The notes under the pieces: generated by a model | The model's database searches: none | Seen by the model: only the letters and a program-made list of their open reading frames with translations | Told to the model about the DNA's origin: nothing | Translations under genes and position numbers: made by a program | Assembly: GCA_951406725.2 (NCBI GenBank) | Contig: OX597814.1 | Coordinates: 43,958,001-44,022,000, forward strand | Direction of reading: 5' to 3' | Length of the DNA: 64,000 nt | From: Octopus vulgaris | Lineage: Eukaryota | Shown: positions 1-64,000 of the stretch, piece by piece | Layout: each line of letters opens with the position of its first letter | Numbering within the stretch: position 1 is the stretch's first letter

Positions 1-635
1 GCTAAAACGGAATAATCAATCTTTATCGGTCCTCGCCTTTAACGAGACATCCGCATTATTGAAATTCTACTGTTTCACCAATTTTGTTCATTTATTGTAG
101 TTCACTTTTCTTTTGCTATGTGACGTTGGTAATTTCTATTCCTATAATTCGCCCCAATCTAATTGTGCAGCCGTAATATTTTGGTGTTTCCTTTACGTAT
201 TTAGTTAATCTGTTCTACTGTCACCTCAGATTTATATTATTGTTACTGTTGCTTATTCTATTGACGGTTTTCCACTATTATTTGTTTTGAAGCTTGTTTC
301 TTATAACAACATATGCAGGATTTTCGACGCTTGTAGCTGGCACTTTCTATATTTGATTTATTCTTCATCTACAGGTGTACTATCTGTTAACCTACTTGAT
401 ATTACTATTGAAGTTGTTAAAATTTGCTCTAAATTCAAATTGTCTAAACTTTATAAAATGTCTTCTATAATTACCACCGTTAAAAATATAACATCTGAGA
501 TTGAAATTTCGGGTTGATAAATTAACCTTATTTCAGCATACGGAAGTCACATTTACGAAAATTATTCGGTGGGACAATTAAATTTCTCGAATGCATACTT
601 AATGATGAACAACATTGACCTTCAGAGATACTTTT

Positions 636-829
636 TTCAGAGAAACTTAGATACAGATGAATATGGTACTTAAGTCAAAGGCACCAGAACTTTGTATGGT
701 ATTATCCATATAAATCCATGAATTTATGTGGATAATAATCACCCCATGGATTTATATGGATAATACCATACCAAATTCTGGTGCCTTTTACTTAAGTACC
801 ATATTCATCTGAATCTAAATTTTGCTGAA
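636..829. repeat. Fold-back inverted repeat (~85-bp arms, ~24-nt spacer)
   Basis: 636-720 (ttcagagaaacttagatacagatgaatatggtact...taaatccatg) is the near-perfect reverse complement of 745-829; abuts a (TA)n tract. Confidence 0.9.
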
Positions 830-837
830 CTTATATA

Positions 838-880
<43 letters not shown>

Positions 881-1073
881 TAAATTAGAGATAATTTAAT
901 ATTTATATATTTTGAATTTTATATGAATTAATTTTATTTCTATGTTTTGGATTATGTTTTTCATTGGTTGATTTGCCTAATAGTGGTTTTATCTCTAATT
1001 TAATTTATATTTATACTGTAAAATTAGATTTAATTCTAGATCTAATTTTTCCCTGTAAGTTTGGATTTACTCC

Positions 1074-1116
<43 letters not shown>

Positions 1117-1799
1117 ATATATATATATACATACACACGCACAAACACACACATATGTTTATTAATATCTCCGTTTACTTTTGATATTAGGCTGTCATTA
1201 GATAGAGTACTCGTCATGTTGACCCTTTTTACGCAAAACAATTCACTATATATATATATATATATATATATACATAGGATTAAAAGAACGGAAAAGAAAG
1301 AAAACATAAGGGAGTGAGAATAAAGAGGAATTTAAGCAAGGTCATTAGACCGGTTGTGTTCAATAGGACTATTTTAGCCGAATCACAGAAATAAGGAAGG
1401 GCAGTGGTATTTGAAATGAAGATAATGCAGAGGGGAGTAGGTGTGAAAATATATTTGGTCATGGGTGTGAAAACGTTTGCATGCAGAAGAAAGCAAATTA
1501 GAATAGCATGAATCGTGTATATTGTGTGCGGTGAGTGTGTTTACTGTAATGAAATAATAAAGGTGTATGTTGGCTTCTGTATTTGTAAGATTACAAATGA
1601 GTGTTAGGAGGGGGACGCAGGTGAAATAAGAAAAAAAATAATTTCTAAATGGTAAGGAAATATACAGGAGAGAAGGTTGTAAATTAAAGGGAAGAATAAG
1701 AGAGAAAAAAAATATAAATGGTAAGGAACGATACATAAACAAATATGTAAGTGACAAAAATGTATTACATGGAAGATATAAAGTTGGTTTAGCATATAA

Positions 1800-2782
1800 T
1801 AGTAGTGAGGGAAAATTTATGAAAGTTAGTGGGAAATGTAGGGGTGGTTGGTTGGTATTTGTATTTTGAGAACTGATTTAGTGATCTATGTTTGCAGGTA
1901 AAAATTATACTGCTGCCTTCACTAAGACAATCAGTGGATTGCAAAATAGCTAACACCTTGGATATGGAGAGATCACGCATGTCATTACATCTGCTGTATG
2001 GTTTGGCGTCGGTGAGTATGGACCACTTGAGAGTGTAAGGAGTTGCATCAATCTTTACTTTATTGATAAACCGAGATAACGGTGTATTCTTGGATTTTGT
2101 TTGGGACTGGAAACTGGATTAGTGGTTGCCCACTACTTTGAAGGTGGTGCTGCGCGAGCCGATATAGATGTAGTCGCAATTTGGAAATTGATACTGTACA
2201 CTGTAAACGATATTTTTTTTATGTGAGACAGCAGTTACCTAAAGGACAGGAGGCTGGGCGCCAGAAGCTGTAGTGGGTGTTCCGGATGAACTTGTGAGGG
2301 AATTGTTATTTAGTGAGGAACCGGTGTTAGGTAAATTTTTATTGCAGGCGTTAAGATTAGTGTTTGTTAGGGAGTTGAGGGTGGTGTTTTGGGGGTTATA
2401 TGACGTGATAATTATCGTGCCCGGTGTTTTTCTTTGTTTCTGCAAGAAGTATATTTGGGCGTTGTGGTAAATTGAAGGATAGGGTGTTAGTAGTGGAATT
2501 ATAGTTAGAATTATGAGGGTTAGAGTTTTTAAGTGGACCAGCAGGTGTTTTGGGCTTTACATGTATGGAACTGGGGGTTATGTTGAATGACGTTATGAAC
2601 GTAGCTTCTTGTTGTTCATATGTCGGATAACTCCGGTGATGTTGGTGGTGGTGGAATAGGACAATTTTATAGATTGCGGGATAAATATTTTTCTAACGCG
2701 GCTAGATTTAGGGAAATGTTATTCGAGTAGGGCGTCGAAGAGTTTAGGTACTCGAGTCTGAACATTAAGGGCGAGGGTAGGG
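1800..2782 (-). mobile_element. Decayed Penelope-like element, Cys-rich linker plus GIY-YIG endonuclease
   Basis: Minus-strand frameshifted translation gives RPASCPLGNCCL..KNIVYSVQYQFPNCDYIYIG..TFK..NTPLSRFI..LKWSILTDAKPY..TCKHR, matching the PLE C-terminal GIY-YIG domain. Confidence 0.8.
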
Positions 2783-2808
2783 TCTTAACCACTACGTCAT
2801 ATACCCAC

Positions 2809-2882
2809 GGGAATATGGCGTAGTGGTTAAGAGCGCAGGCTACTAACCCCAAGATTCCGAGTTCGATTCCAGGAAGTGACCC

Positions 2883-2961
<79 letters not shown>

Positions 2962-3175
2962 AAGAAGAAGAAGAAGAAGAAGAAGAAGAAGATCGAAAAA
3001 TACCTTAGGAATACGGTTTGAAATTTCCCCAAGACACCTGATGAAGGCTGGGGGTATATCAGCCGAAACGTTGTGTCAACAACAAACAAGACGAGGACAA
3101 ATATCCGTCAAATGTAAATGATGTAAATAATGTAAATAATGTACATAATTCCTCATCTCTTAAACATAGAACTGT
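2809..3175 (+). mobile_element. tRNA-derived SINE-like element with internal (AAT)n(AAG)n tract and hammerhead ribozyme
   Basis: A box TGGCGTAGTGG 2816-2826, B box GAGTTCGATTCC 2859-2870, microsatellite 2884-2991, HHR 3033-3077, TGTAAATAA-type repeat tail 3111-3149. Confidence 0.8.
3033..3077 (+). ncRNA. Minimal type I hammerhead ribozyme
   Basis: Stem I gacac/gtgtc, core CTGATGA, stem II ggctg/cagcc, GAAA, palindromic AACGTT stem III, GUU cleavage triplet. Confidence 0.85.
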
Positions 3176-3699
3176 AAGACACATTGAGTACAGAACGTCA
3201 CCAACGAGCGAAAAACAAGTAAACGCATGATTGATAAGTACAGGACAAAATACCAAAAATACTCATGAAGAACAGGAGATCAACAAGTGAAAAAACTTAA
3301 ACAAATAAGCATTTTAACTTTTTGGATGATTTTCGGTTAAAATTGGCGGTTTGTTTTGGCTGTCGATAGGACTGCGATTGCGCAGAGAAATTTTGAAAAG
3401 TTACTTCGTGTAGTCAGCAGGCATATAGCGGGTCCCTGTCTTCTGTCTTACATGTTTTAACCCCAGGTTGGCCCTCGTTGAGAAAGATCAGACCTTTTGA
3501 CTTCCTATGACTCGCTAAAAGAAGATCAGAAACCAATATTGGTGCGGGGTAATAAATGGTAAATGTTTTTCATTTTCAAATCTTTGTTCCTGTCGAATCT
3601 TATCCATTATTTTTGTGGCTCTCTAATGCGCCGAATCTTCACCCTAGGTGTAGATTCCTTATGTGTATAAAATATATATATATATATTGGTAATTAGTA

Positions 3700-4600
3700 A
3701 GGGATTTCTCCAAATGCTTACCGGTTTGCTTACAGTTAGATATTTCAAATAGGTTATCGAACGATTAATATATAATTCCAGAAATAATTCTCATGAGATA
3801 AGAATTTAGAGATATATTCCGTTGGATAATTCTAAATATATTACTTTAGTTACTCGAAATATATTGCTGGTAAGCAAGTAAATAATAATCTTTCCACACT
3901 ATTCAATATAGGAATAGAAACATATTTTCCTATAAATCATATATGCTATAGACATTTTAATAAACATAAGTTCCATATGGATTTTACTAACAATAAAAAT
4001 ATTGCACAAATAATAGCAACACACGGCGTAAAAATGATATAGAAATTCTAAGAAGCTATTCTACTCAGTGTAGCATAGAATGATAATGTCAGAATAATAA
4101 TGTCAATAATTCAGAATAATAATGTCAAATGGAATAATAATAAAACATAACTCAAATAGACGAAACACGAAGGATTTAAAATTCTCCGAAATGGAAACAG
4201 CCCAATGTAACATAGTTAACACCGTACAATTGAATAAAAATCAGCTAGAAATAGAACAAATGTAAAGTTATATGAAAGAATAGATAGTAATAATTAACTT
4301 GAAAGAAATGAATTTGGTTTCTAACATGGATGATCAAGTTGATATTAAATCCGAGAGAAATATCAAAAATTATCTCTGCAATTGTTCCAAACGGAAATTC
4401 TGTTATGTGAATAATAAATGTAAAACTAAAAATGCAATATTTAGATATAAAGATGCATCTAAAGGTAATGAATACTTTTACATACTTGAATTGAAGACAG
4501 TTCGCGTCTAAATTAAGGAACAAATCCACATTACACAACGGAGAAATATTAAATAGTTAAATCACAGGATATCAAAGTGAAGAATCTGAAGAAACTGTAC
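3700..4600 (+). mobile_element. Decayed Penelope-like element fragment (post-RT linker plus start of GIY-YIG)
   Basis: YFPINHICYRHFNKHKFHMDFTNNKNIAQIIATH, then NYLCNCSKRKFCYVNNKCKTKNAIFRY...YFYI (CxC..C..C motif preceding GIY-YIG). Confidence 0.7.
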
Positions 4601-4629
4601 CTGTATTATTGTACTGCTGCAAAGGCTAC

Positions 4630-4693
<64 letters not shown>

Positions 4694-4965
4694 AGTCAGT
4701 AAATGGTGGGGTTGTGTTAACCGCACGTGAAGAAATGATAGGAGAGGCAAAAAGGTGAACAAATTGTAAATTTCTTTTTTCCCCTTCCTCAATTTAGAAA
4801 AAAATACCCCTTCCAGATCCCGAAAATTTGCCTTGCCATGGAAGCTGGTTTGATTTCTTTTTTAATTTTTCATACACCCATTTTGATTAAAACTTACTTT
4901 CAATCTAACATTCTGCCATATTAGTTTTTCTTCTCCTGTATTTATATATATACATACATACACAC

Positions 4966-5052
<87 letters not shown>

Positions 5053-5108
5053 GAGTTAAAGATAATGTTATGACTCTTCGTAATCATCATTATTATTATT
5101 ATTTATTT

Positions 5109-6850
5109 TTAATCTGTGTGTTTGCTACACACCCGGCGTCCTAGGGCGAATGAAGGATAATAAATGTTACAGTATGATCGAAAGCTTGGGGATAGGAAGT
5201 GGAAGGGCAGAAGTGAAATATTTTCATGTAATACAATACAGGGTTTTCTAAGGATTTGGTCAGTACTTGTTAGCTGAATCTTTTGGATTTCTCTGAGACA
5301 TGGTACTCCTGGGATATTATCTAGATGTCTTTGACATTCCTTTATTATCATGCCTAGAACACCCACAAGAACAGGAACACTTCTCGCTTTAAAATGCCAC
5401 ATCACTTGTATTTCAATTACCAGGTACTTATATTTACTTTATTTGTCAAGTTCCTTTACAGATATATTTTTATCAGTGGGAACACTTACATTTTTTAGTT
5501 TACAAGTATTGTCTTCCATGTCTTTAATGGTTATGACTGGTTGATTACCCAGAATCGTTCCGTCGGTGTTGACTGGAAAATCTCAGAAGATAGCGACATT
5601 TTTATCTTCAACAACTGCCTCAGGTTGATGTTCATACCAGTATGCAGGAGTATACATATTTTCCAATGTAAATACTGTCCTACACTACTGTGGCAATTTT
5701 TGTATTCGTTTGGTCTCAGCACAGAACGTCCGGAGACGAGATGGTCTATTGTTTCGTCAACTGTATTGCAGAATCTACATTTAGGGTTAGAAGCGTTTTG
5801 AAGAACGTTCGTTTGGTAGTTTTTGGTAAGTAAGCATTGATCTTGTGTTGCTAATATGAAATCTTCAGTCTTTGCTTCAAATCTTGAGTTTCTTAGCCAC
5901 TTAGCTTTTTGGCTTCGAAATATATACTGTCCATGCAAAAGCTTCTGACTCCTCCGCTCCTCAATTTGTTTCTGCCTTGGTTTTTTTTTTTTTTTGCAGT
6001 CTGTGTGATCCGTTTTCGCCGTTTGATGGCAGTGGTTTCAGATTCTTCATCTAATTTTGGCTTATTGCCGAGTTCCCTTGCGAATTTGCAAGCTTCCTTG
6101 ACAAGAGAATGTCATTTTTGCTGTTTTTGTGTTTGCACACATGCCTCAGTATCCAGTCATGTGTACCAGATAAGTACTCGTTCATAGCTATTCTTGAGAT
6201 CTTATAGCACAGTTCTACCTGTATCAATCCTCTTACCCCATTACTTCTAGGTAGCTACAGACGATCAACGTCTGCTTCTTGGTAGTGCATGTTCTTAGAG
6301 GATATTAGCTTTCCCATCTTTCTGTCAATTCGTTGGAGTTATGTAAGATTCCAAACTGTATTGGATTAGTTGAAGTATCGGGGTATCAATGGCATCGATG
6401 CAAATTTTAGAGTTAAGTTCACTTTTAAGTATGAGTCTCACTCTCCTGTATTTCTCCTTTCTTATATTTTCTTTCATGGTAGCATATTGTGTACCATTTC
6501 CTTCGTTTACCCGCAGATGTCTATAGTTTTCTTATGGGTTGAGCTCCTCGATGGTAGTATAGTTATCTAATCTAATGGAAACTGTTTGCTTGAGGCTGCC
6601 TCTTAAAAAGTTGCTTTAGCACACTTATCAACGCCAAAATCCATTATGAAATCGTTAACAGTTTTTAATAACCCTACTGGCTCTTCGACATTCCTACCAA
6701 ACAGCTTCGGATTGCCCATATAAAACAGATGGTTTACTATATTATACATCTTGAGACAGTATCTGGTGTTAGTTCGTTTGAGAGTGGGATCAGTACCAAG
6801 CAAAAGAGTAATGGGGAGAGGGAATCACCTTGAAAGATGCCTCGTTTGAG
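5109..6850 (-). mobile_element. R4/Dong-type RLE non-LTR retrotransposon fragment (RT end, CCHC, RLE nuclease)
   Basis: NHLFYM..KLF..FGVDKCAK; HGQY..ETEDFILATQDQ..KCRFC..ETIDHLVSG..YLHWKIC; MWHFKARSVPVLVGVLG; 3' end abuts an (ATT)n tract. Confidence 0.85.
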
Positions 6851-6979
6851 TTAATGTTGTTAGATTGGCTCATCCCATTACTATGGTGTAGAAGGAGATG
6901 TATATTACACTTGGCTATGCTAACGAGTAAGAATTAGAAGACGACAGTAGAGATCTTATATATTATTTTTTTATCACAG

Positions 6980-7240
6980 GTTTTGTTCGAGCACCTGGAG
7001 TTTTGTATGCGTAACAAGATATACAACCTATAGCCAACGGTACAGCGGTATCCCTTCTTTTCAGCTATCTAATAATTTCCTGGTTATTCTGGCCGTGTCA
7101 AGCAGACAAATCTTCTACAACATTTCTACTGGGCATTCTATTCTAATTTACTTAATATTCCTCTTGATGCATTCTGATACAGTTCCCAAGGACCCAACAA
7201 TAATTGGCACTAGCTTCACCTTCATTTTCTATAGCAGTCT
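6980..7240 (-). mobile_element. Short 3' end of a second R4/Dong-type LINE
   Basis: KVKLVPIIVGSLGTVS..KICLLDTARITRKLL C-terminal motif. Confidence 0.7.
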
Positions 7241-7257
7241 TTTTCCTACTGAAGAGG

Positions 7258-7357
7258 GTTGTTGTTGTTGTTGTTGTTGTTGTTCTTCTTCTTCTTCTTC
7301 TTCTTCTTCTTCTTCTTCTTCTTCTTCTTCTTCTTCTTCCCTTACTATTATTATTAC

Positions 7358-7402
<45 letters not shown>

Positions 7403-7420
7403 CATCATCATCATCATCGT

Positions 7421-7483
<63 letters not shown>

Positions 7484-7494
7484 TATTATTATTA

Positions 7495-7582
<88 letters not shown>

Positions 7583-7606
7583 CATTATTATTATCGTCAT
7601 CATCAT
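7258..7606. repeat. Compound trinucleotide microsatellite (GTT)n(CTT)n(ATT)n(ATC)n(ATT)n
   Basis: Directly visible; source of homopolymeric ORFs. Confidence 0.97.
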
Positions 7607-7639
7607 ATAAACACAACATACTAGACTGTTGGAAAAATA

Positions 7640-10050
7640 AGCAGTCTAACATCGGGCTACAACAAGTATACTTAGATACCAAGAACCCTACTAAGTATCC
7701 TAGCTGTCCCTAATAACACTGTTTTCTGCGGCTGTACTAAACTAGGTTTTATGACTGTTTCCTCTATCCATTTGTCAGATTTTTAGTGATAGTTCCCAAT
7801 TCCCCTATAACTACTGGGATACATTTTAGCCACGGATTCCATAGTCTATGGAATTGAATAGCTACGTCCTGGTACTTTGCTATTTTTCTATACCCCACAT
7901 ATTAATGTTTTCGTCATTTGGGAATGTAAAATCAATTATCTGGCACTTTCTATTCCATTTATCTACAACTACCAAATCAGGTGTTCAAGCATCCATTAAA
8001 TTGTCAGTCTGAAAGTTGAAGTCGCACAATATCTTATATTTCTTACTTTCTAGCACTTTACTAGGTTTATGTTCATATCATTTATCAGTATGTTCAAATC
8101 CTAGCTTTCTGCAAAGCTACCTGCGGATCGCTCTCCCTAGATTGTCTTGTCCTTTTTTGTATTCTTTCTGTGCCAGCATGCTACATTCACTTACTATGCG
8201 AGTAACGCCGTTCTCTTTTGATTTGCATAATCTACATTGGGAATCTACTTGTTTTTTTTTGTCTATCTTGGCTTTTATCCAATTAGTACTTACTGTTTGA
8301 TGTTGTGCAGTCACTAACAACCTTTCTGTCTCCCTCTTCATCTTTCCTTTCTGCAAACATAACCGTGTCTCACTACCACTATTTGCTGCAACTATCTTTG
8401 GTAATCTACCATGCAACGCCTTCTCCAGCCAGTTATCTAATTTCTGTTCTTTTCTCTGATTTTAACTTCGTTTGGGTTTTTGGTTTCCCTATGTCTTGCT
8501 GTGACACTCGCAGCATTTAATAAACTTTTTTCACTATTGCCTACATAGGAGTCTATATCCACTCTAGCTAACTCCACGCAGTCTTCTATTGATATTAACC
8601 CTTTTCCGCCTTCTTTTCTAGATAGAAATGCTTGATCTTAATGCTTGATCTTGTGAAGCTACTAACAAACTTTCTGTCTCCCTCTTCAACTTTCGCTTCT
8701 GCAGCCATATCCATGTCTCACTACTATTATTTGCTGCAATTCTCTTTGGAAATCTACCATGCAAATCCTTCTCCTGCCAGTCATTTAATTTCTGGGTTTG
8801 TTTTTCGCTTTTTAACTTCTTTTGGAATTTTGGTTCCCCTTTGCCTTGCAGTGATTCTCGCAGCTTTTAATCAACTTTGTTTACTGTTGCCTACATAGAA
8901 ATCTATACATACTCTAGGTAACTCTACGCATTCTTTCACGATATTAACTCTCTTCCACCTTCCTTTCTAGGTAGGTATAATCTTGCTACATCTGCCGTTG
9001 GGTGAAGTCCTCTATTCATATTGAATTCCGTCCTAATTCTACTGTCTAGCTTTGCTAATTCAGATTTTATCCAATCTACAAAAGTTGCTGAGTATCTAAC
9101 TAATGAAACTACCCAATTATTTACAGCCTTCACTAAATTCGGACTGTTTTACTTTTACTTTATTAGCTTCCTCACGCTTCTGATGTGTTCCTTCCTAATT
9201 TTCGTTCTCAGTTCTATAGTTAGTAATCTTTCAGATTCTAACACTCCTACATACTTAAAACTCTCTCCTCCATTCAATGCTTGTAATGTTTGGCCATCTT
9301 GTAATAGGATGGTTTTGCTGTTGACTATCTGCCCCCTTCTCATGACTAATACTGTACACTTATCTATGCCAAGTCCCCCGCCTATATCTTTGATCAAGTG
9401 TCTTACAGTTTGTATTAAGGAATCTATCTCTTGTTTATTCTTACTGAAAAGCTGCATATCATCCAGGTAGAGCAAATGGTTAATTTTTCCCTTGCTGTTT
9501 CTTAATTGACATCCTGCCTTTGCCATCCTTAAAACTAAACTGAAGGGTATCAAATATCGAACAAATATTAAAGGGGACAACGTGGCTCCCTGGAAATCTC
9601 CTCTTCTTCTGTGTCCTCTTCTTTGTGTCACCTGAGTATAGATCTAATTTCTATTTATTCAAGCTAAAGCTAAATAATTCTCTTATGTTATCTGCTATAC
9701 TGCACATACTCGAACATTCATTTCCTCACTTAAATCACTTAAATCCCTGGTGCCAGTTGCCCCTTCTTTATTGGTATTAATATTTTTTCCTTTAGGTTCT
9801 TCTTTGGTTTGAGATGTATCTCTTATTTTGTTGCTTGTCTTTCCCACAGCCTTGTCTTTCTTTTCCAGTTCTCTTGTCATCTCTTCTACCTCGAATTCTA
9901 TCATCCACTTTCTTCTCATTATAGCATTAGCTTGATAAACTAATCTTTGCTTAGTCACTTTATACATCCCTTTCTCCACTCAAAATCTTAATAACCGTTT
10001 TTTATAGCCCCTTCTTTTAGGTTCACTTTCTAAGTATCACTGCATCACTA
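7640..10050 (-). mobile_element. R4/Dong-type LINE, internally deleted (N-terminal region, RT, CCHC, RLE)
   Basis: KQRLVYQANAIMRRKW; GDFQGATLSPLIF..NHLLYLDDMQLF..GIDKC..FKYVGV; RLYLPRKEGGR; ETERLLVTAQHQ..QCRLC; contains stops and frameshifts. Confidence 0.9.
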
Positions 10051-10322
10051 TCCTGATTTGTTCGCTGGTCCGCTTCCTCCTCCTTGCTCTATGATCTGAT
10101 GATGCTGTATTATCATGACAGGTGTGGTCAGTCTGCAACTTTGCTGATCCACTTCGCTGTCAAAACCGAAGTGTTTCGGAAATTCCTGTCTCTCATAAAC
10201 TGAGGTAGGGAAACGTTCGTCACCATCGTCATCACCACAATAATTTCTCGACATCTGAATGATTCAATCAACTTCCTATTGCATCATTTATTACACCTTT
10301 GTTTTGGTGTGGTTGTATGTGC

Positions 10323-10350
10323 ATTATTATTATTATTATTATTATTATTA

Positions 10351-10408
<58 letters not shown>

Positions 10409-10426
10409 TACTACTACTACTACTAT

Positions 10427-10478
<52 letters not shown>

Positions 10479-10532
10479 GCTACTGCTACTACTACTGCTA
10501 CTACTACTACTAATACTACTACTGCTACTACT
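10323..10532. repeat. Compound microsatellite (ATT)n(ACT)n
   Basis: Directly visible. Confidence 0.97.
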
Positions 10533-13500
10533 ATAAATATTGGTGCCCATATATTATTATTATTATATACATAGATACCCATTTGTATTATTACTATGCA
10601 CTTAGATGCCCAATAGTACCTATAGATTTTAACCAAGGATGGTTCCAAATATAGCGTATGCATAAAGATCCCAAGTGATGTTCAAAATTTTCAATGGCTG
10701 TTTCGGCAGTATTTTAATGATGCATTTTTAGATTACAATCAACTACCCAATTTATGCATAATTTTATATATAAGAAGATGTATATATGATTGCTGAAATA
10801 CAAATTGTGTTATGTGAATAATGTCTATATCAAGTAGATAATATATGCATAATATATGCATTCAGTATTCAGTATTTCTGCTGTATTTCTTCTTCATTTA
10901 GATATATTAAATTATGATAACAATCTACAACATAATTATACTATCTATAGGAAATGAAATTTCTATAATTTGTGAAGCGATTACATCAAATTTCTAAATT
11001 TAAAAAATGTAATTTCAATATATTTAGCCCGAAACAATTAGACTTATCATTCACCATCCAATCCGAAGCAATTGTTACCGTAGATTATTTGCTTTAATAA
11101 ACGAAATCGATTATTATGCAATAAAACAGCCAAAGAGGTCAGGAAGCAAAATTACAATTTGTGTGACTAGAATAAGTTGCTCACACGTAGGCAGACGAGA
11201 ATAATAAACATAAGCATTAATATTAGCTATATTAGAATTATAATCTAGGAAGTAATATTTCTATATAACGTTATTCACAAGAACTTTTGGAATTAAAAGT
11301 CAAAATAATCAATAACATTTTTAGATTTAATTAAAAGTAAGATGATTTCTAATATAATTCAAGATAATTTTACATCAGATTTATTTTTAATGCTTCAATG
11401 CAAGAGAGAAGACGAAGATACGGTAGCCAGTATTTATAGAAATGCAATAATAGAGAACTTAAAATTTCGATGCGGTTTTAGTTATAATTTTTAACAGAAA
11501 GAGGCATTCGGCCGTAAAAGCAGTTTTCCGAAAGCACATAAATGCAAATATCGAAATTTGCAAAGTGCATCCCACCCATAAAAAAATTGCAGAAAAAAGA
11601 ATTAGTGTTTTGCTCCAGCTTGGTCAGAATAGAAATGCTTAATATATGGCAAAAAGCAAAATTTTAAAGCAAATAATAATAACATAAGAAAAATTAGCCA
11701 AATCAATTTACCAGTTTTAATCCTAATGGGAAATATCTATTTTTAACTGTCAAGAAACCAAAATTCGATTCGTATACCGAATAATGATTTTAATCAACGA
11801 GAAAGGTAAGTCCGGTGAGGCGTATATAGACTTTCCTACACAAGAGTTTTAATATGTGTATATATGGCTCTATGTATTAGGGTATCCGTATGTCCTGTGA
11901 CTTATGCGTTTAAACTCGTTTCATTATGCACAGAAATACAAGTATAGAAATGCAACATTTTTCTATATTATACTTACATGCATACACACAAACATTCACA
12001 TAGATGTATGTGTGTATGTATGTACGTATGCATGTATGTATGTATGTATGTATGTATGTATATATGTATGTAAGTTTTGTATGATGAATTTTATCCATTA
12101 ACATAACATTAGGGTTAATGTGTACGAACTTTGGACGATTTATTTAGAACGAGGATTCTGAAAGAACGCATTAAAGGTCTACTATTTTCTTAGAATAACA
12201 TCACATCTCGTCAATAACACACTAGATACTACTTAACATATAACCACTGCCTAATTGTCTTTAGGATAAAAACGTTATATGATTTCTTTTTTAAGATATG
12301 AAATATTATAGCTGATAAGTGTTTGGCTATGCGATCGCGCTTTTGTATATCTATAAGTAGCAGAGTGAGAAAAACGAATTTAGAAAGAAAGTAAGTAAAG
12401 TATATTGTTGATAATATTGTCACATAGTCGATAGAGATAATCAGAGGTTATCAAGTATACGCCTCGGATTAAACATCTAAACAAAAAAAATATCATTATT
12501 GGTTCAAGTAATAATATACTTCAGGAGATCCAATATAGTTTGTGGCAGTATAGCTGTAGATAGATTGTGTATCATTTATTTCACCTTCACAGAATGTTTA
12601 ATACGGTTAATGGTCGAAGAAATAGATAGATGGTTAGTGAAATTCTATCGTAGATAGAATTTTGTACGTGTGTGTGTGCGCACCTCTTGGTGTCTGTGCG
12701 TGGTGGTGATGGGGGGGGGGGTCGAGATTCAATATCGAGATAAGTAAATATATTCATAAGTGTACGCCTGTAAAGTATGAAGATATATACCTATGTGTAT
12801 AATAGCTTCATAAACAACTAGTTTTGTAAGTGATTGTAAATAACACGATTTGTATAAACATACGCTAAATTGCTAGATAAACTGTTTGCCGTATATTTAA
12901 GTAAATTGTACAGGAATGTGGGTGACCACTAATTTATATAGATAGGTAGACACGTGTGTTTAGGGGACGCATAGAGCATTAAATATGTCCTTATTATTTG
13001 AAATAAACGAGAAGGGAATATAATGAACGCAATGTAATTTAAGATTTAGTATCATTCAAAAACGAGTACATTCTACATAGCAATTGTTTTCAATTCATAA
13101 TGTTTATTCCTTTTAGAGAAGCAACTAGCATGTATAAAAGTTCATAATATCCCTAAGTTTCGATTCTTTGATAGATGCTTGTCCTTTTCCTCAGAATGTT
13201 TGCTAGAACTTTGCAGATTACTATCAACGATAAGCAAAGATTGAATTACACAAAGAACACGAATACTGCATTGGATATCACAGTATAATATTTTACTTCT
13301 AAATATACCTCAAATCGTATTGCACTACAAATCTGTATATGCATAGCAATGTAGAGAATCAACAATCGGCATTTTAGTTAACTTTATATTGATTGATATG
13401 AAACCGATTACTTTGAAAACTATATAAAATTAAATGTTTTATGCCTTATATGTATCTTTATGTACATAAAAGAAAATATGAAATAGAAGTGATATAAACA

Positions 13501-16500
13501 TAATGTACTAACACATAATAGATGCACTCTCCGGGTGTTAATTTCCATATCTTTGAAGTATTTTAATTTACTCCTTGAAGAAGAATAAAATATATGCACG
13601 TGAGAGCTAAAATTAATACCAGATTGTTTTAATGGCGCAGTAAAAGTATGGAACCTTTTATTTCTTTTCTCCTCTTTGTTGCCAATCATGTATATGTACT
13701 TAGATTCTACTATCTTCACTCTATTCAATGTAGATCATTAACTATTGTTTTGAAATTCTAGAAATTTTATTCCGGTTTTTAGTGTACAATTAATGATGGG
13801 AAAGTTGAATGCCATATGGACATAGTGATTTGAAATTTTCGTTTCATCAGTGTTTGTGTATATTTGTATCTATGGTGAAACAAAACTATACTTAAATCTA
13901 TAATATAAAACAACAGTTGTGAAATCAGTATTTCAGATGAAAACAAATATATAACAGTATTTCGTCTGTTAACGACACGGGATTTGGTCACATATTGTAA
14001 AAAGAAGAATGTATACCTTCATGACAAAATTAAAATATATAGTATTAAATGCGTATTAACAATAAATACGTATTTATGTGCATAGGTATAAAATATTTTA
14101 GCCTCTTGAGGTTGGTATTTGAAATTACTTCGCAAAACACCTATTTTTTCATATATATTTATTCTTTATCTTTACAATATACATCTATTACACTTAAATT
14201 AAAAATACAGTAATACTTTGAGTTTTAGACAAATATGTGCTCTGTCTCACCAACGTTAGGACTATGTCATCGACATCAGAAACTAATTCAGTAAACAAAT
14301 AGAAAAGTAATATAAAAAATTTCTTCATGGGAACATCACGATAAAATAAATGTATTTACAACTTCTGATTTGAAAGTCACAAATTTTCAGCCATTGTGAT
14401 AGAGGAAAGCGGCTTCTCATTTGGTGCTTCAAAACGTACCAACATGTTCCATATTATTGCGATCCTGTAATTGTGTGAGCCAACCCAATAGGTCTATCTC
14501 CTCTGATTCACACAAAGATTATTAGCAATACCAAGGAATTCATGAACATTTACCATACGAACCTGCAGTGGACAAAGATTAATGCATGGACATTACACCA
14601 AACGTAAGAAAATGTAACAATCTAGACAATATTCCAGATTTCATTTGCCGTACCAGAGCTGAAACCAATATTTGGGATACTTGACTTCACTTGACTAGGA
14701 AATACAATACTAGATATTAAAATCCAGATGATCCCGATATCAAATGGTAATTTCAACAAGAAAATTGATATTGACAAGCTCTGTATAATGAGTTGTTGAG
14801 ACTCAAGATTAATGCAAACATCAGCAGCAAAAATAAATATATAATCGTAGTGCTGAGAACTGGATAAAACAACATCCTACGATCGGCTTGATGATCCTGT
14901 AAAAGTAGTCTCTTCTTGATGACTTCACATACAACTCCAAAACAGCTGGACTAAGATAACTGAAAGAAGACTTGGATATGGAACTCACAACCAAAGACTG
15001 TGTTTATTGCTGAATTGAAGAAGACACTAATATCGATATGGAGTACACGCTTCCTTGGATTCACGACCATTTCATTACATCACAATTCATTACATCACAA
15101 TTCAAATGCTACGCCTTTACAATTCATTATCAGAACATTGCCATAAAATAATTAATAAGCAAATGAGAGAGTCAAACTGTTTGTGTCCTAAGATGCAACT
15201 GAAAATGTCATTTATATCACTTTTCTGTCATCCAGATACTGCCGGCGAATGCTACATTACATTGTAGCTGAAACAATATAGAATGTCATCTAAAGAGAAA
15301 ACCTCTTCCGAGGTAAATATACAGTCATCGTGTTATTGAATATATACATCAACACATGAAATATTAGTGACATATATTCCCATCAGAAGAGGTTGGATAT
15401 AGTTCTGTGGGATAGACAAAATAAGTATATAACTTCAAAAGCACCAGCTGCCCAGCTGATGAAAATATCTATTCAAAATTCCCAGACAGAGAGCTTAACC
15501 ACGGACAACAGCTTCGAAAATTTCATCTTCTATGATCAGATATTAAATTTACGTTTATGCCAATATCAATTGGCGAATTAGGTTTTCCTAGTAAATGTCC
15601 TTAACTGATAATCTAGGAAAGTTAGGTATTTTAGAAAAAGAAATCAATCAGCTAATGCGGCGCTCAAAACAAATCCAATCTATAATCTTAATATTTTAAA
15701 GAAAGGACTTCGTAGCTTTGATAAAAACCATATCCTCCCTAACAACACAAATTCAAATAATTGGAAATAGAATAGATCATGTATGCCGACATACGTACAT
15801 AATGAACACCTGAACACAGGAATTTCGTTTTTCAAACGGTGTTTATGCGACTACAGCAATATAAATTTACCTTTTCTCAGAAGGCCAGCTGTAAATTCTC
15901 CGATACGTTGCACATTACAAATCTGAAGGTACAAATTAATAAATGAGTTGTCTGTGATTGTTAACATTTTATTCTATAAACTCATTAACGTTCTGCAGCT
16001 GAAAACAGTGTGAGTGCTGTTTATATGTTATTTCTCAATTAATTTATATTTTACACGACTGGGGACAGCTAATTTAAATATTACGGTGAAGAAATCACAA
16101 TATGACACCTAAATATTATAGTTGAATTTCTAAACGTTCGCCGTAGGGGAATGCTGTTGATGTATTTATTTACATAATAGGTGATATTTTTATTCAGTCA
16201 TACCTATCTTTGATGTTTTTATATATGTGTGGGTGTGAAATATCAAATATATTTGTACGATTGGGCAGTAGTAGTGTTTATCAGATAGTTGATGATTAAC
16301 AAATGATTTTTTAAAAATGAAAGAATGAATAAAGTAGCGAAAGAAAAACTGTCAAAAGATTATACGCGTTTGAAAGAAACATTATGGACAATATATTTTT
16401 TAGAACAAAACTAAATATTAATCTCTTGCCAAATATATAGTAGATAATAAAAAGAGCGTGGACTGCCAGAGTGTTCATAAAAGAAATAGTATCATATTTC

Positions 16501-17163
16501 ATATGAGATTGCCAATGAAATATCCAAGATGGATGACTCGCAAATATTTTTTATCTGGATGAATGAAAGAATAGTGAAATACGCATACAATGGAAGAAAA
16601 ACAAGAAACGTAAAACATTTTATAGTACATACTAGTCTGGTGGAAAGCTACAAAGTCACGTTCATTAGAAAAATGGTTCAAAATTTGACACACACACAAA
16701 AAAATATTAGAAAACCAAATATAATGTATAGAACACTCAGATGTCAGTTTTTTTTTATCCCATTTGTTGGATGCTTAATTGCTAAAATACATTACCCGTG
16801 TTTTTGTTCTTGACTCTGTTTTGATTAAAGAAATAATATGACACTTTTAATGGCAAACAGGTGAAATGAGAGACCTTTCAGTTAAGCTACATCAATATCT
16901 AGAACTGTTCAATGTTGATGGATACGGGAGAGGCTAAGTGAGTGAGCAGATTTAGTGAAACATTGTTGGTGTTTGTGTTTCTTCCAGTATACGTTAATTA
17001 TTTACATTTATTTACAGTTGTACATTACATATGACTGACTGTATACGTACTCGAAAGAGAGAGATAGAGGGAGAAGAGAGGGGGAGAGAGAGGGGGAGAT
17101 CTGTATTTCCATTATCCTACACACATACATTTACATATATATATGTGTGCGTATGTGTGCGTG

Positions 17164-17194
<31 letters not shown>

Positions 17195-18479
17195 ACATTC
17201 GTAAATATATACACGCATGTGTTGCTCTGAATAATGGAAAGTACGTCTGAACAAAGTAAGCGTATATTCCTGTATGTACGTGTGTTTACAAGTGTCTTCC
17301 TTTAGACCATTAGAGTAGGTATAAATAACATTTTATCCTTTGTTCTTAATTTCCCAAAGTAATTATTTATTTATACTTTAACAAAGATGGAAAGATTACT
17401 TTTTAATGTCTATATACGAAAGGTAGCTATTTCTAAACTCTTACAAAGCAATTACTAACTTTTATAGCAGGGAATGATTGAATTGTGAGAAATGTATTTT
17501 GTTATTGCTTTATTCTATCAGTACATACTAGAGTATATGTCTATATTAATTAACTCTCTAAAAGCTAAAATGCGGTGTTTTTTTTTATATTTGAGGTGAT
17601 TTCAATAAATCCCCAGCAAATATTATGAGCAAATATTTTAGAAGTTTAGCATTGATGCTGTTGTTATTTTAAACAGTCCCATGATGAAGAGAATTTCAGA
17701 TGTAACCATTCACTTTTAAGAAAACATGAGTTTTAGGATTATCTTCTGCAACATCTGCAGTAGAATCTGCCTTGTTGAAGGGGAGGTGTGGTTTGTATTT
17801 CTCCTAAGACAATTGGTCACGTGTTTCCTGCGAAGATAGAAATCATTGATACTGCTTGAATAAAGACACGTGATGAGGTATATAAATCCAAAATATTTTC
17901 CACTCTCATGTCAGATATCTGAATACCATGCTGCAATAAACGCGGGGTTACTTACTAATTTCCCTTCGGTTGCTGTAAAATATAGTTTGTAGGAGTTAGT
18001 CTTTCCGTTTGCTGATATTTATTAAGTTATTTATTTTCAGGTTATTTCTGATAATATCCAGATAAGGAAAATATTTGTTCATCCCGCTTGAAAAATCAAT
18101 CAGATTAAGTACTGACGGTTGATTCTGCTGTCTGACTGAGGACTCTGCCCCAACATCTTCAACAGAAATAAGTGTAACGTGATGGTTGTCGAATAAGTAA
18201 AAGTATATGAACAGGTTTTGTTTTTGGGGTTTGTTTTTCTTTTCTTTTAATTATATGGTTAACTTCAATAAATGCGAATCATATCTGATGTTCCGTGTTC
18301 TGTAAAGACGTAGTAAGTATGAAAGGCAAAAACAATCCAGGAAGTATATATTTACACAGGCAAAATCCAATGGTATTTTGTTTTTACTACGGCAAATAAT
18401 ATTACGCCAAGCCAATATGCAATCCTTTACATTGTCCATTAATCTGTTAAAATTAGAATGTAACTATAAATCATGCATG

Positions 18480-18481
<2 letters not shown>

Positions 18482-18532
<51 letters not shown>

Positions 18533-18770
18533 TCTCCCGTCTGTCTTGATAGACAATGGGTCGCGCCAAGGGTGGGGCCTACTTTGATGATGAGCAGCGT
18601 CTGCTGTGACTGAACAGTCCAATTCTAGAGTGGCAGTCCCTGGTACAGTTGCTGCACACGAACATCGATGGGTACGTATGGGGTGTTGCTGCAGTTGTCC
18701 TCCTCCTGTCCCGCCTGTCCGACCACAGCTGTGCTCTCCTTTCCTCAGTCATGGAAACGCCAGGCAACAT
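18482..18770 (-). mobile_element. RTE-clade LINE 3' end with (GA)n tail
   Basis: FVCSNCTRDCHSRIGLFSHSRRC C-terminal motif typical of RTE/BovB-like ORFs, short 3' UTR, then (TC)n on + strand. Confidence 0.8.
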
Positions 18771-19339
18771 CTATAGGTAAATGAAACTCATTTTCTCACA
18801 TAATACACAGGGTAAACCTGGTGGAAGGCTTTTTACTTTATAATTACTTGGTTAGACTTTCTTGTGCCTAATAGACAACAGCAATCTTAATATACCTTCT
18901 TATCTAGCAAAATATAAACTAAATTTAAAGAGATGTATCTCACGAACATAATTCCCTTAGTATAGTTATTATTAAAGGAGTTGGAGGAACTTTGATAGTT
19001 CAATAAAATATTGCGCTTGAAATACAGAACGATTATAGCGGTATATTGTCTGTTTATACACGTGTGTGTGTGTGTTTGTGTGTGTGTGTGCATGTGTGTG
19101 TGCGTACGTATATGTGTGCGTGTATGTGAGTGCATGTGTGTGTACGAATGCCTATAAAAATAGGTTTGTGTAACTTTATTTGAAATTTATATCACTTTTC
19201 CTTTGCATATGCATACACGAGTGCATATGTTCCTGTATGAGTTTTCCCTTAGTCACTCTCTGTCTCTCAATTCCTGTTTGTCTATATGCGTGTGGTTGTG
19301 ATTGTGTCTTTGATATCTCTACAGGATAAAAAAGACAAC

Positions 19340-19492
19340 ATACATACATACACACATACATACATACATACACGCATACATACGTACATACATACGTACA
19401 TACATACGTACGTACATACATACATACATACATACATACATACATACATACATACGTACGTACGTGCATACATATATACATACATACATACG
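19340..19492. repeat. (CATA)n/(CGTA)n tetranucleotide microsatellite
   Basis: Directly visible. Confidence 0.95.
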
Positions 19493-22149
19493 TTTATGCG
19501 TGTACACAAGACTATTGTGTGCATGAATTTTTACACACTAATATACATACATATTGTTTCGTCCATTTTCCAGCTTCGCAATCGTTGTACAATTTCTAGA
19601 TCTTTGCAGCTGGCCTCAAGGCGACTGCGTTTCTAATTAAAAGGCAAAAATCTGAATGAACGTTGTTTATTAAGAAGAAGCAGAAAACCTACGCGTTCAA
19701 AATACATATGTTTAAACAAACCTACCAATAAATTTTTTTTTTTTAAATTAAAGAAGAAAATAATTAAATATACCTACTTGAATCAACTAAGCAAACTCAA
19801 AATCAATCAATGCAAAATGAGGAAATAATGTAATAAAGCTAAATGGCAAATTATCAGTGTGATATATCGTACTTAGTATTTTGCCTTCAGAAACGATTGC
19901 TTGACAGTAAATAGTAAATATGTGCTGTTTCAATCATGCGCCTTTATTAGTATTGTTTCATTCTATGTGTATCTCGTTCCCGCTATGTTTGCCGCCAAGA
20001 ACAGGTGTTGTCCGTATTCTGAATGCTAGTAAGTAAACAAGAATTACATATGTATTTGCACAGTGGTCTTGAGAAAACTATCCATATCTCTTTGACTAGT
20101 ATTTAAGAAAGATACACAAGCAAGCAAATGTACACATCTACAAATATATCCACACCCTGAAAATGACAAGCAACCATACATACACATACATGACACATAC
20201 AAGTGCATGCAAATATACAAGGAGATTTATTTTCATTTGGTATACAACTGATTTTTCTTCTTTCGTTTCAGCAACTGCTATCTCAGTGGAGATTGTTACA
20301 TACATAAATTGGTGGTGTAGAAGCGGATATGAAGGTAGAAACGTGTGCGAACGATATGTCGATATGCCCACAATTATATAATATTTTCTGTACATATTCT
20401 ATGTATAGTGTTGTTTTTCGTTTGTTTTGATTTTATTGCATGTTAAGTTCCGTTGATTACTGGGTGAGTTAAACGTAATGAACTTCGATACAACCATTCA
20501 TCATCAAGAAATATTTTTTCTATTATATTTTTTGAAGAATGATTTGAGATTTTCCCAAACTTACTTGTCATGAACAGAACGTGTTACTACTACTGGTACA
20601 TGTTTAACGCCATTATAAATTAACACTCCTTTACGAAAAGGCTTCGAAGAATCACCGTTACGGCATTAGAGGACTAGCTTTAGCACACAAACACCAAAAT
20701 ATACTTGCCGATATGGTATTCTGCAATAGCGTCACAGAATCCTTCTTGCACTTTTTGTAACAGGTAAAATGTTTACTGAATGCTAACACATTATTTCTCA
20801 ACAGTTTAAGCTCAAAACAGTATCTCAATCATTTAAGCACACGCATTTCTCTATATTGGTTCGTTCGGTCTGTAGTAATTAATCTTTTATCAATGTCAGT
20901 TGACTTTCTTGACGAAATAATTTTTCCTCAAATATATCACAATGTACAGATCTACTAGTCATTAAGGAAACTATTAAGTATGTTTATGGTTTACACCTGA
21001 AACACCTGTAAAATATCAAAGAATATTATTTTGTTCCTCGTGATAGGATTAAATCTTAATCTACTCGTGTTCTAGATTCTTTCCCCGGAAATTCGCCAGC
21101 ATTTACCGCCTTTCAGAATGAGGATTATTCTACTAAAATTTATAATATTGCTGAGTATCCCATTCAGCCTCGATACTGCAGATGCGAATTATCTACAACA
21201 TAAAATTTTATATTTACGATAATAGACATCACACTCATATCAACACTAATTCATTCATCTTCTTTCTCTCCCCACCACTCTCTCTCTCTCACACACACAC
21301 ACAAACATGCTCACATACACATTCTGTCATAGAGAATTATGTCAATCACACAAACACCAGCATTCACACAAAGGAACACAAAACTATATGCACACAGGTT
21401 ATCTGTATATAAGTATGTATCTATGTATGTGTGTATACATGAATGTATCGCGCGCGTGTGTGCATGCGAGTTGGATTCAGGCAGTGAAATTGAACTGTAT
21501 GTAAATAAAAGTTTCTACATGTGTGAGGCATCTGTTTTGCCAATCAGCCTTTTTCTTTTTTGAAATGTTGTGAGATAATAAACCGAACACATTATTCTCA
21601 TTGGTCAGCGCCTGTCGATATTGGGCGTGGTTTTTGACTCCAGCAGTATGTCTGGAAACTATATGTAAATACACCCTAGATCAAAATCACACTGCAGTAA
21701 AGTGTAGATGAAATAGAATTTATTAGGCTTGTGAACACATACATAACTTACACATACACACACACATATGAACGAAATGCAGTTACTTTTTTATTTAACA
21801 GCCGGAAAAGGAAGATTTGTTAATTGAGTTCTTGAAAATTCTTTCCAGATTTATTGGTAAGTCACCATTTGAGATTAAGTAGAAATGTTTATTCTTAGTA
21901 TCTCTTTTTCATTCACGTTTTCTAAATCAGATAAAAGATATATAGACTCAATATTGCGTAGATCTTCGTGATGCATTACAAAGGTGTGGAGATTATGTGG
22001 AGATTTAAAAGTCACTGGAATGTTAATGGGAATGCAGTCAGGTTTCCCAAAATACTTTTTTTTTGTGTCTATGAAATAGTCGGGCAGCTGACAGACATTA
22101 TTCGGAATCGAAATGGCAGGCAAGAACATCATACCAGCCAGGACTGTCT

Positions 22150-23010
22150 AACATCAAGAACACATTTCTTGTAGATCCATGTAATGCCCTATTGCCTCAT
22201 TAACACATAAAACTTTGACTGATGAAGCAGTTTATAAAGATTCAAGGGACGAGAAATACCAGAAGGCTTCAGTATATTAATGAAAACTTTCCCCAAATCA
22301 CGCAAAGTTGAAAGATGGCATCTTTGTCGGATGCCAAATTAGAGAAGTACTCAAAGATGTCAACTTCAAGACAACACAGGATGAACTGGAGCCGCCTGCC
22401 TGGAATGCTTTCAATTGGATCTGTGAGAATTTCTTGGGTAACAAGAAGGCAATGCTCTATAAGGAAGGCATCAAAATCTTCTGAACTGTTACTCAGCAAT
22501 GGGTTGTCGCATGTCACTGAAAGTTCACTTCTTGGACTCCCATCTGGACTTTTTCGCAGATAGCATTAGAGCAGTGGATAATGGGGAAAGATTTCACCAG
22601 GACATTAGTGCTATGGAGAAACGGTACCAAGGCTTCTGGAATGATAGTATGTTGGCTGAATACTGCTGGACACGTTACTGCGATCAACCAGATCAGGAAC
22701 ACCGCAGGAAAACCAAATTACGCTTTGTTTATTTTTCTGACCCATTCTTTGTGTATTCATTCTTTGGAGAATAATAGTAATGATGTTTAACTCAAGAAAT
22801 GCATTTACTTTCGAAAAATAATTTGTTCTTATTTATTACGTTAATGATTTCAAATATAAAAATATGTAAATAATTGCATGTATCTACTGAAAAACTGATA
22901 CATGTTATATACAAACGGAGTGAAATTTTGAAATTGGCATGAAAAATTAGTCTAAAAATGTTGGCTTGCATTCATAATGTGTATAATACATATAATTTTG
23001 ATGGCCAGTG
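22150..23010 (+). mobile_element. Chapaev3-like (CMC) DNA transposon, 3' half with right end
   Basis: LLPH*HIKL*LMKQFIK..DGIFVGCQIREVL..AWNAF..NFLGN..MGCRMSLKVHFLDSHLDFF..GERFHQDISAMEKRYQGFW; ends in ...GGCCAGTG followed by TAA. Confidence 0.65.
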
Positions 23011-23721
23011 TAATACAATATCGTTTAGTAGATTTAGGGATGAAATTCCCCAACCAGAGACACATGTAAATAAATATTTAAACCAGAAAAAGATAAAAGG
23101 AATGTAGATACACACACACACACACACACACGTGCCCGTGTGACAGACACACGCACACACTGACACAAAAACACACACACACTCACACACAGATACGCAC
23201 ACATATGTATATGTATAAATATTTGTAGTTGAATATGCACTGAAAGTTCATCAGATGGTTTATTTTTACATGCTTAAACAGTTTTACAGGTTTTTCTTAT
23301 TTTCAAAAGTTAAGCCGCAACTACCATGCTTGTGATTGGAGTTCGAACGCACTTTTTGTGTTCTGGTTCAAATTAGTATTGCTAATACCACTGTTTAGGA
23401 CACATTGGTATTGGCTGATGATGATGACATGATTAGGCTCGGAAATGTTTTTATGTTACCCGTTACGTCCTTACATTAATGTCATGTGATAAGGTGATAT
23501 TTTTGATATCACTTCCAGACCAATACCACCGCGTGTCCAATAAAGGTGTAATATCTAGAAGCTATAGTTGATTCATACATTGTTACTCTCTCTCGCTCCC
23601 CCCCCTCTCTCTCTCTCTGTATATATATATATATATATATATATAATACAAAATACAAAGTTATATCTTGAGATCGCTAGTAATAATAATACTCAAAATA
23701 TAAAACATAAAACAGACTGTA

Positions 23722-23762
<41 letters not shown>

Positions 23763-25018
23763 AGGGGGTATGTGTGTGTGAGTGCATAAAGAGAGAGATG
23801 GGTGAGAGACAGTGAGAGAGAGCGTCAGACACAGAATGACAGATTGGTAGATATCCACTTTGAAATTTGTATAACACGATTAGTTAATATGCATGTATGC
23901 AGGGTACCAATAGTTTATGCATCAAACTCTACGTGGGTTAGCTTCCTCCACGACACTAGTGGAAGTCTATAGATGAACAATTGTGTCATATTCATTATAG
24001 ACACATCAACGCGCAAACGTACGAAAACCCATCATACACACTCAAGCATATACAAGCACATAACTGTGTGTATGTGTGTGTTTGTGTAAATATATGTGTA
24101 TGTCTGCATGTCCGAATCCAGTTTATTTCTCGCCCACAAAAAAGGCTATGTTGACCTTGACAGAGAACTGAGAGTGAATAGATTAAGAGAATACCGCGTT
24201 CTTGAGTGCCAGTTCGTTCACTATCTCTTTTTATCACTTTCCATCTCTTTCTCTCTTTCTTTCTCTCCCTCTCTAGTAATACCCCGATGCTTATACACAA
24301 ACTCACACAGATACACACAATACTACTATCTGGTGTGAAATTATTTATTATTCAAAATAGAGTCTGTATGAAATACTATTTGAAGTTTCTAGTTCTCGAT
24401 CATCAGGTGACCTGAAGTTCGAGTAGCGCCTCAAAGCTAATGCATAATACAATATATCTACCGCAACTACAATTTGCTATACATTGGTGCTAATATAGCT
24501 CTTACCATTCGTTCATTAACTGGTTCAACATTACTATTTCAATAAGCAACTAGCTAATGCAGTGAAAATGTCTCAAATATGGATTGCTATGCAATCCAGT
24601 GGGCAGTAAAATTAATGCGTCGTTTTTATTGCAGCCTATTTTAATTTGATGTTCTTTCACACGCGTTTCTTCTCTTACTTATAAATATGAAGTATCAATG
24701 CATATTTGTGTGTGCCTGTAAATTGTACATGTACCCGTATATATACATACATACAAGCACGCACACACACACACATATATATATGTATGTATGTATGTAT
24801 GTATATGTCCTGTACCTATATATGCATGCATATATACATATAGCTGTAGGTATATACTTATATATAACGAGTGAAAGTATATACAAATACGTTCAAGCAT
24901 AAATGTAAACTCACTGTGACGAGAAGCAAAGAATAGACGAAATGTCAAAAAAACCTTAATTTCACGTAAAAAAATATATTTAGAGTAATAGCAAATCAGT
25001 TGTCTGAGTAGAGAAAAG

Positions 25019-26280
25019 ATCAGGTCATCCCATAAGTTCTGTCCGATTTTACCTTTTTTAAAATTGAATTAAATTCAATAGTATTTTAGAATGTCTAATG
25101 GAGTTTAAAATTATTTTATGTATTTGTGTACATTTAAACTAATTAAATATTATTTTACAGAATAATAGAATTAAAATTTCTTTGATTAAAACCCTTTCTA
25201 GTATGAAGTATCCAAAGAGCATTTAAGGCACATAATGCTTTATAAGTACAAAAAGGAAACTCTGCAGCCGAAGTGACTCGAGGCATACACTCAGTTTATG
25301 GGAAAGAATGCTCGAAGAAATGAACTTGCAGAAGATAATTTCTAAAATTCAGAAGTGCAGATTTCAACCTTGAAGATGAAGATCGAACAGCACGTCCAGT
25401 TCCTTTTCACAATAAGTTCTTTGAGGCATTACTTGAAGAACATCCTGCATTATCAGTTGAAAAATTGGCAATAAAGTTTAGTTCAAACCATACAACTGTT
25501 CATCGTCATCTTCAACAACTTAGAAAGGTTCCTAAACTTGGAAAATGAGTGCCTCATGAATTGTCCGAAAGGAACCACAAATCTCGAGTTGACATCTGTC
25601 AAACTCATTTCACCCTTTTTGGGTAGACTTGTGACTGGTGACGAACAATGGGTCTTCTATCAAAATGTTAGACGTTGCAAACAGTGGTTTGGTAAAAGGG
25701 GTAACGCTCAACCACAACAGAGAATGGAACTTCATGGGAAAAAAGGTTCTTCTCTCTATCTGGTGGGACTGCAAAGGAGTAATTGGTACCACCTAATGCA
25801 ACAATCAATGTTCAAGTCTGCTGTCAGCAATTAGAGCTTTTGAACCAAGTTTTGAAGAAAAATAAGACCCGCTTTAGTGAATCGAAGAGGAATGATGTTT
25901 CATTAGGTCAATGCGCGACCCCATACTGCAAAGGTCACATCACAGAAGATCGAAGAGCTTGGTTGGGAAAAAATTCCTCATCCACCTTATTTTCCCGACC
26001 TTGCTCCTTCAGAATACTATTTGTTTTGTAGTTTACACAATCATTTGGGGGTAGATAAGTTTCGCAAACCAGGAAGAGGGCGAAACTGACATTGTAGAGT
26101 TCTTCGCTTTGAAACCAAAAGAGTTTTATATTGATGGGATTGAAAAGCTTCTGAATAGATGGAAGGAAGTCATAGATAATCAGGGAAAGTACATTGATGA
26201 TTAAATTTCAATTAAATATAAGATTTGATAATTTGATTTCTTTATTTAAAATTCGGACAGAACTTATGGGATGACCTGAT
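25019..26280 (+). mobile_element. Full-length decayed mariner (DD34D-type) element
   Basis: ~30-bp TIRs atcaggtcatcccataagttctgtccga; ~1.26 kb; RLVTGDEQWVFY and HPPYFPDLAPSEYYLF motifs; multiple frameshifts. Confidence 0.92.
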
Positions 26281-29200
26281 ATAAGCAGTATAGAAGGAAG
26301 AAACACGACCATTACATAAATGGGTCAATTTTGAAAAAAATATTCGATGTAACGAACTCTTGTTAAGATTAACAACAGTAAAATTCAGCAGTAAAATCCC
26401 ATGTAGTGAGTTATACTTTTTAACGAATCTTTACGTTAATAATATAAAGTGGAGAGAATGTTGACTCTTAATTAGATCCACATTATCTGCGCACTGCGGG
26501 GGAGCTTGTTTGCTGATGCAGCTGTCTTTTCTTTTTTTGTTACACTATACTAATGGCTTTTAATTTGGGCTGTAGAGTACTAGACTTTCGATTTTTGCAG
26601 TTAATACAACGGAATAGTTGGCTAAGTAAATAGAGCAAATTACTAAATAACTCCTCGCGTGATATAAATTCGCAGTTCAAATCACACGTGCTCTCGCTTT
26701 TCTATGTTTTGTATTTGTTTGATAAAACTCTTTTAAATGCAATTTATCATTTCGATTTTTATGTAAATGATATTTAGTCGGTTTTGTGGATAACTTTTTT
26801 CAAATTCTTCAAACCTATATCGTTTCTATCTCATTTATGCTATTGTTCACTCGGTCGAAGTGTCCAAATATGCTGATGAATTTTAGAATTGTGCATTAAT
26901 CATGCAATATCCAAGTGCATTTTCAATTGCAAAGTGAAGTGCGCTTTCTTTAACAATTATATAACCCTTAGCTTTAACGATCGCCACCTTGTTTTCTACG
27001 CACGCATCTAGTGCAAAGGAGTTCATACGACTTTCATTCAGCTATATACGAAACACTTTCTATGTGTAATAAATAAAGCAACTTTATAAATGCACACAGC
27101 GTGGGCAGAAGTGTAAGTGCTCAAAAAGCTGTCAACGAACTAAGTTTTAAATACTATCAATTTAAAAATCAAAATTAGACATCAACTTTCGAAGTAACTG
27201 TTGATGATATACTTCTGAAAAACACATTCTATAACATTCAGAAAATGGATAATATCCAATACTTTTTCTTGTTTTAGATCAGAATACCAAATTGTTTGGT
27301 AATGCAATTCTTCATTGTAAATGAGATAAGACAAATAGATTGGGAAAAAATGCGAGAAATGATAGTGAAGAAACTTGAGAATACAAGGGAAAAAATGGGT
27401 GAGTTGGTGGGAAAAAATGTAACCAAAGTGAGGAAACAAAATGAAGGTTAGTGAAAGGTTTGCAAGTGGGGGGGACATGGTAAAAAGGAAAATATATAAA
27501 AAAAAAAAAAACTGAAGAGAGAAAGTATATATTATTAAGCAAGAGTATTTATGAACGTTTTTTTTTATTAAATTCTTTGCGTAAATAATAAAAAAAAAAT
27601 ACAGCTACCATTAACGAGTAGATGAATACTGAAGTAAAGCGTTAAGTCACAAGATGGAAAGGGAAGATGTCAATAAATGATTATAGTAGAAATGTAAAGA
27701 GAAAACCGATAGAAATCAAAAATGAAAGAAATTTAAATTACGAAGCGGAGAGAATGTCAAATCAAAAGGCAAAGGTGTAGATATAAGACGAAGGAATGAG
27801 ACAACAGAAAGTAGAATATACAATGTAGCGAGAATGGTAAAAGCTATATGATAAGAGGGCGTGGAAGGATGAAACAAGATGAAAAAATTCTAGCAGCGTT
27901 TGAAAGAATGTCGCTAACAACAACATTTATCTATGCGGTGCTGTATAATTTAACCACATGACTCCAACTCTTTTGAACTTTATTGATGCTAATCATTGTC
28001 TAAATAAACAATTTATATTTTCTTCTTTATTGTTGACATGTGCATGTGATCTTTATTCTTCTTAAGTATCATTCAATTGAAAGGAAAAACATGGTGGTCA
28101 TGATCCGAAACATATTAATGCGTATACATGTCTGATACTATATACTCTTTATTATAACATTTCGTAGACAGCAAGAAATATACGATAAGGTACTTCATAT
28201 AAGTGCTGTCATGCTTTGCTGATTCTATTATGTCTTTTAGTATATACATTTCAGCAAATTAACTCAGCACATTATTTGCAAAGAAATATATACAGAGTAT
28301 TCGTTTTTGTTTTAATTCTTACTTCAGTAGAGTAAACACAAGACACAATATGGACAGTATTAAGAAGATAGACATCGAGTGCTGAGTTAATATATTATCT
28401 GCCTCCACGAAATAGCAACTCATGAGATTCAGACACCAAAGATACTTCTGGCTGTGTATTGTTATTTAAACCAAAACTTCCATAGACAGATGATATGGGG
28501 TGCAATTTAGCATTTCTATTTTCAGAATGCTCATATATTTCATAAAGATATTTGAATAGAGAACTGGTTATTTCCCACTGCTTTGAAATGTCAGTCATAG
28601 ATTGATTAAAATTGATTGCCTAAAAACAAATGTTCAACTCAAAAGGGAATAAGCTTTACGTTATACCAACATATGCAAACACATAGAAATATATATATAT
28701 GCCTATATGCAGAAATACTGCATTGACTACAGATTCGATTTTTCAGATAACTGAGGAATCCTCTAGGAAAAATAAGCGAAAATAACTGTTATATGAAACA
28801 AGCGAATGTTTCTCAGTAATAAAGGGATACTTCGTTAAGTAAAATTAAACGTAAATTATTTAGATGTAATTCCCAATTTCAAGTAACCGGAAGACACAAA
28901 GAGGATTTATAAGCACGCATCGATAACGGTGAAATTCAATACAAATTTGTAGGCGACTACTCCAGATTTATTAATAAATTCACCTATTTAATGGCATTGC
29001 ACGAGATATATAACAACGGATCTTCTTACAATATCCTACTATCAAAATGTTTGGACAATATAATAATTAAGGATATCTATCTCTATCACTGCCCTCTACT
29101 ATGTTCGATTTGCAAACCAGTGAGAATTTAGATATAATTCATTTTCACGAATGCAAGTATTTACTCCGAGGGAGATACGCGACGCTAGGTGTTTGCACTT

Positions 29201-30160
29201 TAATAACTGAATGACTTTCTCCACAACTGTGTATAATTTATCATCGGATGCAACGCATCAGTCACATGTACTATGTTCGAGGTAGTACTAAATATCTCAA
29301 AAGAAATTATGATAGCAAATATGTCATATACGTTAGACAAAGCAAAAGGTTTTAAGTAGGTGAACTTATTAATAATTTCGGAGTAATCGACTACAAAATT
29401 GTTTTGGCTTTTATCATTAATGACACGTACTTATGCTTGTCAATACGAGTCACCTGACTTAATAAATCCTCTTTGTGAATCCCAATCACTTTTAATCGAA
29501 TGAACTCTGCATACTTTATGAGAGAGTTCGTAATAACAGTTTTAAAACTTGGCGACAGTTTAGAGAAGATGCTGAGCGGATCGATTGTTACCAACGCTAC
29601 AGAGAATACTTTCAAGCCTCATTGAAGATTATCGAAATCATTAAGAGACTGTTCAGGTAGAGGAAATGAAGACTGATGTCTATGCAGCAGCGATGAAACA
29701 GATTTAACTGTAAATACGCTCTTATTAACGTTAATTTTAAGCGTACAATATTACTTGGCTAGTGTATAAACATTTTCTGAAGTGATCAACATAAGCTTAA
29801 ATTATGTACATTTGAATCGGAGACGAAATTTTGGATGTACTCGTGCCAATGATACACATACAGGAAATATATTTAAAAGCGATAATTAATGAATACAAGC
29901 CCAACTAGGTTATAATATCAACAAAATTTCCGTTTTCCTGAATCGTGAAATAAGCAAAAAGTCGGGATTCGTATCTACTACAGCGATGTTGAAATTTATT
30001 TGCAAATAAGACACCGACTTGAGGTTCCAATAAAAGAGCAAACCCCTTTTACGTATGTGATATATTTCAGATATTAAATATCTCTACCTAGCCACTTTCA
30101 TAATTGCTAACGTACTTCGTATTTGATAGGCTATTTCCACGAAACGAGCATGGCCGGCAG

Positions 30161-30208
<48 letters not shown>

Positions 30209-30210
<2 letters not shown>

Positions 30211-30370
30211 GAGAATCCACGAAAAAGAAACAAAAAGACGAAGTCTAGTGGTGTTCACAACAAAAAGATGTATTAGGTTAACGCTCGAGAAGTGAAAAAA
30301 GTCTTTAACGTTTCGAGCCTACGCTCCTCCACAGAAAGAAAAAGGGAGAGAAAATAAAGAGTGTGTAGGG
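30209..30370 (-). mobile_element. PLE pLTR-like short repeat with HHR-like motif next to (TA)n
   Basis: Minus strand tcttt-CTGTGGA-g-gagc-gtag-gctc-GAAA-cgtt-aaaga; downstream sequence resembles 56930-57040. Confidence 0.55.
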
Positions 30371-30934
30371 GTTAGCTATTTATCATGGCGAATGCCAGGC
30401 AGAATGGTCACGCAGGAGAACTAGGAAGACGGGGATTTAATAAAGTAGTGGTGAAGGTGCGCGTGCGTGTGTATAAGAGATTATGTGTGTGCGTGTGGAA
30501 GAGGTCTGGTGACCTTGATGTGTGCGTATGTGCATGTGTAGATGTGTGGATGATGGTGTGGTTGCTGAACGCAGAATAATGCTAGCAGAACAGAAGGAAC
30601 AGGATGAAATAATATTTTTGCAGAGAAATTTCTAAGTTATATCTATCGGTATCCTTAATTATTATATTTCCCAAACATTTTATCCTGCTCCTGCCATTCT
30701 CTTAGCATTATTTTGCGTTTGAGAATTAATTATTTCTGTATCTTACCTTTCAATACACCTCAACGCTTCTGAAAAGCAAACTTTGTTTACTTTCATCATA
30801 ATTTGAATATATGTGTGTGTGCGTGTGTGTGTTTATGTGTGTGTGTGTGTGTGTGTGTGTCGCTAGTCACTAAAACTTTTTTATTTCCTTTCCCTATTTA
30901 TCTATGTGTTCCTTTATGACGGAGACGTATTCTA

Positions 30935-31045
30935 GTTTCAATCTATCAAATCCATTCACAAGGTTCTGGTCGCTCTAACGCTATAGTAGAAGACAAGGAC
31001 TGAACCCCGAATGCTGTGGTTGGAAAGCAAGCTTCTTACCACATA
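30935..31045 (-). mobile_element. Truncated tRNA-derived SINE (octopus-type)
   Basis: gtggtaagaagcttgctttccaaccac..ggggttcagtcc..cttgtgaatggatttg: A/B-box-like head; family assignment from recall. Confidence 0.6.
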
Positions 31046-31088
31046 TATATGTATGTGTCTATCTATGTATGTAGGCATATATGTACGC

Positions 31089-31134
<46 letters not shown>

Positions 31135-32046
31135 ATATATATACATATATAGATAGACAGACAAACAAACAAATAAATAGATACGTACATAGATAGACAG
31201 ACAGATAGATACATAATACATGGATATTTTATATTTATGCATACATATGTACACATGTATGAGAATTTATGTGCAGAACTATCTACCGTTTTAAATACTT
31301 TCAAAGGCCTGGAGCGGAGAGGTATTTATACACACTGCCACTGCAAGAATGCTTGACATTATGACATTGGAGTCGTCGAGGTACGAGGCCATCGTACAGT
31401 GTGTCTACTATTTAAATCAGCTCTTTATGTCCAAGCATATTGTGTGTGCAATTGTATATGTGTTTATAATACTATATGAATGACTTGATGTGTGCTTGAA
31501 CATGTTCTCTTTCTAAATAATATATACAGCAACTGCTATTTGTAAGAAAGACAACGAAGATAAAAGCATGCGATGCTACATTAAGAGCTTCAGAGAAATG
31601 TTAAACATCGATGCAAAAAATATATCATTATAAATGTTTGTGTGTGTGTGTGTGTGCGTGCGTGTGTATGTGTGTGTGTTCGTATCTGTTTATACATATA
31701 TATGTTTAAGTATTTATATATGCGGGCATGTCTTTGATTTTGGAAGTGTGTATATGTGAATGAATTTCTATTTCTAATTATATATATGTGTGTGTATGTA
31801 TTCGTTTTACATGCATACATATATATATACATATATATATATACACACATATAAACACACATATAAATATGCATGCGCATACACGCCCATGCATACATAC
31901 ACACATACATATATATATATACATATATACATAAAAATAGAGAGGGAGAGAGAGAGAGACGTTATTTAATGTACAACGTGACAAGGAGATATACACTTAA
32001 TTGGGCTAAAAACGTAAACAGTTGATAGATAGATATATAGATAGAC

Positions 32047-32117
<71 letters not shown>

Positions 32118-32684
32118 GTGAGTGAGTGAGTGAGTGAGACTGAGGGAGAGAGAGAGAGAGAAATAAAACAGAGTGAGAGAGAAAGAAATGTATATTATTT
32201 CTGAAAGTCTGTATATTATTTCTTTCTGGAAATGTAGACTTTACATGCACGTGAATTTGTACACAATTATTTATTTATCATAAACACAATCATACATAAA
32301 TTATATATAAATATTTTATACATGGCATCTGTCATTATTATTATATATTTGACTACAATAGTTCAGGTTTGTATCGTATTTTTGTTTTTGCTTTTTTTTT
32401 TGCAATCTTTGATCGTGGAATAACATGTGACGTCTTGACTTTGGCACTAATAAACATTTTATTTTCCAACACAGGAGACAGGTATGCAACCATATGGATA
32501 TAACTGTACATAAATATCTTGTCACCTCCATACCACATCACCGTACTCATGGCACATTTCAAGCACGTATAAACACAAGATTACACACAACATTTCTTGA
32601 TGATTCACCTCGGTACATTCTTTCAATTATTGGCTGAAACTAAATTCGGTTGTCACTCACTCAATAATAGACACGTTAGTCACT

Positions 32685-32689
<5 letters not shown>

Positions 32690-32723
<34 letters not shown>

Positions 32724-32828
32724 CTAAGCATACAACTAAATATGTATATATGTATATTTATATATGTGTATATATATATATATATATATTTAAATGTGTG
32801 TTTGTGTATATATATATGTATATATATA

Positions 32829-32880
<52 letters not shown>

Positions 32881-32910
32881 GTATTTTTATATATATATGT
32901 ATATATATAT

Positions 32911-32942
<32 letters not shown>

Positions 32943-32965
32943 ATATATGTATATGTATATATATA

Positions 32966-33007
<42 letters not shown>

Positions 33008-33022
33008 CATATATATATATAA

Positions 33023-33065
<43 letters not shown>

Positions 33066-33068
33066 TAC
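32690..33068. repeat. Long degenerate (TA)n tract
   Basis: Directly visible, ~380 bp. Confidence 0.97.
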
Positions 33069-33280
33069 ACATTTAGTTGTCTGTTTAGCTTTATAGACAT
33101 TAATATGCTAAACGATTCTGTCGATGGTGATGAAGGTGACAGCGGCAACGACGTCCATAATGACTACAACGAAGATGAGCACCTCAGCAATGACTCTTTT
33201 CATTCATGATAATTGTGATGATGATGATGGTTGTTATCTTGAACATCACGAAGCACAACAATAACAACGACAACAAACTT

Positions 33281-33356
33281 AAGGCGGCCTGCTGATAGAA
33301 ATGTTAGAACGCCAGACAAATACTTTGCGGTATTTCGTCCGGCTCATTACGTTCTA
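33281..33356 (+). mobile_element. 5' fragment of a tRNA-derived SINE (octopus-type)
   Basis: aaggcggcctgctgatagaaatgttagaacgccagacaaatactttgcggtatttcgtcc..tacgttct resembles a common octopus SINE head (recall). Confidence 0.5.
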
Positions 33357-34125
33357 TGTATTACTGTCTTTTTTTGTTATTTTGGCTGTAGTTTTTGTTA
33401 TCATCTTCGTCGTCGTCGTCGTTACCGTCGTCCTCGTTGTCGTCGCCATCAATTATATTTTTCATATTGATGACGATGATTACGACGAATAGTGGTTGGC
33501 AATAAATATTGTTGACCTTGTTAGGGGGAGAATGCTATACAGGAAACAAATTAAAATAATAAACAAACAGCAACAATTTAAATTTACAACATTACATATA
33601 AAAACTAACGACTTGTAAAACAAAGTCTAATGAAAATAACGTCACCAACGAACAGCAGCAAGCGATGCTGGCGTTCATATTCTTTGTTGTACGAAAATAA
33701 CAAGAACAGCTGCAACATAACAGCAATTACTATCACAAAAAGAAATTCTGACAAAATATTTCGCCTTTTATTAAATTTGACTTGCATCACAATGGAGGTA
33801 AGAGTGATTTAGAAATACGTTAAAACATGAAAAATAAAAGAAAACAATCTTCATAACTAGAGCTAAAAATAAATGTTGCAATCCGCTGCTAGTTAATGGA
33901 TCGTGGTATTTTTTTTCTTGTGTTTTGTTTTTGTTTTTGTGATGGTATTTCTCATGCATATTCGCAGAAAACAATGTGTATAGAAATATATAGACAACAA
34001 TACAACTCACAGGAATGATCAGATAAATAAACATCAATGCATAAACACATTGTAAAAATCATACATTATATGAATATACATATATATATACACACATATA
34101 TATATATGTATAATATATATGTATG

Positions 34126-34166
<41 letters not shown>

Positions 34167-34174
34167 ATACATAA

Positions 34175-34208
<34 letters not shown>

Positions 34209-34222
34209 ATACATACATATAA

Positions 34223-34253
<31 letters not shown>

Positions 34254-35972
34254 CGTATATATATATATATATATATATAATTATGCACACAACTATATAT
34301 ATGGGGAGACATAGATAGCTATACACGTATTTATATATTCACATATTCAGATATACCTCTGCATGTATTTTCATATACGGATATAACTATGCGTAAAGAT
34401 GTACTTTCACATAAAACTAATGTAAAATATCAGACAATTTGGCACTTTTCAGCAACTAACAGAAAATAATTGCTCTAAAGTCATGAAGGAAAGTGAAAAT
34501 CTATGCATTTGGATTGAACATTGTCGTAAATATTTATCATTACTTGCCACGCTGAAAAAGTATTTATTCGCTACGTTATAATGCAGCTTAATATACTATA
34601 GATGGGTAAATTTATAAGTAGTGTTTGTGAGGATTTAATATTATTAGTGACAAGAGATAATATTGATAAATGTTTCATTATCCAACAAACATTAGAGTTA
34701 GTAAAAAGAGATAGAAAATACGTACAATCAACAAACGGAGCGCAGTTTCTACTTCCACTTGCTCGAGTCCCATGATATGGTGAAACCTCTGAGTAACTAC
34801 TTGAATATGTTATGAATGCCACTAAATCAATGTGTGTGTCTATGTGTTTTTGGGGCGTGAGCGTTTCGATACACCCACGAGAAATTTGATTAGCTACACC
34901 ATGCATTAGAGATAATTAATCATCATTCACGGGAATACCAATATACGTGAGAAACTCTGAGTAACTGCATGAATATTCTATAGCATGTCCGCAGTCAAAT
35001 GATTGAAACAAGTAACATAATAAAGTAATTACAGGCTAGTAATTGAATACGTGTGTATGTGTGTTTGCCTTGGGTGTCCGATGCACAAACCAGAGAAATT
35101 ATTAATCAAAACATGCATCAAAGACTATTAATTTAATTGAAACGTAACATAAAATGAATTAAGGACTTTCGGTTATGTTCTCATTGAGAGTCCGTTCTGC
35201 TGACAACACGTGAGAGAAGACTGAAAAACATTTCCTTTACCTTGGAAAGATCTGAATTTAGATTTTTAAAACGCCGGAACCGTTATTTCATTAAAAAATC
35301 TACTTGATTCTACACTTTCTCATATTTGAAGGCAATACTGAGATTTCTTGAGGTTAGTCTACAAGTTCCATTTCTAAATAATGATCACATAATTATAGAG
35401 ATAGCTAAAGAGACGTATATATATATATAAGAAAAACATAATGTTTGTATCGCCAAAAATATCAGGCTTTGATTCATTCAGAATAGTTTCGTCTTCTATT
35501 AGTACATCACCCTCCAATTTTTTCGTAGCCGTGGTACATGCATCTAGAACGCATTTTCTAAAGCAGTGTGCCGTATTGTAGCAAAGTTTCTGCGCTGTAA
35601 CCTATCACCTGGAATCAGAGAGATTTTAGAGTGCATTTCAAGTTTTGAAACTCAAATGGGAGCGTCCACGGTGTCAACCTCGGATTGAATAGCGGTGGCA
35701 GTATAAATGTCGTCACTTGACTTGTAATGAAGTACAGATAAGGGGTATCATGCAGGTAAGTGTCTTGTTTTATCTGCTCGCAACTTTTGCATCCAACTTC
35801 ACACTTTCTCTGACATGCTTTCAATCTTCCAAGTAAAATAATTTAACGGTCACCTGACTTCTTGCAATAAATTTTTGAGAAATAACGTCCTACAAATAAA
35901 AAAAAAAAATTATCATCACTTTCAGGTTTGAGAAACTCTGATGCTTTTTTCATTACTCTCTCTCTCTTTCCA

Positions 35973-36005
<33 letters not shown>

Positions 36006-38669
36006 CTCTTTTCTTTTAGGCTTTTGCGAAAAGAAACTAATACACCGCGATGTCTACAATTCTATTTCTACAATGTTGCCTTACACTAACATTGTTACCC
36101 ATTGTCTCCTTTTCTAGAAAGTTTTCATCAGCATTTGAACAACAAAATTTTCTTAAATTTGAATTGTAAATAACTCACATAGCCCAACATATGACTCGAA
36201 TAATCTTCTCCGTCGGTTTACTGCAAGACAAATATTTCCGCAAGTGTTTTACACAAGTTCAAACAGAATTTCATAAAAGAGTTTGCTTTTCAAAATTGTT
36301 CATATTTGAATTTGCCATCCACTGCCAAAAGCAATTGATATGCGTTTGCTTGAATTTGTTGCCTGGCAGCTCACTAACAAGGCCCGGTGTAACTTTGAGA
36401 TTGAATGGCACTATCACCCATAAACAGCACAAAGATTCAGAGCTGACTACGCTGACTGGCAGGTTTGCGATTTAAAACTTAGTTTTAGCATAGACGTCGT
36501 TTGTACATTTGTACATTTGGGTATGCTTATATACAGGAGTGATTATATACAGATGCATATACGACAAATTATGCTACAACACAAGTAGTTCTCAATTTAT
36601 ACTGCTTGTAAAACTAATACATTTGAGTAGCTGTTGTAAATACCGGTGTTTCTGGCAACGTAGAATAGCGACGACGATCAGATAGAATTCTCAATCGTTC
36701 GGCTGGTACACTAACTTCCTATTGCATCTATAAATAGTAGCAATGGAAGAATAAATTCATACTTGAAAATAATTTTACTTTTGAAAGTTAATAATGCAGT
36801 TCTTCTACTAGAACTCTAAAGTACTTCGTACTAATATATGTGAATCACTGTCTGAGTTTATGTGAGTATGAATGCAGAAACAATTTATATGATTATGTCG
36901 ATGCGTTTCTTTATTTGATAATAGAAAAAGATATAATTCATATAAAACTATCAATATTTTGACAGCTTTCAGATAAGGAAAACATAACAGTAGGACAGTG
37001 TATGTCTTGAAATGGAACAGAATAAATTTATTTTGTAAATTTTAACTATTTATATCTATAATTCGCAAGGTTTTCTAACTTTCTTCCTCATCTACCAATT
37101 TTTAATTAATTGTTCTTTTTCTATTTTTGAGTAAATGTCTATACATATGTACATATCACTTATCGAATTGTTATGATGTGCGAATGTCAGTGAAGAATTG
37201 TATGTGTACTTAAATGCAAAGACGCAATAAAGTATATATTCAGTAAGCATGCTTAGAATGATAGGTGTTTGTATTTAACAATGTAGAAAGCCATATAGCA
37301 AGCAGCGAAACAATTTATAAGTGAGCTGAGAGACATAAATTATGAGATGTTCTATAATTTTGCTCAGATTTTATATTATCTTCATTTACATCGCTCGTGT
37401 GTAATATTACTGCAAGTTTAATATAAGAAATACCCATTCATCTATAAAGTGTAATTTAAACTTAATCCTTTCTCAGCCGTAGATATTAAATAGGAACACT
37501 TATTTTTTAAAAATCAATTTATCATTTGCTTATGTAGATTTAATTACGATCCCTGACGCTCAAGTTATCGATTTCATCCAGGTGAACAAAAACTGAAATT
37601 TATAGAAGAAAATTAGAACTGAGAAGCATTGCTGATTTTGTGAAAAACATTACTGAAGCAGGAAAAGGATGTCGTTATATATTTAAATAAAGACTAGTTG
37701 TCGTTACAAATAGCCGAAGAGATATATGTGCAATACAATATTCGTATTATATTCTTACACTAACACTAGCTTTATATTTCTCAAGCAATGTACAGTGGAC
37801 TGGTGGGCTTCATGCATTCGTTTTAGTAGAAATTATGGTTTCAGGGAATGTTAAACTGACACACATGTTTGCCACCCTACACCATATTTTCGTGGAGTTT
37901 ATAGGAAAAAGGGAGATGGCATTCGATTTTAAAATATAACTTTCTTAGTAGCATCTAATTAAGAAATATGAATGCTGGGTCAAGAAATTCTAAGTACTCT
38001 CAAACGACACATTTTTGCACCAGGTTACAATTAAACTTGCTACGTTTAGTCGCTGATAAGAGTTGACCGGATTTTGTGTTGGAGAGACTGATGTCTAGTT
38101 TCTCTGTTTACTGGTACGTGAAGCGTTCACTCAAAGTTGGATAAATCTTCGTGTAATGAAGCATGGAATGGAAAGTTATACAATCTAATTTTTCCTCAGT
38201 CTTTAATTTATGATAAGATTTTAGTAAAGTGTATTGCTGGTGCAGGAGGGGTAAGTAAATCAAGTATCGATTACGCTGAATTGCCACGTTGTTAATCCGA
38301 AAAGTTTGTGGTCATATCAAAAATATTTTGATTCTTTACTACAGAATTATGTATTAGCTGATATTATGTTCCTCGAGACATTATCGATTTAACTAACATA
38401 TAAAAAACATTAGTAAGAATTTTTAAATAATAACTTTTAGTAATTTACAAGTACAGGTCAAATGAGAAGCAGACAGTCAAGAGGATTTCGTATTATCACA
38501 AGAGTGTGTGATAAACTCCAGCTATTACACATTTCCTCGTACATAAATGCGTGTGTAGACGCAAATATATGTGCTTCAAAATAAGCGCATTGTGTCTGTG
38601 CCTGATTATGATACACACATACACACTGTATATAATATATATGTGTGTGTGTATGTGTGTATACATACA

Positions 38670-38784
<115 letters not shown>

Positions 38785-38994
38785 TTCTGTGTCAGAGGTT
38801 GAGAAACCAAGCAAGGGATAGTACCTATCCAGTACACTGCTGATAGTGTACCCAATTATTCATAGTCAAGTGCTAGTTATTGCATGGCAATCTCGCAATT
38901 GAATATTATACATGGGTGAGGGTAAAGGATTAATTTATCCCTGATTTATACGGCAAATAAATATACGGAGTTGATATAAACTCGACAGACATCA

Positions 38995-39233
38995 GCCAGT
39001 AAACATTGAAGTACGTCTATGTATTCTCTATGTATTCAATTGTATTGAATGAATACAAACACATGTATGAGCGATACAGATTAAAAAGTTGGTAACTGCA
39101 TAGACAAGGGTGTGAATATATGTAAGTATAAGTATATAGAGACAAATGAGCAACTGAGCAAATGAGCAAAAATATAAATGGGTATGCAGGCACAGTTTCC
39201 TTAAGACCGTTTCTGCCACGAGGCAATAAAATC
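38995..39233 (-). repeat. Left arm of a ~240-bp long-range inverted repeat (putative PLE pLTR)
   Basis: Diverged reverse complement of 45721-45957. Confidence 0.85.
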
Positions 39234-41128
39234 GTACAGGTTATCTCTGTCACTTCAATGTTATGCAGGGATGAACAGACACGGCTTTGATAATAGATGT
39301 GCCCCTAGGTTACTTCAGAGGGTCTAAGTAGTTGGGTGAGGGGTAACACATATAAAAGTCAGTTAAGAATAGATAAGGTGTGCTTATCCTTTTAAATAGA
39401 GTAGATTAAGAATAATAATAAGAAGAAGAGCAACAACAAGAATACAAGCGAAATAAGAATAGTGCAATAACTAGGGCATAGCAAGGGGAAATAAGGTAAG
39501 ACTTCCCGTAAAGTATCTATAAAATCCATGGTATTACATCCAATGGTGGGTAGGTGAATATAATCATTTTCAGGAGGAATTCTTTCAGGAGGGATTATTT
39601 TAGGCAGTAATTATCATAGTGTTTCTATAGAACTTTAGTGGTGGTTTTGATGGTATGATCCATGCTACAGGGATGAAAGTGTATATGTAAACTGCAATTT
39701 AGTAGGTGTAGCGTTGCAGATGGTATGCCATAAACAACTTCTAATGAACCCAACATGGGAAATTTAGTATATGAGTGTATCAATGAGAGAAAACTAGGTG
39801 AAGTTAAGATGTGATGTTAGTGTTCGTTACTTTCTTGCCGATCAACTAATCTCGAAACATCTATGCGTATTGGGGTGAGGTCATGGTCACTCCTACAACC
39901 CAATTGCTCAGCTCTTATTTGAAAACATTGGTTATAGCAACCAGGATAAGTAAACGAACAAAATAAAACAAATAAAACAGGTAAGACAACTAAAGTAAAA
40001 CTATGGGATAAGAATCCTTAAGGACGAAATAATAATATAGATATATAAATAACTAAATAAACTAACAAATAACTGTAGATACGTACGAATGTAAATAACA
40101 ATAACAGTAATAACTACAATCGTAACAACGGTAATGGCAACATCAACAATAATATAGGTGTGTTTCAGGTAAAAATTCTAACACTGGAGTTGTTAGTGAA
40201 TGCAGATTGTGTTTTCTAGTAGTATATTTCGGGTAACGTTTCTAATTAGCGATTATTTTTGTAAACAAATAAACGAAAATAAATAACCAAAAACGTAGGG
40301 ATGAGAAACAGATCAGATAAGATAAAATAATAGTATATATATAAGAGTAAGTATGAATACGGTTTTAAACTTCAATAAATAATAACAACAGGAGCAGTAA
40401 TATAAGGGTGTTCTTGTTAGTTTTAGTTAAGGATGGGGGTTTTATCTATCGAAGGAGAACTAATACGAGTGATTAATACGAGTGGATAGTGTTTTTTCCT
40501 TATGATATATCTAGGGTGTATGTTTAATCAGCGAGTATTTTAGTCAGATTGGAGGTGGGTTGTGAATATTTAGGCTGACGAAACACAAGTGAGGAATTTA
40601 TAAATAGGGAGAAGATAGGACCAGAATGGACAAGTGCTAATTGTTTGCATGGACGTTGGATATCTAAGTGTTATGCTTACCTGTAGATATTCAGTACTGA
40701 ATCGCATACCAGTATGATATAGAATATTAAATGGTCAAGGAGTGAGAGTGCATTAGAGTACTAATTACGGATTTTTGTAAGTGGGTACTAAATGAAAGTG
40801 TTGACATGGATGTGTATACGTTGCTAATCCGTGCATTTTAATTAATTTAATATATTTAATAGTAGGGAAGAGGTTATATCAATTCTAACAAACGGTTAGG
40901 GGGCGTTCGTGTTTAAATACAGGTATCAGCTTGGGAGTGTAAGCAACTATGGTTTTCGATGTATCAGGTAGTTGAGCTATAATATATTATCCGATGGTTC
41001 ATAAGGTTTTACATTTATATTTATAGTTGGGGGTTATATCGGCTATAGTAAGGGTAATATCTTAGACTGTTATGGTTAGTGTTTGGGTGCATTTAAATTA
41101 CCTTCTGCTGGTAAGTACGAATATCTAG

Positions 41129-41600
41129 TCACACTTGTGTTTTCTTTTTAACGAGGCGGTGTTTTAGTTCCTCCAATACAACCTTCTGGCATTTTCTTTC
41201 AATATTATACTTCGTTTCCAGCGCCCTGTATTTTTGTTCGCTTTTAAGCTCCCCTTTCTCTTTTCGGTCTAACACAGAGATTTCCTTCCAGAGCATGTCT
41301 AACCCTGTCTGGATTCTTCTTCTCCATGGATCTTTTCTTTTGTCACTCCCATTATGTTTCTTTTTCTTAACATCAACACCTACATTTTCTGATACAACAA
41401 TACTTGCTACCTTGATTAAATTATTTGTTTCTGTGATGTTGTTTGTTCTAACGTATTTCAGAATTTCATTGACATTTTTCGTTTCTTGGTTCAATTTCCG
41501 TCGAATAACCTTTTTAAGGCTGCAAATAATGTCGCTATCGTTCTCTTGTAGTCTTACATTTAATCTATCGTAGCTTTTTGTCCATCTGTCATGTCACCAT
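41129..41600 (-). mobile_element. R4/Dong-type LINE N-terminal fragment
   Basis: NITETNNLIKVASIVV..DPWRRRIQ..LEELKHRL, typical pre-RT region. Confidence 0.75.
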
Positions 41601-42052
41601 TAGTTTATTGTCTTCTTTTAGATTATCTATATGTCTCTTATCAAGTAAACTACCACATTATTATTATGATCACTGCTATCACTGATATTGTTGTTTTTAT
41701 GTGTAGTAGCAGCAGTGGTTGCAGCAACACAATAGGGGTAGGGATGGGGGTAATGGTAAGGGTGGTAGTTGGGCCTGATATTCCTGTGCTATCATAATAT
41801 TAGTAGTTGCAGTATTATTGTAGTATTAGCAGTATTTAGTATCAGCAGTCGCAGCATATTATTATTAGTTTTATTACTTTTGTCATTATCACCCTCACCA
41901 CCACTACCATTGTGGAAGGAAATTAGTTAGGTAGCAGTTTGGTGAATAGATCATATTCACAGGTCTATAAACAGATTTGGCAGGAATTGGAGAGGTCGGC
42001 CATAGAGACAAACGAATCTTCGAAACCTTTGGGTCAACAGAGGCCAAATGTA

Positions 42053-42145
42053 TTTACTACTACCAGTGGCCGCTGAGAGCGCTGCTTTGAAAAGAAGCAA
42101 TTCAACTTTTTCTATTTGTAATTACTGATAGAAAAAACAATAATA

Positions 42146-42180
<35 letters not shown>

Positions 42181-42280
42181 ATATATATATTATTGTTTTT
42201 TCTATCAATAATTACAAATAGAAAAAGTTGAATTGCTTCTTTTCAAAGCAGCGCTCTCAGCGGCCACTGGTAGTAGTAAA
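42053..42280. repeat. Near-perfect fold-back (~94-bp arms) around a (TG)n/(TA)n loop
   Basis: 42053-42146 is the reverse complement of 42187-42280 with about one mismatch. Confidence 0.93.
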
Positions 42281-42283
42281 AAC

Positions 42284-42324
<41 letters not shown>

Positions 42325-42326
42325 AG

Positions 42327-42380
<54 letters not shown>

Positions 42381-42389
42381 TGTATGTGT

Positions 42390-42930
42390 TTAATATATTG
42401 GCCTGGTAGTTCCTTGTAGGTTGGCATTGATCTTGGGCTGCTATGATAAACCCTTCTGTTTCAGATTTTAAGCCAGACGCCATTAGCTACTCATGGGTAA
42501 GGGCTTTGTTAACATCGGCATTATTCGTTCTCTTTGAATATTTGCGATTAAGAGGGTTTTCTTGCCATTTATCGGTCAGAGTATCTAAGACAGCAGTTTT
42601 AGCACGGTTCTTCATGCGTTTAGCTTCTTTTGCACTTGTTTCTCGTATGTCTAATTCCGGAATTTGTTGTATTTGGAATTTATTTAGATAGTCCTTTGCC
42701 TTTTTTCTTACTGAGTATGATGCTTTCTTGATTTCATATTTTGAGACAAGTTTTAACATCCAGTCCTCAAAGATTTTCAGGTAGGTGTCTAGGCCAATTG
42801 TGGCAATCTTCATTGTTGATGCCAGTTGTAAAAGTCCACGGCTCCCCTCTTTTCTTGGCAAATAAAGCGGTTTTGATTTTATAATTCCGACATATTGTCC
42901 AGGGTAAATACTAGCCGACTCTGTCATGTC
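42390..42930 (-). mobile_element. R4/Dong-type LINE fragment (post-RT)
   Basis: LYLPRKEGSRGLLQL..KWQENPL..GLKSETEGFIIAAQDQ..RNYQANIL. Confidence 0.85.
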
Positions 42931-42989
42931 TTGCTTTATATTCTACAGGTGCTAAGACTCTACAGCCTGAGATTGGGTAGTCTATAGTT

Positions 42990-43355
42990 TCAATCTCATC
43001 GGTATAGAATCAGCATTTTGAGTCAGCTCCATTTTTTATCACATTGGCTTGGTAGTTCCGGATTAATAAGCTTTGATCTTGAGCAGCTAATATAAAACCT
43101 TCAGTCTCTGTTTTTAGCCCTGAGCTTCGTAACAATTGATGCGTGTGTTTCTGGTCGATACTGGTTTGTTTGCTACGGGCCACATACTTGCCATGCAGAG
43201 GTTTCTATTCCCATCTGCTAGCTAATTTTTCATGTGCTTTTGTCTTTACAAAAAATGTTATTTTCTTTGCAGCAACAGTTGGCGCATCTCCTTCAACCTG
43301 ATCAATCTGGTAGGTATCTAAGAGATCAGTAGCGAATTCTTTGCTCTCTTTCAGA
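42990..43355 (-). mobile_element. Another R4/Dong-type LINE fragment (post-RT)
   Basis: PLHGKYV..SGLKTETEGFILAAQDQSLL. Confidence 0.75.
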
Positions 43356-43359
43356 ATAG

Positions 43360-43508
43360 AGTGAAGTTTTTTCGGTTTTCCTGTTTTTCAACAAATTTTA
43401 GCATCCTGTTTTTCAGCAAGTCTTCGAATCCGGTTTTTCAACAAGTTTTAGCATCTTGTTTTTCAACAGGTTTTTGCATCCTGTTTTTCAACACGTTTTT
43501 CAACATCC
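43360..43508. repeat. ~25-bp degenerate minisatellite (catcctgtttttcaacaagttttag) x5-6
   Basis: Directly visible. Confidence 0.8.
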
Positions 43509-43538
43509 TTATTATTATTTTTATTATTATCATTATTA

Positions 43539-43585
<47 letters not shown>

Positions 43586-44093
43586 GAATGAGAGGGTGGT
43601 GCATGCCATCAAAGGGACACTGGGGTAAAATATACGAAGCTCAGTATACCCATCATGACTCCCTGTCTGATAAGGTTATTCCAGGCACATGCATCGCAAC
43701 CATTTGTGCGCGACATGATGATCTCGTATCAAGATAAACATGGCACGATCTTGCAGGTGGAGCTCAGTTAGAACTCTCTTCTGGTCGAGTAGCCCATCGC
43801 GCTCAAAAGGTCCATGAATAAGGATTGTTTAAGGATGTTGAACGAACCACTCATGTTTCCAAAGTTGAATTATCCAAGCCTCTAAGAATTCCCTTCAACA
43901 CACGGCTATGATGCTCCCCCACTACTTCTGGCTGTCGTCATAGATGCAAATATCGTCAGCCACTAAAGGACATGATCAACTGGTTAAGGTCAAGCAACTG
44001 ACAAGCAAATATGTGGTATTGAGCAGAATATTATATACCAAGACAAAAAAATATCTATCATTATTATTGCTGTTCTTCTTATTATTATTGTTG

Positions 44094-44160
<67 letters not shown>

Positions 44161-44858
44161 TACTACTTGTGTCAAAGTCATGCCTATTGTAACTGGTATT
44201 AATACTAACACTATTATTATCTACATTATTCATCATATTACCATTAATGTTTCAGGGGAAGTATTTAATTTTATCCTAATATCCTGCATTTTTAGTGCTA
44301 TATTATACCTATCCTTGTGTTTATCAAAAATCTCTTCATTTGAGGCAAGGTCTGAGATTCTTTTACATATATTTCATAAAAAGACTCCCTTTATTTGTTG
44401 AGGATGTTTAATAGAATTATTTTTATACCATACGTTAGAGCTTTCTTTCATATAAGGTTCATGGTGTCCGGTGTTTAAGTTGCAGTTTACGTCTAAATAG
44501 TTGTTTGAGTAGGTTTCGATAGGTCAAATCAATTGAAGAACTTCTGTAGACGTTTCTTTAATAATTCAAGTGGTTCATAACTATAAAGAGTGCGTCGTCC
44601 CAATATAGACTTCGCCTTAATTCTGGGAATTCCCTACTTATATTAGCAATAATAAATCTCTGAACGAGGTATAAACAGTAACTGCACGACAATGTGAGGT
44701 ATACTTGCCATCTCAATATGGCTAACCACTAAGGGTGGGTGTTACTGTAGCTTGTAGCCCCAGGGGAACAGCGTCTCCAGCTGGCTATCGACACATTTTC
44801 TGTGCCCTATCGGTATTTGCAAAAGGAGGTCATCCTTCCCTCGTCAACCTAAGTGATA

Positions 44859-44903
44859 CGCACGGACTGCAGTTTCTGGGTTTTGACTCGTCTTCAGTGT
44901 ACG
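44859..44903 (-). ncRNA. Type I hammerhead ribozyme (copy with two stem mismatches)
   Basis: cgtaca-CTGAAGA-cgagt-caaa-accca-GAAA-ctgca-GTC-cgtgcg. Confidence 0.7.
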
Positions 44904-45297
44904 ACAATCACCGGTTTTCGATGAAAGGAGTTCCTAATGCAAATATTATTATACTTTTTCAGTAACTCTATGTCACTGATCTCGAAAAATGTTATACAAG
45001 CAATAATAAGTCTATGAACGAGGTATAAACAGTAACTGAGCACAGAAAATATGTCGATAGCCAGCTGGAGACGATCTTCTCCTGGGGATACAAGCTACAG
45101 TAACACCCACCCTTAGTGGTTAGTCATTTTGAGATGGCAAGTATACCTCCACATTGTCGTGCAGTTACTGTTTATACCTCGTTCAGAGATTTATTATTGC
45201 TTGTATACACTTTTTCGAGATCAGTGACGTAGAGTTACTGGAAAAAGTATAATAATATTTGCATTGGGAACTCCTTTCATCGAAAACCGGTGATTGT

Positions 45298-45342
45298 CGT
45301 ACGCTGAAGACGGGTCAAAACCCAGAAACTGCAGTCCGTGCG
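45298..45342 (+). ncRNA. Type I hammerhead ribozyme
   Basis: Stem I cgtacg/cgtgcg, CTGAAGA, stem II gggt/accc, GAAA, palindromic ACTGCAGT stem III, GUC cleavage site after 45336. Confidence 0.85.
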
Positions 45343-45720
45343 TATCACTTAGGTTGACGAGGGAAGGATGACCTCCCTTTGCAAATACCGATAGGGCACA
45401 GAAAATGTGTCGATAGCCAGCTGGAGACGATGTTCTCCTGGGGCTACAAGCTACAGTAACACCCACCCTTAGTGGTTAGCCATATTGAGATGGCAAGTAT
45501 ACCTATATTGTCTGTGATCTATAATCCTACTAGCTCCGTCGCTTCCGCAGAGTCTGGTGAGCCCATTGTGATATCAAAGAGATCTAGGGTATCATTCCTT
45601 GCCCATAGTTTGTAATCAAATTCGATCACAGCTTTACGGAAGGTGTGTATAAAGTTTAACTCCCTCATTCTTACGTTAGAGTATTTCCGGGCGAAAATAA
45701 GAGCGCTATTTAGGACAATA

Positions 45721-45957
45721 GATTTTGTTGCCTCTTGGCAGAAACTGCCGTAAGGAACTAGAACCTGCACACACATTTATATTTTTGCTTATTTTCTCAG
45801 TTGCTCATTTCTTTCTTTATACTTATACTTATATGTATTCACACCTTTGCCTATGCAGTCACCAGCTTTTTCCACTCGCTAATCTGTATCCCACATACAT
45901 GCGTGTGTATTCATTCAATACAATTGAATAAATAGACATACTTGAATGTTTACTGGC
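45721..45957 (+). repeat. Right arm of the long-range inverted repeat (inverted pLTR at the PLE 5' truncation)
   Basis: Reverse complement of 38995-39233; directly abuts the truncated RT. Confidence 0.85.
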
Positions 45958-45990
45958 AAAAGAAAAATATTCTAAACCAATATTCTAAAC

Positions 45991-46230
45991 CAATCACCAC
46001 ATACAATATTTTTCACTGTAAGTACACAGCGTGTTGAAAACGAAGAAAGCAAGCTAACAGAAACTATTTTTTATCTTGTTTTCTGCTGATGAAGGAAAAT
46101 TCTTTATGGATTAGTCCAGAAAGCGGTCCGATTCGGTGATAACGAAATTTAAAAAATTTTCTGTTAGCTTTCTTTCCTCGTTTTCAACCCATTGTGTATA
46201 TATAGTGAAAAATATTGGATGTGGTGATTG
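45991..46230 (+). repeat. Inverted repeat (~73-bp arms) enclosing a degenerate HHR
   Basis: 45991-46063 vs 46158-46230; spacer contains CTGATGA(46086)..tcca-GAAA-gcg-GTC(46128). Confidence 0.75.
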
Positions 46231-46385
46231 ATGATATAGAGTCTACTTCTCAGCATATTGGCATAGATTTTTTTTTTCTTTTGCCCTTATGTATAATCGT
46301 TTATAATTTTCACCTTCAAAGGTATTTTAATATACTGGCCACTGATGAAATGTTTTTGTAAAAGATGTTATCCTATATCAGAATA

Positions 46386-46452
<67 letters not shown>

Positions 46453-46542
46453 ATATATATATATATATATATATTATTATTATTATATAGGATATATATA
46501 TATATATATTATTATATATATATATATATATTATTATATATA

Positions 46543-46593
<51 letters not shown>

Positions 46594-47049
46594 ATATAAA
46601 TGTATGTATGTATATATTTATAAGCGAAAATATTACTTAGGAAATCCCTATATGTTTCATGCGCAAAGTATTATCTACTGAATGGTAGTTACAGAAATGT
46701 TTGTGTACGTAGATCTTGCCATTCGGATAGACGAATGAACAGTGATCCCGTTTTAGTCTGGTAGCCATATTAACAGCAGCTACTCCCTAAATGATGATGT
46801 TATTAGTACCGTGGTGTTTACAATGGTGGTGATAGTGGTTGTCTACATTGACCTTGCCCATGTGGTACATGTCGTGTCAGTAATCGGTGATACTTTTGGT
46901 GGTATATGTCCTTGTATTCATCGTTGACAAGTTGGTGGCTACTGCATAAATCCGGCATAAATCGCGGCATAAATCGCGGCAGGCAGCGGCTCTGGTGAAT
47001 ATGGTTCAGCCAGGCAACAGTACCAATCACTGCCGTATTGATAATGATG

Positions 47050-47880
47050 TTGATGCTGGTGGCAACGATTTACGGGGCGGTTGTTAATTATAAGAGCCAC
47101 CAGCCCAACCGATCAACTATTGATCATTGGTTTAAGTCAGAGGGAAGCGAAGAGAAATACAGGCTGCATCTATCTCGTTGATGGCGTTACCGCATTTGAT
47201 GATGTGCTTTTCAAGTGTTTTTCAGATGGATCTGAAACGGTCAGATCATACTCTTGATGTAGTGGTCGCAGTATTTGGAACACTGTATCTGGTATACCAT
47301 GTATGTTCACATACACTTTCCTGTGTCGCATCGTGTCGCAGATAGGACAGTGCGCCAGTGTGCAGGTCCGCTGTCCTGTGTAAGGACGGTCCTGATTGTC
47401 TAGCATGACGTCGAGGCCTTATTTGCAAATGGCCTTATGGCTGTCAAATGTGGTCCACTCCTCAGGTAGTAGCACCTAAAAACCTGCATATTTGGTTTAT
47501 ATTTGTGTAAGATATTCGTATCAGAAGCTGGGTCTCCGTTGATTCCAATCTTGAGGAACTGTGCAACCGGTGTGTCCCAGTTGGCGCTGTCGCTGCATCT
47601 GCTGCCTGTATACAGGTGATCTCATTTCGTATGTAGCGAATATGTCCTGACGGGGCGGGCTGATTTTTAAGAAACAATGTGATCTGAGCAGGCTGCCTTT
47701 CGGTAGAACACCATATCGAATCTTACTCTGTCCGTGGTGCTTAACCGAAATCGAGCAAATAGAAGCGAACGGATCATCCTTGTTCATGTTTCCAATGGTG
47801 AAATTAATGTACTGGTTAATTTCATAGAAGATTCCAACCTTAATGTGGAAGACTGGTCCTTCTTTATGAGCTTGGGTTAA
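47050..47880 (-). mobile_element. Decayed Penelope-like element of a different lineage (RT thumb plus GIY-YIG)
   Basis: INQYINFTI..MVFYRKAACSD..RCSD..NG.P; CTLAHCPIC..MVYQIQCSKYCDHYIKS. Confidence 0.7.
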
Positions 47881-47939
47881 ATGATAAAATGTAGACATTC
47901 TGCTGCTGCATGTAGTGAAGTTTCTTTTGAATCTCTCTG

Positions 47940-48850
47940 GCAGTTTACATTGTCATGAAGAATGATTGGCCCTCTTCTGTTGACCAATCTGCGACGGAGG
48001 AGTAGCAGGTTTTCGTTCATTTCGACAATCAATTTCATGGCAATATCTTTAAACAGTAATGTTTTTTTCCGGATTTTAAGACGTTATAGTGAATGAGTCC
48101 AGCAGCATACCTCCAAACGGTAACCATAACCTTCAGTTTGAAGAGCTCGAGTTTAGGGAAGGTCATTGGCGCTTCATTTTAGTCCAACCACTGCGAAGAA
48201 CGATTTTATTTTTGTACAGAATCCACTTTTCATCGCAAGTAACAGAATGGTCGAGAAATGAATTGGTCTGGTTAAAAAGAAGAGGCGATGAGTGAATTTC
48301 ATATCTCTACATTTTCTGATTTTCATTCAAATTATATGGTGCCCATTTGTCGAGGTTTTTTGATTTTGCAATCGCATGCAGACGGTTACAGGCGGTGTTG
48401 TGGCTAACCTGAAGTTCTCGAGTGGTTTTACGTGGATCTTTCTCAATGACGGTCTTTAATTGACTGTCATCGATGATAGATGTGCGTCCACTTCGCTCAT
48501 GGTCTTCACGTCTCAGGTCTTCACAGCGAAATCGTTTAAACTATGTTCGAACTGACCACTCACAGATTCATTTCCTTGCCAAACATTTCGTTGATATTGC
48601 GAGCAGGTTCAGGAGCTTTACGTTTTGAACGTCCTTCTTTGAAGTTGAATAGCAAGTTGAACGTTCCATTTCTGATGATTGTAACAACGGTGAAAAAATA
48701 TCAATGTTCATTTATTGATTCATTTGGGCAAGTGTGTGTCTTTATTATCAGAAACTTGCAAAATAATGCTTTTAAAAATTCCAAACTCTGCATAAATCCG
48801 AGTCAAATTCTTTATGTCTCAAAAAGTTGTTTACTTTTTACTCAGCCTGA
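47940..48850 (-). mobile_element. Mariner element, 5' two-thirds
   Basis: TIR-like end tcaggctgagtaaaaagtaa next to TA; SVTCDEKWILY and LVNRRGPIILHDN motifs. Confidence 0.85.
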
Positions 48851-48886
48851 TATATATATAATATATAAATATATATATATCTTAGA

Positions 48887-49159
48887 ATATAATTGCCAAC
48901 TGAACGTGGCGGTCCCATAGAGGACGATGCTACTGCTACTGCTGGTTTTAGCCTCAGGACGACAGCTCTTCCAGCTCACTAATTACACACTGTCTGTGTT
49001 CCATTAGTACTAGAGTTGGGAGCGATAATTTCCCCTCACAAATACTAATCGGTCACAGACAGTGTGCGGTTAGCCAGCTGGAGGAGATGTTCTCCTGGGG
49101 CTAAAAGCAACAGTAGCATCGTCCTCTATGGAGACGCCACATCTAGTTGGCAATTATAT
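48887..49159. repeat. Imperfect fold-back (~120-bp arms) related to the retrozyme-like monomer
   Basis: 48887-49009 vs 49043-49159; tagccagctggag..atgttctcctggggcta..cagta is shared with 45414-45458. Confidence 0.8.
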
Positions 49160-49221
49160 TTTACGATTCCGTATTGCTACTGCTTAATTCTCGCTCAGAG
49201 GTTTAATATTTTGTGTGTATT

Positions 49222-49253
<32 letters not shown>

Positions 49254-49279
49254 CATATACAAATATACATACACATGTA

Positions 49280-50250
49280 TATGTATATATGTAATGTGCA
49301 GTTTTGTATGTTTTGCATTATATATGTTTTCTCATACATATGTATACATTCTCAAATATATTTAAATGATAATGTTCTGCAAAGTTTTACAGATCTTTTA
49401 CGGTTCCAGGGATGGATTGGTTCTCAAGTCTACGAATTAGCTGTCGCCTTTCTGGTTTTGAGGAGCTTAATTTCTCAAGATTTATATTTAGGCAGTGTGT
49501 TACATATCCCAGGGCCCCAATAATTATAGGTATAAATCTGAACTTCTTATCTGGATAGAGTATCTGCAGATTTCCCAATAGTTCAGCGTAGGTATTCTCT
49601 TTTTCACTGTTCTTCAGCTTTATGTTAACATCTGCTGGGCAGTTAATTACCACAACTATGCACAGTTTCTCTTCTCAATCCCAAATCATTGTATCAGGCC
49701 TGTTGTGCTTACATTTTATTGAAGACTTAACTGGGATATTCCAACAGTACTTCTGTTTATTATGAGTGGCTATATATTCTACCATACTTTGGGCTCTTCT
49801 TTCTTTGTCCTCGGGATTATCCTTCCGACGGATTTCATTATAGAGTGTCCTAGCTACAACATCATGTCTTATCGATAGATAATACCGTTATGACATTTTT
49901 GGACAGCTGCTTATCTAGTAGGTGATATCTTCGATGTTAATTAACTCCACAATGTCTGTCAAATTTTACTGCATTTCCTGCATCTGTATCGCCTTTGTGC
50001 ATCAGATATTTCGTTGATATTTCCTGCTCCTAGATTGCAAACGCATAGCCTTCGAAGTAGGAAGTAGTACTCCTGTTATTGATCCATGATAAACTGCTTT
50101 GATGATCGATCTTACTAGATGATACGTTGTAGTAGATTTGTACGACTTCGTTGGGCATGTATTCTAGGTTACCAGACAAAGAGTATTCTTCAAGGAGTTG
50201 TCTTCCAAATCTTATGATGTTATGAGCCTTATGTATACCAGCTTGGTCAA
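49280..50250 (-). mobile_element. R4/Dong-type LINE 3' part (RLE nuclease plus 3' UTR)
   Basis: YFEGYAFAI..HNRPD..CPADVNIKLK..EKENTYAELL..FIPIIIGALG. Confidence 0.85.
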
Positions 50251-50939
50251 GAGACGCATTTTGACACTTGGAATATGTAAAAATGTACCTAAATGTGCAT
50301 TTAGGTATGCATGCGTATAAGTAGATGGGAATAGTTAAATGTATATTATTTTGCAATTTTTAAACACGTTTCAAAATTATCCAGTATTTCCTTTTACTTT
50401 CTAAGATATTAAAATCATATAACTTTGAAAGAGTTATTCTCAATCTTACTACTTACATCGTTTTACCAAACAAACAACTTTCGATCATCCTAGAACCACA
50501 TGCTCTCTCCATGTTTCGCTGTGGTTAAATATTTTTCTCTCATCTTTTATTAGTAAATTTTAATTCCTTTATATTTTGTAAATATAGAATATCTAGAAAC
50601 AGATATCAGAGTGAGCACGTATGTCTGTAAGTGCACATGTATTATTAATAGTTCGGTTTTCTTGTGTGGAAAAACATCTGTTAGTGCAGGTGGATATATG
50701 TATAAATGCCTCGGACTAAGTACTTATGAGTATATTAATACCTCCCTTTGCATAGGAGGATGTTTATAAAGGTATTTTTATGTGTGTGTGTGGATGTATG
50801 AATGTGCCTGTGTATTTGTATATTTACGAGTGCTAGTTTGTGTGAAGTACTGACGTGTGTATTTAAATACATCTATGCAGATGTATACACAGTTACGCGC
50901 ACAGGTACGTTAAAGTAGTCTGTAAGTGTGTTCAAGATG

Positions 50940-51620
50940 TGTTCCTGAATTCTGAGAACTTTCCAGTCTAGAGATACCCACACTGTCATCCTTCTCTACT
51001 CTACGTTTGCCCACCTCCGCCTTGAATACTGTCGCCCACTGTAGTCTCTCTTCACGAAGCAACTCATTATGTAAGTAGAAGCACTCAAGAGGTCAATATC
51101 AAGAGAGATAGACGGCATGTCAGGCATTGATTATTGGGGTCGCCCCCCTCCCAAAAAAATCAAGCTCTCTCTCTCCAACGCCGCCGTGAGCGCTATATCA
51201 TATGTGTGATGTAGAAAATATTCCATTAATATTGCACAAATGATGTTGGCATCAACTTTTAAAATCCACCCAAGACTTGGCCCCCGTACTATCCGTTCAC
51301 TACAAAAATCGTACTGAGGACACATAACAATATTATGACACAACTACTTTACCTCAACCGATCCAACTTTGATATCATACCAAAATACGTCAAAACAGAA
51401 ATAGATCCCATAAAATTCAAAGGTGCTCTGGACAAAGTTCTTCAAAGAAAAACCTGGACCAGCCTCCTGCACACGGATATGTCTCCAACAATATTAACTC
51501 CTTGCTAGAGTGGGCCATGGTACCCCATATATGACAATAATATTTTAGCCCGTGGTACTATTAAATTAGAGGTGGTCTGAGCCTATACTCGCCGAAACCT
51601 ATAAAAGTTTTCAAAGTTAT
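50940..51620 (+). mobile_element. CR1/L2-clade LINE 3' end
   Basis: LRLEYCRPL*S..IDYWGR..SLQRRRERYII..KI..FKGALDK..PDQPP..NSLLEW. Confidence 0.8.
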
Positions 51621-52139
51621 ATATATGTATATACATATTCAAATATGAATTAGAGGGATATAAACACTATCGAACACAAAGGCACTAGACATGCATGTTG
51701 CTAGTTCATAGGAAGGCTGTGCTCATAGACGCAAGAGGGTATATTCTCATCAATTCGTCTGGTGTTAAAACGCATGAAGGTCATAGACAAGTGAGATAGC
51801 TCGCTCTAGGTCACATTCAGGAGGGATGGACATCGATATTTCGTCATTATTTTGACTTGTCAACATAACGACCGAGACCGAAGACCGATGAAAACTAAAT
51901 TGTTACATATAATTATTTTCAAATAACGCTAAAAGGTCCAAAGATCTCCAAATACATTGTGATTTAAAAAAAAAAAACTATTGAAATCAACACACTTAAC
52001 TAGTAGATATGTATAAACATTTACATACTAAAAAATATAAAAGACACACAACCACACACACATAGTTGTACGTACATACTTCTATTAATATACATACTCA
52101 CTAATATACACACACTCAATAACGATGGGATTTTGTTAC

Positions 52140-52493
52140 ACAAGAGTTTGCAGGACCTTCTCGTACATCTTCCTGGACGAAGTTGTCGTTTCTGGCTCGG
52201 AATTGTCCGATCTCCAAATACTGCATTAATATTCCTCGCACTTTCCGTTGCGTTGTTGCCTTTATTGAACTAATAAAGCAAAATATGCCAAATATGTCCC
52301 TTTGTCACTTTCATTATATATTTGAAAAAATAACTGTTAAAATCGAACTGCACTCTTCAATCGTTGCACTAAGAATAAGGATAAGGTAAAATTACTGCCT
52401 GATTTTATAGCAAGTTGATACAGGTAGTTCATGCTATCATCCCGACTTTTAGTCCATGCCATTGATAAAACTGCATCATTTTTGCAGTAACTC

Positions 52494-52498
<5 letters not shown>
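52140..52498 (-). mobile_element. Mariner 5' end fragment
   Basis: MKVTKGHIWHILLY*FNK transposase start; similar to 54960-55140. Confidence 0.7.
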
Positions 52499-52536
<38 letters not shown>

Positions 52537-52567
52537 AGTTGAACGAAGATGTTATTAAAATTCTTTT

Positions 52568-52652
52568 ACTTTCGACATATGTTTCGAAGACAACATTGGT
52601 TTTATTCCAAAGGAATAAACGGTGTAAAATGCAATCTTCTCATCAGAAATGT
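52568..52652 (-). ncRNA. Type I hammerhead ribozyme with extended stem II
   Basis: acattt-CTGATGA-gaaga..(tttattcc/ggaataaa)..tcttc-GAAA-catat-GTC-gaaagt; palindromic ACATATGT stem III. Confidence 0.75.
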
Positions 52653-52721
52653 TGCTACCCTGGTAACTGTTTATTGAATTTTCCAAGTTAACGGTAAACA
52701 AAGGATAATTCATTCATCCAT

Positions 52722-52790
<69 letters not shown>

Positions 52791-52862
52791 TCTGTCTGTA
52801 AGTATGTATGTATGTATATATGTAGCTCTCTCTCTCTTTTATATATATACATATATATATAT

Positions 52863-53094
52863 AACAAACAGAATTTGCAACCCATATATGGTAAAGAGAA
52901 AGAAAATAATGAAATCCCAGCCTATTTGGATTAATTATAGACGAAATCGTTTCTGGATAAGACCCACAAGTTCATTTCCTTTTCAATATAATATTTCCTA
53001 TAAATCTAGGTTTCGTCTATAATTAATCCAAATAGGCTGGGATTTCGTTATTTTCTTTCTCTTTACCATATACAGGTTGCAAATTATGTTTGTT
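52863..53094. repeat. Fold-back inverted repeat (~84-bp arms, 64-nt spacer)
   Basis: 52863-52946 is the reverse complement of 53011-53094 with few mismatches. Confidence 0.92.
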
Positions 53095-53304
53095 TGTGGA
53101 GACCTTTTTACTAGTAGGAGAAATGGTGACCTATTTGGCTGCCATTTCTAATATTTTCGGTATGTGGTTTTGAGCAACTTTTTGCAATTAACCCTTTATT
53201 ATAATTAATATAATCCTTACAAAATATGGTCTTTTCCATACCGATAAAACTACTAGGTGAAATTTTATTAATTTTATTAAATTAATTATATTTCACCCTT
53301 TTTG

Positions 53305-53365
<61 letters not shown>

Positions 53366-54329
53366 TGAAAATATAAAATGTGCAGGTGTGTATGAGTATA
53401 TATGAGTGATTCAGTAATTACATAGCATCTTCAGTTGTACATATGATGAGAGTATGAACATACAGCTCGTGAGCGTAGTTGTGGGCATTTTGTTTTTCTG
53501 TTTTCTAATTCATACGTTAATGTTTATACATATCTGCCTCTTGGCTGATGTGTTGTTTTTAATAAGTTTCTTTTATTTAAGTCAGAATGCATTTGGAGGT
53601 CTTTTGAACTGTTAACGTTATTTGAAAATAACTATTATTCAAAACAGCCTCTTGCTTTAATCTTTATACATCCAACTGTTTGTGCCTTACTGAATACATG
53701 CATATTATATATTATTTTTTATGTAATTTAAGCTCACTTAAAATATTTTTATATTTAATCTAATTACGTGACTTATCTCCTATTATTTTCCCATTTCTTG
53801 TTTACATTAAGGATGGTTAGCTCCCGGCATCTTAAATAATAAGATACAAAACATATCTATTGATGCTTTAATGAGGATCTCAATCTAACTATATCAAATA
53901 TTTTACATCCATAATCCATATATTGTATATATAAAAGAAGATTTATAAAAGAAGGTATATACGAGGACTTGAAGTGTTGATGTAACCTTGATTGTTTTAG
54001 CGATTTGTAGAGCTAGCGTCCCTAGATCGTCATTGATTTATAAGTGTAATATTGTATAGTAGGATCGGTGACAGACATGTCAAATACTATACAGATGTGT
54101 AAAATGATTTATTATACACTGAAATTATTATTATATGATGAAGGCTGCGAAACGGTCCTAATCTTACGGATATGAAGTGGGTGAAACACCATATTCACCT
54201 CTCATACATGCTAACATTTTACAGTTTATATAATCATCGATTGCATCTTCTCAATTACAGAGGAAGGGAACACTGCATTATACTACTTCGTATTAGATTT
54301 CAATGTGGTATGACAGCCTGGGCTGCTAG

Positions 54330-54880
54330 AACACCCTCTCTATGTGGCTGAGCATTATCCTGATAGAAGAACCCCTTTAGCCTTGAAACCAAATATGGTC
54401 GTTTTTTACTTCTATCGCTGACTTAAGCCACTCAAGCTCCTTGCAGTAGATCTCCTTTGTTATCATTTGGTTTAGGTTTCAAGGTCCAATGTGGTCTAAG
54501 CCTTTCAAATCCCAGCAAACACATAACATCTTATGTAGTGTGTAGCGCCTTCTTAGCCTAGGGTACCGGTGTTTCTCCTTTCCCTACCAAACTGTCTTCG
54601 GCGCTTGATATAATTATAGAGAAACCATTTCTCCTCCCCAGTCACTATTCGGTTCAAAAAGCTTTCATTCGTGAGACGTGACAGCAAAGAACGGCACACA
54701 TTCACTCTATGCGCGCGTTTAGACACAGAAAGTCTGTGAAGTACCCATTGACTCAATTTGTTGACCATTCCGAGAGCACGTAGTTGTCGATGAATGGTTT
54801 AATGACCAAATCCAGTTATGATGGCATTTTCTTCAACGAGTGTTTGCAGGACGTCCTCGTCGAGCTCTGCAGGTCATCCA
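54330..54880 (-). mobile_element. Mariner transposase internal fragment
   Basis: QWVLHRLS..FLNRIVTGEEKWFLY..QDNAQPH. Confidence 0.85.
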
Positions 54881-54894
54881 TTTGTATTGTATTG

Positions 54895-55183
54895 TATTGG
54901 GTCATCCCATAAATAATGCTGCTTTATCATACTTCTTTTATTTATCTAGCGTTGGTCACTTTATTAAACGGATAAAGCAAAATATGCCGAGTATGCTCCC
55001 TTGCCACTTCTATTATAGCTTTGAAGAGATAACTGTTAAAATAGAACTACACTCTTCAAACCCTGCAACATGATTAAGGACAAGGTAAAACCACTACTTG
55101 CATTTATAGCAATTTGATCCCGTGCCCCTCTGACTTTTAGTACATGCAATTGAAAAATCCGCTGTATTTATGGAATGACCCTA
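54895..55183. mobile_element. Mariner-derived MITE (~290 bp)
   Basis: TIRs gggtcatcccataaata / tatttatggaatgaccc; interior is a mariner left end. Confidence 0.7.
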
Positions 55184-56069
55184 CACAGCATACATACAAA
55201 AAGTTCCCGTTACAGAAGGACTCAGTCTAACAGGTGAGAAGGTAGTATATATTATATGCCTTAAAGAAAGAGAAGAGATTAATATAATATCATAGGGCAT
55301 TGAAGAGAAAAAGATTAGGAAAAAATGGAAGCAGAAGAAACATGCATTTATAAATATATTCTAATAATAATTCCACAATCCAACTTAGGGGGAACAGGTA
55401 GTGTATATTTGTATCTTAAAAAATGAAAAGAAGAGATTAATATAAAATTAAAAGATATTGAGGAGAAAAAGAGAAACGAAAAAAGAAGAGAAACACTCAT
55501 GTATATATAAATATATAGTAATGTCATATATCATACTTATCTATAAAGCTGCAATACAAAAACTTGAAGTTATAAAGTTTAATTCAAGTAGAAGCAAACA
55601 GTGGAAAAATATGTCTGAACCGAAGTTATCAGAAAGGAATAAATAATTTCTAAATATAACAATAATAATAACTAATTGGTTATGTTTATAATTATAATGC
55701 ACTAAAGCTTAATTAAATAAATGAATAAATAGCAAATCCAGAATAATATGGAAAGACAAAACTACATCCGTTCATCCCTTAAGAAAATTTATTTCAAGCC
55801 TTTAAGGTATAATACATCAATAATAAACTTTTAGATAGGAAAGAATTTTAAAAGATTTATAATTTCTGATATACCGCATTCTGTTAAATAAACCAGAAGT
55901 AAATATGTTATGAAGCATGCTTAAGGGGCTTAGATAATATTAATAAAATAATAATTATGTAAGAGAAAATAATTATATATAAATAAATTAATTGAAATAA
56001 TATAAATTTAAATAAATCACAAGGAATTGCGTAAAATGCCTTCATGCATAGCAGGGATGTAGTGAAAAA

Positions 56070-56590
56070 TATATATAAAGGCAGCTAAGCCGGAATAAAT
56101 TTTAAAAGAGCATCTCTTAAAATACAATTAGAGGTAATGAGAATTTACTTATGTATTTAAACAGGGAATCAGGAATCTGGTCAATGTGCTATTAACTTGG
56201 TACATTTTAGTACTAAATAATATGAAATAATATGACTAATTGCAGTATTAATAATGCCAAATACTAAGACTAGTGGAGAAATAAGCTATATTAAACAGCG
56301 AAAATAAAATACGTCATTCATATTTATGTACACACACACATTTATATATATAAAGACAGCTAAGCCGGAACAAATGTAAACGGGCATATCTTAAAATACC
56401 ATCAGAGGTAACGATGATTTATCTATGTATTTAAGCAGCGAGTTAGGAATCAGCTCAATAAGCTATTAACTTGACACATTTTAGTACTAAATATTATGAA
56501 ATAAGAAGACTAATTTTAGTACTAATAATACGAAATAATAAGACTAGTGCAGAAATAAGCCTAATTATACAACAGAAATAAAATACGTAT
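56070..56590. repeat. Diverged direct duplication of a ~260-bp unit
   Basis: cagctaagccggaa..cttaaaatac..gctattaactt..cattttagtactaaata..taagactagtg..gaaataagc occurs twice. Confidence 0.85.
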
Positions 56591-56629
56591 ATATATATAT
56601 ATGTATGTATATATATATACATATACATT

Positions 56630-56683
<54 letters not shown>

Positions 56684-56773
56684 ATGGAGAAATAAGCTTA
56701 ATTATACATCAGAAATAAAATACATCAGAAATAAAATACATCAGAAATATTAATACATACACACACACACACG

Positions 56774-56818
<45 letters not shown>

Positions 56819-56849
56819 GTGATATATACATGTGATCTCTTGAGCACCA

Positions 56850-57040
56850 CCAGCAAAAATATTTTTTTTCCTCTGTCTTCCCTTCTCGGGATCTTTCCTT
56901 CTCCTTTGTTTCCGACGAAGAGCTCCGCTCGAAACGTTAAGCCCTCCTTCCCTTCTTTCCTGAGCGTCAAATAATACTTTAATTGTTCCACGTCCTCGCG
57001 TTGCTGTGTTTTTTTCTGTGTTTTCTTGTTTGGATTAACT
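56850..57040 (+). mobile_element. PLE pLTR-like short repeat with HHR-like motif next to (TA)n
   Basis: CCGACGA-a-gagc-tcc-gctc-GAAA-cgtt at 56912-56938. Confidence 0.55.
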
Positions 57041-57051
57041 ATATATATATA

Positions 57052-57147
<96 letters not shown>

Positions 57148-57938
57148 CATATATATAAACATAAATATAATATAATGTACGAAAATAAGGAGAAATCTTG
57201 TGGAATATAATATTATTATCAATAGAGATTAGGATAAGAGATAGAAAATAAGGTATTTAACCAGGTTAAAACTAGGTTAACACCAAAGAGTTACATAACA
57301 TATGTGGAAATACGAACATATATCTGAGAAATTAATAATATGAATTGAGAACTTATTAAAGGTAAATAATTACGTTATTTAATATTAAAAAGAAATAGAG
57401 AATGGAGACCATAAATCCATATAACATACACATAGGCATTAAGGACAATTACTCATATCTATTTGGGGTTTAGTATTTCCCATTTTAAATCATACTGCAT
57501 ATTATTATGTTTTAGCTCCCAAGTAAATTTACTCCGACCAGTGGAACTAGATCTACATCTATTTGTGAAGGAATAGATGTGAGAGGCTAAATGTTTCTTA
57601 ATCTCATTGTGTCGCACCTATATAACAACTCTCCATTCCCTGTTGCGTTACTGTATATTGATATACTACACTATTTCTGAGGAGTGGCAGACACAACCCT
57701 AAACCAGGACTGGTCTACTGGTCCCGTCGCTAGGAGATGGTAGGGGTCCGCTCCCCTGCTCGTAATTGCATCGGATGCAACTGTGCATCGTTAACCAACT
57801 AGAGGAGATGTCCTTTTGGGGTTAAAAAATCGCATTAGAGTCCGGTCGAAAAGACAGCCATATTAAAGTGGTTACGAATATTACTTGTCAGTACAACTAC
57901 TGTGTTGATCTCTTAGAGAGATTTAGAACTAGCATTTT

Positions 57939-58125
<187 letters not shown>

Positions 58126-59202
58126 ACTTACACACATTGCTTATGTATTTATCAGCATAAATACACACATAATGTATAGCTAAATAGGCGACCAAAATAT
58201 TTGCGCGTAGTACAGGAATGCTTCTAAACATTGTCGTTCCTTACAACTGCTACGTTTTATAATATAAACACAATGGATTAATTAAGCACTGTATCGAGAA
58301 GTTGAAGTGTACTTACAGGAAACCACTCCAGTTGCCTTGAGTCTGATGCAGAATTAGAAACACCTATTTTCGTGATTTTAGAGAACTCACATGTGCTGTT
58401 TCAAGTGCTGGCCTTTAAAATGTTTTGTTTCCTAACAAGCATTTCAAGGCAAGTCGTAAAGAACTTATATATTTATGAATTCTCACTCTATCACTTTATA
58501 TTGTAGAAACACTCCGTGTCAACATGTGTCTTTAGAATGCATAGAAAAACCTATTCAATTTGAAGGATTTATCATTCGCTTGCGATAGAAAATTCTGTAT
58601 TTATTAAAGCAAACTTGGAAGGCTAAGCTAATGCCATATCATATGATCTGTGTTGGCGTTGAAACTATGATGTATGTAAATCAATATACATAGTTGAAAC
58701 AGCATAGGGGTAAAATAACGATATCTATATAAGTTACAAATGTATACACAAATATGTGTACTTTTATAATGTCTATATATTATAAATGATAAATACATAT
58801 CGATATTCGAGTCTATGTTGAACAATGGAAGCATCAAGAACAGACTTGTGCAACGGTGGTCGAGCTAACTATGAACGGTAGTAAACTAACTACATATAAC
58901 ATATTCAAACATAAAACACTGTTTGAAAGGCTTAAATTTGCAACAAAACACATAGGTTTTCCTAACCAAAATGAGCGGATCTGCAATGTCTAAGCAATTG
59001 GCTGGTTTTGTTAGCAATCAGCATGCAGCTGATTAGTCCAAAATCAGTGTTATACTAAATACTTTTTGTGACAAAGCTACAGATAACGTAACAAATAGTC
59101 TGCAACAACATCCCACAGAACTCGTCATTTTTAGTAGGCTAACAAGAATGTAACAGGCACCGGATGCCTACATCAATAGACCATTTGATTACACGTGGAA
59201 AC

Positions 59203-59774
59203 TATTGGGTTGTCCGGAAAGTTCGTGCCGATTTATAGTAGCTTACCTTCCGACTTATTTTAGAACATGGTTGAGTCCATAATATAGGGTTTGACTGCAC
59301 TTCAATTTAGAGCATAGTTTAAGCTATCTTTTCGTGGAAGAAGGCTTATGTTCCTATAACCTGGTGTTAATTCTGTAACCATTTAAAAGGGAAGATAAGA
59401 AACTTCATTTTGGGTACTTGGTGCTTCGTGAACCAGACGAAAATTGCTGCAGCTCGGCTGGGATATGTTACCTCACCCTCCATATTCACCAGATATTGCT
59501 CCTTCGGATTTCCACTTATTCAGGTCTCTGCAGAATAGTCTTGATGGTAAAAATTTCAATTCCTTGGATGACGTAAAAAGATTCCTTGATGAATTCTTTG
59601 CCATGAAATCCCCTCAATTCTGGGAAGAGGGTTTTTTTCAAGTTAAAGGAAAGATGGAGACGCATTGTGCAACAAAATGGTTCATATTTGGTTGATTAAA
59701 AATATAATGGCAAGTATTTATTGACCTTTATCTTTCCTTTAAAATTCGGCATGAACTTTCCGGACTACCTAATA
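59203..59774 (+). mobile_element. Internally deleted mariner (~570 bp) with both TIRs
   Basis: TIRs ttgggttgtccggaaagttcgtgccga / tcggcatgaactttccggactacctaa with flanking TA; WDMLPHPPYSPDIAPSDFHLFRSLQNSL. Confidence 0.92.
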
Positions 59775-61269
59775 GTTCGAGTGTATGGCTCATCCTAATC
59801 ATATCCTTACTGATTCAGGCAAAATTTACAACACTTCATTCTAATAAATGGTATAATACATAAAGGATGGATGGGATTCCCTTTTGTTATTACAGCTGGA
59901 AATTAGAAAAATTGCGAAAGCATTGATAGATTGGAAGATAATGTTGCGTGGCAAATAGAAATTGATGGTGAGGAAACAATGTAAGTGAAAATTGATTGCC
60001 AGTGATATTAATTTAGTTTAATAATATGCTGTAGGAGTTGATATTGACTAAATTAAATCAAAATTTATCAAAATGTTCTATTTTTCATACTTCTTCCATG
60101 TAGTAATAGCAAAAACGCATATCATGTATACATACTGACTTTTCAGCAAATTAAAGTTCGAAAGAAGTACTGCAGAATATGCATGGTGGGAGTACACGCG
60201 CATTTTACGCGAGAAACGGGTGCATACATACATACATACATACACACACACACATATACGCGCGTGTACGTGTGTGTGGATATGTATGTGTATGTGTCGC
60301 TGTGTGTATAGAAGCATACATACACACATGCACGCACAAGCAAGACGAAAACACTTACTACTGAAAATACATGGAATAAAGGGAATGGGTTTATCCATGC
60401 TTGCACCCGTTTCTTCATGACCTTAACAATTTTATTCATCTCTCATTTCTCGCACAAACATATTTGGTTTTCTCTATCTATGAGGCATATTATTTTCTCT
60501 AAATACATTTGACTACACTATTCCACCTCTGTCTCTCGTTCCGTCTATCCTGTTCTCTCTCTGTCTCTCTCTCTCTCTCTCTCTTTCCCTTTCTTCTCTC
60601 CTACAATCTTTCGAATTACCATTTTCACTTCTATCTTTCTCTCACTATTACATCTTCTCATCTCTCTTCTTGCTTCTCACTTCTTCCTTCTCTCTTCTTG
60701 CTTCTCACACTCTCTTCCTTTCTTGTGTCTTGTTCCTATTGATATCCACACCTTTATGTCAGTCTTTTGTCTCCTGTGTATGATCACGTATCCAGTATTT
60801 CTCCCTTCAAGTTGTACACACAGACGAAAATTTGTATATTTTTCTCCTGCGGAAATATTTTCCTTGTTTGTCTCTTCCATATGTCTCAAAACGCATTTGA
60901 TTACACACTCTTTCTGTTTTTCGCATTGCCTTTTGTCACTGTTCTATGCATCTGTTTTTAGTCGTAAGACTTTCCCAATTCATTGTGATTTCAGTCACAA
61001 GATTTGTGACATTTTATTTGTTCGGTTGAACCCTGGACACTTCTCAGAAGAATGATGTTGACATTTTTCAAGCGCTGAACTCATAATAATTCTAGATAAA
61101 ATGTTGGCTGATAACTGGATTTAGCTTTAATTGTTGTACAAATCCTCGTATGTATGTCATTATTCAATTTTATTTCAAGATTTCTTGCCAATAGAGAAAG
61201 TTCTAGATTCTAACCTAGATCCAAGCCTCCTAGATTGGAATTTCATTAACAATAGGATATTTTTGGTTA

Positions 61270-62630
61270 TATGTATGTATATGTGTAGATTTCTATGTTT
61301 TGTTTTACATATATATTTCCATGCATATAATTGCATATCAAGACATGCTCATATATACTTGAATGATAAACTTCTGAAATGTTCTACAGATTTTTTACAG
61401 TTCCAATGATGGATTGGATCTGTAGTCTACAAATTAGCTTTCTCCTTTCTGCTGTTGAAAATCCTCATTCTTAAAGATTGGTATTTAGGCAGTATGTTAC
61501 ATATCCAAGGGCCCCAATAATTACAGGTATCAATCCGAACTTCGTATCTGGATAGAGTAGCTGCAGATTTCCCAATAGTTCAGCGTAGATTTTCTCTTTT
61601 TCACTTACCTTTAGCTTTATGTTAACATCCGCTGAGCAGCTAATCTCTACAACTGTGCACAATTTCTCTTCTCAATCCCAAAATCTTTATATCAGGTCTG
61701 TTGTGTTTCCATTTTTTTGATGTTTTCACTAGTACATTCCACCAGTACTCCTGCTTAACATGAGTGGCTATGGCATCTACCATACTTTGGGTTCTTATGT
61801 CTTCGTCCTCGGGTTATCCTTCTGACGGATTTCATAACAGAGTGTCCTAGCTACACTATTATGTCTTATCGGTTGATAATACCATAATAACATTTTCGGA
61901 CAACTGCTTATGTTGTGACTGATATCTTCGGTGTTAACTCTACAAAGTATGCATAGCTTGTCACATTTTACTGCTTTTCCCCCATTTCAGTCTGTTTTGT
62001 GCACCAGTTATTTGGTTGATATTTGTTGTTCGTGGATTGCAAAAGCATACCCTTCAAAGTTGGAGGTAGTACTCCGGTTATTTATCTATGATAGGCTACT
62101 TTGATGATCAATACTACTTTCATCTCGTAGCTTTCTACTAATATATCCATGCATAGTCTTCTGCTCATACAGGTTCATCTCTTCATCTGATGATACGTTG
62201 CGGTGTAATCGTTCGACTTCTTTGGGTATGTATTCTAGGTTACCATACAAGGAATGTAGCTCAAGGTGCTGCTTTCCAAGTCTTATGATGTTATCAGCTT
62301 CATGTATGCAAATTTGGTCAAGCGTGCACTTCGGCACTTGGTGGTTAAAAGATGTTGCCGAAGGGATATAATACAACATTCAAAGACATTTTTGTTCAAT
62401 GTTAAGCATCTTCTACCTCGTTTTCGTTCTAGGCAGAGGCGTTTATGTGGAAATTATGTGCTTCTTAGTATTTTGGGGGTTTTCACATCATTGGCGCGGA
62501 TCTCATCAAGCGTCCAGTCAAGCAGACCCGATGATGGTATGAGTTTGGCACCATAAACACATTGTGTGGCATTGTTTTATTGAATGCAACGAGTTCTGAG
62601 GACCAGATTTCCTTTATTCGGCTGTAATAT
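61270..62630 (-). mobile_element. R4/Dong-type LINE 3' part, same family as 49280-50250
   Basis: YEQKTMHGYI..FEGYAFAI..EISCSADVNIKLK..LIPVIIGALG; shares its 3' UTR with the 49.3-kb copy. Confidence 0.85.
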
Positions 62631-63465
62631 TCTTTTTAGCGAATAAAATAATTTGCTAGGCGAAGTCTTCTTCAGCAGGTACACCTTAGATTAAATATAT
62701 ATACACGAAGCAATCCAGTATATGCCCCGTGCTTATACATTCTAATCTTTCAAATCTACCACGCAAGCGCATCTCCTTATCGGCAGTAAATAAAAAATGC
62801 CGGCTTTTCAATTCGAAATATAAATTAAATAATGAGGGTAGAAATTGATATTAATCAATTAAAATCAGTGGCTTAGCCTATTTTAAGATATCCGAAGATT
62901 AAAAATTATATTAAAAATTACCACGAAGAATGAGCTAATCAAGAAAAAATTTCACTACAACGCCAAAATGTAAAAATAAGCAAGACAAATGAAAATATGG
63001 TAATGGCGATTTGACGTCTATATTTAGCGTATTAGGAGTCCACTTTAGTTGTCATTCTTCTTAATTTTGTATAAATATATATGCAGGTATGTATTTGTGA
63101 ATGTGTGTGTGTACGCATATATGTATATATCTTTGGGACATTGATAATAGAAATTTACTCATTACATGAAGAACGAAGAAATATTTAACGCTAATTGTAG
63201 ATTTAGAGTTTTTAAATCCTGACATGAAGTGTCATATTCTGAAATACCGAATAATCGTCAGACGAACATAGAGTTGCTCAAAGCGAATAACGTAGCTTTT
63301 GCTATAAATTGATGACAGTCTTCAGAGACATATATCGTAATGTGTTTATAATTTTCTCAGCTAATAGAGAAGATAATTTGAGACAGTTTATAAATACATG
63401 GATTGTTAAAATTGTGCACCTGCACAATTTTAACACCAACATTCTCGAGCGTACAAAATATATTA

Positions 63466-63505
63466 AGGAGGAGGAGGAGGAGGACAAGAACAGAAGAACA
63501 AGAAC

Positions 63506-63563
<58 letters not shown>

Positions 63564-63615
63564 TGCTGCTGTTGTTGTTGTGGTGGTGGTAGTAGTAGTA
63601 GTTGTTGTTGTGGCG

Positions 63616-63655
<40 letters not shown>

Positions 63656-63659
63656 CAGC

Positions 63660-63734
<75 letters not shown>
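63466..63734. repeat. Compound microsatellite (GAG)n(AGT)n(GTT)n
   Basis: Directly visible. Confidence 0.95.
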
Positions 63735-63735
<1 letters not shown>

Positions 63736-64000
63736 TATTTATAATTACATTTATAACACTCTGACGGGAGTCAGTTGTTCTTAATACCTGACCTCGGTCG
63801 ATAAATATCAAACAGTTTGTGAGTGGTAAGACGCTGGTGTGGAAATCTTAGGCCAGACAGATTTCTTAGCCTTGGCAATAACCTATCTGAAAACAGGGTG
63901 TCAGTAAATCCAGTAACAACTGAGTGATCAGATTTATGTCAAGAGCATGAGGACCGTTTTATCTCTGGATAGTAAACCTCATACAGATGTTGTGCCGAAA

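What the first reader, a model, noticed from the sequence alone, without database searches (positions are those of the whole stretch)
44646..45504. Retrozyme-like ~355-nt hammerhead monomer, multimeric and inverted, inserted inside a PLE reverse transcriptase
Seen: a non-coding 354-356-nt unit reads through its own junction in both runs (1.1 and 1.3 units, with different permuted endpoints). Each unit carries one type I HHR with a palindromic ACUGCAGU stem III and a GUC site. The two runs point away from each other, and the block splits a PLE RT between ELVGL and LLANI..YWDD. Established: metazoan non-LTR retrozymes are short HHR-bearing tandem repeats that yield circular RNAs and are thought to be PLE-mobilised; palindromic stem III allows dimeric cleavage. 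Inference: permuted, greater-than-unit-length copies are what reverse transcription of a circular RNA would leave, so this may be an undescribed cephalopod retrozyme/circRNA family.
Basis: partly seen in the sequence, partly recalled or inferred. Interest (0 to 1): 0.85.

Follow-up and report, generated by a model that had tools for sequence, protein, structure and literature searches.

The report
Octopod retrozyme with snRNA-type promoter
This is one copy of a small, repeated, non-coding parasite of the genome that carries a predicted self-cutting RNA and a likely snRNA-type promoter, is probably copied by Penelope-like jumping genes from two fixed start points, and is itself a landing site for other jumping genes.

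Summary
Observation confirmed. An 859-bp insertion (44645-45503, 6-bp target duplication) sits in a decayed Hydra-clade Penelope-like (PLE) gene; that site is incidental. It is two outward-pointing arms (1.1 and 1.3 units) of a dispersed 355-nt non-coding repeat with a type I hammerhead whose palindromic stem III covaries across subfamilies (dimeric cleavage predicted, untested). One correction: endpoints are not freely permuted. 3' ends fall at two fixed sites about 45 nt apart, and 24 of 25 inverted copies end at one of each, the PLE 'tail' signature. No attached ORF or partner PLE was found. Direct multimers exist but are rare (one 10.3-mer). Circular templates are likely (about 55-60%), not shown; uncut linear read-through is the rival. 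New here: the core ATCAGTG, shared with this genome's U1/U2/U4/U5 promoters, lies 59 nt upstream of an ATCG where two L1/Tx1-type LINE families insert; one of them also inserts at +1 of U2. This scan noted that LINE targeting before, on other DNA of this genome. Verdict: a new member of the non-LTR retrozymes, with unusually clear genomic traces of how it is transcribed, mobilised and parasitised.

The parts
44639..44644 (+). Left target-site duplication TATATT
45504..45509 (+). Right target-site duplication TATATT; its first T and the following ATTGTC also match the unit (microhomology)
44645..45038 (-). Minus arm, 394 nt, 1.1 units (u13 through the junction to u52; u1 = 45150); 3' end at site B
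45040..45503 (+). Plus arm, 464 nt, 1.3 units (u247 through the junction to u354); 3' end at site A
45150..45504 (+). One full 355-nt unit used as reference; 44% G+C, longest Met-ORF 30 aa
45290..45350 (+). Type I hammerhead: core CUGAAGA 45304-45310, stem II 45311-45324 with C.A at its closing position, GAAA 45325-45328, palindrome ACUGCAGU 45328-45335, predicted cut after C45336
44851..44911 (-). Second hammerhead copy, core 44891-44897, palindrome 44866-44873, one extra mismatch in stem II
45220..45226 (+). ATCAGTG, putative proximal sequence element core, 59 nt upstream of the inferred start
45279..45292 (+). ATCGAAAACCGGTG: inferred +1 to +14; in other copies this is the LINE insertion site and its duplicated target
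44974..44980 (-). Promoter core of the minus arm, 58 nt upstream of its ATCG at 44922
45510..45776 (-). Upstream part of the interrupted, decayed Hydra-clade PLE reverse transcriptase (FDITMGSPDSAEATELVGL*ITD)
44274..44638 (-). Downstream part of the same reverse transcriptase (SREFPELRRSLYWDDAL, then frameshifted LDVNCNLNTG...)
48888..49219 (.). Older inverted copy of a sister family (about 64-71% identical), same two-arm layout; the family's hammerhead has the palindrome ACCCGGGU

Best explanation
It is a copy of a dispersed 355-nt non-coding repeat with a type I hammerhead motif, likely transcribed from its own snRNA-type promoter, predicted to self-cleave as a dimer, and likely reverse-transcribed into AT-rich DNA by a Penelope-like element protein that starts at two fixed internal sites, probably often on a circularised monomer. 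Steps. (1) Inferred: Pol II starts at the ATCG 59 nt below the ATCAGTG core and, with no 3' box in the unit, reads on into the next unit. (2) Predicted: two hammerheads pair through the 8-nt palindrome and cut; transcripts of loci with two or more hammerheads release a monomer that is ligated to a circle (by analogy with coral, mussel and axolotl retrozymes). (3) Shown as a genomic pattern, inferred as mechanism: the PLE endonuclease cuts both strands, one strand is primed at site A (about u5) and the other at site B (about u50); the two cDNAs stop at variable points and are joined head to head, giving the outward-pointing arms and a target duplication. (4) Inferred: because the promoter lies upstream of the start, only cDNAs that run past +1 rebuild a transcribable copy, which is why greater-than-unit copies matter. 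(5) Shown: two L1/Tx1-type LINE families insert at that ATCG; inferred: they borrow the promoter. Odds: PLE-mobilised retrozyme about 0.9; snRNA-type promoter about 0.8; circle as a main template about 0.55-0.6.
For: Family: 4,788 first-look candidates, 40 scored. 3' ends of hammerhead-bearing arms: 32 of 60 at A, 15 of 60 at B, 13 elsewhere. Inverted copies with both ends classifiable: 12 of 12 and 12 of 13 end at one A and one B, p = 3e-7. This matches two internal RT start sites bounding the PLE tail (PMC11167929) and a tail on one end only (Craig preprint). Target duplications of 7 bp or more in 22 of 89 loci against 105 of 1,765 mismatched end pairs; (TA)4 at an end in 42 of 89. Hammerhead: 9 of 21 pairs with two-sided changes, score 0.354 against at most 0.15 when slid; the palindrome itself covaries; the cofold gives the double hammerhead, -43.5 against 2 x -18.5 kcal/mol. 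Promoter: a relaxed core at -55 to -61 in U1 15/15, U2 17/20, U4 6/6, U5 8/8, U12 1/1, U6 0/8; 110 of 200,000 shuffles; no 3' box (best 1.2 bits against 5.7-16.3). Start site: U2-inserted LINE copies carry an extra 14-nt leader that begins at ATCG and matches a retrozyme +1..+14 with one mismatch. Template: 0 of 100 listed copies start at the cut; 33 of 55 run upstream of u123; subfamily-diagnostic differences are 36/4,904 bp in tandem overlaps and 29/3,841 between arms against 1,709/60,470 in random pairs.
Against: No cleavage, transcript or circle was observed. The stem II closing pair is C.A in this subfamily where G10.1-C11.1 is described as highly conserved (PMC4209133), and only 1 of 9 Xenopus retrozyme dimers cleaved in vitro (preprint 10.64898/2026.07.22.740005). 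For an anole PLE, cleavage was dispensable and uncut RNA was the main substrate in vitro. No partner PLE with shared sequence was found. The 16-nt promoter matrix scores the site low (3.2 bits, not the best site in the unit) and the AATTAA box at about -90 of the snRNA genes is only partly matched. The core also lies in a predicted RNA hairpin. The 10.3-mer's units share variants in a mosaic pattern, so it is not the simple product of one monomer circle. Some overlaps (L016, L021, L221) join two haplotypes. 22 of 55 5' ends lie at u123-155, as linear primary transcripts would give. The LINE target also has a shared sequence (ATCG-N4-YYGG), so endonuclease preference alone could explain the site.
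Confidence: 0.6

Rival explanations
1. Same element and same PLE two-site priming, but the templates are uncut linear read-through transcripts from rare tandem master loci, with occasional template switching; circles are absent or a by-product.
For: 22 of 55 5' ends at u123-155 against 4 at u90-122, eight within 7 nt of +1; uncut RNA was the main substrate for an anole PLE; mosaic array and some two-haplotype overlaps; C.A closing pair may weaken cleavage.
Against: The rate of ending among copies still at risk is as high at u24-56 (9 of 21) as at u123-155 (22 of 55), so the step at +1 is weak; only 5-6 of 21 LINE-free multi-hammerhead loci start at u123-144. A purely linear cycle loses one promoter per round. 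Covariation of the palindrome implies that cleavage matters, yet no copy starts at the cut.
Confidence: 0.3
2. The unit is the terminal repeat (pLTR) of an autonomous PLE that I did not find, and these are its truncated ends.
For: All insertion hallmarks are those of PLEs; Xenopus retrozymes are homologous to pLTRs; only a part of the genome's PLE families was sampled.
Against: None of 60 loci read 3 kb to each side has a PLE ORF joined to the unit; four have unrelated PLE pieces 80 nt or more away. Units join head to tail without an ORF. No DNA similarity to 12 Hydra-type, 30 GIY-YIG and 24 further PLE loci.
Confidence: 0.07
3. The repeat is a SINE-like passenger mobilised by the L1/Tx1-type LINEs found next to it, or is part of the Hydra-clade PLE it interrupts.
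For: LINE 3' ends abut the unit in 44 of 60 loci by BLAST; the copy lies inside a PLE RT.
Against: The LINEs sit inside the unit with 12-20-bp duplications of unit sequence, so they are guests; retrozyme copies end at A/B in AT-rich DNA without LINE tails. 19 paralogous RT loci have no unit sequence and read through the site.
Confidence: 0.03

Closest known systems
Metazoan non-LTR retrozymes (Cervera and de la Pena 2020, PMC7229834, passages; Li et al. preprint 10.64898/2026.07.22.740005, parts 1-3 of 5)
   Same: 150-450-bp non-coding unit, type I hammerhead, low G+C, monomers to multimers, target duplications longer than 4 bp, coexistence with PLEs.
   Different: Mostly dispersed 0.5-1.5-unit copies with two fixed 3' ends; no similarity to any sampled pLTR; C.A closing pair in this subfamily; circles not shown; cephalopods not mentioned in the main text of PMC7229834 and not among the classes sampled by the preprint.
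Penelope-like elements, Poseidon of Anolis (Frangieh 2024, PMC11167929, parts 1-2 of 4; Craig preprint 10.1101/2021.04.23.441226, passages and section 11)
   Same: Two adjacent internal RT start sites downstream of a hammerhead, 30-45-nt tail on one end, inverted 5' copies, AT-rich and (TA)n targets.
   Different: No ORF; start sites about 173 and 218 nt past the cut; partner not identified.
Newt satellite 2 (Coats 1994, seen only as cited in PMC2220036)
   Same: Hammerhead tandem repeat with an snRNA-type Pol II promoter inside the unit.
   Different: Different phylum and sequence; here the promoter is inferred from sequence only.
Target-specific Tx1-clade LINEs: Tx1L in Tx1D, Keno in U2, Tx1-Mar (PMC4494074, passages)
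   Same: APE-RT LINEs that insert at one site of another repeat or of U2 and may rely on the target's transcription.
   Different: Here the site is the inferred +1 of a retrozyme and the +1 of U2; I found no paper with a retrozyme target. Clade not tested by a tree.

Membership tests
Non-LTR retrozyme | Type I hammerhead motif in each unit | tested here: met
   Core, three stems and covariation; no Rfam hit; C.A at the stem II closing position
Non-LTR retrozyme | Short (150-450 bp) non-coding unit, G+C under 50% | tested here: met
   355 nt, 44% G+C, longest Met-ORF 30 aa
Non-LTR retrozyme | Direct tandem copies (dimers to multimers) | tested here: met
   10.3-mer, a 2.8-mer and about 20 loci with two hammerheads; not at this locus, whose two hammerheads are inverted
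Non-LTR retrozyme | Target-site duplications longer than 4 bp | tested here: met
   6 bp here; 7-20 bp in 22 of 89 loci, control 105 of 1,765
Non-LTR retrozyme | Self-cleavage of the RNA | not testable with these tools
   Only predicted: double hammerhead is the cofold minimum
Non-LTR retrozyme | Accumulation of monomer circular RNA | not testable with these tools
   Only contigs of runs guessed to be RNA were available
PLE-mobilised element | [quoted passage not shown] | tested here: met
   47 of 60 ends at A or B; 24 of 25 inverted copies A+B
PLE-mobilised element | Identified autonomous partner sharing the start-site region | tested here: inconclusive
   None among the PLE loci sampled; sampling incomplete
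pLTR of an autonomous PLE | Unit joined to an RT-GIY-YIG ORF at a fixed position | tested here: not met
   0 of 60 loci
snRNA-type Pol II promoter | Proximal element at about -55 to -60 shared with U1/U2/U4/U5 | tested here: met
   ATCAGTG at -59; 7- and 8-nt matrices rank it first in the unit, the 16-nt matrix does not
snRNA-type Pol II promoter | Upstream AATTAA box seen at about -90 in this genome's Pol II snRNA genes | tested here: inconclusive
   46 of 50 snRNA loci have it; the unit has GATTTA/ATTTAA there
snRNA-type Pol II promoter | Capped transcripts starting at +1 | not testable with these tools
   Indirect only: LINE leader beginning at ATCG
Hydra-clade PLE (the interrupted host gene) | DKT motif, CxCX5C linker, C-terminal GIY-YIG | tested here: met
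   Seen in paralogues 62-71% identical to the window fragment; criteria
Tx1 clade (the guest LINEs) | Placement in the Tx1 clade by RT phylogeny | not tested
   Only the architecture (APE, RT, zf-RVT in relatives; zinc-knuckle ORF1) was seen

The most novel reading that the evidence does not exclude
A three-tier RNA parasite system: a superfamily of circular-RNA retrozymes mimics the host's U-snRNA promoter and 5' end, is copied by a dimeric PLE protein that primes the two target strands at two fixed sites of one RNA circle and so rebuilds its external promoter, and is in turn colonised at +1 by LINEs that move between retrozyme and U2 starts to take over that promoter. This would make the hammerhead's role in the PLE cycle (circle formation for promoter regeneration) directly testable on a 355-nt RNA.
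Probability: 0.4. Interest if true: 0.75.

Novelty: new member of a known kind. Interest (0 to 1): 0.55.

Why it matters
Papers link animal retrozymes to PLEs by co-occurrence and repeat homology; here the insertions themselves carry the PLE two-start-site signature, with a near-strict one-A-one-B rule, in an element with no detectable pLTR homology. An upstream snRNA-type promoter gives a concrete reason why such elements need greater-than-unit copies, and suggests the newt satellite 2 design is widespread. The LINEs at +1 mark the start site and show a parasite of a parasite. The element is small enough for cleavage, promoter and priming assays.

Tried and rejected
Rfam: no hammerhead match. 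Pfam on two host RT fragments and a paralogue: nothing useful. [quoted passage not shown] Partner search: Hydra-type, Neptune-like and a further PLE family carry other hammerheads or none that I could see, and no similarity to the unit. No RNA holder listed; contigs of four runs guessed to be RNA cover the unit unevenly but cannot show starts, strand, level or circles. A loose-end motif had no genomic match; it later proved to resemble another subfamily's hammerhead. One search used a mis-set structure string and is void; one search replaces it. The shuffle test was run on the wrong site and is void; replace it. I first read multi-hammerhead loci as piling up at +1 (6 of 11); with more loci and subfamily-aware boundaries it fell to 5-6 of 21, so I do not rely on it. 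The 10.3-mer as proof of rolling-circle copying: rejected, units are mosaic. Two papers recalled from memory were not held. Supplements were not read, and Repbase/Dfam could not be searched, so the repeat may be listed there as an unclassified family.

Full report
Coordinates: u1 = window 45150, unit length 355. Host: a 2.8-Gb genome in 227 contigs; the best named relative of a LINE protein from it is from the octopod Argonauta hians (64% identity), so I call the host octopod-like and go no further.

1. The observation. The region holds inverted arms (264 nt, 98%) and direct repeats at spacings 354 and 356. Mapped on the unit, the minus arm runs u13 to u52 of the next unit (394 nt) and the plus arm u247 to u354 (464 nt). 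TATATT flanks the block at 44639-44644 and 45504-45509; with one copy set aside the host frame is continuous, ELVGL*ITD / NI / SREFPELRRSLYWDDAL. Each arm has one hammerhead motif; the plus-strand cut would follow C45336. Rfam finds none.

2. The host gene is incidental. The fragment is 62-71% identical to RTs elsewhere in the genome. Of 19 such loci none contains the unit, and those with the motif intact read straight through the site. [quoted passage not shown] That family has its own hammerhead-like motif (palindrome ACAGCUGU) and no DNA similarity to the unit.

3. The family. A search with the unit gave 4,788 first-look candidates, of which 40 were scored (not a copy number). An exact hammerhead pattern gave 102 matches and 0 for the control; I fetched 60 of these with 3 kb on each side. 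Of 58 parsed, 18 are inverted, 19 have an arm longer than one unit and the median arm is 0.82 unit. None has a PLE ORF joined to it; four have unrelated PLE pieces 80 nt or more away (L186 inspected). Direct multimers exist but are rare: a 10.3-mer (units 98% alike, flanked by a 12-bp duplication), a 2.8-mer and about 20 loci with two hammerheads. Sister families at 64-85% identity share the layout, and one has a copy in this window at 48888-49219.

4. Ends. The 3' ends are fixed: 32 of 60 at site A (u348-367), 15 at site B (u395-423, i.e. u40-68 of the next unit), 13 elsewhere. Among inverted loci with both ends classifiable, 12 of 12 (including this locus; two others had one unclassifiable end) and 12 of 13 (five others likewise) end at one A and one B; none is B+B; p = 3e-7 against free pairing. 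Frangieh et al. (PMC11167929, parts 1-2 of 4 read) showed that a PLE protein cuts and extends both strands at AT-rich DNA and starts at two adjacent internal sites whose interval is the genomic tail; Craig et al. (passages) describe inverted 5' copies and a tail on one end only. Target duplications of 7-20 bp are seen in 22 of 89 loci (control 105 of 1,765), 22 more are low-complexity, and 42 of 89 touch (TA)4.

5. The ribozyme. Across 14 representatives chosen from 20 clusters (I left out three chance matches and three truncated near-copies), 9 of 21 pairs show two-sided changes, 87% of cells pair, and the score is 0.354 against at most 0.15 for slid structures (relatedness inflates the shuffle control). 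The palindrome changes while staying a palindrome: ACUGCAGU, ACCCGGGU, ACUAUAGU, ACCGCGGU, ACUAGU, ACCGGU. C3-G8 is replaced by U3-A8 in some subfamilies. Two copies cofold into the double hammerhead, -43.5 against 2 x -18.5 kcal/mol. Against: this subfamily closes stem II with C.A, where G10.1-C11.1 is described as highly conserved (PMC4209133, passages); the array subfamily has G-C. Cleavage is untested.

6. A promoter and a start site. Some copies begin at u127-140 directly after LINE 3' ends. Searching with those LINE ends alone: family A is followed by the unit in 24 of 30 loci by BLAST and by ATCG-starting relatives in the other 6 by inspection; family B by the unit in 20 of 30, by the 5' end of U2 snRNA in 5, by another LINE 5' end in 3 and by other DNA in 2 (each set includes its own query locus; U2 confirmed). 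Full-length copies are about 5.5 kb with duplications that start at ATCG, 14 bp in U2 and in L325. ATCAGTG lies 59 nt upstream of that ATCG in the unit, and a relaxed form of it lies at -55 to -61 in U1 15/15, U2 17/20, U4 6/6, U5 8/8, U12 1/1 and U6 0/8 loci; 110 of 200,000 shuffles match. It is at -58 to -60 in three sister families. The unit lacks the snRNA 3' box, which would allow read-through. Three U2-inserted LINEs, and one tandem junction, carry an extra 14-nt leader that begins at ATCG and matches a retrozyme subfamily's +1..+14 with one mismatch, as expected if the donor was transcribed from a retrozyme start. Caveats: the 16-nt matrix scores the site low (3.2 bits), the AATTAA box is only partly matched, the core lies in a predicted hairpin (its 5' arm is near-invariant while the 3' arm varies, which favours a sequence constraint), and the LINE site coincides with a shared ATCG-N4-YYGG sequence. 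An snRNA-type promoter is known for newt satellite 2 (seen only as cited in PMC2220036). LINEs of the Tx1 clade that target other repeats or U2 are known (PMC4494074, passages). Two earlier AI notes of this scan report the same LINE targeting on other DNA of this genome; I saw them after my own tests and do not count them as support.

7. Circle or line. For a circle: 0 of 100 listed copies (of 345) begin at the cut, one begins 2-4 nt above it at an inversion junction, and the pattern's first letter hides only a minority of such cases; 33 of 55 copies run upstream of u123 and 27 keep the promoter core; duplicated parts and paired arms are mostly one haplotype (36/4,904 and 29/3,841 diagnostic differences against 1,709/60,470 in random pairs); the palindrome is under selection. 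For a line: 22 of 55 5' ends lie at u123-155, though the ending rate is no higher than at u24-56; some overlaps and the 10.3-mer are mosaic; uncut RNA was the main substrate in the anole system. Multi-hammerhead loci are uninformative (5-6 of 21 start at u123-144; two LINE-interrupted loci and one unrelated repeat left out). A homogeneous tandem master would give the same haplotype result as a circle. I put the circle at 55-60% as a main template.

8. Comparison and novelty. Every testable feature of non-LTR retrozymes is met; cleavage and circles could not be tested. PMC7229834 has no mention of cephalopods or octopus in its main text; the 2026 preprint sampled vertebrates, three insects and a coral; a 2026 octopus repeat annotation has no mention of hammerheads or retrozymes in its main text (PMC13282606, passages). 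Searches found no cephalopod retrozyme and no paper joining 'retrozyme' with 'proximal sequence element'; searches found no LINE that targets a retrozyme. Subscription papers, supplements and repeat databases were not seen. Each ingredient has a precedent, so I rate it a new member of a known kind; the one-A-one-B rule, the promoter and the guests at +1 raise it above a routine family record. Interest 0.55.

Noticed in passing
window 48888-49219: Older inverted copy of a sister family (2,705 first-look candidates) whose hammerhead palindrome is ACCCGGGU.
   Followed up: yes
L250-L309, L313, L316, L325-L327: Two L1/Tx1-type LINE families insert at the ATCG of several retrozyme subfamilies; one also at +1 of U2 snRNA genes, with 14-bp duplications and tandem LINE stacks.
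   Followed up: yes
L208, L209, L219: A third guest, apparently ORF1-only (zinc knuckle), ends in AATAAAGAGAAA at u140 with a 12-bp duplication in L219.
   Followed up: partly
window 3034-3080 (+): Minimal hammerhead-like motif CUGAUGA...GAAACGUU with palindrome ACGU, another family.
   Followed up: no
window about 51830-51867 (-): Possible U3-A8 hammerhead-like motif with palindrome AUAU; may be chance.
   Followed up: no
window 39154-39233: Second fragment of the Hydra-type RT region, 82% identical to 45721-45800.
   Followed up: no
window 45991-46230: Inverted repeat with 93-nt arms (83%), MITE-like.
   Followed up: no
L104 2580-2690: Hydra-type PLE terminal region has a hammerhead-like motif with a stem II of about 85 nt and palindrome ACAGCUGU.
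   Followed up: partly
L153-L170: Very abundant Neptune-like PLE (781-aa frames) whose terminal hammerhead-like motif has the U3-A8 core and palindrome ACAUGU.
   Followed up: partly
L053 287-1137 (minus orientation): About 17 tandem 50-nt repeats of u131-181 directly 5' of a 1.8-unit copy, probably slippage at a microhomology.
   Followed up: no
L254, L270: Distant family starting ATCGTCAGCT with a longer stem I, a repeat in L254 and a TAATCAGTG core; also a LINE target.
   Followed up: partly
L328-L347, L348-L387: This genome's Pol II snRNA promoters share AATTAA near -90, ATCAGTG near -58 and a 3' box ending in YAGAY; the U6 loci sampled lack the first two at those positions.
   Followed up: yes
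one search list and L427, L045, L047, L029: Small cluster of 5' ends at u167-176, at the 3' foot of stem II; probably an RT stop.
   Followed up: partly
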